From assembly GCA_023270015.1 (NCBI GenBank), contig JAGDXZ010000013.1, positions 1-49,117 of the forward strand: 49,117 nucleotides of DNA, written 5' to 3'. A model generated the notes under the pieces. That model was not told the origin of the DNA. It did not search any database and saw nothing but the letters and a program-made list of their open reading frames with translations. Every line of letters starts with the position of its first letter. Position 1 is the stretch's first letter. The DNA is from Candidatus Micrarchaeota archaeon (lineage in GTDB: Archaea; Micrarchaeota; Micrarchaeia; Micrarchaeales; CABMGC01). The position numbers were made by a program, and so were the translations under genes. Below, one piece after another: positions 1 to 49,117 of the stretch.

Positions 1-53
1 AGAGCGCCCGGCTGAAGACCGGGATGTCGCTGGTTCAAATCCGGCCTGCGGCA
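1..53 (+). tRNA. tRNA-Phe (anticodon GAA), 3' portion only; the 5' part lies off-window
   Basis: Anticodon arm CCCGG-CTGAAGA-CCGGG (anticodon GAA). T arm GCTGG-TTCAAAT-CCGGC. Acceptor 3' strand CTGCGGC with discriminator A at 53. No encoded CCA. Confidence 0.8.
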
Positions 54-92
54 ATCCATGCTGTCGTCGAGTGCTTGTTCAAATCCCTTGCA
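40..92 (+). repeat. Direct repeat copy A (att-like), covering the last 14 nt of tRNA-Phe plus the downstream flank
   Basis: Hand alignment with 1317..1366. The 16-nt core tccggcctgcggcaat is identical. After it, 29 of 34 aligned positions match, with one 3-nt indel. Confidence 0.7.
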
Positions 93-1316
93 TAAAGGCT
101 AGTCAGGCTTGAAATAGAGATTTGCTCTTTTGCAAAACTACAAAGAAATAGTGTGAATTTGGCATACATTTCAGAGGTCTCAAAAATAAAATGTTAGGCA
201 CGAAAATTTAATACAAATATTTAAATACACGGAAAAATTTAACCTTATTTAGGTGAAAAAATGCCTGATATAAAAACAAAAAAGATTGAGGAAGAAAAAG
301 GTAAGGAAGATGCAGCAAAAGACATTAGTAAGGAAGATGTAGTTGGGTTATTTAGCATGTCACTGGAGGAAATGTACCGTAAATATACTGATAGGCCAGG
401 CCCCTTAGGAAAAGCAGTAGCTTATTGGTTTGTTAAAGAGGCAGATGAAGATCAGATAAATGAACTTGGAGACAAAGCTGAGAAGGCGGAAACTGCTGCT
501 TTCCTATCTACCGCGTTTTCGTTGGCAGCTGTTTCGATAAGTGATATCAAATATGCTAAATTAGCTCAAAATCCATTAATGGGTATGCTGATGGGTATAT
601 CAGCTCAAAAAAGCGGTGTTGTTTCCGATGTCAAAGATAGTATATCTCTGTTCAACGAAGCTTACGAAACAGCAAAAAAAGTAATAAAGGAAGGTTCGCT
701 TATAAACGATGCTGCCCTCTACCAGCTTGAAGGAATGAACACAGCTGTTCAAGCTATTTCAAGTATGTTTTCAAAAACTTTAAACTCCTACGCCGCTTTA
801 TATGAAGCCCTTAGAAGGAGAGAAGATACACCGACTGTTTCTGATAATGATCTCAATGATCTCGAAGAACGTTTAGCTAAAGCAGCAAATGAATTAAAAA
901 ACGCAAACGAAAAGCTTATCGCTAAATACGGAGAGAAGAACTTCAAGCAAGTTACGACATGGTTTGGAACTCTTGTAGATGAGTTCGTTGCTCAAATGTT
1001 GATAGAAGGAGGAGTTATAAGCAGCTATGAAGATTACCAGAAAATTAAGGAAATCTTCTACGAAGTGGGAGATCGTACAGTCAAACGCGAGTAAACGCAA
1101 GGTTGGAGTGAAGTCGCACACTGTGCGATCTTCCTCTTAAGCAAGTTAGAAAAGCATTAAACCTAGGCAACTTTGCAAAATTCTGCAAATGCGTTGACAA
1201 ACAAAAAAGGAACATAATAAGAACTTTTGCGTCTAGTGTTAAGTGTTTTTGTCTCTAATTCTGTGGCTTATTAGATAGCGATGTATATGCAAAAAGATTT
1301 GTAAAAAAGGTGTGCC
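93..1316. mobile_element. AT-rich islet between the two repeat copies; possible remnant of an integrated element, with no integrase present
   Basis: Bracketed by the tRNA-Phe 3'-end direct repeat. Visibly AT-richer than neighbouring genes. Contains a single ORF of unknown family. Confidence 0.35.
261..1094 (+). CDS. Hypothetical protein, K/E-rich and predicted helical, no recognisable family
   Basis: The only long ORF in the islet. ATG is preceded by AGGTGA and an upstream TTTAAATA-type box. Ends in TAA, followed by the 15-nt palindrome TCGCACACTGTGCGA (1114..1128). Confidence 0.6.
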   Translation: MPDIKTKKIEEEKGKEDAAKDISKEDVVGLFSMSLEEMYRKYTDRPGPLGKAVAYWFVKEADEDQINELGDKAEKAETAAFLSTAFSLAAVSISDIKYAKLAQNPLMGMLMGISAQKSGVVSDVKDSISLFNEAYETAKKVIKEGSLINDAALYQLEGMNTAVQAISSMFSKTLNSYAALYEALRRREDTPTVSDNDLNDLEERLAKAANELKNANEKLIAKYGEKNFKQVTTWFGTLVDEFVAQMLIEGGVISSYEDYQKIKEIFYEVGDRTVKRE

Positions 1317-1366
1317 TCCGGCCTGCGGCAATTCAGGTTGTCGACGAGGGCTTGTTCAAACTTGCA
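1317..1366 (+). repeat. Direct repeat copy B (att-like)
   Basis: See copy A. No T-loop or other tRNA body lies upstream of it, so it is a duplicated tRNA 3' end and flank, not a second tRNA. Confidence 0.7.
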
Positions 1367-1447
1367 AGACTGCAAATGTCAAAGTTGGGCAACGATATTG
1401 TACCATTAAGGGTTAGCCTCGATTATCTTTTTATTTCCTTGATGAAT

Positions 1448-1716
1448 TTATTTTGCTATGCCACTGAGCTTGCTTGCCTGCTCGTATGCCTCTTTATCAT
1501 AATGCATGTTAAAATATGCATGCACCAGCATATGCCTAAGCACACTTCTTTCCTTGAAGTCTTCCATTACTTCTTTGCTAAGTAGGCTTGAGAATTTATT
1601 GGTAAGTGACTAGCCGCTGCCTGCTATGCCCAACTCAAGACCTTTGTATGCTATCGCAAGCACTCCAGTTCAAGATCGCTTATAAGCTGCAGGTATCTCT
1701 CGACTGCTGCTTTCAT
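1448..1716 (-). pseudogene. Decayed HepT/DUF86-type HEPN toxin gene with one frameshift and one in-frame TAG
   Basis: Minus-strand translation gives three pieces. Piece 1: MKAAVERYLQLISDLELE. After a frame change, piece 2: VLAIAYKGLELGIAGSG, ending in TAG. Piece 3: SLTNKFSSLLSKEVMEDFKERSVLRHMLVHAYFNMHYDKEAYEQ... Together they follow the DUF86 pattern, including the R-x-x-x-x-H-x-Y motif (RHMLVHAY versus the usual RNxLVHxY). There is no room upstream for a nucleotidyltransferase antitoxin partner. Confidence 0.5.
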
Positions 1717-1786
1717 ATCATACCTGCTTAATTGAGTTACTCTAAAGCCTGCCGATGCAGCATTTGAAACAGAAGTTTATTATAAA

Positions 1787-3004
1787 TTGCCGTCAAAAAA
1801 TGCTTTCGTGGACGTTTTAGAACGTATAGATTCATACAAAAAAGAAATGGTTTCGGCAATGGTCAAGATGATTGCCATACCTGCAATTTCGCCTGTAAGT
1901 GGCGGCGAAGGAGAAAGCAAAAGAGCAGATTTTCTTGAAGACTTGCTTAAGAAAATGGGGTTGGAGGTTAAAAGGTTTGACTATAAAGACGAATTCGGCA
2001 AGATAAGGTCGAATCTAATAGTTGAATATGGGAAGGCTGCTCAAAGGATTTGGATCCTGAGCCACATCGATACAGTTTCACCCGGCGATCTTTCTCTTTG
2101 GAGGCACGATCCTTTCGATGCCTATGTAAAAGATGGGAAGATTTATGGCAGGGGCACAAATGATGACGGTCAAGGTGTAATTTCTAGCATATTCGCCTTG
2201 AAAGCAGTAAAAGAATCAGGCGTAGATCCTAAGTTTACATTTGGCATAGCATTAGTGGCAGATGAGGAGGTAGGCAACGAATACGGAATTAAGAAGCTGT
2301 TGAAAGAGGGCGTGTTTAGTAAAAAGGATCTTGCAGTAGTGCCAGACTGGGGCAGACCTAAAGGTGACGAGATAGAAATAGCCGAAAAGGGAATTTTATG
2401 GCTAAAGTTTAGGGTTGTCGGCAAGCAAGTTCACGCAAGCACGCCCGAGCAGGGTTTAAATGCATACAGGGTCTCTGTCAAGCTTCTCGATCTCCTCGAT
2501 AACGCGCTCCACAAAAGGTTTGGCAAAGCGGATCCGCTTTTCGAACCTCCAAAATCCACATTTGAGATGACAAAGCATGAAAAGAATGTCGAGAGCGTAA
2601 ACATAATTCCAGGAACTGAGACATTCTTCATGGACTGCAGAGTCCTGCCCAATTACAAGCTTGATAACGTTGTAGCTCTTGTAAAGAATATTTCTAAGCG
2701 TGTAGGGAGGCAGACAAAAGCGAGAATATATGTGGAAGTGGTAAGCAGAGACGAAGCATTAAAGCCTCTGCCGAAAAATGCAAAGATAATTCAGATATTG
2801 CAAAGATCCATCAAGCAGGTGAAGCATAAAGAGGCTAGGCTTGTAGGTATAGGAGGAGGTACAGTAGCTAAATTTTTGCGCAGATATGGCGTTGAATCAG
2901 CAGTATGGTCTTCCCAAGACGACGTAGCACACCAGCCAAATGAATATGCAGTGATAAGCAATATGGTAGAGGATACTAAAATCTTTGCAAGCATGTTTGT
3001 ATAG
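1787..3004 (+). CDS. M20 family metallopeptidase/deacylase (ArgE/DapE-like)
   Basis: Motifs HIDTVSPGD, GRGTNDDGQG and ADEEVG; length about 400 aa. The start is uncertain: TTG at 1787, or an internal ATG. Confidence 0.85.
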   Translation: MPSKNAFVDVLERIDSYKKEMVSAMVKMIAIPAISPVSGGEGESKRADFLEDLLKKMGLEVKRFDYKDEFGKIRSNLIVEYGKAAQRIWILSHIDTVSPGDLSLWRHDPFDAYVKDGKIYGRGTNDDGQGVISSIFALKAVKESGVDPKFTFGIALVADEEVGNEYGIKKLLKEGVFSKKDLAVVPDWGRPKGDEIEIAEKGILWLKFRVVGKQVHASTPEQGLNAYRVSVKLLDLLDNALHKRFGKADPLFEPPKSTFEMTKHEKNVESVNIIPGTETFFMDCRVLPNYKLDNVVALVKNISKRVGRQTKARIYVEVVSRDEALKPLPKNAKIIQILQRSIKQVKHKEARLVGIGGGTVAKFLRRYGVESAVWSSQDDVAHQPNEYAVISNMVEDTKIFASMFV

Positions 3005-4316
3005 TGGTTGCTTGCCTAGGCTTAAGCGCGTTGTCACATTAAGGGAAGCTTTATCGATAAACCTCGCTGCCATAATAGGCGCAGGTATTTATGTAATTAG
3101 TGGCCTTGCGGCAGGTACCGCAGGTCCTGCATCTATCATTGCGATTCTTATAGGTGGCGTCGCGAGCATCTTCACTGGTTTTAGCTTTGCAGAGCTTGCC
3201 CACTTGTATGCTAGTGAAGGGGGGAACTACGAGTACTCTAGAGAGGTTCTTGGAAACTATGCAGGTTTCATCGCAGGCATCGTGTGGGTTCTAGGATCTA
3301 TGGTTGGAGGTGCGGCGATAGCGTTAAGCTTTGCGGGCTACCTTAATTCCTTGCTGAATATTCATTTTAGCGAGACCATAGAGGCTGCTATTCTCGTTAT
3401 AGTGCTTGCCTTGATCAACTACTTCGGCATAAAACGTTCTGCGGAATTGGCTACATTTCTTACAATACTCAACATTTGCGTTCTGCTTTTCTTTGTGTTA
3501 GTAGGCGTATTTTTTATCAAACCTAGCAATTACGTTCCAGTATTTCCAAAGGGATTAAGCAGCATGTTTGTTGCATCTGCATTTGTGTTTTTTGCCTATA
3601 CTGGCTTTGCAAGGGTTACAATGCTTGGTGACGAAATAAAGGAACCTAGGAAGACAATACCCAGGGCAATTATTTATTCCATACTAATCTCAACGCTCGT
3701 CTATGCCTCAGTAATGTTTGTTCTTATAGGAATAGTTTCATACTCAAGCGTCAGCCGTTCATCTTCGCCTCTTGCTTATGCTCTCATTTCCGCTACCAGG
3801 AATCCGCTTTTCGGCTATGTGATAGATGTCGGAGCCCTAATTGCGACTTTTGATGTAGACCTTGCCATGATCCTAGGTCTTTCGCGTGTTCTTTTTGCCA
3901 TGTCGCACGACAAGGCCATACCGCGGCACTTCTCCCAGCTTAACAAGTACAGCGTCCCTCATTTTAGCATACTTGCTTCTGCAATCGTGATGATTGGCAT
4001 ACTGCCGCTTGCCTTCAAGGAAATCGTCTCGTTGAGCAATGCAGGCTCTCTCTTTTCCTATACCCTTGCCAACATTGCCGCTATAAAGCTAACCTTGGCT
4101 AATAGAAAAAATCCGGAAAAATTAATTGTAAACAAGCGCAATGCCTTCCTGTTACCCATAATCGGCGCATTTACTACTATTGGCTTGCTGGTTTTCCTAA
4201 CGCCGCTTAGCTTAGAGATACTTGCCTGCGTGCTTGTTGGAGTTTCTGCTTATTACTTTGCAACTGGCAAGCATCTTAGAAGGATAATAGAACACGAAAG
4301 GAAAGAGAATTGGTAA
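2985..4316 (+). CDS. APC superfamily amino acid permease
   Basis: About 12 hydrophobic segments. N-terminal LKRxxTLxEALSINLAAIIGAGIYV signature typical of APC transporters. The 5' end overlaps the previous gene by 20 nt, so the start is uncertain. Confidence 0.85.
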   Translation: MQACLYSGCLPRLKRVVTLREALSINLAAIIGAGIYVISGLAAGTAGPASIIAILIGGVASIFTGFSFAELAHLYASEGGNYEYSREVLGNYAGFIAGIVWVLGSMVGGAAIALSFAGYLNSLLNIHFSETIEAAILVIVLALINYFGIKRSAELATFLTILNICVLLFFVLVGVFFIKPSNYVPVFPKGLSSMFVASAFVFFAYTGFARVTMLGDEIKEPRKTIPRAIIYSILISTLVYASVMFVLIGIVSYSSVSRSSSPLAYALISATRNPLFGYVIDVGALIATFDVDLAMILGLSRVLFAMSHDKAIPRHFSQLNKYSVPHFSILASAIVMIGILPLAFKEIVSLSNAGSLFSYTLANIAAIKLTLANRKNPEKLIVNKRNAFLLPIIGAFTTIGLLVFLTPLSLEILACVLVGVSAYYFATGKHLRRIIEHERKENW

Positions 4317-5030
4317 TCATCTTACTACTTCATATTCAGACTTCGGCTTCTTGGTAAAAGTATACCTAAGCATATTGCCTATGTGGTATTTTACAAATTT
4401 GAAAAGGCCCCATTTAAGTACGCGTCTTGCGCTGCTGTAGACTACTGCTTCATTTACAAATGCAAACCTGCCATATTTTGCAAGCCTATGGGAGAGATCC
4501 CAGTCTTCATATGTTACATATTTTTCATTGAATCCGCCAGCTTTTTCGAAGGCGGTCCTTTTTACTGCGAAGTTCATGCCATTTATTGTAGGCCTATTAA
4601 TGAGCCAGGAAATCCTTACGAAATATACCGAAACGAACTTGTAGCCTAGGTAGATCTTCTTTGTTGTTTTTTCTAAGGGCAGTATTGGTCCGGTAGCAGC
4701 TACGACGTCCTTGTTCTCGAAAGCTTTTGTGTAAGATTCCAGCAGCTTGCTAGAAGGCACGGTATCCGCGTCGAGGAAAAGCAGATAGTCTCCTTTTGCA
4801 GCCCTTGCACCTGTATTTCGTGCTGGCGCTGCACCTTTCTTCTTTTCTAAAATTACTCTGGCACCAAACTTTTTCGCTATTTTGACAGTGCTATCAGTGC
4901 TTCCACCATCTACTACTATTGTCTCATGTGGCACTTTTTGTCTTTTTACCCCTTTAAGTGCTAGCGGCAAATACTTCTCTTCATTAAGTGCGGGTATTAT
5001 TATGCTGAAAATTATGCGGTTTCCACTCAT
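4317..5030 (-). CDS. Glycosyltransferase family 2
   Basis: IIIPALNEE...DGGSTDST...FLDADT motifs of a GT-A fold GT2 enzyme. Confidence 0.85.
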   Translation of the reverse strand: MSGNRIIFSIIIPALNEEKYLPLALKGVKRQKVPHETIVVDGGSTDSTVKIAKKFGARVILEKKKGAAPARNTGARAAKGDYLLFLDADTVPSSKLLESYTKAFENKDVVAATGPILPLEKTTKKIYLGYKFVSVYFVRISWLINRPTINGMNFAVKRTAFEKAGGFNEKYVTYEDWDLSHRLAKYGRFAFVNEAVVYSSARRVLKWGLFKFVKYHIGNMLRYTFTKKPKSEYEVVR

Positions 5031-5060
5031 GCCCTCGATATTTTTTCAAGGTTCAGTGTT

Positions 5061-6296
5061 TTATTTCTTTCTCAGTAGAAGCCTTCTCGCTTTTTCTACG
5101 GCTTCTATTGCCTTGTCCACTTCCTCTTCTTTGTTGTAAATGTAGAAACTCATCCTTGCCACAGCTGGCTCTTTAAGTAGCTCGTTAACTAAAGGCATTG
5201 CGCAATGGTGCCCGGATCTTATCGCTATTCCTTCACTGTCAAAGATCTGGGCAAGGTCGTGTGCATGTATGCCTTCCACGTTGAATGATATAACGCCAGC
5301 TTTGTGGTCCAGGTCTGTTTTTATACCGTAAACTTTGACGTTGGCCTCATCAAGCCTTTTTAGCGCATAGGAAGTGAGCTTGCGCTCATGCTCTCTAACT
5401 GCGTTCATGCCAAGCTTGTTAAGATAATCTATTGCTGCGCCTAGTCCTATGCCTCCTTCTATGTTTTGAGTTCCTGCTTCAAACTTCCATGGAAGCTCGT
5501 TCCATGAGCATGAATAGAAGCTTACAGTTCGAATCATATCCCCTCCGCCCAATACCGGTTCCATTTTCTCTAGGATGTCTTCTTTTCCATATAGCACGCC
5601 TATGCCTGCAGGCCCAAGCATTTTATGGCCTGAAAATGCAAGAAAGTCGCAGTCTATGCTTTTGACATCGATTGGCATGTGTGGTACAGATTGCGCACCG
5701 TCTATAAGCACGGTTGCACCTTCTTCGTGCGCCATCTTTGTAATTTGCTTTGCATCGTTTATTGTGCCGAGAACATTTGAAACATGGGTAAAGGCGACAA
5801 GCTTTGGCTTCAAGCTCAGCTTTTCGTTTAGGTCGTCCATATCTATGTAAGCTGAGCCCTTTAGCTTTACATAGTCAAGTACAACACCCTTTCTTCTTGC
5901 AAGCATTTGCCAAGGAACCATGTTGCTGTGGTGTTCCATTTCTGTTATAAGAACGTGGTCTCCTTGCTTAAGGTTCTGCTCTCCCCAAGACCTTGCAACT
6001 ATGTTTATTGCCTCTGTTGTGCTCCTATAGTATACTATGTTTCTGTAGCTGCCTGCGTTTATGAATTTTGCAACCTTTTCCTTGGATTCAGTATAGGCTT
6101 CTGTTGCCTTTTCCGATATGGCATATATTCCTCTATGTATGTTTGCATTGAATGTCTTGTAATAGTCCACAATTGCCTGTATTACCTGAATCGGCTTTTG
6201 CGAAGTTGCAGCGCTGTCCAAATAAACAAGCGGCTTGCCGTTCATCTTTGTCTGCAGTATTGGGAAATCCTTTCTTATCTCATCAACGTCGAACAT
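5061..6296 (-). CDS. sufS: Cysteine desulfurase SufS (class V aminotransferase)
   Basis: PLP-lysine motif SGHKMLGPAGIGVLYG and active-site RSGHHCA. Last gene of the suf cluster. Confidence 0.9.
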   Translation of the reverse strand: MFDVDEIRKDFPILQTKMNGKPLVYLDSAATSQKPIQVIQAIVDYYKTFNANIHRGIYAISEKATEAYTESKEKVAKFINAGSYRNIVYYRSTTEAINIVARSWGEQNLKQGDHVLITEMEHHSNMVPWQMLARRKGVVLDYVKLKGSAYIDMDDLNEKLSLKPKLVAFTHVSNVLGTINDAKQITKMAHEEGATVLIDGAQSVPHMPIDVKSIDCDFLAFSGHKMLGPAGIGVLYGKEDILEKMEPVLGGGDMIRTVSFYSCSWNELPWKFEAGTQNIEGGIGLGAAIDYLNKLGMNAVREHERKLTSYALKRLDEANVKVYGIKTDLDHKAGVISFNVEGIHAHDLAQIFDSEGIAIRSGHHCAMPLVNELLKEPAVARMSFYIYNKEEEVDKAIEAVEKARRLLLRKK

Positions 6297-6297
6297 G

Positions 6298-7026
6298 CTA
6301 TCCCTCTATGAAGCCGTATCCCTCTCTTTCTATTTTTTCAGCTAGCTCTCTTCCGCCGCTTGCAACTATCTTGCCCTTATCCATTACGTAAACTTTTGTC
6401 GGATTTATGTAGCTTAGTATGCGAGTATAATGGGTTATGAGAAGAATGCCAGCATGTGACTCTTTTTCATACATGTTTATGGCTTCTGCCACCTTTTTCA
6501 ACGTGTCAACATCTAAGCCGGAATCGGGCTCATCAAGAATCGCAAACTTTGGCTTGAGAACAAGCATCTGCATGATTTCTACCTTCTTCTTTTCTCCTCC
6601 AGAGAAGCCCACATTCACATCCTTTTTGAGCATCTCCTCTTTCAGATCAAGGATCTTAATTGCCTTTTCAATATCCTCCTCTATTTGCCTTGCACTTACT
6701 TTGCTCTGTGCTGTCTTTGCAGCAAAGATGAAGTTTTCTAGGTTTACGCCCTCTATCTCAATTGGCTCTTGAAACTGCATGAATATGCCAAGCTTTGCCC
6801 TTTCATCAGGCCCCATGCCAAGTATGCTCTTTCCATCTACTAAAATTTCTCCGGAATCAATCGCAAGACCAGGATAGCCCATAATGGCCATTCCGAGCGT
6901 CGTCTTGCCGGAACCGTTTGGCCCCATGAGCACAGTAATCTCATCAGATTTCATGCTAAGGCTTGCATGCTCCAATATCTTTTTCCCCTGTATGCTTACG
7001 CACAAATCCTTTACTTCTATCTCCAT
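6298..7026 (-). CDS. sufC: Fe-S cluster assembly ATPase SufC
   Basis: Walker A GPNGSGKTT, ABC signature FSGGEKKK, Walker B ILDEPDSGLD. Its TAG stop lies 1 nt before the sufS ATG. Confidence 0.95.
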   Translation of the reverse strand: MEIEVKDLCVSIQGKKILEHASLSMKSDEITVLMGPNGSGKTTLGMAIMGYPGLAIDSGEILVDGKSILGMGPDERAKLGIFMQFQEPIEIEGVNLENFIFAAKTAQSKVSARQIEEDIEKAIKILDLKEEMLKKDVNVGFSGGEKKKVEIMQMLVLKPKFAILDEPDSGLDVDTLKKVAEAINMYEKESHAGILLITHYTRILSYINPTKVYVMDKGKIVASGGRELAEKIEREGYGFIEG

Positions 7027-7030
7027 GTTA

Positions 7031-8104
7031 TCACGATCTTAGCTTCGAATTCAGCGAAGCTTCCGCCTCTTCAAGCATTATTTTGCCTTTTTCGCTTCCA
7101 AACTTTCCTGTCAACAGTTTCTCCAAGAATCCTGTGGCAAACAGCTGCCTTGCATTGCCTTCGCTTACTCCTCTTGACATTATGTAAAATATGCTTTTCT
7201 TGCCTAGCGGGAATACTGCCGAGCTGTGGCTTGCGTTTGCAACGTTGTTTGTATCTACTGCCATGTCAGGCATCGGCACAAAGCTTGCACCATCGTTAAG
7301 CAACAAGCCTTTCTCTTCTATGTAGGTGCTAGCCTCCTCTGCGCTTTGCCTTACCTTTGCCAACTCCTTGACCAGGCATTCGGCATTGTCTTTTACCACC
7401 GCCCTTGTAAGCGATTCAATGCTAGAATTGCGTCCTTCGTTAACTAGCAAAGAAGAAAGATCTATTATTTGAGAACTGCCTGCAACAGCGACCGTGCTCG
7501 AGGCGATTGAACCGCCATCTTCGGCAACGCCTATTGTGCCATGGTGCAGCCTGTTGCCCCCTGCAAATACATTCGTAAGTCTTGCTTCCGCGTTTTTGCC
7601 TGAATGTACAAGGCTGAGAAGCGCATAGTTTGCATTTGCTGGTTCTTTGTGAAGCGCCACTAGATTTAGCTTTGAACTTTCATCAAGTTCCATTTCCTGC
7701 GATAGTATGCCATCTGATGAAAAGTTAGATGAAAAAGTTTCATAAATATCTAATGACGCATGCTTTCCCAGCCTTATTTTGATTTTTGAAGGCAGCGAGG
7801 AGTCGAAAATGAAAGCCATATTCATTGTTACTTCTTTACCGTCTTCTATACTTATTGTTAATGGATTGCTGACGTTCTCTGTCAATCTTATTATTTCTGC
7901 GTCGTTTGCTATGCTTATGCCCTCGCTCTCTACGCTAGATGCATGCTCCGAGCTAAATGCCACAATATCATAATCTTTGCTTGTTCCTTTTTCTCTGCCT
8001 GAGCTTTTATCTTCGAATCTAATAGGTATTGGCCTGCCGTGCCTTTTGTAGAGCTCGCCCCTTTCTTTTTCTAGTTCTCCAAAGTCCTCTAGCCATTCTA
8101 GCAT
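7031..8104 (-). CDS. sufD: Fe-S cluster assembly protein SufD (short, divergent)
   Basis: C-terminal FYIMSRGVSEGNARQLFATGFL parallels the SufB motif FYLKSRGISEDDAVSLVVFGFI. The start overlaps the sufB stop (TAATG). Confidence 0.8.
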   Translation of the reverse strand: MLEWLEDFGELEKERGELYKRHGRPIPIRFEDKSSGREKGTSKDYDIVAFSSEHASSVESEGISIANDAEIIRLTENVSNPLTISIEDGKEVTMNMAFIFDSSLPSKIKIRLGKHASLDIYETFSSNFSSDGILSQEMELDESSKLNLVALHKEPANANYALLSLVHSGKNAEARLTNVFAGGNRLHHGTIGVAEDGGSIASSTVAVAGSSQIIDLSSLLVNEGRNSSIESLTRAVVKDNAECLVKELAKVRQSAEEASTYIEEKGLLLNDGASFVPMPDMAVDTNNVANASHSSAVFPLGKKSIFYIMSRGVSEGNARQLFATGFLEKLLTGKFGSEKGKIMLEEAEASLNSKLRS

Positions 8105-9513
8105 TAGCCCACCGAGCCCGCCATGTTAAGCTTTATGAGCCTTTTGAGCTCAAGCACGTAATCCAGCGGCAGCTTCTCTGCAAAGTCCTTTATGAAACCA
8201 AAGACAACAAGCGATACCGCATCGTCTTCGCTTATCCCTCTGCTTTTAAGGTAGAACAGCATCTTGTCGCTGAGCTTGCCTACCTTGGCCTCGTGTGCTA
8301 CTGTCGCTGTTCTGTTCTTTATTTCGAAATAAGGATATGTGGTTGTTTTTGTATTGGTGTCTAGCAGCAGCGTGTTGCAAGAGGAGCTTGCGACAGCATT
8401 TTCTGCATTTTCAGCTATGCTTACTAAGCCTCTAAAAGAAGCTATGCCACTTCCTTTTGCCACGCTCTTTGAGATAAGCCTCGAAGATGTGTTGGGAGCA
8501 AGATGATATATTTTGCCCCCAGAGTCGAGCACTTGTCCGTCGCTTGCCAACGCAACTGATATGACCTCTCCTTTCGAATTTGGTTCTTTGAGGAATATGC
8601 TTGGGTACTTCATGTTTATCCTGCTCCCTATGTTCATGTCGTACCATTCCACGCTTGCATTCTCATAAGCATGCGCCCTTTGCGTGACAAGGTTGTATAT
8701 ATTCTTTGACCAGTTCTGCACAGTAATGTATCTAACATGCGCGTTTCTCTTTGCTATTACCTCAACTACAGCAGCATGTAGGCTTGTTGTGGAATAAAGG
8801 GGAGCCGTGCAGCCTTCTGTGTAAACAACATCAGCGCCTTCCTCAGCTATTATTAGAGTTCTCTCAAACTGGCCGAAAGATTCTGAGTTTATTCTGAAAT
8901 AAGCATTTAGTGGCAAAGGAACTTTAACGCCTTTGGGCACATAGATGAACGAGCCTCCACTCCAAACAGCAGTATTAAGCGCAGCAAACTTGTTATCGGT
9001 TGGTGGTATTACCGTTCCAAAATATTTTTCGACTATGTCGCCATATTCTTTAACCGCAGTGTCTGTGTCAGTGAATATTACCCCAAGTTTTTCAAGCTGA
9101 TCTCTTATATTGGCGTATACTGCGTTTGAATCAAACTGAGCCTCTACGCCCGCAAAGAACTTTCTCTCGGCTTCAGGCACGCCCAACTTTTCGAATGTCT
9201 GCTTGATTTCATCTGGTATCTCCTCCCAGCTTGCGCCCTTCTGTGCGTTTGGCGCTCTGTAGTAGTAAATGTCGTCAAAGTCTATTCCGCTTAAATCAGG
9301 ACCCCACTTGGGCAAAGGCTTTGATTTAAACACCTTGTAGCCAAGCAGTCTTTTTTCGAGCATCCATTTTGGTTCATGTTTAAGCCTTGAGATCTCCTTT
9401 ACTACCTCTTCATCTAGGCCTTTCCTGAAAGGAACATACTCCACATTAGTCCTAAACCCATACTTTGCCTCATAATTCTCGTTCCAGTTAATTGGTTGCT
9501 TGCTCTCTACCAT
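8104..9513 (-). CDS. sufB: Fe-S cluster assembly scaffold SufB
   Basis: Strongly conserved SufB sequence throughout, for example FYLKSRGISEDDA; 469 aa. Confidence 0.95.
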   Translation of the reverse strand: MVESKQPINWNENYEAKYGFRTNVEYVPFRKGLDEEVVKEISRLKHEPKWMLEKRLLGYKVFKSKPLPKWGPDLSGIDFDDIYYYRAPNAQKGASWEEIPDEIKQTFEKLGVPEAERKFFAGVEAQFDSNAVYANIRDQLEKLGVIFTDTDTAVKEYGDIVEKYFGTVIPPTDNKFAALNTAVWSGGSFIYVPKGVKVPLPLNAYFRINSESFGQFERTLIIAEEGADVVYTEGCTAPLYSTTSLHAAVVEVIAKRNAHVRYITVQNWSKNIYNLVTQRAHAYENASVEWYDMNIGSRINMKYPSIFLKEPNSKGEVISVALASDGQVLDSGGKIYHLAPNTSSRLISKSVAKGSGIASFRGLVSIAENAENAVASSSCNTLLLDTNTKTTTYPYFEIKNRTATVAHEAKVGKLSDKMLFYLKSRGISEDDAVSLVVFGFIKDFAEKLPLDYVLELKRLIKLNMAGSVG

Positions 9514-9517
9514 GATA

Positions 9518-9832
9518 TCATGCTTGTGCTTTGCTAAGCTGGCATGAAAAGCCTCCTATTTTCTGGCACAGCGCGCACAAAGCAGGGCTTTTATTGCCAA
9601 GCAGGCCTTCAACATACTCCTCTATTGCAGCCTTATGCTCTCTCAATTTTTCTGCAAGCTTTTCATTGACTTCTTGCTTTTCCTTCAAGTACTTGCTAAC
9701 CGCTGCTTGCGTTATGTTTAGCCTTTTTGCTATCTCTGTTTCTTTCATACCATATGCCCTCAGCCTGTTTGCTATTTCCTTTCGGATTGCTGGCAGAATT
9801 TGGATATATGCCATTTCATAAACGCTTTTCAT
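9518..9832 (-). CDS. Small HTH transcriptional regulator with a C-terminal Cys cluster, first gene of the suf operon
   Basis: HTH segment ETEIAKRLNITQAAVSKYLK. C-terminal CALCQKIGGFSC (C-x2-C-x7-C). 4-nt gap to sufB. Confidence 0.7.
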   Translation of the reverse strand: MKSVYEMAYIQILPAIRKEIANRLRAYGMKETEIAKRLNITQAAVSKYLKEKQEVNEKLAEKLREHKAAIEEYVEGLLGNKSPALCALCQKIGGFSCQLSKAQA

Positions 9833-9850
9833 AGACTCACTTATAACTCT

Positions 9851-9864
9851 GTTATATTTTTAAG
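9851..9864 (-). promoter_or_regulatory. TATA-like box upstream of the suf regulator gene
   Basis: Minus-strand CTTAAAAATATAAC, centred about 26 nt upstream of the ATG at 9832. This suggests a leaderless or very short-leader mRNA. Confidence 0.4.
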
Positions 9865-9959
9865 CAGGGTAAGGTTTAAATAACTAGACTCTATACCAAG
9901 GAACAAGACGATAAAGAAAAAGAAGAGCAAAATAGAAAAACAAAAAAGAAAGAGTTATT

Positions 9960-10331
9960 TCATTTGTATGCTAGCCCGCTTCCGATGAATGCTAGTACGA
10001 ATCCTAGCAGAGCGGTTGCAAGATATGTTGTGTTAGTCCATACGAGCACTGTTAGTGCGAATCCTGTCGCTACTGTAGCGCACATTGCCGCTTTCGCTAT
10101 GCCCATTCTGTCCCAGCCTAGCAGGTTGCCGAAGCTAATGAAGAAGAGTGCTATGCTGCCGATTACTGCTGCACCGAGGAAGAATGGTAGCCACAGTCCC
10201 GCGCTGCCACCAAAAACCCCACCTGCTGTGGCGAGCAAACCGCCTGGAACTGCAAAGGCTACGAAGAGGTAGGCCAAGCTGCCTAGAAATTCTAGGACGA
10301 ATGCCCCCCAATTCTGCGTCTGTTTTGCCAT
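9960..10331 (-). CDS. Small integral membrane protein (about 4 TM), unknown function
   Basis: G/A/L-rich hydrophobic segments. Clean ORF with an AT-rich upstream region. Confidence 0.6.
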   Translation of the reverse strand: MAKQTQNWGAFVLEFLGSLAYLFVAFAVPGGLLATAGGVFGGSAGLWLPFFLGAAVIGSIALFFISFGNLLGWDRMGIAKAAMCATVATGFALTVLVWTNTTYLATALLGFVLAFIGSGLAYK

Positions 10332-10446
10332 TTTATCACTGACTTATACATTACAAGATATATTTAAAAACTTATTTCCATGGTTCGCAGGATCTGAATA
10401 AGGGGCATGCGGGAGTGGCAGAAAAGAAAAAAGACAACACTAGGCC

Positions 10447-10459
10447 ATTTTAAAATTTT
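10447..10459 (+). promoter_or_regulatory. TATA-like box upstream of the GT2 gene
   Basis: ATTTTAAAATTTT, centred about 24 nt upstream of the ATG at 10477. Confidence 0.4.
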
Positions 10460-10476
10460 GTTCCTAAACCATTTGT

Positions 10477-11172
10477 ATGATTGGCCGAGTAACAGTAGTA
10501 GTTCCAGTATTCAATGAGGAAAAGACGATAGGGCAAGTACTGATGGATGTGTCCAGAATCCCGTTCGTAAGCAAAATAATAGTGGTCGATGACGGATCTA
10601 GAGATAAAACGTTGACTGTGGCGAGAAAGGCACTTAGATCAGCAAGCAAACACGGCAAAGCTGAGTTAATTCACTATGAAAAAAACAGAGGGAAAGGATA
10701 TGCGCTTAGAAAGGCTTTCAAGTTAATTAAAAATGGGCTTGTGATAATTCAGGATGCTGACTTAGAGTATTCTCCGGAAGACTATCCTAAGCTGATTGCT
10801 GCTTTGGACAAAAGCAGCGTTGTTTTTGGAAATAGGTTTGTGCTGAAAAATGAAGGCCATGAATACTTTCTGGCAAAGCTAGGAAATCAGTTTGCAAGCT
10901 TTATTTTCAGCTTACTTTATGGCCAGAAAATCCATGACATTAATGTAGGTTACAAAGCTTTCAGAGTTTCGGCGCTCAAAGGGATTGTGCTTAAAGAAGA
11001 CGGTTTCTTGATAGAGGAAGAGCTTGCTGTAGGGTTTGCAAAGAAAGGAATAAAGATCCAGGAAGTTCCTATACACTATAGAGGCAGGACTTTTGAAGAG
11101 GGAAAGAAGATCAGAGCAAAGGATGGGATAATGGGTGTTATATTTTTGCTGAAAAAGAGGTTTTTGGAATGA
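10477..11172 (+). CDS. Glycosyltransferase family 2 (dolichyl-phosphate glycosyltransferase-like)
   Basis: VVVPVFNEE...VVDDGSRDKT...QDADLEY motifs. Confidence 0.85.
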   Translation: MIGRVTVVVPVFNEEKTIGQVLMDVSRIPFVSKIIVVDDGSRDKTLTVARKALRSASKHGKAELIHYEKNRGKGYALRKAFKLIKNGLVIIQDADLEYSPEDYPKLIAALDKSSVVFGNRFVLKNEGHEYFLAKLGNQFASFIFSLLYGQKIHDINVGYKAFRVSALKGIVLKEDGFLIEEELAVGFAKKGIKIQEVPIHYRGRTFEEGKKIRAKDGIMGVIFLLKKRFLE

Positions 11173-12308
11173 GGATTGCGTTTGCATACGAATCAGCATA
11201 TCCTTGGTTCAATGGGGGCATAGAAAAAAGGAGATACAACATTCTCAAGGCCCTCTCGAAAAGCAAGAAATACGAGCTTCACATGTTTACTCTTTATAGG
11301 CCAGGTATGCCAGGAAGAGAGTTTGAATATGAGGGAGTGAAATATCATTGTGTAGGTGTCGGGACAGAAATCAGTAGTATGTATAAAGGCTCAAGGCGCT
11401 CGATGCTGATGTCGATAAAGTTTGCCCTGCTTCTATTTCTGCACATTTGGAAATACAGATTTGACATTATTGACACTGACTCATTCCCTTTTCTCCATAT
11501 CCCTCTGCTTTATATTTACGCAAAACTTAGGAGAACATACCTAGTGACCACATGGCATGAAGTGTGGAGCAAGGAGTTTTGGAAAGGCTACCTTCACAGG
11601 CTTGGTTTTGTAGGATTTTTCTTCGAATATCTTTCCGCCAAGCTGCCAAGTATGCATATAGCGAACACCTCTACCACAAAGAAGCTTCTGAGGCAATATT
11701 TCTCCGTTGAGCCCAAAAAGGTGCTCGTGTTGCCGGCAGCGGTAGATCAGGAAGAGGTAGAAAGGTTTCTAGCCAAGCATGCATGCAAGCAGGAGAACAA
11801 GTTTATAGTGGCGAATAGGCTTGTTTTTCACAAGCGTACCGATATAGCAGTTAAAAGCATCAAAGGCGTAGACGCAAAGCTAGTTATAATCGGCAAAGGA
11901 CCTGAGCTAAGCAACCTCAAAGAGCTTGCAAAGCAGCTAGGTGTAGATAAGCAAGTAGTTTTTAAGCAAGACCTTACAGAGCAGCAGCTATATGAGGAGC
12001 TTTGCACGTCTTTGGCTTTGATCATGGTCTCTGAGCGTGAAGGCCTGTCACTCATCACCGCCGAAGCCCTTTCGCTTGGCGTGCCTGTAGTTGTGTCTAG
12101 CAACACCTCATTACCGCCAGAGATACTCAAATACTGCCTTAGGTCAAAAACCGAAGATGTACATGATTTATTATTAAAAATAAGGAAAAACGCTGCTGCT
12201 TATAAACAAAGCTACTTAAAACAAAGAAAAGAGGTGCTTGCAGAATTTTCAGGGGCTGCTTCAGAAGCTGTATATAACGCCATATCGCGTGCCAGAGAGG
12301 CAAAATAA
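11169..12308 (+). CDS. Glycosyltransferase, GT-B fold (group 1 / GT4-like)
   Basis: C-terminal SEREGLSLITAEALSLGVPVV (E-x7-E type motif). 4-nt overlap with the preceding GT2 gene. Confidence 0.8.
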   Translation: MRIAFAYESAYPWFNGGIEKRRYNILKALSKSKKYELHMFTLYRPGMPGREFEYEGVKYHCVGVGTEISSMYKGSRRSMLMSIKFALLLFLHIWKYRFDIIDTDSFPFLHIPLLYIYAKLRRTYLVTTWHEVWSKEFWKGYLHRLGFVGFFFEYLSAKLPSMHIANTSTTKKLLRQYFSVEPKKVLVLPAAVDQEEVERFLAKHACKQENKFIVANRLVFHKRTDIAVKSIKGVDAKLVIIGKGPELSNLKELAKQLGVDKQVVFKQDLTEQQLYEELCTSLALIMVSEREGLSLITAEALSLGVPVVVSSNTSLPPEILKYCLRSKTEDVHDLLLKIRKNAAAYKQSYLKQRKEVLAEFSGAASEAVYNAISRAREAK

Positions 12309-12336
12309 AATTAAAACACCCAGGCGACAGCTGACA

Positions 12337-12627
12337 CTATTCCTTGAGTGTCTCCAGCATTTCTATTAGCAGTATAGTTGCCACCGCCTTATATGCCGCG
12401 GTGCCTGTCTCGCTTGCCCTGTCAGCTTTTGCTATCTTCTCCAAGAACTCTACGGTCCTATCCCTTAGCTCAGGATTTCTGATTGCTTCGCCTGCCATGT
12501 GCCTTATCATACCAGGCGTCAACCTGCCTGGGCGTCCCCTCAATTCTACCTCTAGCGCTTCGAGCGCCGTTCTACCCGCCACCCCCTTCACCTGATTTTT
12601 ATTTAGTCTTTCCCCATATTTAAGCAT
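12337..12627 (-). CDS. Hypothetical protein, 96 aa
   Basis: Clean ORF, no recognisable motif. Confidence 0.45.
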   Translation of the reverse strand: MLKYGERLNKNQVKGVAGRTALEALEVELRGRPGRLTPGMIRHMAGEAIRNPELRDRTVEFLEKIAKADRASETGTAAYKAVATILLIEMLETLKE

Positions 12628-12657
12628 TGCTGTTCTTTTTTCTTTTACGTCGAATAT

Positions 12658-13446
12658 TTACGCTGCGATTAGCCTTTCCTTTTTAAAGGTCCTTATTCCC
12701 AGATATATAACCAAGAGGGCAACTACTGCAAGAACTAGAAGGAGGCCAAGGAAAAACTCCGGGGAGAGCGAAACAAGGGCGAATACAGAAACAAAAGGTA
12801 TAATGAATATGGGTAGTGCGATCAGGGCGCTTATCTGTTGCGCCTCTTTAATGCTCTTCACTTTAGACGAGACTATTACCACAAGTCCGATGGTGGCCAT
12901 TATCAAAGCCGGCGCATCTGCAAGCATAAGATACCAGTCCGTGTTTGGAAATATTAACGTGTGGTAGTAAAGGTTTGTGAAATAGTTTATTATGCCTCCA
13001 AAGATCAAGAAGACTGCGATAGTGATTCCAAAGGCAGGTATTGCCGAAGCTAGTATCTTTCCCAAAAACAGCTCACCTTTAGTTATAGGGGAAGTGAGCA
13101 AAGATTCTGCGGTTTTGCTTTCTTTTTCTCCTACAAAACAGTCAGCGGCTATGACTGAGGAAGTTATGATGGGCATTGTAAGGAATATGGGGCCGAGTAT
13201 GTTTATCGAGAAATAAACAATAAAAGCAAGTCTGTTTGCAACATTACCGCCTATTATGCTTGCTTCTATCCCCAAAAGCTTTGCAGCAAGTTCTGTACCT
13301 GCATATTGTGAAACATAAACAGTGAATAAAGGAAGCAGTATTGCAAAGAACAGCGGTATGCCAAGCATCGGGCCGTATATTTCAGCACTGCTAAAAGCGT
13401 CAGCAAGGTCTTTGCCAACTATTGCCCAAACTCTTGCTACATTCAT
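12658..13446 (-). CDS. ABC-2 type transporter permease
   Basis: Six hydrophobic segments. Immediately downstream of an ABC ATPase gene. Confidence 0.75.
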   Translation of the reverse strand: MNVARVWAIVGKDLADAFSSAEIYGPMLGIPLFFAILLPLFTVYVSQYAGTELAAKLLGIEASIIGGNVANRLAFIVYFSINILGPIFLTMPIITSSVIAADCFVGEKESKTAESLLTSPITKGELFLGKILASAIPAFGITIAVFLIFGGIINYFTNLYYHTLIFPNTDWYLMLADAPALIMATIGLVVIVSSKVKSIKEAQQISALIALPIFIIPFVSVFALVSLSPEFFLGLLLVLAVVALLVIYLGIRTFKKERLIAA

Positions 13447-13450
13447 TTTA

Positions 13451-14335
13451 TCATCTCAGATTGTAATCCAAGAAGGTTATTGAGGTAATGTTGATTCCAG
13501 CCTCCACTGCCTCTTTTGCTAATTTCGGTATCTTACCTATGCTTCCTATGCTGAACACAATCCTTTTGCCCATGAGCCTGCCGCCAAGAGTCTTCATAGC
13601 CTTCTCCTGCTCCTTTGAAAGTCTGCCCAAATATGAAATTTCTATCTCTATTCCTCTAATCATTTTTACAACACTGTCAAGGTCTCCGTATCCAACGAGC
13701 TTGCCCTTTTTAAGCACAAGAACATCGGCATTGAATTTGCTTAGTTCGTCAAGCCTCTGAGTGGCATATACTACAGTAGTGCCTTCTTTTACAAGCTCTG
13801 CAAGCGCTTCTCTAAGCTTTTCAGCAGATTCAGGATCTAGGAATGCGGTAGGCTCGTCAAGCACCAGTAGTCTGGGGTTTGCAAGCAAAGCCCTGCATAC
13901 TGCTATTTTTTGCTTTGTTCCCCTGCTCAATGTTGAGACTTTTCTCTTTACAAACTCTTCCGCACCTAGCATGCCGAGGAGTTTGTCGATCCTTTCTAGC
14001 GCTTGTCTCTTTTCAATGCCTAGAAGCCTAGAAAAGAAAAGTAGATTGGAAATCACCGAAAGATTGTCGTACAAGCCATAGTTTTCTCCTACATAGCCTA
14101 CTTTCGCCATAACCGAAACAGGCGCTGCGCTTGCCTCCTCGCCAAATATTTTTACACTTCCTTCAGTCGGCTCATAGAGGCCTACAATAAGCCTTTCCAG
14201 CGTTGTCTTGCCGGAGCCATTCGGTCCTACAAGCAGATTAAAGCTTCCTTCTTCCATGCTGAATGTAATGTCATTTATTGCTGTTATGTCTTTGAATCTT
14301 TTAGTAAGGCCTTTAGCAACTACTACTTTTTGCAA
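13451..14335 (-). CDS. ABC transporter ATP-binding protein
   Basis: Walker A GPNGSGKTT, signature LSRGTKQK, Walker B LLVLDEPTAFLD. Confidence 0.9.
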   Translation of the reverse strand: MQKVVVAKGLTKRFKDITAINDITFSMEEGSFNLLVGPNGSGKTTLERLIVGLYEPTEGSVKIFGEEASAAPVSVMAKVGYVGENYGLYDNLSVISNLLFFSRLLGIEKRQALERIDKLLGMLGAEEFVKRKVSTLSRGTKQKIAVCRALLANPRLLVLDEPTAFLDPESAEKLREALAELVKEGTTVVYATQRLDELSKFNADVLVLKKGKLVGYGDLDSVVKMIRGIEIEISYLGRLSKEQEKAMKTLGGRLMGKRIVFSIGSIGKIPKLAKEAVEAGINITSITFLDYNLR

Positions 14336-15021
14336 GGCCCCACCTGGCTAAGTATACGCAAAAAAGACCTTGCGTTGCCAAGCATGTCGTGATTGTTGTT
14401 GAAGAATGCAAAGAGCCTTTTAGGTTCGAGCGCCAATGCACGCCTTGCCATTTCCTCGAGCTCTTTAGCAGAATAATTGTAGGCGTACCAGCTTTCCCTT
14501 CCATGAAACCTGAGATAGATCGTGCTGTTCTTAGTCCACACTTCCCCACTGATCTCTGGCGAGTCAGGGGTTACTATGGCTCCTTTGAAGTCAAGCTCAG
14601 AAAAATCAAAAGAATACCATGTGCTGTTCCTGAATTCAAAAGCCATCTTCTTTTCATCGAACTTTCTTGCAAAGCTGAGAAGCCGCTCTTTCATGTTTGT
14701 GGTGAAATGTGGAGGAAACTGGAAGAGATAAAATGCCACTCTGCTATCCAGCGGCTTCAGTATTTCAAGGAACCTGCTATAAAGCTCCTCTGCCTTTTTG
14801 TTAAGCATATGCACATGGGTTATTAGCCTATTTACCTTCACCACCCATGTGAGAGTGCTTCCCTTAGAGGCCCAGCCCTTGACCTGGTTAGGGAAAGGAA
14901 ACCTGTAGAAGCTTGCATTAAGCTCTATCGCATTGAGCCCGCTATGTGCTATATACCAGTCTAGAGTTCCATCTTCGTTCCACGAGTAAAGCCAACCAGA
15001 CGTGCCTACAAAGCACTCCAT
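14323..15021 (-). CDS. DUF72 (UPF0759) family protein
   Basis: N-terminal VGTSGWLYSW...IELNASFYRFP pattern characteristic of DUF72. Confidence 0.8.
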   Translation of the reverse strand: MECFVGTSGWLYSWNEDGTLDWYIAHSGLNAIELNASFYRFPFPNQVKGWASKGSTLTWVVKVNRLITHVHMLNKKAEELYSRFLEILKPLDSRVAFYLFQFPPHFTTNMKERLLSFARKFDEKKMAFEFRNSTWYSFDFSELDFKGAIVTPDSPEISGEVWTKNSTIYLRFHGRESWYAYNYSAKELEEMARRALALEPKRLFAFFNNNHDMLGNARSFLRILSQVGPCKK

Positions 15022-15024
15022 AGC

Positions 15025-15309
15025 TTAGTCCCAGAGATCTTTGAATTGCTTGTTGCTGAAGAGTATCTCCTCGAGCTCCTTTTTCAGAGCTGGATCGTTC
15101 CTTCTAAGCCATTCTAGCAGCAGCGTTGCATGCTCCTTTTCGTCATCTCTGTTGTGGGCAAGTATGCCTGCTAGCTCCTTGTCTTTCGTTGCGCTTACCC
15201 TCTCATCATACCACATCATTGCTTGAAGTTCCTCAATAAGGGACTGCCTTGCTCTGTTGAGATTTTTCGTTTTCTCATCCACATTCGTTTCTTCTTGCAT
15301 ACTATACAC
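15025..15309 (-). CDS. Encapsulated-ferritin-like protein (EncFtn family), stand-alone
   Basis: EELQAMMWYDERVSATKDKELAGILAHNRDDEKEHATLLLEWLRRNDP closely matches my memory of the EncFtn core (EELEAVDWYDQRV...ILAHNRDEEKEHAAM.LEWLRRND). Confidence 0.8.
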   Translation of the reverse strand: MYSMQEETNVDEKTKNLNRARQSLIEELQAMMWYDERVSATKDKELAGILAHNRDDEKEHATLLLEWLRRNDPALKKELEEILFSNKQFKDLWD

Positions 15310-15377
15310 AGCATAACTTCTCTGATTAATTTCTTATTTCTATTTCTCTGCTTATAGCAAGTCTTGGCAGTTGATGG

Positions 15378-16691
15378 TTAAGGAACTGTTCTCTCAGGCG
15401 TTCTCGGAAAAGCAGCAGCTTCAAGTATATTCTGCATGTTAAGCATCTGCATCACAGTGCGCTCAATGCCTATGGAGAAGCCACCATGTGGAGGAGCGCC
15501 GTATTTGAAGAATTTGGCAAACCACATGTAGCTACCTTCGCTAAGCCCCTTCTCCTTTGCCTGCTCTATTATCTTCTCATATCTATGCTCCCTTTGGCCT
15601 CCAGAGCTGAGCTCGACGCCTTTATAGATAAGGTCTATGCTTCTTGCATACTCGGGCTCGTCATCCACGCGCATGACATAGAACGGCTTTACCTTGTAAG
15701 GGAATCTGTTCACAAAGAAGAATTCGCTGTTGTACTTCTCTTTAACATACTTTGCAAGCAAAAGCTCTGATTCATGGTCTAAGTCTTCTCCGTGTTCGAG
15801 CTTTTTGCCAAGCTCCTCAAGCAGGTCGTAGATCTCCGGAAACTTTAGCTCTGGGAAAGGAGTTTTCGGCACAGTGACCTCTATTCCCAGCTCCTCGAGC
15901 TCATCCCTATGCCTATCAACTACATTCTTTAGAGCTGCCTGGACGAGCTCTTCCTCTAGCTTCATAACGTCATGCTCGTCTTCTATGAAGGATATCTCAG
16001 CCGCGCAGGTTCTGTGCTCGGATAGGTGCCTTGGGGTGTGGCTAAGCTCTGCCCTCCAGCTAGGTCCGATCTCGTAGATCTTGTCAAGGCCTGCTACCAT
16101 AAGAAGCTGCCTGTGGAGCTGAGGGTCCTGCCTCAAATATGTAGTTTTGTCATAGTAAACAATGGGAAATACCTCTGAGCCTCCCTCGGCAGCCACGCCG
16201 ATTATGCTAGGAGTGAAGACTATTGTAAAGTCGTGTTTGTTAAGGTAGTTTTCCATTCCTTCTATTAGGCTGGATTCTGCCTTGAGAACGAACATCAAAT
16301 TCTTGTTTCTTAGTGCTATAGAACGCCAATCAAGCCTCGTCTCAAGCTCAGACTCCACCAAGCCAGACATATCTATGGGCAGGGGCTTCTCAGCTTTGCC
16401 CACCACTGTGATCTTCGTTGGTATAAGCTCTTTGAAATTCTTCGCCATTATTTGTTCTGGTACCTTTCCTTTTACTACTACAAAATCGTGCAGATTGAGG
16501 TTGTCAAACATTTCAAACAATGATGCATCTACCTTGCCCTTTACCAGACTTATTTGTATGGTGCCAGTCTTATCAGACACCCATATGAACCTTGCATTCT
16601 TCAGCTCCTTGAGCCTTGATATCCAGCCACCAATCGTATACTCCTTCCCAGGCTCTGTAGACACCTGGCTTATGTATGTGTCTCGCAACAT
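15378..16691 (-). CDS. aspS: Aspartyl-tRNA synthetase, archaeal type
   Basis: Class IIb motifs: FRAE-like SWRAELSHTPRHLSEH, and GGFSIGIERTVM. 437 aa. Confidence 0.95.
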   Translation of the reverse strand: MLRDTYISQVSTEPGKEYTIGGWISRLKELKNARFIWVSDKTGTIQISLVKGKVDASLFEMFDNLNLHDFVVVKGKVPEQIMAKNFKELIPTKITVVGKAEKPLPIDMSGLVESELETRLDWRSIALRNKNLMFVLKAESSLIEGMENYLNKHDFTIVFTPSIIGVAAEGGSEVFPIVYYDKTTYLRQDPQLHRQLLMVAGLDKIYEIGPSWRAELSHTPRHLSEHRTCAAEISFIEDEHDVMKLEEELVQAALKNVVDRHRDELEELGIEVTVPKTPFPELKFPEIYDLLEELGKKLEHGEDLDHESELLLAKYVKEKYNSEFFFVNRFPYKVKPFYVMRVDDEPEYARSIDLIYKGVELSSGGQREHRYEKIIEQAKEKGLSEGSYMWFAKFFKYGAPPHGGFSIGIERTVMQMLNMQNILEAAAFPRTPERTVP

Positions 16692-16712
16692 GTTATCACG
16701 ACTATATCCCCT

Positions 16713-16726
16713 TTAATATTTAAAAG
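16713..16726 (-). promoter_or_regulatory. TATA-like box for aspS, between tRNA-Asn and aspS
   Basis: Minus-strand CTTTTAAATATTAA, centred about 29 nt upstream of the aspS ATG (16691). Confidence 0.4.
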
Positions 16727-16738
16727 TTAAGCAGGGAG

Positions 16739-16811
16739 CGCCCAAGGTCAGACTCGAACTGACGACCTACCGGTTAACAGCCGGTCGCTCTACCTACTGA
16801 GCTACTCGGGC
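16739..16811 (-). tRNA. tRNA-Asn (anticodon GTT)
   Basis: The reverse complement folds as a cloverleaf. Acceptor GCCCGAG/CTTGGGC with one G-U pair. Anticodon loop CTGTTAA. T arm GTCAG-TTCGAGT-CTGAC. Discriminator G. No encoded CCA. Confidence 0.9.
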
Positions 16812-18209
16812 ATTAAGCATGTCCCTTATCTTTTTTGGATCAGCAGTATTGTTGGTCTTTTCAAGCACCTTGCCTATAAGGAATTGCAATGCTTTCTGGT
16901 TTCCTTTTCTATAATCTTCGACTGCTTTAGGGTTTTCCTTGATGGTTGCTTCTATAACTTGTGTCAGATCTAGATTTTCAAAATTTTCATTTTTATACCT
17001 TTCTGCTAATCTCCTTGGATCTGCGCCAGTTGCCACGAACTCCTTTATAAGCTCCTTTCCTAGCCTCTCAGTTATCTCCCCGCTCTTGATCATTGAAAGA
17101 AACTCCGCATAGGATTGAGGTGTTATCTTTGCCTGCGAGACATCTATTCTGTTATAGTTTAGGCATTTAAGCAAGTCACCAACTGACCATTTTGCAAGCA
17201 TAATCCTGTCTTCGAATATGTCTGCTGTGTGTTCGAAGAAGTCAGCAAAGTTTTTGCCTTCATATATGATTATGCGTGCATAGTTTTCAGGTATTTGGTA
17301 TTTGCTAATAAGCCTGCTTATTCTTTTGCTCGGTAGCTCCTCTAAGGCCGGCGCAAGGGAACTTATCATAGAGTCTGTGATGTGGTACGTTAGCAAATCT
17401 GGCTCGAATATGTAGCCGTAATCTTCTTCACTTTCCTTGGTCCTAAGCGAAGATGTGGTCTTTTTTATTTCGTCAAAATGCCTTGTTTCCTGCTCAATCT
17501 CGATGTGCATTGCACGGAGCTGTTTTTGCCTTGCAATTTCGAACAGAAGCGCCTTTTCAACGTTTGCAAAGCCTGTTATGTTCTTTATCTCAACCCTCTT
17601 TCCGCCAGCAAGCGATATGTTTGCGTCAACCCTTATTGCGCTTTCTGCAGAAGGGTCGCATACGCCTATGTGGCCTAGCACTAATGCAAGCGTAGCTACT
17701 GCCTCTCTAGCTTCCGCAGGGGTCTTAAGGTCCGGTTCTGTAACAATCTCAATGAGCGGCATGCCTGATCTGTTGTAATCAACAAGGGCATATGAAGCCG
17801 AGGTAATGTCCCCACCAACATGCACAAGCCTTGCAGGGTCTTCCTCCACATGTACCCTTCTTATTCTTATTTTTCTTCCAGCTTTCAGGAGCATAAGCTC
17901 CCCTTCTATGCCTATCGGCGCGTCGTACTGCGTTATTTGGAAGTTCTTTGGCAGGTCTGGGTAGAAATAAACCTTCCTGGAGAAGGAGAAGGTTTTGTTT
18001 ATTTTGCAATTAAGTGCCAGGGCAGCAAGTGCAGCGAGCTCGATCGCCTTTTCGTTGAGCATGGGCTTTGTACCAGGAAAGCCCATGCAGATGGGGCAGA
18101 CGTTTGTATTTGGCTCTTCTACCTCCCTATTTTCGCATGAGCAGAATAGCTTTGTTTTTGTCAAAAGCCTGACATGCACTTCAAGCCCTATTATTACTTC
18201 ATCTTCCAT
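16794..18209 (-). CDS. gatB: Asp-tRNA(Asn)/Glu-tRNA(Gln) amidotransferase subunit B
   Basis: N-terminal IGLEVHVRL, Cys cluster CSCENRE...CPICMGFPG, and a C-terminal YqeY-like tail. The last 18 nt, including the TAG, lie inside tRNA-Asn. Confidence 0.95.
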   Translation of the reverse strand: MEDEVIIGLEVHVRLLTKTKLFCSCENREVEEPNTNVCPICMGFPGTKPMLNEKAIELAALAALALNCKINKTFSFSRKVYFYPDLPKNFQITQYDAPIGIEGELMLLKAGRKIRIRRVHVEEDPARLVHVGGDITSASYALVDYNRSGMPLIEIVTEPDLKTPAEAREAVATLALVLGHIGVCDPSAESAIRVDANISLAGGKRVEIKNITGFANVEKALLFEIARQKQLRAMHIEIEQETRHFDEIKKTTSSLRTKESEEDYGYIFEPDLLTYHITDSMISSLAPALEELPSKRISRLISKYQIPENYARIIIYEGKNFADFFEHTADIFEDRIMLAKWSVGDLLKCLNYNRIDVSQAKITPQSYAEFLSMIKSGEITERLGKELIKEFVATGADPRRLAERYKNENFENLDLTQVIEATIKENPKAVEDYRKGNQKALQFLIGKVLEKTNNTADPKKIRDMLNARVAQ

Positions 18210-19509
18210 TCAATCCCTCTATTATGCTGGCCATTTGAATGGCCTTGCCTTCCTGCAAATGATCCGCTATTACCTGAACTGAGACAGGCAAGCCGTTTAT
18301 GCGGCCTATGGGCAAGGCAACTGTAGGCATGCCGGCCATGTTTGGTGCAACGGTAAGTATGTCCATCATGTAGACCTGTGCAGGTTCCAACTTTTCTATT
18401 TCGCTGAACTTTGGTGGCAGTATTGGCATTGCCGGAGCAAGCAGCACGTCGACCTTTGCAAACGCCTGCTTGAACTCATTTATTATCCTTTTTCTTATTT
18501 TCAAAGCCTTGAGATAGTACCTGTCTTTGTAACCAGCCATTCTTGTGAAAGTGCCAAGTATTATTCTTCTCTTTGCTTCTTCTCCAAAGCCTTCGGTCCT
18601 TACCTTGGTAAAGTATTCCTCTATGTTTTGTTTTTCATCAAATTCCAGTTGCAGACCGTATCTTAGGCCACTGAATTTTGCAAGGTTCGTCGAAGCTTCG
18701 GACATTGAGATTATGTAATAGGTAGGTATTGCAAGTTCTGTAGAAGGAAGAGAAACCTGCTCTAATTCGAAGCCTAGCGAGTTTAGCCTGTCTGCAAGCA
18801 TCTCTACTTCTTTGACTATGCCGCTGTCTACTGCGCTTGAGAAATATTCCTTTGGCAGGCCTACTCTTAGCTTCTTTCCGTCTGGTTTTGCAAACGCCGT
18901 GTAATCTGTGTTCTGCGTTCGCAAAGAGGTAGCATCTTTCTCATCGTATCCTGCAATAACAGATAGCAAAAGCGCAGCATCGTAAACACTCTTTCCTATA
19001 GTGCCTATCTTGTCCAACGAGTTTGCGTAGTCAACAAGCCCCCATCTTGATACAAGGCCGTAGGTTGGAGTTATGCCTACTGTGCCTGTAAATGCTGCAG
19101 GGCACGTTATGCTGCCACCTGTAGACTCGGCTATAGACACTATCGGAAGCTTGAACGCAGCTACAGCTCCAGCCGATCCGCCACTACTGCCACCGCATGA
19201 ACGCTCAGGGTCTAGCGGGTTCTTAGGCACGCCAAACGCACAGTTTGTAGAGAAAGTTCCAAACCCAAATTCATCCATTGCAGTTTTGCCAACTATGCCT
19301 GCCCCTTCTTTCTTTGCCTTTTCCACAACAGTTGCGTCGAATGGCGGCACATAATTTTCAAGAATCTTTGATCCAGCAGTAGTTCTCATGCCTTTTGTAC
19401 ATATGTTGTCTTTTACCGCCACAGGTACTCCAGGAAGGAGGCTTTGCGGCGTTATTTCAAACCTTATAGATTCAGCTACTGAGATGAATGGAGCATAGGC
19501 TGCTTGCAC
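18199..19509 (-). CDS. gatA: Amidotransferase subunit A; the true N-terminus probably extends upstream, see findings
   Basis: Amidase signature GGSSGGSAGAVAA, VAVKDNI and STGGSIT. The first canonical start is GTG at 19509, but 37 further in-frame sense codons with GatA-like sequence reach the gatC stop. Confidence 0.95.
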   Translation of the reverse strand: MQAAYAPFISVAESIRFEITPQSLLPGVPVAVKDNICTKGMRTTAGSKILENYVPPFDATVVEKAKKEGAGIVGKTAMDEFGFGTFSTNCAFGVPKNPLDPERSCGGSSGGSAGAVAAFKLPIVSIAESTGGSITCPAAFTGTVGITPTYGLVSRWGLVDYANSLDKIGTIGKSVYDAALLLSVIAGYDEKDATSLRTQNTDYTAFAKPDGKKLRVGLPKEYFSSAVDSGIVKEVEMLADRLNSLGFELEQVSLPSTELAIPTYYIISMSEASTNLAKFSGLRYGLQLEFDEKQNIEEYFTKVRTEGFGEEAKRRIILGTFTRMAGYKDRYYLKALKIRKRIINEFKQAFAKVDVLLAPAMPILPPKFSEIEKLEPAQVYMMDILTVAPNMAGMPTVALPIGRINGLPVSVQVIADHLQEGKAIQMASIIEGLNGR

Positions 19510-19620
19510 ACGCTTTGCCTCTTCGACAACCTTTGCAGAAAAATCAGCAAGGTCTATGCTGCCTGATTTTACCGCTTCAATATGCTCTTTTAAAGTGCGT
19601 ATGTATTCAATAAGCTCACC

Positions 19621-19899
19621 CTAAACTATCTTTGGACTTTTTATATATTTTCCTTCAACATGCTTTGCGTTTGCAAGCGGATCCCAGTCAAATTTTACAG
19701 GCTTGTCGGGCCTTAGTCCGTTTTCTGCTTCAATGCAGTGATATGCTGGCTCGCCTTCAACATTTGCGCTTGCGACCTTGTTAAAGAGATCAAGCACGTC
19801 TCGTATTTGTTTTGCAAACTTCTGCCTTTCTTCATCGCTTAACTGAAGCCTTGCAAGCCTTGAAACATGCTGCAGCACATACTCTGCATCTGCGTCCAT
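19621..19899 (-). CDS. gatC: Amidotransferase subunit C
   Basis: 92 aa. HVSRLARLQLSDEE...LRPD pattern typical of GatC. Directly upstream of gatA. Confidence 0.85.
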   Translation of the reverse strand: MDADAEYVLQHVSRLARLQLSDEERQKFAKQIRDVLDLFNKVASANVEGEPAYHCIEAENGLRPDKPVKFDWDPLANAKHVEGKYIKSPKIV

Positions 19900-20012
19900 G
19901 CTTATTGATTAAGTCCAAACATAATTTAAATTTTTTCGGTCTTTTCCACTGTAGTATGATGCGCTCTCTACTGTGCAAACCTTTTTATATTTTAATGTAT
20001 TTCAATTAAACT

Positions 20013-20252
20013 ATGAAACAGGCATCAAGGGCAAAAGCTAAGGGAAGTGAAGAAGGCAGGAAGTATACTACCATCACCATCCCAAGGCCCCTATTCGAAA
20101 AACTGCAGGAGCAGATAAAAGACACAGGCTTCTCGTCAGTTTCGGATTACGTCACATTCATCCTGCGTGAAATGGTAAGTGATCTGAAGAGTAAAGGAGG
20201 CTTAAGCAAGGATAGCGTGATAGAAAAGCTTAAGGCACTTGGTTATGTTTGA
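20013..20252 (+). CDS. Ribbon-helix-helix (CopG-like) DNA-binding protein with a C-terminal LKALGYV tail
   Basis: The RHH core is a beta strand (YTTITIP) followed by two helices (LFEKLQEQI, VSDYVTFILREMV). A TATA-like TTTTTATATTTT lies about 25 nt upstream. Confidence 0.7.
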   Translation: MKQASRAKAKGSEEGRKYTTITIPRPLFEKLQEQIKDTGFSSVSDYVTFILREMVSDLKSKGGLSKDSVIEKLKALGYV

Positions 20253-20253
20253 T

Positions 20254-20556
20254 ATGGGTAATTCCATGGTAGTTTCAAAATTTGATGAGGTCATTGAAGA
20301 ATTGAACAGAAATCCGGTAAGGGAAAACTGGGAAAAATTCCAGAAATTCCTTCCGAAAAGCAGGGCCAAATACTACAAGACCTTCTACATTGATGGCAAA
20401 CTGAGAGGTGTGCAGGACCTTACAAAGTCTTACGTTGAGCTTTATGATTCTGCCCAGAGGCCAATAGCGAAGATACCGATTTTCATAAAAGAAAAGAAAA
20501 AAATAGAGGGTGCAACTTACTATCTGAAAGGCCTGCTTAATATTAACAAGTTTTAA
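20254..20556 (+). CDS. Hypothetical protein, 100 aa, translationally coupled to the RHH gene
   Basis: ATG lies 1 nt after the RHH TGA. No recognisable family. Confidence 0.5.
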   Translation: MGNSMVVSKFDEVIEELNRNPVRENWEKFQKFLPKSRAKYYKTFYIDGKLRGVQDLTKSYVELYDSAQRPIAKIPIFIKEKKKIEGATYYLKGLLNINKF

Positions 20557-20567
20557 GAGCTGATAAA

Positions 20568-21356
20568 ATGATAGAACAAGATCTTGACGAATTGGAGGAG
20601 AGGAGCATATACATAATGAGGGAAGCAAAGGAAAAGTTCGGAAATATTGCCGCACTTTGGAGCATGGGAAAAGACAGTACTACTATGCTTGCAATTGCAA
20701 GGAAGGCGTTTCTGGGCAAGGTGCCTTTTCCAGTAATCCACATCGATAACGGCATAGATTTTCCAGAGTCCTATAAATTCAGGGATGACCTTGTTAAAAA
20801 ATGGAAGCTCAACCTGATAGTGGCGAAAAGCGAGATAAAACCTGAGATTTCTGGGTTTAGCTGCTGCGGGGCTAATAAGACTGAAGCACTGAAGAAGGTA
20901 ATGGCAAAGTACAAGTTCAAGGCTTTAATAGTATCGATAAGAAGAGACGAGCATGCGATAAGGGCTAAGGAAAGGTACATGAGCGTCAGGGATAGGAACT
21001 TCAAATGGAATTACAGGAACCAGCCGCCAGAGCTTTGGGATGACTACTCTTCAAAGATAGAGGAAGGAGGGCATGTTAGAGTGCACCCGCTTTTGGACTG
21101 GAACGAGATAGACATATGGCGCTACATCAAAAAGGAGCACATACCTGTGAATCCCCTCTATTTTTCCAGGAACGGCTACCGATATAGGAGCCTTGGCTGC
21201 ACACATTGTACAGTGCCAATAAAATCAGATGCCAAAACAGTAGATGACATAATAAACGAACTAAAAACGACTAATATTGAGGAAAGATCAGGTAGGGAGC
21301 AGGACAAGGAAAAGGCATATATCATGCAAAGGCTTAGGGCTCTCGGATATATGTAG
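20568..21356 (+). CDS. cysD: Sulfate adenylyltransferase subunit 2-like protein (CysD / PAPS-reductase fold)
   Basis: PP-loop WSMGKDST. LEERSIYIMREA...ARKAFLGKVPFPVIHIDNG parallels E. coli CysD. The C-terminal ...RLRALGYM parallels the E. coli ...LKKRQGYF. Confidence 0.85.
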   Translation: MIEQDLDELEERSIYIMREAKEKFGNIAALWSMGKDSTTMLAIARKAFLGKVPFPVIHIDNGIDFPESYKFRDDLVKKWKLNLIVAKSEIKPEISGFSCCGANKTEALKKVMAKYKFKALIVSIRRDEHAIRAKERYMSVRDRNFKWNYRNQPPELWDDYSSKIEEGGHVRVHPLLDWNEIDIWRYIKKEHIPVNPLYFSRNGYRYRSLGCTHCTVPIKSDAKTVDDIINELKTTNIEERSGREQDKEKAYIMQRLRALGYM

Positions 21357-21379
21357 TAAAAATTTGTATAGGCGCTGGC

Positions 21380-22585
21380 ATGGATAGAATAGTTGTGCTG
21401 GGGCATAAGGACCATGGCAAATCAACGCTAATAGGCCAGCTTCTCATACAAACCAATTCTGTATTTGAATCAAGAATAGCAGAAGCGAAAAGGGCAAGCA
21501 AAAGGCTAGGCAAGAAATTTGAGCCTGCCTTCCTGCTAGACAGCTTTTCGGAAGAAAGGGCATACGGACTTACGCTAGATACTACGAGGGCAGAGCTCAA
21601 GTACAAAGGCGCTGCTTACGAGTTCATAGATGTGCCAGGCCACAAGGAACTAATACAAAACATGATAACAGGAGCTTCATATGCCGACTCTGCAATACTG
21701 GTTGTTTCTGCAAAGGCAGGTGAAGGATTCAAAGACCAGACTAGGCGGCATGTTTTCATAGCGAACATGCTGGGAATTGATTTCTTCATCGTTGCGGTAA
21801 ACAAGCTAGATGCGGTTGGCTACTCTGAGCAGGCTTTCAACAGGATAAAAGGAGAAGTGGAAGCGTATCTTAAGGCAGTGGGTATAAACAACTTTGTATT
21901 CGTACCCGTTTCTGCGTACACAGGTGAAAATCTTGTTGCGCTATCAAAAAACATGAAATGGTACAAGGGTAAGCCTTTGCTCGAGATCCTACACAGCAGA
22001 GTGCATAAGAAGGGCCATGGTCACGAAAGGCAGGCAGTCGTTCTGCTTCACGGCACTGTTGAAGGAGAGCGCGAGAGATTCATAGCAGGGCGCGTGATCT
22101 CCGGCAAGCTCTCCTCTAAGCAGCAGCTTCTGTTGCTACCCGAAAACAAGAAGGTCACGCTTCTTTCATTGCTTGTCAAAGGGAAGAAAAGCAGGCAAGC
22201 GAAAAAGGGCGAAAACATAGCCGCCAAGCTTAGCGTAGATGTAAAGGAGCCGAAAGGCAAAGTGCTGGCAAGCACTAATGCGGATATAAGCGTCGGCAAG
22301 AAACTACCTGCTAAGATCCTTACTGTATCTGGCCTTTCTAGCAAGTTGCAGATTAACTTCAATGGCGTTTTGCTAGATTGCAAAATAGGAAAGCTTGGAA
22401 GGAAAACAGATATACTTACAGGTAAGCCATACAAGCATGGCAAAATTTTTGCTGCAGAATGCGAGCTCGAGCTTAGCAAGCCCATAGTGTACTCTTCTTT
22501 TGCGAAGTATCCTGAACTTGGTAGGTTTATTCTGCTCTCTGATGGCAACTTTTCAGGGTTCGGAATAGTGAATAATAGGAATTAA
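21380..22585 (+). CDS. cysN: Sulfate adenylyltransferase subunit 1-like GTPase (CysN-like, no APS kinase domain)
   Basis: G1 GHKDHGKST, G3 DVPGH, G4 NKLD, and the CysN-typical QTRRH. 401 aa. Confidence 0.85.
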   Translation: MDRIVVLGHKDHGKSTLIGQLLIQTNSVFESRIAEAKRASKRLGKKFEPAFLLDSFSEERAYGLTLDTTRAELKYKGAAYEFIDVPGHKELIQNMITGASYADSAILVVSAKAGEGFKDQTRRHVFIANMLGIDFFIVAVNKLDAVGYSEQAFNRIKGEVEAYLKAVGINNFVFVPVSAYTGENLVALSKNMKWYKGKPLLEILHSRVHKKGHGHERQAVVLLHGTVEGERERFIAGRVISGKLSSKQQLLLLPENKKVTLLSLLVKGKKSRQAKKGENIAAKLSVDVKEPKGKVLASTNADISVGKKLPAKILTVSGLSSKLQINFNGVLLDCKIGKLGRKTDILTGKPYKHGKIFAAECELELSKPIVYSSFAKYPELGRFILLSDGNFSGFGIVNNRN

Positions 22586-22615
22586 TATTTGTGATAGGAA
22601 AAAATTAGCGATACA

Positions 22616-23464
22616 ATGAAAGTAATACAAGCACAGAGAAATGTAGAAATAGGGCTTCAGAAGGTAGTAGAGAAGATACAAAGCCTAGACAAAAAAGAGT
22701 TTGCAAGCCCAAAACTCTACGCCGCTTCTTTGCACCTGTTGGAAAAGCCAGGCAAGCTTCTCAGGCCGGCGTTGGTTTTTATAGGCTCTATGATGCTTAA
22801 CCTTAAAGAGGATTTTGTAGACTTAGCTACCGCTGTGGAGCTTTTTCATGTGTCATCACTAATTCACGACGACATAATAGACAATAGCTGCACTAGGAGG
22901 GGCACAGAAGCTGTGCATGTGAAATATGGCATAAGCCAAGCCCTGCTTGCAGGCGATGCTTTGATGGCAAATGCGATCAAGCTTGTAGCTCCGTATGGCA
23001 ACAATATTGTTTCCTATCTTTCTGGTGCTGCAATGGCAATGTGTGCTGGAGAGGCGCTAGAGCTTGAAAGCAGGACCAAAACCCTCAAGCGGTATCTTCA
23101 GATTGCTCATCTCAAAACCGCCACGCTCATAGGAGCTTCGCTTAGCGTAACAGCAGTTTATGCCAAAAGCAGGCTTGCCGAAAAGCTTAACAAAATAGGC
23201 ACAATGGCCGGAATCGCATTCCAAATAAGGGATGATGTGCTCGACTACCTGGAAGGCGAACGCGATGCTTCGCATAGCAACATAATAGATGTGCTTTATT
23301 CAAAAACCAAGAGTGTCTCGCAGGCCGTTGACGAGGCTGTAAAGATTAACAATGCGAATGTAAGCAAAGCTATCATGCTATCTAGAAGCATTCCAGACTG
23401 CTCAAGCAAGGCGCTTTTGAACAGCTACTTGGAAAGCATAAGGCTTCCTAAAGAACTCCGCTGA
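22616..23464 (+). CDS. Polyprenyl diphosphate synthase (GGPP synthase-like)
   Basis: First and second Asp-rich motifs: LIHDDIIDNS and FQIRDDVLD. Confidence 0.9.
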   Translation: MKVIQAQRNVEIGLQKVVEKIQSLDKKEFASPKLYAASLHLLEKPGKLLRPALVFIGSMMLNLKEDFVDLATAVELFHVSSLIHDDIIDNSCTRRGTEAVHVKYGISQALLAGDALMANAIKLVAPYGNNIVSYLSGAAMAMCAGEALELESRTKTLKRYLQIAHLKTATLIGASLSVTAVYAKSRLAEKLNKIGTMAGIAFQIRDDVLDYLEGERDASHSNIIDVLYSKTKSVSQAVDEAVKINNANVSKAIMLSRSIPDCSSKALLNSYLESIRLPKELR

Positions 23465-24380
23465 GGAAGATGCCAACGCTTAGTAAGATGACGAAGAGAA
23501 AGAAAAAGGCGACATTGTAGCCCATGTACTTCTCAAACTTTTCTGGGCTTTCAAAATGCAAAGTTCCTTTATACGCAGCCAGCATGAGAGGTATTGCAAG
23601 CATTGGCAAAAGCGCAAGAGGCTTTAGCGCCTTGACTGCCACTCCTGCTATCAGTGATACATAGCCAAGGGCCTGAAGGAAAATGTATGTATTGGCTATT
23701 TTCTTAGGATTGGCGAGCATTACAGCAAGGCTTTTTCTGCCATACTTTCTGTCAAAGGGAGCGTCAGGCACTTCATTAAGCAGAAGCACCATGCTGACAA
23801 GAATGCCTATAGGTATGCTGCTGAAAACTAGACTCTGCAGCACAGCTACTTTGCCCGTCAAAGCTACAAATGCGCCTATTGGTACAAGTGTATAAACAAC
23901 TATGAGCATCGGCTCTGCCACATATGGTATCTTGAGCAGAAATGCAGTATAAAGGACAATTACCGCAGCCCCAAACGCAACAATAGGCAAAAGCGCCGGC
24001 ACCAGCAGGACAAAATACACGCCTATTAATGCAGCTAATGCAAATACGAAAATAGCGAGCCACAAGACCTTTTTCTCATCGATAAGCCCTTTTCTGAGAT
24101 ACACAGATTTTATCGTGCCCCCACTGAATTTGGTAAGTGGCACTTCTTTATCCAAGCCAGTTGAATAGTCGGTGTAGGAATTGAACGTATTGACTGCCAT
24201 GTTGGCAAGTGCAAGCCCTACTAGAAGAAGAACAAGAAGCCATGTGCTTATTCTTGTATACGCCGCTGCAAAGACTATACCAACCAATGAGCTCACAGGT
24301 GTTATTAAAAAGTTTGGATCTAACAGCTCCAGCGCGTAATACTTTAGCATCAAATTCCCATTTACCAATTCCGCATTCAA
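23448..24380 (-). CDS. UbiA family prenyltransferase (MenA-like)
   Basis: About 8-9 TM segments. NTFNSYTDYSTGLD is an N-x3-D-x3-D type motif. The 3' end overlaps the convergent prenyl synthase gene by 17 nt. Confidence 0.8.
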   Translation of the reverse strand: MNAELVNGNLMLKYYALELLDPNFLITPVSSLVGIVFAAAYTRISTWLLVLLLVGLALANMAVNTFNSYTDYSTGLDKEVPLTKFSGGTIKSVYLRKGLIDEKKVLWLAIFVFALAALIGVYFVLLVPALLPIVAFGAAVIVLYTAFLLKIPYVAEPMLIVVYTLVPIGAFVALTGKVAVLQSLVFSSIPIGILVSMVLLLNEVPDAPFDRKYGRKSLAVMLANPKKIANTYIFLQALGYVSLIAGVAVKALKPLALLPMLAIPLMLAAYKGTLHFESPEKFEKYMGYNVAFFFLFVILLSVGIFLSGVL

Positions 24381-24398
24381 GTTGCAAGTTGGTTTATA

Positions 24399-24471
24399 TG
24401 CGACCGCCGGGATTTGAACCCGGGTTCCTGCCTTGGCAAGGCAATGTCCTACCAGGCTAGACTACGATCGC
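24399..24471 (-). tRNA. tRNA-Gly (anticodon GCC)
   Basis: The reverse complement is GCGATCG...TTGCC-TTGCCAA-GGCAG...CCGGG-TTCAAAT-CCCGG-CGGTCGC-A, a full cloverleaf. Confidence 0.9.
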
Positions 24472-24553
24472 ATAATTTCATATTGATTTTATTGTGCAGA
24501 AATAAAAAGATTGCTCCATTTGATTTTAAATTCTTTGTTTGAATGTTTTGACC

Positions 24554-24820
24554 ATGCCATATATAAAGAAAGACAAGAGGCAGGACATCGATAAGCTTCT
24601 GGAGCCACTTATCGGCTTATTGAAAAGCGCCGAAACAGAGGAAGTAGACGGGGAATTGAACTATGTGATAACAAAGCTACTTTGGAACCTTTACAGCCCT
24701 AGATATTTCAACTACAACCGTGCAATTGGTGTATTGGAATCAGTAAAGCAGGAATTTTACAGAAGGAAGGTAGCCCCTTATGAAGACGAAAAAATGAAAG
24801 AAAACGGCGACATTCAGTAG
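24554..24820 (+). CDS. Small conserved hypothetical protein (GELNY...EFYRR...YEDEK..NGD motifs)
   Basis: The ATG at 24554 (MPYIKKDKRQ) is favoured over the TTG at 24539 because a TATA-like GATTTTAAATTC lies about 30 nt upstream. From memory only, the motif set resembles a family seen in phage and prokaryote genomes. Confidence 0.55.
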   Translation: MPYIKKDKRQDIDKLLEPLIGLLKSAETEEVDGELNYVITKLLWNLYSPRYFNYNRAIGVLESVKQEFYRRKVAPYEDEKMKENGDIQ

Positions 24821-25791
24821 TCGCCGAAGTACTTGCCTTCAATTCCTTCGAGGAAGTCGTCTTTACCCTGCTGCTTGCTGAAGAATAGCCTGTGCAAGAA
24901 GGTGAGTTCCCCTATCGGATTCCTGTGGAGGCGCTTTTTGAAAATTTGAAGGTCTTCGGGCCTTACTGCATGGGTCTGGGTCTGCGGTTGTGCTTCTGTT
25001 TGTTGGTTACGCTGTGCATGTTCTGGCTTTTCCTCTTTCTTTTCGTTTTGCTCCTCTTTCTTTTCCGTTCTTTTTACTTCTATCAATGCAACGTTCGAAT
25101 TTGCTGACTTGGCTTCGCCTTTGTGGCTTTCTTCGTTTTCTGGCTTTTCGATAGCATAGGCCACTTCACCATCTGTTTCTTCCTCCACGCTTGTGCTCTG
25201 CTCCCTTGCTGCCTCTTCATACGCGTATTCTGTAGCAAATGGAACTGTGTAGTCGTTCATTACTGCATTATGGCCTGCTTCAAGTGTATTTGGCAGATAG
25301 AATCTTGGGGCAGCGCCGTAACCATTACCCATTACGAATATGTTGACTACGGGTGTTGTGTGGTGGACTATGGTTTCTCCAGACTCTTTCCTATTTAGCC
25401 TTTCGTGTATGTTTGCGCTAAGCTTTCCTGCCAGTATTCTTGCTGCGCCTCTTGTCAGGCCATTTATTTCGGTTTCGTCTTCTTCTTGGCTTGTAACTGC
25501 ATGCTCGTTAGGCTTTGATGCTCCAAGAAGCCTTAGCTTTATTGACGAGAAGACAAAGCCGTGTACAAGCCTGAAGCTTACTATGTGCTCGTAAGGTATG
25601 AAGTGCATATCAGACCTTATTCCAAGCACATCCCTCTTCATTATTATAAGCCGCTTGTCCGTTGCCAATGTCATTGCAGGCGCAATGAGCTTTGTAAGCC
25701 TGTGCTGCCTGCCAACTGCAATTACTTCCTCCCCCTCTTCTAGGATCTTCGACAATGTTTTCAGTTCGGTTTTTGTAAGATTCGCCGACAT
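24814..25791 (-). CDS. Bacterial-type PH domain (bPH_2/YdbT-like) protein with a long E/K/Q-rich region
   Basis: N-terminal L..GEEVIAVGRQH...ATDKRLIIMKR...IPYEHIVSFRL... fits bPH_2. The remainder is low complexity. Confidence 0.55.
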   Translation of the reverse strand: MSANLTKTELKTLSKILEEGEEVIAVGRQHRLTKLIAPAMTLATDKRLIIMKRDVLGIRSDMHFIPYEHIVSFRLVHGFVFSSIKLRLLGASKPNEHAVTSQEEDETEINGLTRGAARILAGKLSANIHERLNRKESGETIVHHTTPVVNIFVMGNGYGAAPRFYLPNTLEAGHNAVMNDYTVPFATEYAYEEAAREQSTSVEEETDGEVAYAIEKPENEESHKGEAKSANSNVALIEVKRTEKKEEQNEKKEEKPEHAQRNQQTEAQPQTQTHAVRPEDLQIFKKRLHRNPIGELTFLHRLFFSKQQGKDDFLEGIEGKYFGDY

Positions 25792-25950
25792 TTTTTCACC
25801 CTATAAGCGCAACGCCTTCCCCTACATTTTGGCCTCCGCATTTAAATAATATTGCTTAATTTTTCCAACCCCCCTGAACCGGAATCCTAATACTTGGACC
25901 ACATAGAAATAAATTACTTGCGTACAAAGGGAAAGAGAAAGCGGCTGGCT

Positions 25951-27210
25951 TTATTTGTAGCGGAGTATTGCGCCTATGCCTGTAAAGCCCATCAAGAACT
26001 CCTTGCCGTATGAACTTTCAGAAGATACAAAAACAGTCTCAGCCCCTATTTTGTCAGCAAGGTCTATGAGCTCCTCCACAGCGTCCCTCATCGATACAGT
26101 TTCAAAAAACCCGCCACACTCTTTGTGCTGTCTGGTTTCTGGAGGGTCCTCGTTTTCAAGTATTTCCTGCTTTCTTCTTTCAAATTCTGCATCTGACTCG
26201 TTTGCATTCTGCACAATCTCAAGATCCACCTCTGCGCCACACTTGTTGCATTTTCTATGTGCTATGTAGAATTCGAGATCTTTGCTTACAATTAGCGTTG
26301 CAACGTTGCCTGCTTGAAGGGCCTTCTTGGTGTTTGCATAGCCATAAACTGCCAGGCCGTTGCTAGATATTTCTCTTATGAACCTCTCTATAACCTGTCT
26401 TTCCTTTGCCGCTTCTTGTTCTTTGAGTATGTCGTAAGCCTTCTCAACAAGTTCGTTGAGCCCAAACTCGTCAGTGTAGCCTGTGTCAAAGACCCCTAGC
26501 ACCTTTATTTGGTAATTGAGCTTGTTTGCCTTCAGGAAGTTTTCTTTTGCAGGCCCTGGGCCTCCAACAATAAGGCCGTTGAACTTGAAGTCGTTACGCT
26601 CAAACAGGTCGTTTATTGCCTCAGCTATTTCAGTATAGTAGAATTCTATATCTTCCTCTCTGGCCCTAGCAAACCTCCTTGCACTTTGGCCTCCTTTTTT
26701 CATCTTTGCATGCGCCATTGAGTGGATTTTGGTAATTACCTGGATGTGCGAGCCTCTCAGCGTCGCTATGGTTGCTTCCCTTCCATCCATGACTAGGAGC
26801 ACGAAAACGTCTCTGGTTTCCAGCATAGCCTCTATGGGGTCGAGCAAGAATGTAGAATCACATCGGTAGATGTTCACCTTTATGGGCTCAGGAGGCTCCA
26901 TTGAAAAGAGCTCTATGTCCTCCTTGCCTTCTACCGGTGAGATGTTTCCGCAGAATACAGCCAAGCCATTTTTCGGTGTTTCTTTGAAAAGTTTAAGGTA
27001 TTGTATTATCTTGTCTATTGCGCTTTGCACATTTGTCCTTGTTGTCTTTGATTTTATATTGCCAGATTGGTTGTACTCCTGCCTGAGCCTAGCTATCTCG
27101 TCGCTGAGCTGGAATCCGGCTGGTATGTAGATGCTTATCAGCTCAGTTCCATTCCCTCTTATTGACTTAAGCCTCTTTACTTCTTTTAGCAAATCGTATT
27201 CTTCTTTCAT
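25951..27210 (-). CDS. prf1: Peptide chain release factor aRF1
   Basis: NIKS motif (SGNIKSKTTR) and GGQ motif (KKGGQSARRFAR). Confidence 0.95.
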   Translation of the reverse strand: MKEEYDLLKEVKRLKSIRGNGTELISIYIPAGFQLSDEIARLRQEYNQSGNIKSKTTRTNVQSAIDKIIQYLKLFKETPKNGLAVFCGNISPVEGKEDIELFSMEPPEPIKVNIYRCDSTFLLDPIEAMLETRDVFVLLVMDGREATIATLRGSHIQVITKIHSMAHAKMKKGGQSARRFARAREEDIEFYYTEIAEAINDLFERNDFKFNGLIVGGPGPAKENFLKANKLNYQIKVLGVFDTGYTDEFGLNELVEKAYDILKEQEAAKERQVIERFIREISSNGLAVYGYANTKKALQAGNVATLIVSKDLEFYIAHRKCNKCGAEVDLEIVQNANESDAEFERRKQEILENEDPPETRQHKECGGFFETVSMRDAVEELIDLADKIGAETVFVSSESSYGKEFLMGFTGIGAILRYK

Positions 27211-27221
27211 AAGATCAGTTC

Positions 27222-28538
27222 TTAGCCTATCTTTCGCTTGCCCATGTAAGGAACGAGAACTTCTGGCACTGTAATTGTGCCGTCATCGTTGTAATAATTC
27301 TCCACTATGGCAGCCAGCGCCCTTTCAATTGCTATGCCGGTAGCATTGAGCGTATGCACGTATTTTCTCTCATTTCCTTCATCATATTTTATGTCGAGCC
27401 TCATGGACTGCCAGTCTGTGCAGTTAGAAGCAGAAGTCAGCTCCCTGTATTGCCCTTGGCTAGGGAACCAACCTTCAACGTCGTTCTTCTTTGCAGCTAC
27501 TATTCCTATGTCGCCTGTGCATATTTCTATTACATGGTAAGGAATACCAAGCTTCTGGAACATCTCTTCCTCGTTTCTGACGAGCTCGTCGAAGTATTGC
27601 CAAGAGTCGTCGGCGCGGGAGAATATGAATTGTTCTATCTTGTCGAACTGGTGGACTCTGAATATGCCTTTTGTATCTTTTCCGTGTGCGCCTGCTTCTC
27701 TCCTGAAGCATGTGCTTATGCCAACATATTTCAACGGCAGGTCTGTCTTGGAGAAGACCTCGCCCGCGTGCATAGCCGCTATCGCATGCTCCGATGTGGA
27801 AATGAGATAAAGCTGCTCGTTAACGTGCTCTATCTCAGCTGCGCCCTTTGCCTCTGAGCTTTCGCCTACTGCATAAAGTGCGTCGACAAAGTCGGCAAGG
27901 CTCGTAACTCCCTGATAGTACTCCTTCTTTATCATGAAAGGAGGAAGCACTGGTATGTAGCCCTTCTTAGAAAGCTCGTCTATTGCAAAATGCTCAAGTG
28001 CAAGCGAGAGCTTTACCATATCGCCTTTAAGGTAGTAGAAGCGTGCACCAGCTACTTTTGCTGCCCTTTCCAAGTCCACAAGGCCCAGCTTTTCAAGTAT
28101 GTCTATATGGCTAGGGGTCTTGTCTGGCCTTGGCGTTCCCCACTTCCTTAGCTCAACGTTGTCGCTGGAGTCTTTGCCATATGGCACAGAGTCGTGAAGT
28201 ATGTTTGGCATGCTCCAGAGTAGCTTATCCAGCCTCTCCTTCTTCTTTTCGAGCTCTGCCTCTAGCTTGTCTATCTGCTCTTTCAAGCTTGCCAGCCTGC
28301 TTAGCTCTTCCTGGCTTGGCTGAACGCCCTGCTTTTTCTTATTAGCTATTTCTAAGCTGCCCTTGTTCCTCTCAGTCCTAAGCCTTTGTATCTCTGTTAC
28401 CATCTGCCTTGTTTCCTCGTCAAGCTTGAGCAATTCATCTAGCGGGAAGTCGCTCTTTCTTTTTTCAAGCGATTTCCTTATGGCGTCGAGATTCTCTCTA
28501 ACCCATCTAGTTGTTAGCATATACTCACTTATAAGCAA
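27222..28538 (-). CDS. serS: Seryl-tRNA synthetase
   Basis: N-terminal coiled-coil arm. Class II motifs FRREAGAHGKDTKGIFRVHQFDKIE and GIAIERALAAIVEN. The start may be the ATG at 28520. Confidence 0.95.
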   Translation of the reverse strand: MLISEYMLTTRWVRENLDAIRKSLEKRKSDFPLDELLKLDEETRQMVTEIQRLRTERNKGSLEIANKKKQGVQPSQEELSRLASLKEQIDKLEAELEKKKERLDKLLWSMPNILHDSVPYGKDSSDNVELRKWGTPRPDKTPSHIDILEKLGLVDLERAAKVAGARFYYLKGDMVKLSLALEHFAIDELSKKGYIPVLPPFMIKKEYYQGVTSLADFVDALYAVGESSEAKGAAEIEHVNEQLYLISTSEHAIAAMHAGEVFSKTDLPLKYVGISTCFRREAGAHGKDTKGIFRVHQFDKIEQFIFSRADDSWQYFDELVRNEEEMFQKLGIPYHVIEICTGDIGIVAAKKNDVEGWFPSQGQYRELTSASNCTDWQSMRLDIKYDEGNERKYVHTLNATGIAIERALAAIVENYYNDDGTITVPEVLVPYMGKRKIG

Positions 28539-28576
28539 CTTTTTATTTTTAAACGATTTAAAGCTTTTGTATAGAA

Positions 28577-28662
28577 GCAGGGGTGGCAGAGTCTGGCCAA
28601 ATGCGGCGGGCTTAGGACCCGTTCCCTTTGTGGGTGCGTGAGTTCAAATCTCACCCCCTGCA
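28577..28662 (+). tRNA. tRNA-Leu (anticodon TAG), long variable arm
   Basis: Acceptor GCAGGGG/CCCCTGC. Anticodon loop CTTAGGA. T arm GTGAG-TTCAAAT-CTCAC. Discriminator A. Confidence 0.9.
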
Positions 28663-28668
28663 CTAATT

Positions 28669-29298
28669 TCACAGCCTTATGCACAAGAGTGTTTTGTCAT
28701 CGTCATATGCGCTTGGGCGCTCTTTTGCCTCTCGCAAAATGTTTGATGCAAACTCCTGCATGGTTGAAGACTTAGCAAGTGCTTGAATGAGTATCGCCTC
28801 GTTTAGCACGTGCCCAACGCCGTCTGTTGCTAAAATAACTATATCGCTTGTTCTAAGTATAGTCTCTTTGCTGTGAACTTTTATTCCGGAATGCCCCAAT
28901 ACCTGTGTAATATAAATTCCATTGCTGTCGATCTGGCCCATCCGAATTAATCTCCTACCTCTGAGCAAGAAAGATAGGCTATCGCCTACATTTGCAAACA
29001 CTGCGTTCATGCCTGAGATATGCACAGCAGAAATAGTGGTAAGCCCTAGATTAAGCCTTCTTCTCTCTTTCAACAGTTCTTTGTTTGCTAATTCTATCGC
29101 CTTTGCCAAGTCCCCGCTAAAACTCTTTTTCAGTGCTGCCAATGCAAATTCTGCCGCTTTTCCGCTGTCGCCAAAGTCTGGAATGCTGACACCGTCGGCA
29201 ACTGCAAAAAGCCCGTGCTTGGAATCTATAAGCAGCCTATCCTGATAGGCGTGTGCGCTTCCAGGAACTGAAAATGAGCCTATCTCTAAATCTTCCAT
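28669..29298 (-). CDS. PP2C-family Ser/Thr protein phosphatase
   Basis: FAVADGV..., SAVHISG...ANVGDS and ILATDGV motifs. The start is set at MEDLEIG (29298) because a TATA-like TTAATATATTA lies about 25 nt upstream, and the longer ORF would overlap the divergent gene. Confidence 0.75.
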   Translation of the reverse strand: MEDLEIGSFSVPGSAHAYQDRLLIDSKHGLFAVADGVSIPDFGDSGKAAEFALAALKKSFSGDLAKAIELANKELLKERRRLNLGLTTISAVHISGMNAVFANVGDSLSFLLRGRRLIRMGQIDSNGIYITQVLGHSGIKVHSKETILRTSDIVILATDGVGHVLNEAILIQALAKSSTMQEFASNILREAKERPSAYDDDKTLLCIRL

Positions 29299-29315
29299 CA
29301 AAAAGTAATGCCCTG

Positions 29316-29328
29316 CTAATATATTAAT
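29316..29328. promoter_or_regulatory. AT-rich near-palindromic box shared by divergent genes (possible bidirectional TATA element)
   Basis: CTAATATATTAAT lies between the PP2C start (29298, minus strand) and the plus-strand gene. That gene's likely TTG start is at 29361, preceded by GGAGG. Confidence 0.35.
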
Positions 29329-29330
29329 CT

Positions 29331-30347
29331 GTGTTGCAATATGCTGAAGGAGGCGAGTGTTTGTATCAAATAGATCAACAACAAATACAACAAATTGGGC
29401 AGGCTTCACAGCCTGAAGCAGCCCCCGAGCCCGCAGCTCCACAGCCGAATACCCAAGCTGTGCCTGCACCTAAAAAGGGTAAAGGTAAAGCAAAAAAGGC
29501 AATAGCTGGTTTGGCGGTTGTTGTCTTGATCGTAGCAGCATACTTGCTGCTATTGCAGAAACCAGCAAGCAGTAGCGCAATCTACTCTTCGCTTGCTCCT
29601 GGCAAAACATTGCCGCTAAACAAGTTTGTGCAGCTTGTAAACAGCTCCATTTTCTACGCCAACAGAACAAACGTGAGCTATTCTGGTGCTATAAGTTTTA
29701 ACGAGTCTTCAAGCAGTTTCTCGACAAGCTACACTGTACCAATGCACATGACCCTTCTAAAGAATGGAAGCGATGAGCGTGCATATTTGTCTGTAAAAAT
29801 GCCTTACGTTGGGAATCTCAGCATAATTGAAATATCGAAAGGCGGTAAGTACTATGCTTGCGTCAACTCTACCTCTCTGCCAGTGGGCACTGTAAATTCA
29901 ACAAACTCCTCTTATGTTTGCATTTACCAGGCAGCTATGTCTAACTTTATTGGCTTGAGAAACAATGTAAGCGGCATGGTCCATGTACTCTCTTCCACAA
30001 AGTCTTCATACAATGGCAGGCCTTGCATTCTGGTAAAAGGCTATCTGCGTGCAAATGAAAGCTCTTTGACAAGTTCGCTTTCAAGCTTATCAACGCCTGC
30101 TTCAAACCTGGGGAACATGACTGCAAACTTTAGCATGTGCTTGGCTGAGAATACAAACATGCTGTTGTCGCTCTTACTCACAAGCCATTCCGCCATAACA
30201 AACCCTACTACTAACGCATCAGCATCTCTTTCCATGACCATGAGCCTAAATGAAACAGCTCTAAGCAGTGTCGTGCCTGGCAATTTAGCGACTTTGCCTG
30301 GGCCAGTACTTAATTCCACAGAGCTCTCCAGCTTGGGCATTTCCTGA
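29331..30347 (+). CDS. Type II membrane protein with a Q/P-rich cytoplasmic head and a sequon-rich extracellular domain
   Basis: Q/P-rich N-terminus, a KKGKGKAKK stop-transfer segment and a single TM (AIAGLAVVVLIVAAYLLLL). I counted 17 N-x-S/T sequons in the roughly 270-aa ectodomain. The likely start is TTG 29361, after GGAGG. Confidence 0.6.
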   Translation: MLQYAEGGECLYQIDQQQIQQIGQASQPEAAPEPAAPQPNTQAVPAPKKGKGKAKKAIAGLAVVVLIVAAYLLLLQKPASSSAIYSSLAPGKTLPLNKFVQLVNSSIFYANRTNVSYSGAISFNESSSSFSTSYTVPMHMTLLKNGSDERAYLSVKMPYVGNLSIIEISKGGKYYACVNSTSLPVGTVNSTNSSYVCIYQAAMSNFIGLRNNVSGMVHVLSSTKSSYNGRPCILVKGYLRANESSLTSSLSSLSTPASNLGNMTANFSMCLAENTNMLLSLLLTSHSAITNPTTNASASLSMTMSLNETALSSVVPGNLATLPGPVLNSTELSSLGIS

Positions 30348-30413
30348 CCTCTCTCTAAAGCAGGCATTAGCAAGGCTTAAAAAGTCATCAATGCTAGTTT
30401 TACTTGTGGGAGC

Positions 30414-32195
30414 ATGCTGTTCGAAGAGGTAGCAAAATACTATGAGAAGCTCGAGGGCATCTCCTCAAGGCTTGGCATGATAGACATACTTACAGAGATG
30501 TTCAAAAAGGCTAAGAAGGAAGAGATGAAACCGCTCATTTACATGACCCAGGGTATGCTAGCCCCGCCGTTCGAGGGCATAGAGATAGGCATAGCGGAGA
30601 AGCTTGCAGAGGAGTCGATAGCAATAGCCACTGGCTATTCAAAGGAGGAAGTAGAAAAAAGCTTCAAGAAAACAGGAGACTTGGGAGTAACCGCGGAGCA
30701 GCTCATGGCCCAGTCGAAGCTCAAGCGGATGACAAAGGAGAAGTTCGAGGCTAGGGAGGTTTTCGAGAGGATGAAGAAGATAGCGCAGACATCAGGGGAA
30801 GGAAGCAAGGAAGCGAAGATAAAGGAGCTTGCTGAGCTACTTGCAAGTTCTTCGCCTCTTGAGGCAAGATACATTGTGCGATTTGCTTTGGGAGAGCTAA
30901 GGCTTGGCGTAGGCGACGCTACTATACTCGAAGCCCTTTCAAAGGTGGCTACAGGCGAGAGAAGCTTCAAGGAGAAGCTTGAAAACGCTTACAACATATG
31001 CAGCGATCTCGGCACTATAGGCGAGGTGCTTGTAGAGCAGGGCATGAAGGGCATAGAGAACTTCAAGGTTTCACTGTTCAAGCCCATAAGGCCTGCACTT
31101 GCTGAGAGATTGCCAACGGCAGAGGAGATACTAGAGCGCATGGGCGGCAAGTGCGCTGTAGAAAGCAAGTACGACGGCTTGCGAGCACAGGTGCATGTGG
31201 ACAAGAAGTCAAAGCGCGTAGAAATATTCTCGAGAAGGCTCGAGAGGCTTACTGACATGTTTCCTGAAATTGTAAAGGCGGCGCTGGATGAGACAAAAGG
31301 GAACAGCCTCATATTCGAAGGAGAAGCTATATCTTATGACGAAATTACTGGCCAATTCAGGCCTTTCCAAGAAACCATACAGAGGAAAAGGAAGCACGGC
31401 GTTGAGGAAAAGAGCGAGGAATTGCCGCTTCACCTCTTTGCATTCGACCTTCTCTACTACAACGGCGAAGATTATCTAGATAAGCCTTATGAGGAAAGAA
31501 GGAAGAAGCTAGAGGAAGTAATACAGGGCAACGGCACCATAAGGCTTGCAGACAGGATAATTGCCACAACTCCGCAGGAAATCGATAGGTATTTTGAAGA
31601 CGTGGTTTCGAACGGGCTTGAGGGCATAGTGGCAAAAGATCTTAAGGCCAGGTACATAGCAGGCGCAAGAAAATTCAGCTGGATAAAAATGAAAAGAAGC
31701 TACAAAGGCGAGCTTACTGATACCGTAGACTTGGTCATTGTGGGCTACTATACTGGCAAGGGCTCAAGGGCAGAGTTTGGATTTGGCGGCTTGCTTGCTG
31801 CTGTTTACAACGACAAGAAGGATATGTTCGAAACAATAACAAAAATAGGCACGGGCTTCACTGAGCAGATGATGCAAGACTTCAAGAAGATGCTGGAGAA
31901 GATAAAAGTGGAGAAGAAGCCTGCTAGGGTTGATGCGCTCATAGAGCCGGATTTCTGGGTTGTGCCAAAATATGTGATAACAGTCAAGGCCGATGAGATA
32001 ACAAAATCTCCTATGCACACTGCCGGCAGGCATGAAGAAAACGGCGTTGAAGTTGGCTACGCTCTCCGATTCCCTAGGATTGTAGGCGGAGGAATAAGAG
32101 AGGACAAGAGTCCAGAAGAGGCGACTACTACCAAGGAAATAATAGAGATGTTCAACCAGCAGAGAAAGACTAAACTTACCGATGCCGCTCCGTAA
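30414..32195 (+). CDS. lig: ATP-dependent DNA ligase
   Basis: Motif I ESKYDGLRAQVH (KxDG). EGEAI, EGIVAK and WIKMK motifs. Confidence 0.95.
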   Translation: MLFEEVAKYYEKLEGISSRLGMIDILTEMFKKAKKEEMKPLIYMTQGMLAPPFEGIEIGIAEKLAEESIAIATGYSKEEVEKSFKKTGDLGVTAEQLMAQSKLKRMTKEKFEAREVFERMKKIAQTSGEGSKEAKIKELAELLASSSPLEARYIVRFALGELRLGVGDATILEALSKVATGERSFKEKLENAYNICSDLGTIGEVLVEQGMKGIENFKVSLFKPIRPALAERLPTAEEILERMGGKCAVESKYDGLRAQVHVDKKSKRVEIFSRRLERLTDMFPEIVKAALDETKGNSLIFEGEAISYDEITGQFRPFQETIQRKRKHGVEEKSEELPLHLFAFDLLYYNGEDYLDKPYEERRKKLEEVIQGNGTIRLADRIIATTPQEIDRYFEDVVSNGLEGIVAKDLKARYIAGARKFSWIKMKRSYKGELTDTVDLVIVGYYTGKGSRAEFGFGGLLAAVYNDKKDMFETITKIGTGFTEQMMQDFKKMLEKIKVEKKPARVDALIEPDFWVVPKYVITVKADEITKSPMHTAGRHEENGVEVGYALRFPRIVGGGIREDKSPEEATTTKEIIEMFNQQRKTKLTDAAP

Positions 32196-32260
32196 ATTTG
32201 ATTGTTTGTTTTGTTTGCGAAGATTTTTTAATTTAGCCAGAGAAATAGGATTGCGGTAAT

Positions 32261-32632
32261 ATGGAGAAGCAAAAATGGTCCTCGATTCTATTCCTTATCA
32301 GCGGAATCTTGATAGTGGCCAATGCAGGCTTTCTTTACTATGTGCTCTCTGCTGCTGAGAGCTCTGTGCAAAGCCATCATCTTGCGCTAAATGCTACAGA
32401 AGTCGCCTTGCTTAAGAATGCAGGGCCCGCTATTCTTGCTTTGCCTATTGTCGGAATTTTCTCAGGCATAGTTCTTCTACTTGCTGCATACATGGTAAGC
32501 AAAGGCAAAAACGTCAAGATGTGGGCCTATTTAGGAATAATATTTTCGCTCATTAGCATAGCAGGCAATGGTGGCTTTATCTTTGGATTTCTTATCGGAA
32601 TAGCGGCAGGCGTGTTGGCATTGACAAAGTAA
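32261..32632 (+). CDS. Small membrane protein (4 TM), unknown function
   Basis: Hydrophobic segments. Its last two TMs resemble those of the 48346..48930 protein (GGFIFGFLIGIAAG versus GGLLIGFILVIGGS). Confidence 0.6.
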   Translation: MEKQKWSSILFLISGILIVANAGFLYYVLSAAESSVQSHHLALNATEVALLKNAGPAILALPIVGIFSGIVLLLAAYMVSKGKNVKMWAYLGIIFSLISIAGNGGFIFGFLIGIAAGVLALTK

Positions 32633-32723
32633 AAGGATTTACTTTGCATCTCGAGCTATGCACAAAAGATATTTAAATTTATACTGTTTTAATTCGGTAA
32701 GAATTGGGCGACCGGTGAGATAA

Positions 32724-33776
32724 ATGGTAGAGTTTTCGAATCCTCTTTTAGAGGCTAGCTCGGACTCTGCAGCACAGCCAAATGTGCCGCAGATAAAAAT
32801 AGTAACTGTCGGAGTAGGAGGTGCAGGCAACAATACTGTAAACAGGCTTTTGAAAGTTGGCGTCAAGGGAACGGAGCTTGTTGCAGTAAACACTGATGTC
32901 CAGCACTTCAAGATAATAGACGACAGAATAAAGAAGATACTTATCGGCAAGAGCATAACAAGGGGCCTCGGTGCAGGCGGAGATCCTATGATAGGCGCAA
33001 AAGCCGCTGAGACTGATAGGCAGCAGCTTGAAGAGGTGCTTGCCGGTGCTCAACTCGTATTCCTTTGTGCAGGCATGGGCGGCGGCACAGGCACAGGCGC
33101 CGCGCCGGTAATTGCGCAGATAGCTAAGGAGCAAGGTGCAATAGTAGTTGCAATGGTTACTTACCCATTCGATCTTGAAAGGGTAAGGAAGGTAAAGGCA
33201 GAGGAGGGCATTCAGCAACTGAGAAAATATGCAGATAGCGTTATCATACTAGACAACAACAGGCTCGTCAAGCTAGTTCCAAACCTGCCAATGAACGAGG
33301 CCTTTGCAGTGGCTGATGATGTGCTCGCAAAGGCGATTGGCGGATTGGTATGGACGATAACGCAGCCGAGCCTTATCAACATAGACTTTGCAGATGTGCG
33401 TGCCATAATGGGAAGCGGAGATGTAGGATTCATAGCTGTAGGCACTGGCAAGGGCAATGACAAAGTAACTGCCGCAGTCGAAGCAGTAATAAAGAACAAG
33501 CTGCTCGATGTAGACTATGAAAATGCAAAAGGCGCACTAATACACATCACTGGCGCGTCAGACCTTACCCTTGGAGATGCAATAAAGGCAGGAGAGATGA
33601 TAACCGAACGCATGGATCCAAAGGCAAATGTCAAGTGGGGTGCTAGGATAGTGCCAGGATACGAAGGCCAGATAGAAATAGTGGCCATAGTGACAGGAGT
33701 CAAGGGCGAAAGCATAGTAGGCAGGCTTCAGGAGAAGGAGCCGAAGGAGCAACACCTTGGGCTCGACTCTTTGTGA
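32724..33776 (+). CDS. ftsZ1: Cell division GTPase FtsZ, paralogue 1
   Basis: GVGGAGNN and the tubulin signature GMGGGTGTGAAP. NIDFADV T7 region. GGTGAG SD upstream. Confidence 0.95.
   Translation: MVEFSNPLLEASSDSAAQPNVPQIKIVTVGVGGAGNNTVNRLLKVGVKGTELVAVNTDVQHFKIIDDRIKKILIGKSITRGLGAGGDPMIGAKAAETDRQQLEEVLAGAQLVFLCAGMGGGTGTGAAPVIAQIAKEQGAIVVAMVTYPFDLERVRKVKAEEGIQQLRKYADSVIILDNNRLVKLVPNLPMNEAFAVADDVLAKAIGGLVWTITQPSLINIDFADVRAIMGSGDVGFIAVGTGKGNDKVTAAVEAVIKNKLLDVDYENAKGALIHITGASDLTLGDAIKAGEMITERMDPKANVKWGARIVPGYEGQIEIVAIVTGVKGESIVGRLQEKEPKEQHLGLDSL
33069..33107 (+). repeat. 39-nt segment identical to 34087..34125 in ftsZ2
   Basis: gcaggcatgggcggcggcacaggcacaggcgccgcgccg is present in both genes, encoding AGMGGGTGTGAAP. 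The flanking bases differ on both sides. Confidence 0.9.
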
Positions 33777-33783
33777 GGTGAGC

Positions 33784-34797
33784 ATGGTGGAGTTTGACTA
33801 TGATGCATTCACTCCGAGAATAGCTGTTGTGGGTGTAGGTGGGCAGGGATGCAACCTTGTTAACAGGCTGTACACAAACGGCATAAAAAGCGCAGACACT
33901 ATAGCAGTCAACACAGACCTTGCGCACCTTAACATGATAAGGGCGCACAAGAAGCTGCTTATAGGCAAGGAAATAACAAACGGCCTCGGTGCAGGCGGAT
34001 TTCCTGAAGTTGCTGCAAAGTGCGCAGACCTCAGCAGGGAAGACATAGCAAAAGCTCTTGAAGGCTACAATCTAGTGTTTGTGGCAGCAGGCATGGGCGG
34101 CGGCACAGGCACAGGCGCCGCGCCGATAGTTGCAAAAATTGCTAGAGAACAGGGTGCAACAGTGATAGGTACTGTTACATACCCGTTTGCGCTAGAGAGG
34201 AGCAGAAGGGTAAAGGCAGAATGGGGAATACAGCAGCTTAGCAAAGAAGCAGACGCTGTGATAGTCATAGAAAATGACAGGCTGCTCTCTTATGTGCCTA
34301 ACCTGCCTATGGAAAAGGCTTTTGAAGTAGTAGACAACATTACAGGTAATGCAGTGAAGGGCATAGCTGATACAATAACCTTGCCTAGCTTGATAAACCT
34401 TGATTTTGCAGACCTAAAGACAGTGGTAAGAGATACAGGCACTGCTGTGATAAGTGTGGGCACAGGGCAAGGAAACGACAGAGTAGAACAAGCAATTAGG
34501 TCAACGCGCTCTCACCCACTGCTTAGCGTTGACTATGAAGGCGCCAAGGGAGCCCTTGTGCATGTGTCTGGAGGTGCCAACCTAACAATAAGCGAAGCAA
34601 CAAGAATAGGCGAAGGCGTTACCGAAGGGCTTGCTCCAGATGCTAACGTGATATTCGGAGCGAGGCTCATTCCTCAACTCAACGATCAGATTACTGTAAT
34701 GTCGATAGTGACAGGCGTCAAAGCGAAGTTCGGAGAGAAGATAAAGCGCGAAGAAGTTGAGGCGCTAAGGCTGCAAAACATAGACACAATCTTCTGA
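33784..34797 (+). CDS. ftsZ2: Cell division GTPase FtsZ, paralogue 2
   Basis: GVGGQGCN and GMGGGTGTGAAP. The start is set at the ATG at 33784 (MVEFDYD), preceded by GAGGTGA. The longer ORF from 33757 overlaps the ftsZ1 end. Confidence 0.95.
   Translation: MVEFDYDAFTPRIAVVGVGGQGCNLVNRLYTNGIKSADTIAVNTDLAHLNMIRAHKKLLIGKEITNGLGAGGFPEVAAKCADLSREDIAKALEGYNLVFVAAGMGGGTGTGAAPIVAKIAREQGATVIGTVTYPFALERSRRVKAEWGIQQLSKEADAVIVIENDRLLSYVPNLPMEKAFEVVDNITGNAVKGIADTITLPSLINLDFADLKTVVRDTGTAVISVGTGQGNDRVEQAIRSTRSHPLLSVDYEGAKGALVHVSGGANLTISEATRIGEGVTEGLAPDANVIFGARLIPQLNDQITVMSIVTGVKAKFGEKIKREEVEALRLQNIDTIF
34087..34125 (+). repeat. 39-nt segment identical to 33069..33107 in ftsZ1
   Basis: See the partner entry. 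Confidence 0.9.
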
Positions 34798-34901
34798 CGT
34801 TTTTCTTTTGCTTTTTATGTTTAGTTTTTGATGCTGCTATTTTGCTGATTCTGTTTGCAACTAGGTTTTATAAAAGTCAACGTAAAAATAAATTAGGTTA
34901 A

Positions 34902-35828
34902 ATGCGTAGTAAAGGCTTCGCGTACTTTGTTGCAATCTTGACCACGCTGCTTTACAGCGCTTGGTACATAAGCATGAGCTTTCTTGCTAACGCTTATACC
35001 GGCACCTACACTCCTATTTTCGTGTTGCTGGCCATGTTTCTTGTCTTGCTCGCCCTTAGATTTTTACTCAGCCGCAACAGGCTTCATCTTTACTATCTTA
35101 CAGACATACTCTATCCTGCTCTAGCTGGCCTTTTCTTTGCAATAGGCAACTATCTGTTTTACATTGTAATTTTTCAACAAGGAGTGCAGTTTGCAAGCTC
35201 CTTTGGCTCAGCCGAGATTGTGTTTTTTGTCCTCTTTCTGTGGATCGCAGGCAAACAGAAAACAAGAATGGGCTATTATTTGCTTGGTTCTGTGCTTATT
35301 GCAGTAGGCCTTATAGCAGAATCTGCAATACTAAATGACATATCGATAGGCATCAACGTGCCTCTGCTAGAGTATGGAATTCTAATTGCATTTATCTACG
35401 GCTTAGCAACCTACTTCTACTATCTTTCAACAAAAAAGATTGAGAGCATATGGGGCACAGTCTTCTACATAACTTTGTTTGAGGTTGCTGTATACGCAGT
35501 GCTGTTTTCCCTCTTCTACAAATATATAACGCTTCCTGCCATAAACCTTACCTTCATTATCCTTCTTCTCTCAGCTTCGCTTCTTCTCTTTATAGCATTC
35601 GTTGTCGAGACTTGGATGATGAAGCTGCTCGAGCCATTTGGAGAAGGAACCACAGCAACAGGCTACATTCTCAGCGACCTTGAGCTTCTGCCAGTAATGC
35701 TCTACGCCATTTACAAAGATCCTGCTACTTGGCTTTCCTTTGTGCCTGGGATGATATTGATAACATTAGGTATGCTGTTGTTAGACTGGCAGAAGGGAAG
35801 CAAGGAAATAGCCCAGCCAAGCAGCTGA
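34902..35828 (+). CDS. Polytopic membrane protein (about 10 TM, DMT/EamA-like topology)
   Basis: Ten hydrophobic segments in two halves. No diagnostic motif recognised. Confidence 0.55.
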   Translation: MRSKGFAYFVAILTTLLYSAWYISMSFLANAYTGTYTPIFVLLAMFLVLLALRFLLSRNRLHLYYLTDILYPALAGLFFAIGNYLFYIVIFQQGVQFASSFGSAEIVFFVLFLWIAGKQKTRMGYYLLGSVLIAVGLIAESAILNDISIGINVPLLEYGILIAFIYGLATYFYYLSTKKIESIWGTVFYITLFEVAVYAVLFSLFYKYITLPAINLTFIILLLSASLLLFIAFVVETWMMKLLEPFGEGTTATGYILSDLELLPVMLYAIYKDPATWLSFVPGMILITLGMLLLDWQKGSKEIAQPSS

Positions 35829-35906
35829 TTTCAATTTTTTAGAGACTTTTGTTGTAGCGAAAGCCTATTTAATTTTCTCTGCCAAACTTTTTACATCGTG
35901 ATTTTA

Positions 35907-36323
35907 ATGGCTGACTACAACACTACCCACAAGTCCGTGAAAGAGCTGCGAGAAGGAAGCTATATAGTAATAGACAACGAACCGTGCAAGATAGTCGAGA
36001 TGGAATTTTCATCTCCTGGCAAGCATGGTTCTGCAAAAGCGAGAATAACAGGCATAGGCGTATTTGACGGCCAGAAGCGAACGCTTCTCGAGCCTGCAGA
36101 TGCGGATGTTGAAGTACCAGAAATACTGAAGAAAAGAGCCCAGGTAGTAGCAGTTACCCAAACCGGTGTCCAGCTTATGGATCTAGATACTTATGAAATC
36201 TTTGAGACTACTATTGGCAACGACGAAGAGCTCAAAAACAACATAAAACCTGGCCAAGAGGTAGAAGTGCTTGAAAGCATGGGTAGGCGCATAATAACCA
36301 GAATTTTGGGTGGTGCAAAATGA
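35907..36323 (+). CDS. eif5a: Translation initiation factor 5A (aIF5A)
   Basis: Hypusination loop SSPGKHGSAKA. The ATG at 35907 (MADYN) is favoured over the GTG at 35898. Confidence 0.9.
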   Translation: MADYNTTHKSVKELREGSYIVIDNEPCKIVEMEFSSPGKHGSAKARITGIGVFDGQKRTLLEPADADVEVPEILKKRAQVVAVTQTGVQLMDLDTYEIFETTIGNDEELKNNIKPGQEVEVLESMGRRIITRILGGAK

Positions 36324-36655
36324 CAGATGTCAAGATTGTGGAGGATAGAGCAAATCCTCTTTTGAGAAGAAGAGAGCTTAGATGTGAAATAGCATACGAT
36401 GGCCCAACCCCTTCAAGGGCGGAGGTCAAGGCAGCAATAGTAAAGGCGCTTGGAAGCAATCCTGAGACCACTGTAGTAATGGAGATTAGGCAGAACTTTG
36501 GAGCAAGGGTAAGCGATGCAATAGTGCACATATACGATTCAAAAGAAGCCATGGATATTGTGCCTTCATACATCATAAACAGAGAGACGAAGAAGGAAAA
36601 GCAGGAAGAGAAAAAGGAAGCTCCTAAGCAGCAGGAGGCTGCAAAAGAGCAGTAA
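36320..36655 (+). CDS. rps24e: 30S ribosomal protein S24e
   Basis: NPLLRRRELRCEIAY...TPSRAEVK pattern. 4-nt overlap with aIF5A. Confidence 0.9.
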   Translation: MTDVKIVEDRANPLLRRRELRCEIAYDGPTPSRAEVKAAIVKALGSNPETTVVMEIRQNFGARVSDAIVHIYDSKEAMDIVPSYIINRETKKEKQEEKKEAPKQQEAAKEQ

Positions 36656-36671
36656 TGCTTAGGTTGATTTT

Positions 36672-36824
36672 ATGGCAAACGAGCAAAAAGAAAAGCAGGT
36701 AGAGTTTAAGTACAAACCAGCTGTGAAGTTTTGTCCAAAATGCGGGTCAAGGATGGGCGAGCATGCTGACAGGTTTGTTTGCGGGAAATGCGGCTACACA
36801 GAGTGGAAAACGAACAAGGCGTGA
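36672..36824 (+). CDS. rps27ae: 30S ribosomal protein S27ae (zinc ribbon), 50 aa; absent from the supplied ORF track
   Basis: Hand translation gives [50 protein letters not shown]. It has a CPKCG...CGKCG ribbon and sits in the classic position after S24e. Confidence 0.85.
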
Positions 36825-37528
36825 AGTTGGTGGCACGGGGAAGAAAAGCAGTTGAGAAGGCTAGAAGGCGTGAAAACAAAAGGGAGCAAACAAAGCTTGC
36901 TCTCGAATTTGCGGTTTTGTTCTTTGGAATAATGATTCTTCTCCAGCTTCCGGTAGCATTCCTATATGATGCCGGTCTAATACAAAGCCCATTGTACTGG
37001 TCAAGTGCAATGCTTTCAATAAGCTTTCCTGTTTCTGTATTTGTTTATCTTCTTGCCGTAAAAAAGCTAGATGCTCACAAGGCTATAGCTGAGCTGGGGC
37101 TCACTAGAGACAGGTTGAGTGCAAGAATCTTGGCTATGGGCTTGCTCCTTTTTGCAATAATCTTTCTGATGGAGGCAGCAATAGCGCTGGTAGAACAGAT
37201 AACGGGGATAAGGATAAGCACGCACGTTTCTTTGCTCCTTCAAGGAGCGCCGTTGTGGTTCTATGTCTTTGCAGTATTTGTCGCGCCGTTGAATGAGGAG
37301 ATAATGTTCAGAGGATTCTTTGTACCTAGGCTCGGAATAGTGCTTAGCGCGCTTCTTTTTGCAATTCCCCACCTTACCTATGCATCCACCTATGAAATAG
37401 AGGCAATTGCAGCATTTGTTTTCGGTCTGCTTGCTGGGTATGTGTTCAAGAAGACAAAATCGCTTTATGCCACAATAATCGCACATGCTTTGGTTAACGC
37501 AATAGCTGTCGTGGGCTTCCTGGTGTAG
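36779..37528 (+). CDS. CPBP family intramembrane metalloprotease (CAAX protease/Abi-like)
   Basis: Motifs [13 protein letters not shown] and HALVN. The listed start overlaps S27ae, so the real start is probably at or after 36821. Confidence 0.75.
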
Positions 37529-37531
37529 CAA

Positions 37532-38212
37532 ATGCTGAAGCTCATAGTGCAAGAGCCTAAATACCAGATAAACATAGGCTATGTGGCTAGAGTAGCTAAG
37601 AATTTTGGCCTTAAGCAAATTTGCTTTGTAAAGCCAAGAACTAAGCTTCTAGGTGTTACTGCGATAAAGTTTGCAAAGCATGCAAGGAGTCTGCTCGAGC
37701 ATGCAAAGGTCTATTCCTCTTTGCAGGAAGCCGTAAAAGGCTGCGACATGATTATAGGCACTACTGGAGTATGGGAAAAGGCCAAGTCTCATGGGAAAAA
37801 TGTAATGACCATAGATCGCCTCGCCAAAGAGCTTTCAAAACGAAGACATCGTTGCGTAGCGTTGATACTAGGCAGAGATGACATTGGCATGAGCAAAGAA
37901 GAGCTTGCAAGCTGCGATGCTGTTGCATATATACCTGCTAATCCAAAGTACCCTGTTCTAAACATCTCTCATGCCCTAGCGGTCATGCTTTATGAGCTTA
38001 GCAAAGCCCGCCTCACAAATATTTACCAGATAAGCAAGGACTTGCCAACGCGAAAAGAGCTAGACCTACTTTTCAGAGAGTTTGAAAAGATGGTAAGTGG
38101 CAAAGAAAACATTAGAAACAAGAATGAGGTAAGCAGGGTGTTTCGAAACCTAGTACTAAACGCAAGATTAAGCAAAAAAGAGGTCCACGCCCTTATAACG
38201 GCGCTTAAATAA
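37532..38212 (+). CDS. SpoU/TrmH family RNA 2'-O-methyltransferase (TrmJ-like)
   Basis: NIGYVARVAKNFG, LGRDDIGMSKEEL..CD..AYIP and LNISHALAVMLYE motifs. Confidence 0.8.
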   Translation: MLKLIVQEPKYQINIGYVARVAKNFGLKQICFVKPRTKLLGVTAIKFAKHARSLLEHAKVYSSLQEAVKGCDMIIGTTGVWEKAKSHGKNVMTIDRLAKELSKRRHRCVALILGRDDIGMSKEELASCDAVAYIPANPKYPVLNISHALAVMLYELSKARLTNIYQISKDLPTRKELDLLFREFEKMVSGKENIRNKNEVSRVFRNLVLNARLSKKEVHALITALK

Positions 38213-38215
38213 AAT

Positions 38216-38593
38216 TCACTGCTCTGCCTTCTTCCTCTTTATTATTTTTACCTTTTGTGGTGTTACCAGAATCCTGTTCTCGTCTATTTGGGCTATGTCG
38301 CCGTTTATGCTGGCCACGTAGTTCTTCAATGCAGTTATTACATTGTTCCTTGTGGTAGGTCTCTTCGCAAGCTCCTCGATGTTCGCCAGTATTATGTTTT
38401 TCTTCTGCAACTCCTCCTCCACCAGCTTCACGTCGTCTTCGCTTACAATCGATACTGGCTTGACGTACATGTCTGCAGGCTCGTGCAGCACATCCACGTC
38501 CTCCATCTCAGCTGCGTTCATGTACTCTTCTATGTTTATGCCTTTAGAAGAAGACACTCCAAAGGCTTGGCCTAACTTATCAAAAACTCCCAT
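38216..38593 (-). CDS. sepF: Cell division protein SepF (archaeal FtsZ anchor)
   Basis: About 125 aa. N-terminal amphipathic MGVFDKLGQAFG. The core YVKPVSIVSEDDVKLVEEELQKKNIILANIEEL...INGDIAQIDENRILVTP fits the SepF fold pattern. Confidence 0.75.
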   Translation of the reverse strand: MGVFDKLGQAFGVSSSKGINIEEYMNAAEMEDVDVLHEPADMYVKPVSIVSEDDVKLVEEELQKKNIILANIEELAKRPTTRNNVITALKNYVASINGDIAQIDENRILVTPQKVKIIKRKKAEQ

Positions 38594-38677
38594 TTTCTCA
38601 CCGATCGCCTAATCTTTCTTTTCAAGATATATTTTTAATACTTTCCTTCGAAACGCATTTACATTACAACACTGAAG

Positions 38678-40798
38678 TTATATCGACATTGCCTGCTCCA
38701 GTATTTTCTTTGCAAGCTCTTTGCCGAATAAGCTCTCAACCTTCTTCTCGTTCTCTTGGATTCTCAAGTCTGCGACTTTCCTTATGCCATTATTGTACAT
38801 GAGCCTGGCGCGCACTCTGCCAACTTGCTCCAGCCTTACAAGGTCGAACAGCTCGCTCTTTATTCCGTACTTGACCCTTACCCTCATTTCGTGAAGCTTT
38901 GCCACGCGTACGCCTATAAGCTTTGCAAGCTCTATGCTTGAGTAGAGAAGCCAGTCGGCATTCGTTATTTTGGTGAAAAGGCTCCCTGGGGTAGTGTCAT
39001 ATTTCTCGATTATCTCCCGCTCAGGCATCTCTTCGCACCAATCTCTTAGCATTAGCGCCGTGCTCATGGGCTTTACAGGGTCATAGAATGGCATTTCCTG
39101 CTCGAAGTTTATGTTCGCTTTTCTGAGGAGAGGAATATAGTCAACAAACGCCTCTTCAGCTTCTTCGGTGGCTTTTGCATAAGGCCTCATCTCCAGCGTG
39201 TTTGAAATGGCAAACAATATGCCAAGATCGTCTTGCACATGCGGCAATGTGTCTATAAGCCACTTGGCTGTGAGAGGGTCTATGTATAGCTCGCTTACTC
39301 TCTTGCCTATCCTTGTTGCCTCATATGCGCTGCCTCTACTCCTTACAAAACCCCACTCTTCCAGCGTGTCGACGAGCGTGCTCGTCATGTCGTAAAGCAA
39401 ACCGTGGTTGCCGAACTGGAAGCCGTAGAATGTGCTTGACAGAAACTCTGCTATTGATTCCTTTGTGCGGAACATCTCGGTGGCGATAAAAGCAAGCACA
39501 TGGGTTCTTAGCACAGGCAAAGCTCCTAGCTTAGATGATATCGGGTCAAGTGGCGCGTTTATGTACCTTTCGAAGAGGTCGCTTATCTCATATTTGCTCC
39601 TTGCTATGAGCAAGGCCCTTCCTTCAGTATCATAAGCTGGCCTGCCGGCCCTTCCGAAAAGTTGCACTACCTCGTTTACGCCGAGCTTGCTCGCGCCCTC
39701 TTCCTCGCTGTACCTGCTTGTATCCCTTACTACTACCGTGTGGGCAGGCAGGTTTACTCCAAGACCGAGCGTAGTAGTGGAGCATATTGCCTTTATCAAA
39801 TTGGCCTTGAATGCCTGCTCGACCTCATGCCTCTGCTCGTTTACAAGCCCGCTGTGGTGAAATGCGACGCCGCGCTTTACCAAGCTTGCAAGCTTTTCGC
39901 ATTGAGCAGTAGGCCTGCTTAGCGCATGCAGTATTTTTTCACTCACCTTTTCAAGCTCTTTCTTCTCAGCATCTGTAAGCGTAGGCTCCACTATGCTTGC
40001 CAGCTTTTCCGCGCCGCTTTCAGCATACTTCTTAGTCGCATAGAAAATCAAAAGCTGCTTTTTCATAGCTAGAGTGTCTTCTGCGATGCGATGCTCAGGT
40101 ATCTTGCTGTTTCCAGCTAGCGCCTCCTCCCTGTTGTCGGAGAAATAGGCCTTGCCCATATATGCCACGCCCTTTTCAAGCTTTACAGGCCTGTAGTCGC
40201 TTTCGACAAGTTTAGCATAGAACCATCTTGCAAGCTCATCTGCATTGCCTATCGTTGCGCTGAGCGCTATGAACTGGGCATGCCTGCACAAGTACTTGAG
40301 CTTTGTTATCAAGACATCAAGCGTAGGCCCTCTCGACGGGTCGTCGAGCATGTGGACTTCGTCAAACACTATAACGCCTACTTTGTCAAGCCAGTCTATG
40401 CCGTGCCTTATCAAGCTGTCAAGCTTCTCAGTGGAGACAAAAATTATGTCGTAATTTGCAAGCCAGGGGTCTAGTGAATCAAGGTCGCCTATCGATATCG
40501 CAACCTTAAGGAAAGGATAAGCATTCTTTATCTCCTCATATTTCTCGCTTACGAGTGCGCGCATGGGCGCCACATAAATTGCCTTCTTGAAGTCGTGCAA
40601 GACCGCTCTGATCATTGCCATCTCTGCAATGAAGGTCTTGCCACTAGCAGTAGGCGAAGCAACAACCATGTTGTTGCCGAAAATAAGGCCCTTCTTGATG
40701 GCTTCTTCCTGCGGAGGAGTAAGCTTCAAGATGCCGCGCGCCCTGGCTGCCTCTACTACCTCCTTTGGTAGCATGCTTTGTATCTCGCTAAGCTCCAT
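38678..40798 (-). CDS. hel308: Ski2-like DNA helicase Hel308
   Basis: Walker A SPTASGKT, DEVH box, SAT, and HHSGL...VNLPA...QLFGRAGRP motifs. The start is set at the ATG at 40798 (MELSEIQ) rather than the TTG at 40819. Confidence 0.9.
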   Translation of the reverse strand: MELSEIQSMLPKEVVEAARARGILKLTPPQEEAIKKGLIFGNNMVVASPTASGKTFIAEMAMIRAVLHDFKKAIYVAPMRALVSEKYEEIKNAYPFLKVAISIGDLDSLDPWLANYDIIFVSTEKLDSLIRHGIDWLDKVGVIVFDEVHMLDDPSRGPTLDVLITKLKYLCRHAQFIALSATIGNADELARWFYAKLVESDYRPVKLEKGVAYMGKAYFSDNREEALAGNSKIPEHRIAEDTLAMKKQLLIFYATKKYAESGAEKLASIVEPTLTDAEKKELEKVSEKILHALSRPTAQCEKLASLVKRGVAFHHSGLVNEQRHEVEQAFKANLIKAICSTTTLGLGVNLPAHTVVVRDTSRYSEEEGASKLGVNEVVQLFGRAGRPAYDTEGRALLIARSKYEISDLFERYINAPLDPISSKLGALPVLRTHVLAFIATEMFRTKESIAEFLSSTFYGFQFGNHGLLYDMTSTLVDTLEEWGFVRSRGSAYEATRIGKRVSELYIDPLTAKWLIDTLPHVQDDLGILFAISNTLEMRPYAKATEEAEEAFVDYIPLLRKANINFEQEMPFYDPVKPMSTALMLRDWCEEMPEREIIEKYDTTPGSLFTKITNADWLLYSSIELAKLIGVRVAKLHEMRVRVKYGIKSELFDLVRLEQVGRVRARLMYNNGIRKVADLRIQENEKKVESLFGKELAKKILEQAMSI

Positions 40799-40943
40799 GT
40801 AGCATAAATATTGCAACAAAACTATTTTAGACTTGCATTGTTGGCATGCAATATTGGCATGTAGATTGGTTTGGTTTCGAACTACGCTTGCGCTCGTAGG
40901 CGAAAGGCAGTGCTTATTTATTTTGCTTTTCCCAAGCTATTTT

Positions 40944-41750
40944 ATGGAAACCAAAGGAACATGGGTGGAATACGAGCAAGACGAATACACTGACGCTATG
41001 GACTTATTGGTGTCGCTCGGCATAGAGCCGAGCAGCGATAAGGTAAAGGATATAATAGAAGCTGCAAATGGGAAATATGATGAAGAAAGGTCATTTAGGG
41101 CCGCAGTTCCGGAAATAATGGTTCTCAAGGCGCAGATTGTTGAAGACGCAATAAACATTATAAGATTTATCGGGGAAGAGCCGAGCATAGGAAAGGTAAA
41201 GAAGATACTTAACATAGTAGACGCCAAAACAAACAAAGAACTGATAAAGATCATACTTCCCCAATATGAAAAAGATTTCAAGAAATACCTAGAAGTAGAG
41301 CTCGATAGGCTTGACGCAGTTTTAAAAGCTGATAAAACGTTGCAAAGGGAAATTGTCAGTGCGCAAGGCGTCAAAAAAGCAGAAGAGGACTCTGTCGAGC
41401 TTAGCGACGGCGAACTGCGCAACGTTGAAATGAGATTTTTGACTGGCATGTCAGTCGTAAAGCTGGCTAGCGATACCGGGGATTCTTCTATTGAGCGCAT
41501 TGAGAGCATTGCGCGCGGGCTAAATATCAATATTACCAAGGATGAGATAGAAGCAACGATGAATTACTTGGATTTAATAGACACGATTGAAGCGCTAAAT
41601 TATGCGCTTGATATTCTTAAAAAGCTAGGCCAGAAGCCAAGCGTGGAAGCCATGCTGAAGATTGTGCGCGCGGCAGGTGTGGAGCCTGGCGAAGAATTCG
41701 CCCCTATAGCTGCCGAGGTGATCGAGGCGGCTAACACCAAACATGGCTAA
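40944..41750 (+). CDS. Acidic protein built of four ribosomal stalk P1 N-terminal-domain-like repeats
   Basis: Start at METKG, with a TATA-like CTTATTTATTTT about 30 nt upstream. Repeat units are AMDLLVSLGIEPSSDKVKDIIEAANGK, AINIIRFIGEEPSIGKVKKILNIVDAK, VVKLASDTGDSSIERIESIARGLNINI and LNYALDILKKLGQKPSVEAMLKIVRAAGVEPGEE. Confidence 0.6.
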   Translation: METKGTWVEYEQDEYTDAMDLLVSLGIEPSSDKVKDIIEAANGKYDEERSFRAAVPEIMVLKAQIVEDAINIIRFIGEEPSIGKVKKILNIVDAKTNKELIKIILPQYEKDFKKYLEVELDRLDAVLKADKTLQREIVSAQGVKKAEEDSVELSDGELRNVEMRFLTGMSVVKLASDTGDSSIERIESIARGLNINITKDEIEATMNYLDLIDTIEALNYALDILKKLGQKPSVEAMLKIVRAAGVEPGEEFAPIAAEVIEAANTKHG

Positions 41751-41877
41751 CGCCAAACATAATAGTTAAACCGTCGCAATAGCTGTGCAAGCACGTTCTT
41801 CCCAAAGATCTATTCGGAGGTTTGCCAACAAATGGCAAAGGTTTTTAAACCAAAAAGAGAAAGAGGTACGTGGTCAA

Positions 41878-42528
41878 ATGGGCTACGGAGCTGATTTGAG
41901 AAGGGCATGGAATCTGCTTTGGAATCCTGGCAAGGAGAGCAAGGCGAGCATGAACATCAGCAAGGCTCTGAAGTTCTATTATGAAATAGGAGTGCTCGGC
42001 ATGGTGCTGTATTGGATTGTAGGTACGCTTCTTATAGGGGCAGGCTTGACAATAGGTTCTTATTATTTGCCAATGATGCCTTATAAGCCCTTAATATCTT
42101 ATATTGTGTTTCCTCTGCTTGTCTTTTCTGGAATTTTTTATTTCCTAATCCTGATTCCAATAGGCATAGCAATAGACGCCCTTCTTTACCATATTGTTGG
42201 TAAATACCTGTTGAATGCTTGGAACGGGAATTATGACAGAACCTTTGCCGCAGTGACCTTCAGCGAAATGCCGATGGTATTGTTCTTCTGGCTTGTGCTA
42301 ATACCCTTCGTAAGAATATTGGTCGCAATTTTTGCATTCTGGCAAGTGGTAATATTGATAATCGCTTTGGCAACGCAGCAGAAAACAACTAGGACAAACG
42401 CGTTCACTGCGATCTTAGCGACTTTAATTCTCGCGCTGTTATTCGCTTTTATGGTAATGGCTTTCGCAGTGCCTTATTTCCTGCCATACCGCCTGTACCA
42501 TATTTCCAGTTTTGGTTATCCGGTGTGA
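41878..42528 (+). CDS. Membrane protein (5 TM, Yip1-like topology), unknown function
   Basis: The ATG at 41878 (MGYGADL) has a TATA-like TTTTTAAACC about 30 nt upstream. Hydrophobic segments follow. Confidence 0.55.
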   Translation: MGYGADLRRAWNLLWNPGKESKASMNISKALKFYYEIGVLGMVLYWIVGTLLIGAGLTIGSYYLPMMPYKPLISYIVFPLLVFSGIFYFLILIPIGIAIDALLYHIVGKYLLNAWNGNYDRTFAAVTFSEMPMVLFFWLVLIPFVRILVAIFAFWQVVILIIALATQQKTTRTNAFTAILATLILALLFAFMVMAFAVPYFLPYRLYHISSFGYPV

Positions 42529-42667
42529 ATGGCTAGCAAGCGGCGAGCCCTGCTCTTTTATGTTGACACAGTGGCAGAGTACTGTCAACTTTGCGGTGGC
42601 GGTTGTTGATTTATTGCCTTTCTAGTTTCCTGCTGCGTTCTACTCAAATTTCACAGCCTTTAAATAG

Positions 42668-43453
42668 TCATCCTCCTCCGCTTGAATAGTGTTTCATGAT
42701 CGCGTAAAAGAGCTTGTAGCTTATTGCGCCCACCAGAACAGACAACACTATCACTATTGCGATGGCTCCTGGGCTTATCTTGCCGAAGATCATGCCTGCA
42801 GGATAGTATGTGGCTATGCCTATTGGTACTACTACTGTGAACAGCAGAGAAAATACTGGTCCGTAGATGTTTATTGGGTAGCTTGCAGCAGTTGAAAGAA
42901 AGCCAAGGAAGTTATTCATAAAGCTGCTGCTTTTGAATAGAAGATAGGTAAGCGCTGTTAGCATAAGCACAAACAGCAGGAGCGCAAATGTGCCTATTCC
43001 AAAAACAGCCAAATAAACAAGCACGCTCTCCAGTGGGAGTCGCAGCTTGATTGCAGAATAGGCAAATACCAACAGACCGCTTACAAAGCCTGATATCTCT
43101 GTTGTTCCCCCGCTAGTTGAAAGCATTATTGTTACAAGGCCGTAGGGCTTCGAAAAAAGGCCGTCGTAACCTCCATTTCTCATTTTGTTTACTACCATCC
43201 TGCTCTCTATGTGGTAATAAATTGCTCCAAGCACCATTGTTGCAGCAGCGGAGAGCAGAAGCATCTGGTAGTAGCTCCAACCAGCTATGCCAGAAGATAC
43301 AGTGTATATAACTGTGATTGCTATTACGGCGTATATCTCAGAAAAGGTGCTGTATATCAGCCAGAGCACAAAGGAGAATCTGTATGAAATGGCTGTTTTC
43401 CAGGCCAAATACTGGCTTGCAAGATAAAACCTAATAGAATCTGCTATGCCCAT
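42668..43453 (-). CDS. ABC-2 family transporter permease
   Basis: Six TM segments. Third gene of an ATPase-permease-permease operon; abuts the previous gene with no gap. Confidence 0.7.
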   Translation of the reverse strand: MGIADSIRFYLASQYLAWKTAISYRFSFVLWLIYSTFSEIYAVIAITVIYTVSSGIAGWSYYQMLLLSAAATMVLGAIYYHIESRMVVNKMRNGGYDGLFSKPYGLVTIMLSTSGGTTEISGFVSGLLVFAYSAIKLRLPLESVLVYLAVFGIGTFALLLFVLMLTALTYLLFKSSSFMNNFLGFLSTAASYPINIYGPVFSLLFTVVVPIGIATYYPAGMIFGKISPGAIAIVIVLSVLVGAISYKLFYAIMKHYSSGGG

Positions 43454-44251
43454 TCAACCACGTGCCGAAGCTATGAGCTTTCTTGCCCTATTCCATGCAA
43501 CGGTAGCAATGCCGAGCAGTACGACAAGCCAAACAGTGCTTATTCCTATGCTAAACAAGATAGTGCTATTGCTTATCGTTCCGAGGAAGGTTGCCGCGGG
43601 CACATAAAGGACAATTGCGAAAGGAAGCATCAAGAGCATGTGCTGAATCGTTGCAGGGAAAAAGTTCAGGGGCATAACTCCTCCACCGAGCAGGAGGACG
43701 ATAAGCCACGTTATATTTATTAGGCTTGATATATAAACGAACTTAAGCGACATCGTGCCTATTAGAAAACCTATGACGCTGATTATGGCATAAGCAAGCA
43801 AAACCTCTATTACGAAAGCGGCTATTGAGAAAGCGCTCAGCATCGCGTGCGAAATGGCAAGTGCAAAAATAAGTATGGGTATTCCGGTAAGCAAAATGCT
43901 GAGAAGGTCTTCTCCGAAACCCATGAAAAAAAGCTGTAGCGGAAAATTCACTGGCCTAGTGTAGTTCACGGCTATGTTTCCGTCTAATACCAAGTCTTCC
44001 ATTTCATAGGGTAGGTTCATGTTCATAAGGCTTCTTAACGCATAAACTACCAGAAAATAAAGGTAGATGTCTGGCAGCGTGAAGCCCCTTATGCTGCTTA
44101 CTTTGGTGCCAAGGTATATTGCAGTCCAGATAAATATCAGAAGCAATACTTGGAGAAACTTGAAGAACAAGTTGAGCAAGTAGTCTGCCTTGTAGGCAAG
44201 GTCTGCCTTTATGCTCATTTCTATGGCTCCTAGATAGCTGCCCACGTTCAT
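43454..44251 (-). CDS. ABC-2 family transporter permease
   Basis: Six TM segments, directly after the ATPase gene. Confidence 0.7.
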   Translation of the reverse strand: MNVGSYLGAIEMSIKADLAYKADYLLNLFFKFLQVLLLIFIWTAIYLGTKVSSIRGFTLPDIYLYFLVVYALRSLMNMNLPYEMEDLVLDGNIAVNYTRPVNFPLQLFFMGFGEDLLSILLTGIPILIFALAISHAMLSAFSIAAFVIEVLLAYAIISVIGFLIGTMSLKFVYISSLINITWLIVLLLGGGVMPLNFFPATIQHMLLMLPFAIVLYVPAATFLGTISNSTILFSIGISTVWLVVLLGIATVAWNRARKLIASARG

Positions 44252-44253
44252 GC

Positions 44254-45219
44254 CTAGCCCTCAAGCCTCTTGTAAAGCCGCGTAATAAGCTCGTTCAGAC
44301 CTAGCTCTGAAACGCTATAATCTATTATGTTTCTGTTTGCCAAGATATCTGCAAATCTTTTACTCTTTATCTGCTTGCCGCTAACTTCTAGTCTTGCTAC
44401 GTCAAATCCTTTGTAAACAACCTTCCCTATTCCAATGTCTATCTGTGCGCCGGGCTTGAACTTTATTTCGAGTATTCTTTTGTTTCCGAACATGCGCGAA
44501 AGCTCTTTGACGGTGCCGTCAAAGGCCATATGGCCTTCATGCAGTATTAGGATTCTGTCGGCTATGCTTACGTCCTCTATTATATGGGTGGTTAGGAAAA
44601 AGGTAGTGCCATATCTGCTCCTCATGTCAAGTATTGCCTTCTTTATATGCGCCTTTGAAATTATATCTATTCCTATAGTGGGCTCGTCCAGGAAAACAAT
44701 CTTTGGCATGTGCAGTATTGAAGCCACGAAGTTGCACTTCATCTGCTCGCCTAGCGACATTGTGCGCGCTGGCTTCCTATAAACCCGCCTTAATTCGAGA
44801 AGGTTGACAAAGTAGCGCAGGTTCTTGTTGAACACAGGTTTTGGTATTTTGTATATTTTTCTCATGAATTCGAAGGTGTCATATGCTGGCAAGTTCCAGT
44901 TTATTTGCGTGTGCGCTCCGAGCACAACGCCTATGTCAAAAGCAAGCTTTATCCGCTCTTTCCACGGGTCAAGGCCTAGAACGGTGGCAGTTCCACTATC
45001 CGGAGACATGATTCCCGTGAGTATCTTTATCAGTGTCGACTTGCCGCTGCCATTCCTGCCCAGAAGAGCCACTATCTCGCCGTTTTGCACCGAGAAGCTT
45101 ACCTTGTCTAGGGCCTTCTTGACAAGGTATTTCCTGCGCCACGACGCGAGGAAGCCCCTGCTTTTTGTTTCATATACCTTGTAGCTTTTCGAAATGCTTT
45201 CTGCCTTTATTACTTCCAT
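44254..45219 (-). CDS. ABC transporter ATP-binding protein
   Basis: Walker A GRNGSGKST, signature MSLGEQMK, Walker B IVFLDEPTIGID. Confidence 0.9.
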   Translation of the reverse strand: MEVIKAESISKSYKVYETKSRGFLASWRRKYLVKKALDKVSFSVQNGEIVALLGRNGSGKSTLIKILTGIMSPDSGTATVLGLDPWKERIKLAFDIGVVLGAHTQINWNLPAYDTFEFMRKIYKIPKPVFNKNLRYFVNLLELRRVYRKPARTMSLGEQMKCNFVASILHMPKIVFLDEPTIGIDIISKAHIKKAILDMRSRYGTTFFLTTHIIEDVSIADRILILHEGHMAFDGTVKELSRMFGNKRILEIKFKPGAQIDIGIGKVVYKGFDVARLEVSGKQIKSKRFADILANRNIIDYSVSELGLNELITRLYKRLEG

Positions 45220-45354
45220 TTCCTCTTTTAACAGATGCTTTCTTTAAAATTTTAAAATATTTGTACAATAAGCAGCATAGCTTGATGCCTCTGGCTGGCC
45301 CCTTTTCTGCAAAAACAAAAATAAATAAAAAACAAACTGCATAGTATATTAGAA

Positions 45355-45427
45355 GCCCTGGTAGCTCAGCCGGTAGAGCGCCTGTCTTGTAAACAGGAGG
45401 CCGAGGGTTCAAATCCCTCTCAGGGCT
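45355..45427 (+). tRNA. tRNA-Thr (anticodon TGT)
   Basis: Acceptor GCCCTGG/TCAGGGC. Anticodon arm CCTGT-CTTGTAA-ACAGG. T arm GAGGG-TTCAAAT-CCCTC. Confidence 0.9.
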
Positions 45428-45562
45428 TATGTACAAATGGTTCGTTGCCCTTTTGACATGGAACAGCTTCTTTTAGTGGGTAAATCGGCACAACTGTAGG
45501 ATGTTGGATTTTAAATGCCTATTCTTCAAGTACAGGTCGATTCTCTGCTATGGTGATTGTAT

Positions 45563-47647
45563 CTAATTTGCAGGTAGTTGTTTTACTCCGCTATCCAATA
45601 CTTGATTTACATTTATTAGATTTAATTCCCCTGCATTTTGATAGCTCGTGAATTCTGTATCTCCTTCTGATTCGGCTTGACTAAAACTTGCTCCTCCCCC
45701 CATCATTGTAGTTTCTATGCAATCTACGATGTGGCTGTTGCTAGTCGTTTGAACGCAAACAAAAGCATGTCCAGGAACAAGAGCTATATAGGTCTGCATA
45801 CCTATTGCCACAGTTGCGCTTGCGAATACCAAAGTGCCATCTATGCAATTTTCTCCACCAGCAGCTAAGCTTTGAACAGGTGTATATACAGTTTGTTCAC
45901 CATAAAAGTCAGTTGGTGCGTTTACATAGTGCATCCCCTCAGATTGAAGCTGATTATATATTGCCTGCAGCTGTAGGTTTGTGGTCTCCGAAGCATTGCA
46001 TGGTGAAAGACCAAGCAGACCGCATCCAGAAGGATAAGTTTCGCTATAACCAACCATGGCTTTGCCTGGAAGGTTTAAGGATGCGTTTGCAACCAACTGA
46101 TGAATAGCAGGAGCAGTAGGCTGCACCCATGCTGCAATCAAGTTATCATATAATCCGCCAAACCAATCCATTGTATTGAAACTTGTAAGATTTGCAGGGT
46201 AACTATTTTGATAAACGACATTACCTTTTGAATCGGTAACGGTTAGCTGATAAGTTACTGTCTGTGCTTGAAGATTAGAGAATACTTGACTGCTTAGAGG
46301 GAGGTTCAGATGTAAGATGATGCTTGAGCCAGGTGGTATTGTAATATCTTGGCTAACCGGTGAACTCCAAGAAGGTATTTGGAGTGTTACTGTGCCCATA
46401 AAAGTACCAGATCCAGAATTTGATATTTCTATGGTGGTCATGTTTGTCTGCAAATATGCGGTGTTTATCGCAAAGGCAGGCACTATTGGGTTGCCTACAT
46501 ATGGTGTCATAGCAAATTGAACACTTAAACTCGTAGTTGGAAGTAAACTTATTGTAATGCCGCTGGATATTGAGGAATTGGAATAAATATAAGCATTGAT
46601 GGTAGCTTGTCCTGCTAGGTTGGGTGCAGTATAGACTACACTGCAACTTCCTGAACTATCCGTCGTGCAATAATTTTGTATATTGCCTTCATTAGTATAA
46701 AATGAGACTTTAGTATTTCCTACAGGATTTCCTAACCTGTTAGTTACTTTTGCAGTTATTATGGTTGTACTGTACCCATTTCCATTTATTGAATTATTAA
46801 GGGCAGTCAAAGAAACTGATGAAGGAGTCAAAGGCTGTAATGTGATATTTGTTGAAGCAGTTGCATTGTATGATGTGGCAGATATAGTTATGTTACCAGG
46901 AAAAATTGATGCAGTATAAGTAACTTGACACTTGCCATTAACTGTGGCGCAAGAAGTAGAAGACAATGAGCCACTACCACTCAAACTAAATGTAACTTGC
47001 GTTCCATCAGGCACAGGGCTGCTCTGATTGTCATAGGCACGAACAATTATTGTTGTTGAAGAGCTACCATCTGCAGGTAAACTTGGATTTATTGCGCTTA
47101 AAACCAGTTTTGTTGTAGGATCTGGATTAACTTTCACCAATATAGTTTTTGTTATGCTACCAATACTCAAAGTAATATTAATATACGAAGGCGTTGCCTG
47201 CTTCGGTGGAGTAAATATTACTTCGCAACTGCCAGAATTGTCTGTGGTACATCCACTTACCGAACCTCCATTTGTCGAGGCTTGAATAGAAGCGCCACTT
47301 ATTGGCGTATTTAAGTTGCTAAACAAAGAAACAGGGATTTGGTAGCTAGATTTCCCATTTCCGATGAAGTTTTGAATTGAACTCGAATACATTGATGAAA
47401 TATGATTCGGTGTGGAGTTTTGTACAAACAAATACGCACCTATCAGTGCTACTATAATCACAGCCAAAATTATGAAAAATCTAGGTTTAAAGCGTCCCAG
47501 TATAATTTTCTCTTCTTGTGTCCTATTCATCGAAGCTGATTTTTTAATCAATTTTTCATTTTCTACATCTTCCTTTTTCAGTTTTAAATACTCATTTCTA
47601 TTGATCTCTCCTTTTGCATACTTAATCTCAACTTTGGTATCTTTCAT
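45563..47647 (-). CDS. Type II membrane protein: N-terminal SHOCT module, TM, three Big_1-like Ig domains, a beta-rich domain, C-terminal transglutaminase-like domain
   Basis: SHOCT module: VEIKYAKGEINRNEYLKLKK. TM: FFIILAVIIVALIGAYLF. Big_1-like units: LPADGSSSTTIIVRAYD..PVPDGTQVTF...CATVNGKC and two relatives. The C-terminal 202 aa carry GENCIDGTLVFAS...PGHAFVCV...VDCIE, a candidate C-H-D triad. Confidence 0.7.
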   Translation of the reverse strand: MKDTKVEIKYAKGEINRNEYLKLKKEDVENEKLIKKSASMNRTQEEKIILGRFKPRFFIILAVIIVALIGAYLFVQNSTPNHISSMYSSSIQNFIGNGKSSYQIPVSLFSNLNTPISGASIQASTNGGSVSGCTTDNSGSCEVIFTPPKQATPSYINITLSIGSITKTILVKVNPDPTTKLVLSAINPSLPADGSSSTTIIVRAYDNQSSPVPDGTQVTFSLSGSGSLSSTSCATVNGKCQVTYTASIFPGNITISATSYNATASTNITLQPLTPSSVSLTALNNSINGNGYSTTIITAKVTNRLGNPVGNTKVSFYTNEGNIQNYCTTDSSGSCSVVYTAPNLAGQATINAYIYSNSSISSGITISLLPTTSLSVQFAMTPYVGNPIVPAFAINTAYLQTNMTTIEISNSGSGTFMGTVTLQIPSWSSPVSQDITIPPGSSIILHLNLPLSSQVFSNLQAQTVTYQLTVTDSKGNVVYQNSYPANLTSFNTMDWFGGLYDNLIAAWVQPTAPAIHQLVANASLNLPGKAMVGYSETYPSGCGLLGLSPCNASETTNLQLQAIYNQLQSEGMHYVNAPTDFYGEQTVYTPVQSLAAGGENCIDGTLVFASATVAIGMQTYIALVPGHAFVCVQTTSNSHIVDCIETTMMGGGASFSQAESEGDTEFTSYQNAGELNLINVNQVLDSGVKQLPAN

Positions 47648-47666
47648 ACAATCTCCGAATAGTTTA

Positions 47667-48341
47667 CTATCCCGAGGTACTAAGTTGGCAAATTGGTGGA
47701 TTAGTTAATATTAATTTATATCCTGCTGGGCATGCATCATATAATACACATTTACCTAATGTATGGTTAAAAATATAACTAGGGGGGCACTGAGGCGGAG
47801 GAACACACATGTGCATGTAATTATTATATTCTGCTCCAGCAATACACGCCGTAGGGGGAGACTCACAGTTTTGATTATTTTCCCACACAGCGTAAGCAGG
47901 GCATGGGGGCAATACTCGAATAGTAAAATTGCAAGTTGCCCCATTACAATGACCAACTTGAGTAGTGGAATTATTATAATTCCAATATTTATAGAAGCAT
48001 TGTGGAGGTATTGAAGAACTATTGAAATAAAAATTTGAAGGGCAGGTAGGTTGTACTTCACACAAATTTCCAGAAGCACATAAGGGAGTTAATGTAAGTG
48101 GCTTTGGTGGATTGAATATTCCTGTTTGAGTAATAAAGATAGCCACAACAATCAAAATCAACATAATAATAAAAGACTTTAATACTAAATGATTATTTGG
48201 TTTTTTGTTTATTTGATTTGCATTTGTTGATTTACTCACTTCTCCTACTAAATCTTTTAGCATCTCTTTATATTGTTTCTCTGTAATCTCTCCCTTTGCA
48301 TAGCGGTGCTTAAGAATTTTTATAAATTCTTCATCTGCCAT
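47667..48341 (-). CDS. Type II membrane protein: N-terminal SHOCT module, TM, Cys-rich extracellular domain
   Basis: SHOCT module: ILKHRYAKGEITEKQYKEMLKDL. TM: FIIMLILIVVAIFI. The ectodomain has many Cys in repeated C-P-x-x-Y/F...C units (TCPSNFYF, PCPAYAVW, QCPPSYIF, ACPAGYKL). Confidence 0.7.
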   Translation of the reverse strand: MADEEFIKILKHRYAKGEITEKQYKEMLKDLVGEVSKSTNANQINKKPNNHLVLKSFIIMLILIVVAIFITQTGIFNPPKPLTLTPLCASGNLCEVQPTCPSNFYFNSSSIPPQCFYKYWNYNNSTTQVGHCNGATCNFTIRVLPPCPAYAVWENNQNCESPPTACIAGAEYNNYMHMCVPPPQCPPSYIFNHTLGKCVLYDACPAGYKLILTNPPICQLSTSG

Positions 48342-48345
48342 TAAA

Positions 48346-48930
48346 CTACCCCCCTAGGTCCTTTTTCATTTGTTTATATTGCTTCTTTGTAAGTTCTCCT
48401 TTAGCATATCTTTCTTTTAAGATTGCAATTGCATCTTCTTTTTCAACTTCTTCTTCTACTTTAAATTTAGTATTGCTTCGAGTTATGTTGGGAATCTTTG
48501 ATTGGTGTTTTAAGGCAAATATTGTTGCAAAGCTTCCACCTATTACTAGGATAAAGCCTATTAATAACCCACCATAATCAATGAGACTAATTATTGCCAA
48601 AATTATAATTGCTATGGATAAGTTTATTGTTTTTGAACTAGATCTCTCTGAATAAGCAAGGCCAACGAGAAGAAACACTATTACTGCGGAAAGAATTCCT
48701 ATAAAACCAATAAGATTAAAACCATATACCTGGTGTGGCATACCGTAACTGCAAGATTCAATTTCGAATCCCAGAGGCCAAGTATTACTTAAAAAGTGTG
48801 TGCTGGTAATGGTATTGTTATAGTTTTCACAATACCATGCCACAGGTGCCCATGCCGTACTCACTCCGACTATTAATATAATTAGGCCACCAATCAAAAT
48901 TGCAAGAAAATTTCCAAGCTTCATGACCAT
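48346..48930 (-). CDS. 4-TM membrane protein with a C-terminal SHOCT module
   Basis: Four hydrophobic segments. The first extracellular loop has two Cys and an NNT sequon. The C-terminal ILKERYAKGELTKKQYKQMKKDL matches the SHOCT pattern. AGGTG SD and a TATA-like ATATTTAAAATTT lie upstream. Confidence 0.7.
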   Translation of the reverse strand: MVMKLGNFLAILIGGLIILIVGVSTAWAPVAWYCENYNNTITSTHFLSNTWPLGFEIESCSYGMPHQVYGFNLIGFIGILSAVIVFLLVGLAYSERSSSKTINLSIAIIILAIISLIDYGGLLIGFILVIGGSFATIFALKHQSKIPNITRSNTKFKVEEEVEKEDAIAILKERYAKGELTKKQYKQMKKDLGG

Positions 48931-49117
48931 AGCTGCACCTATAGTAACTAATTGTTAAATTTTAAATATCTTCTTACGATGAGCAATTTTGTTATTAAAT
49001 AAAATTTCTTTAAAATCCTTGTTTATTTGTGTTTAAACAAACGATCTTTATGCAAGGCAAGCAAATACCTGTCTGGAGCCTATCGTTAAAATTTCAAAGC
49101 AAAGTAGGGCTGGAATT

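Follow-up and report, generated by a model that had tools for sequence, protein, structure and literature searches.

A variable surface-protein cassette operon of a Candidatus Micrarchaeota archaeon: a probable cysteine enzyme on an Ig-domain stalk and companion membrane proteins with SHOCT-type tails

Background

The SHOCT domain (PF09851) is a bi-helical terminal module of approximately 28 aa, predicted to be cytoplasmic and membrane-proximal, that lies beside a transmembrane (TM) segment, is joined to many unrelated partners and, according to its descriptions, mostly occupies the C-terminus (Eberhardt et al. 2013, PMC3581485; Ravi et al. 2024, PMC11237479). The experiment in the paper defining the domain did not support oligomerisation (PMC3581485). 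In the predictions of a later comparative study, SHOCT-like modules tether a variety of domains to the inner leaflet of the membrane and contribute to the assembly of membrane complexes (PMC11237479). In the intimin/invasin adhesins of Gram-negative bacteria, a stalk of tandem Big_1/Invasin_D3 domains displays a functional tip domain outside the cell. LapG (a BTLCP that releases the LapA adhesin), the pseudomurein endoisopeptidases PeiW and PeiP, PNGase and CPR-C4 have in common a fold class with a Cys at the N-terminus of a helix, a His opening the next-but-one β-strand and an acidic residue right past the following strand; several of them are extracytoplasmic and target envelope proteins or polymers. 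Finally, 'Ca. Mancarchaeum acidiphilum' Mia14, which belongs to the same phylum-level group as the organism studied here, carries large surface proteins (PKD, CARDB, Kelch/YVTN, LamG), encoded on islands and acquired laterally, with a proposed role in host contact (Golyshina et al. 2017, PMC5498576). Big_1/transglutaminase-like proteins and SHOCT-tailed operons are not described in that paper, where SHOCT appears only as a copper-island neighbour (PMC5498576).

Here we describe three adjacent genes, gA, gB and gC, on a 49,117-nt contig (JAGDXZ010000013.1) from the metagenome-assembled genome of a Candidatus Micrarchaeota archaeon, a tiny symbiont; the window that was analysed is the entire contig. 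The DNA ligase it encodes has 97% identity to one of a 'Candidatus Micrarchaeia archaeon', with over 100 further matches from Micrarchaeia. The operon differs from other SHOCT proteins in that each of the three genes carries the module, which is N-terminal in gB and gC, and in that the gC copy is degenerate. gC shares the stalk of the intimin/invasin adhesins, but it has no β-barrel outer-membrane anchor, LysM domain or C-type-lectin tip; an archaeal N-in TM helix anchors it and a transglutaminase-like enzyme forms its tip, and homology is confined to the Ig domains (bacterial matches cover 20-56% of the query at 24-37% identity). With LapG, PeiW/PeiP, PNGase and CPR-C4 it has the fold class in common (Foldseek), and it differs in having Glu as third triad residue, in being mounted on a membrane-anchored Ig stalk and in belonging to a separate large family (5314 cluster representatives found with a profile of the gC enzyme domain) that lacks a Pfam model of its own. 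Among the related loci, one (L002) holds a SHOCT-Kelch protein, in line with the Kelch proteins of Mia14. The initial annotation knew of no described system of such composition, and our literature search likewise found neither a SHOCT-tailed surface-protein operon nor a concerted SHOCT/zinc-ribbon tail swap.

Results

Operon organization and base composition

The genes and their surroundings were mapped in the window as follows:

48930..48346, minus strand: gA, 194 aa (ORF call)
48341..47667, minus strand: gB, 224 aa (ORF call)
47647..45563, minus strand: gC, 694 aa (ORF call)
48931..49117, minus strand: presumed promoter region, 29% GC, running to the contig end (sequence reading and GC value)
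45354..45428, plus strand: tRNA-Thr, anticodon TGT (ARAGORN; Rfam tRNA, 73.4 bits)

The arrangement first reported, three co-oriented genes beside tRNA-Thr, holds: all three are on the minus strand, with gaps of 4 nt (gA-gB) and 19 nt (gB-gC), a spacing that suggests co-expression, and they converge on the 3' end of the tRNA gene, which lies 134 nt away on the opposite strand. The AT-rich stretch at 48931..49117 is presumed to act as the operon promoter, given a TATA-like ATATTTAAAATTT ~27-40 nt, and AGGTG 5-9 nt, before the gA start codon; GGAG is found 8 nt before that of gC. As had been stated, the window has no integrase and does not repeat the 3' end of tRNA-Thr (22 nt, up to 3 mismatches); no attR was seen either, and because the window is the whole contig the far boundary of the island is not visible.

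The operon had been singled out as AT-rich, and its composition is indeed atypical. Its GC content (0.377) is the lowest among all 3.6-kb windows (mean 0.444, sd 0.016), and GC3 is 0.277 for gA, 0.244 for gB and 0.289 for gC vs 0.469±0.052 (minimum 0.317) for the 43 other ORFs of the contig, that is, 3.5-4.3 sd lower; the AT-richness is hence not merely an effect of amino-acid composition. The three-gene operon is compositionally foreign. The L002 cluster is likewise AT-richer than its flanks (0.374 vs 0.449), transposase, resolvase and PIN genes lie close to other copies of the cluster, and the gC that is 86% identical to ours (L027) is found in another context, with another upstream cassette and no tRNA. 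About 15 gC orthologues (11 of them full-length, with 48-86% identity) were found, nearly all on Micrarchaeia-like contigs and one in the Micrarchaeota MAG YF1.bin18; their clusters number only ~15 among 5.8 billion proteins, against thousands for the core DNA ligase of the contig.

AT-rich DNA readily encodes Lys-rich motifs, and the ORFs or the shared motif could in principle be products of chance or low complexity. However, the proteins are conserved in other metagenomes (32-86% identity, with invariant Cys residues and triad), they have significant Pfam domains, and an HMM of the shared module matches no gene outside the clusters among 2097 ORFs; this reading is effectively refuted by the conservation data, and we give it next to no credence.

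gA, gB and the shared SHOCT module

In gA and gB, and in degenerate form in gC, the module maps next to predicted membrane segments:

48349-48435, minus strand: C-terminal cytoplasmic SHOCT of gA, residues 166-194
48243-48329, minus strand: SHOCT of gB, residues 5-33
48120-48188, minus strand: TM segment of gB, residues 52-74
47567..47626, minus strand: degenerate SHOCT-like tail of gC (VEIKYAKGEINRNEYLKLKK), residues 8-27 (local HMM, orthologous positions and DNA repeat copy 47571-47620)

gA appears to be a 4-TM protein (residues ~7-142, from hydropathy) with two Cys in its first outside loop. gB is predicted to be a type-II membrane protein with an N-terminal SHOCT, a single TM segment and, entirely past the latter, an ectodomain (residues ~80-224) having 14 Cys and 5 N-X-S/T sequons. 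All 14 Cys are invariant in the gB orthologues of L002, L005 and L016, and the disulfide-rich domain proposed earlier corresponds to this ectodomain. From the topology predicted for gA, gB and gC, the Lys-rich modules would be on the cytoplasmic (N-in/C-in) side.

That all three products carry SHOCT was borne out in part. The literal motif, within a Lys-rich module of ~28 aa, is found in each of them, and the coding DNA forms a family of three 50-nt direct repeats with 64-70% identity (47571-47620, 48253-48302 and 48359-48408). Against the Pfam gathering cut-off of 27 bits, gA scores above (30.8 bits) and gB slightly below (24.8 bits, E 1.7e-5), and gC has no match at E<=1. A local HMM, built from 12 gA/gB-type modules with gC left out and run against 2097 ORFs from 25 sequences, namely the window plus 24 related loci, matches cluster genes exclusively: gB with E 4.6e-18, gC orthologues with 5.7e-12 to 2e-5, and the gC of the window as the weakest match (E 6.9e-4, 16 bits). 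Since five of 11 gC orthologues also match Pfam SHOCT, the gC tail, 28-31% identical to those of its neighbours, is recognizable as a degenerate copy, though only through its orthologues and the local HMM. Within gB, no other part is conserved as well as SHOCT, with 52-72% identity across loci where the full-length protein has 32-39%. L005 excepted, two modules of one locus resemble each other no more than modules of different loci do, so that gene conversion is not a general, ongoing process.

gC, a predicted stalk-and-enzyme protein

gC is predicted to be a type-II membrane protein that continues past the degenerate tail as follows:

47411..47479, minus strand: single TM anchor, residues 57-79 (Kyte-Doolittle peak 3.08)
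46553..47365, minus strand: stalk of three Big_1/Invasin_D3-type Ig-like domains, residues ~95-365 (Pfam, E 2e-26, 3 copies)
46166..46534, minus strand: fourth β-sandwich domain, residues 372-494 (AlphaFold2 all-β for model residues 1-122, Foldseek)
45566..46165, minus strand: transglutaminase-like (papain-like) α/β domain, residues 495-694 (AF2 pLDDT 85.1, pTM 0.86)
45845-45847, 45767-45769 and 45713-45715, minus strand: invariant triad C601, H627 and E645 (invariant columns)

The basic stretch GRFKPR precedes the TM segment, and KPRFF is kept in orthologues. The Ig stalk of the initial annotation is thus three Big_1 domains, each with a conserved Cys pair in invariant columns (133/141, 233/240 and 327/335). 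All 11 Cys of gC are past the TM segment; taking gB and gC together, so are all Cys and nearly all sequons, and an extracellular location accords with the five Cys pairs conserved in gC and with its many glycosylation sequons.

For the fourth domain Foldseek returned the β-sandwiches of GbpA, the FixG-related protein 2r39 and transglutaminases. The papain/transglutaminase assignment of the last domain was upheld at fold level by AF2 (pLDDT 82 and 85 for the two gC models) and Foldseek: the Cys is modelled at a helix N-terminus, the His opens a β-strand and the Glu comes immediately past the following strand. PDB matches include XPC/Rad4, LapG, PeiP/PeiW, PNGase, menin, CPR-C4 and TglA (E 2e-3 to 7e-2), the top one (E 6e-4) being an unnamed flagellar-doublet chain; by absolute measures none is strong, with TM-scores of 0.3-0.46. 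Pfam transglutaminase models do not match gC itself, relatives of the domain give sub-threshold matches to Transglut_core and DUF553, and no sequence-level match to a solved structure was found. The Cys-His-Glu triad is invariant among homologues of 28-90% identity. Methanoregula has the same β-sandwich and enzyme module by itself, as a predicted lipoprotein. On the basis of the models, the domain is a probable cysteine protease or transglutaminase on an Ig-domain stalk.

Residues 404-637 of gC match positions 13-240 in the N-terminal part of NCBIfam NF058533, 'anti-phage protein ProA' (E 1.2e-21), one relative of the enzyme domain (P0131) is fused to a STAND-type AAA NTPase, and clusters lie in variable regions with PIN, transposase and resolvase genes close by, all of which could point to a defence or exclusion system with a surface enzyme directed against viruses or competing cells. 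We consider this very improbable: the ProA match scores 76 bits where the cut-off is 1500, so that gC shares just one domain with ProA, on which the literature search found no paper; PADLOC recognized neither gB nor gC, and gA had only a KwaB match at chance level; PHROGs gave no match and no relatives were found in viral contigs; and an extracellular, stalk-mounted site is unlike the architectures of cytoplasmic effectors.

Recurrence and tail swapping in related loci

SHOCT-tailed gC genes are adjoined by genes for SHOCT-tailed membrane proteins wherever flanks can be read (L002, L004, L005, L011 and L012); in L027 the contig end truncates the neighbour, whose tail is not visible. The recurring arrangement combines a multi-TM or secreted protein with a tail at its C-terminus, a protein with an N-terminal tail and a small ectodomain, and gC, at gC identities of only 48-62%. 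The co-occurring triplets that the initial annotation had suggested looking for do recur as a gene set in these five loci, but only gB has true orthologues (32-39% identity), gA being kept in architecture alone (for example a 162-aa analogue in L002). The tails vary together: a zinc-ribbon-tailed gC orthologue in L003 has two zinc-ribbon-tailed membrane proteins ahead of it and a tailless one in L025/L026 a tailless companion, a concordance that extends over few loci, phylogenetically related to one another, with L016 (tailless gC beside a SHOCT-tailed gB) as the exception. With SHOCT, a zinc ribbon or no tail among orthologues, the gC cytoplasmic tail is dispensable in evolution.

The companions are changeable. 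Near-identical gC genes in L004, L005 and L016 have differing upstream genes, companion ectodomains vary among loci, even beside the 86%-identical gC, and gC stands without companions in L010 and L019. In L005 a 161-nt direct repeat (96%) of the gA-end/gB-start junction lies ahead of gC, and gB and gC begin there with the same 22 residues; the duplicated junction indicates cassette recombination, through which shared tails can arise.

It had been proposed that SHOCT is an oligomerisation unit and that the tails, by binding each other, nucleate an obligate hetero-oligomeric envelope complex displaying Ig stalk, enzyme and disulfide-rich domain. The tight linkage of the genes, the SHOCT-tailed companions of every SHOCT-tailed gC with readable flanks, the concerted switch to zinc ribbons or no tail, and the conservation of SHOCT above the rest of gB all speak for such a complex. 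The sole published test, however, saw no SHOCT oligomerisation (PMC3581485), which goes against the premise; moreover, the gC tail in the window is degenerate, orthologues exist that lack the tail or the companions, L016 mixes tail states, companion ectodomains are not conserved, and the L005 junction offers a non-functional route to common tails. We regard the obligate complex as unlikely.

The same junction, the different companions of near-identical gC genes, the solitary gC of some lineages and the dozens of unrelated architectures to which SHOCT is fused (PMC3581485) would also fit three independent surface proteins, their tail reflecting common descent, repeat recombination or a generic topogenic (positive-inside) signal, with neither co-localisation nor joint function. 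Yet operon spacing, recurrence of the three-part arrangement at 48-62% gC identity and tail concordance over three states argue against independence, which we think is improbable.

Discussion

With moderate confidence we favour the view that this surface-protein operon of Candidatus Micrarchaeia (DPANN) is accessory and horizontally exchanged, with gC as a stalked enzyme, exchangeable companions and the shared tail as an address. Transcription would proceed from the AT-rich end of the contig, along the minus strand, to tRNA-Thr. gC would be the functional core, with an N-in single-pass anchor, a stalk some four β-sandwich domains long (three Big_1 and one more) and, at its tip, a transglutaminase-like cysteine enzyme predicted to be active through C601/H627/E645, which may cleave, or less likely cross-link, proteins of an opposing host surface or of the cell's own envelope. 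gA, with its four TM segments, and gB, with an ectodomain of presumably seven disulfides, would be exchangeable companion membrane proteins.

The Lys-rich, bi-helical, juxtamembrane tail would bring the products to one place beneath the membrane, be it the inner leaflet or a partner that they share, and shared tails would not require a fixed stoichiometric complex. The conserved tail-coding DNA ends may be the sites at which ectodomain cassettes are swapped by recombination, which would explain why neighbours share tails yet differ in ectodomains. The sequence data show the genes and their domains, the triad, the composition, the taxon, the recurrence of the cluster, the modular tails and a single recombination junction; topology, enzymatic activity, substrate, co-localisation and a role in host contact are what we infer from these features.

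Taken together, the locus is an undescribed, variable surface-protein cassette operon built from known parts and, by analogy with the lifestyle of cultured Micrarchaeota (PMC5498576), a plausible candidate for host-cell contact.

Genomic setting and nucleotide composition of the operon

The initial annotation placed three co-oriented genes next to a tRNA-Thr gene and in an AT-rich segment of the contig. The features concerned are:

48930..48346, minus strand: gA, ORF of 194 aa (4-TM protein)
48341..47667, minus strand: gB, ORF of 224 aa (Cys-rich protein)
47647..45563, minus strand: gC, ORF of 694 aa (Big_1/transglutaminase-like protein)
45354-45428, plus strand: tRNA-Thr(TGT)

The spacers are 4 nt (gA-gB) and 19 nt (gB-gC), the latter with GGAG 8 nt before the gC start codon. 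Since operon and tRNA-Thr are on opposite strands, the operon reads toward the tRNA 3' end and stops 134 nt short of it. Upstream of gA a TATA-like ATATTTAAAATTT is present ≈27-40 nt ahead of the start codon and AGGTG 5-9 nt ahead, within the 187 nt (29% GC) that separate gA from the end of the window, i.e. of the complete 49,117-bp contig; in another sample the same strain is present as contigs of 1-2 kb. Genes of the contig include those for a Hel308-type helicase, which has the archaeal domain 4, and for an ATP-dependent DNA ligase. This ligase is 97% identical to a 'Candidatus Micrarchaeia archaeon' protein, the next matches being >100 Micrarchaeia/Micrarchaeaceae/Micrarchaeota proteins at 66-87% identity, so that the organism is a member of the DPANN archaea.

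The GC content of the operon region (0.377) is lower than that of any other 3.6-kb window of the contig (mean 0.444, sd 0.016), and GC3 is 0.277 for gA, 0.244 for gB and 0.289 for gC compared with 0.469±0.052 for the other 43 ORFs of the contig (lowest 0.317). The segment is thus AT-rich as first described, and the low GC3 values mean that its composition is atypical at the codon level, beyond any effect of Asn/Ser/Ile-rich proteins. Atypical composition beside a tRNA 3' end, as expected for a tRNA-associated island, is what we find, the cluster lying 134 nt past tRNA-Thr. As also noted initially, the window contains neither a second copy of the 3' 22 nt of tRNA-Thr (≤3 mismatches allowed) nor an integrase-like ORF, its end falling 187 nt past gA and the far boundary lying off the contig. 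Related clusters in other loci are not located beside tRNA-Thr. One of these (L002 7516-12133, on a 117-kb contig of a Micrarchaeia-like genome) has a GC content of 0.374 compared with 0.449 in its flanks, while clusters carried on low-GC contigs have the same GC as their flanks (0.34-0.39), a pattern that suggests transfer out of low-GC lineages into higher-GC ones. In the window as well as in L010, gC lies near an ABC-2 transporter; such conserved synteny was considered as an argument against an island and was rejected, the ATPases being just 31% identical, as is usual for any ABC pair.

At the opposite end, the contig opens within a tRNA gene (1-53; Rfam tRNA, 38 bits, 5' end missing), and its first ORF (261-1094, 277 aa, no Pfam match) has a GC3 of 0.317, the minimum among the 43 non-operon ORFs. 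Both contig ends hence consist of a tRNA gene followed by AT-rich DNA, and the assembly may have broken there because the two regions are variable.

A SHOCT-type module in all three proteins

With Pfam SHOCT (PF09851, gathering threshold 27 bits) gA scored 30.8 bits and gB, slightly under the threshold, 24.8 bits (E 1.7e-5), whereas the gC protein of the window gave no match at E≤1; among its orthologues 5/11 were matched at E≤1 (best 4.3e-5). The core of this short, putatively bi-helical module (~28 aa), [RK]-Y-x-x-G-E-[ILM]-[ST]-x-x-[EQ]-[YF], is found at a terminus of gA, gB and gC, and the DNA coding for the modules constitutes a three-copy direct repeat of 50 nt with 64-70% identity. A local HMM built from twelve gA/gB-type modules, gC being left out, was run on 2097 ORFs (window and 24 related loci) and detected gA and gB (both 5e-18), the gC orthologues (5.7e-12 to 2e-5) and, as the weakest match, gC of the window (6.9e-4); outside the cluster genes nothing was matched among these ORFs. 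The tail of the window gC has a shortened putative first helix and is 28-31% identical to those of gA and gB. Taken together, the Pfam, DNA-repeat, local-HMM and orthologue results indicate that the module is real in all three proteins and that the gC copy is degenerate. The proposed SHOCT assignment therefore stands at the Pfam threshold for gA and by the local HMM for all three, but not by Pfam for gC and narrowly not for gB.

All Cys and nearly all N-X-S/T sequons are placed after the TM segments and the tails are Lys-rich; together with the hydropathy profiles this predicts that the SHOCT modules are cytoplasmic. According to predictions from comparative genomics published in 2024, SHOCT-like domains tether disparate domains to the inner leaflet and may aid assembly of membrane-associated complexes (PMC11237479).

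The companion proteins gA and gB

Full-length gB orthologues are present at three related loci (32-39% identity) with 14/14 Cys invariant, and no significant relative was detected in Pfam, NCBIfam or PDB. Chance-level matches to Pfam CBM_14 (E 0.43) and, in a PDB profile search, to tachycitin 1dqc (E 0.71) cover residues ~148-204, and are at most a faint hint that the gB ectodomain might resemble a chitin-binding Cys knot. For gA only the architecture is conserved, i.e. multiple TM segments and a C-terminal SHOCT module. Residues 72-135 of gA gave a very weak match to PF09685 (DUF4870, E 0.55), a family listed, under the name Tic20, as a known SHOCT fusion partner (PMC3581485).

The predicted gC ectodomain: Ig-domain stalk and transglutaminase-like domain

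The Ig stalk that had been proposed for gC was confirmed by Pfam as tandem Big_1 (E 2.3e-26, three stretches; Invasin_D3, E 2.7e-22), and each of the three Big_1/Invasin_D3 domains has an invariant Cys pair. Tandem Big_1 domains are common to gC and the intimin/invasin adhesins; these, however, have an outer-membrane β-barrel anchor and a C-type-lectin-like tip, neither of which is present in gC. The latter is archaeal and has instead an N-terminal SHOCT-like tail with one TM helix and, C-terminally, a β-sandwich and a transglutaminase-like domain.

The AlphaFold2 model of gC residues 372-694 (pLDDT 81.7) shows an additional β-sandwich followed by an α/β domain. Because Foldseek searches with this model were swamped by the β-sandwich, residues 495-694 (window 45566-46165) were modelled separately (pLDDT 85.1, pTM 0.86). 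The matches were mostly transglutaminase-fold PDB entries (XPC/Rad4, LapG, PeiP/PeiW, PNGase, menin, TglA and CPR-C4, together with a Bacteroidales 'putative protease') and were modest (E 2e-3 to 7e-2, TM 0.3-0.46); the top match (E 6e-4) was an unnamed flagellar microtubule doublet chain. In a papain-like fold the Cys is expected at a helix N-terminus and the His and acidic residues on consecutive strands, and this arrangement is seen in the model, where Cys107 starts helix 107-120, His133 starts strand 133-139 and Glu151 follows just after strand 147-150 (model numbering). The putative triad C601/H627/E645 (motifs NCIDG, PGHAF and ETT) is invariant in 16 sequences with identity down to 28%, and its equivalents are kept in the Methanoregula homologue. 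Neither Transglut_core (PF01841) nor a related Pfam model matched gC at E≤1, and searches of PDB with the gC sequence and with the enzyme-domain profile gave nothing useful. The papain/transglutaminase assignment is accordingly upheld for the fold and the triad, but not by a Pfam sequence match.

In 1.84 billion proteins the enzyme-domain profile retrieved 5314 cluster representatives with E≤1e-3, of which 2486 had E≤1e-10. Ten family members were scanned with Pfam and no above-threshold model covered the enzyme domain; two distant relatives gave sub-threshold matches (P0059, Transglut_core 22.5 bits, cut-off 23; P0084, DUF553, E 5.5e-3). A hydrophobic segment at the N-terminus is found in approximately half of the top 146 members, whereas a cytoplasmic location is evident for others, e.g. 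P0131, which is fused to a STAND-type AAA ATPase. In Methanoregula (L008/L009) the β-sandwich and enzyme module constitute a complete 368-aa protein bearing a lipobox-like signal. The gC enzyme domain thus belongs to a large transglutaminase-like family without a Pfam model of its own, occurring in secreted as well as cytoplasmic (STAND-fused) settings.

A match to NCBIfam NF058533 ('anti-phage protein ProA') is the sole basis for suggesting a defence role for the operon. It scored 76 bits compared with a cut-off of 1500 and spans N-terminal profile positions 13-240 of 1903, meaning that gC has a domain in common with ProA and is not a member; no paper describing ProA was found in our literature search. 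PADLOC returned nothing for gB or gC and a weak KwaB match only for gA (E 0.0036), PHROGs gave no meaningful matches for the operon proteins, and no relatives were found in viral contigs.

Orthologous loci and modularity of the tail

Among 5.8 billion protein clusters 11 full-length gC orthologues were identified (48-86% identity), and metagenome contigs and a representative search added a few distant ones (37-46%). Just one GTDB species genome, a Micrarchaeota MAG, has a full-length gC orthologue. The loci, i.e. contigs carrying these genes, are given in the table.

Table. Loci with gC orthologues: identity to gC of the window; gC tail; neighbouring genes on the same strand
L002: 61%; SHOCT; 4-TM protein with C-terminal SHOCT, SHOCT-TM-Kelch protein, gB orthologue
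L005: 62%; SHOCT; C-terminal-SHOCT protein, gB orthologue, 43-aa SHOCT remnant
L004: 62%, protein identical to that of L005; SHOCT; one 290-aa C-terminal-SHOCT protein
L016: variant of the L004/L005 gC; no tail; gB orthologue
L011: 54%; SHOCT; C-terminal-SHOCT protein with secreted ectodomain, N-terminal-SHOCT protein with small β-sandwich ectodomain not related to gB
L012: 48%; SHOCT; arranged as in L011
L027 (GCA_039793605.1, JBAMLM010000581.1): 86%; SHOCT; upstream L011/L012-type ectodomain, its tail off contig
L003 (= L007): 52%; zinc ribbon; upstream two zinc-ribbon-tailed membrane proteins, downstream one SHOCT-tailed
L025/L026: 58%; no tail; Cys-rich untailed companion upstream
L010: 48%; no tail; no companions, adjoining purine-biosynthesis genes
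L019: 37%; no tail; no companions, adjoining purine-biosynthesis genes
L017: 46%; zinc ribbon; gC at contig start, neighbours out of view
L018: 39%; zinc ribbon; none apparent

These data indicate that the gC tail is modular and dispensable and that the companions are a changing set. Genes with SHOCT tails recur next to gC (L002, L004, L005, L011 and L012), but the companions themselves vary. In L027, where gC is 86% identical, a β-sandwich gene replaces the Cys-rich gB upstream, the downstream DNA differs and there is no tRNA within 187 nt. The tail type agrees between gC and the gene immediately upstream in 8/9 informative loci, a small and related set, with L016 as the sole discordant case. 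At L003 6456-9780 (= L007 6213-9537; Micrarchaeota YF1.bin18) the products of three consecutive genes, of 200, 190 and 704 aa, have a CxxC...CxxC zinc ribbon at the start and TM segments behind it, a trio that parallels the SHOCT operon; then follow a SHOCT-tailed 184-aa protein and a 326-aa multi-TM protein, the C-terminal domain of which is 57% identical to gC 116-175.

Rearrangements at the tail-coding ends

At L005 a gA-like end, a 4-nt spacer and a gB-like start have been copied directly before gC as a 161-nt repeat with 96% identity, with the consequence that gB and gC share their first 22 residues and that an 843-bp gB cassette is flanked by direct repeats. The two copies (311-471 and 1154-1314) comprise the SHOCT-stop-start-SHOCT junction, and the 43-aa SHOCT remnant ORF is left by the duplication. 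Moreover, the genes upstream of gC differ between contigs of the same or a related sample in which gC itself is identical or near-identical; together with the L005 junction, this identifies the tail-coding ends as places where rearrangement occurs. General gene conversion of the tails was not seen in a simple comparison, identities within loci (0.58, 0.44 and 0.44) being close to those between loci (0.57, 0.41 and 0.40), L005 excepted; conservation across loci is good for the tails of gA and gB (identity 0.61-0.65) and poor for those of gC (0.41). On both sides of the gC locus of L004 there is an exact direct repeat of ~4.1 kb (1-~4100 and 11530-~15600, 11,529 bp apart) carrying genes for a 915-aa protein and a 349-aa membrane protein, which may be a segmental duplication or composite element, or a strain-variant assembly artefact.

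Discussion

Chance origin of the operon is excluded by the conservation data, and the best-supported interpretation is that of an operon for surface proteins which is variable and exchanged horizontally. The constant part would be a transglutaminase-like cysteine enzyme, predicted to be extracellular and carried by an Ig-domain stalk, and its companions would be exchangeable membrane proteins. Most plausibly, the shared cytoplasmic tail puts the products at a common sub-membrane location, and it would additionally mark recombination joints. Less probably, along the lines of the initial annotation, the products would form an obligate hetero-oligomer nucleated by the SHOCT tails, a model that draws its best support from the agreement in tail type. 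Nevertheless, the tail of the window gC is degenerate, gC orthologues exist without tail and companions, and at least one shared tail is of demonstrated recombinational origin; further, the paper defining SHOCT proposed oligomerisation or nucleic-acid binding, and its own size-exclusion experiment gave no support for oligomerisation (PMC3581485).

Cultured Micrarchaeota are attached to Thermoplasmatales, and according to the Mia14 genome paper the host interface of Micrarchaeota is likely to consist of surface proteins that were acquired laterally and are encoded on islands, the three-gene SHOCT operon being absent from its descriptions (PMC5498576). A literature search on Micrarchaeota/DPANN and transglutaminase returned nothing relevant. 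Extending the exchangeable surface-operon interpretation, one could imagine, and we consider this rather improbable, that the genes of an operon share one 'address code', which may be a SHOCT tail, a zinc ribbon or the lack of a tail, and that these codes are interchangeable. The operon products would then gather at one sub-membrane site in a composite host-contact organ centred on the stalk-borne transglutaminase-like enzyme, with the tail DNA as a handle for shuffling of ectodomain cassettes between strains; if true, a clade of Micrarchaeia would possess a means of varying its surface that bears on attachment to hosts or on host range.

To our knowledge, few candidate molecules have so far been put forward for the recognition, attachment to and breaching of hosts by DPANN archaea. 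With a predicted extracellular cysteine enzyme, an Ig stalk and exchangeable partners, the operon is a concrete candidate for DPANN-host contact. The SHOCT domain is widespread and we know of no function assigned to it; because SHOCT, zinc-ribbon and untailed forms occur in the gC family, with matching neighbours, this family represents a natural experiment on SHOCT.
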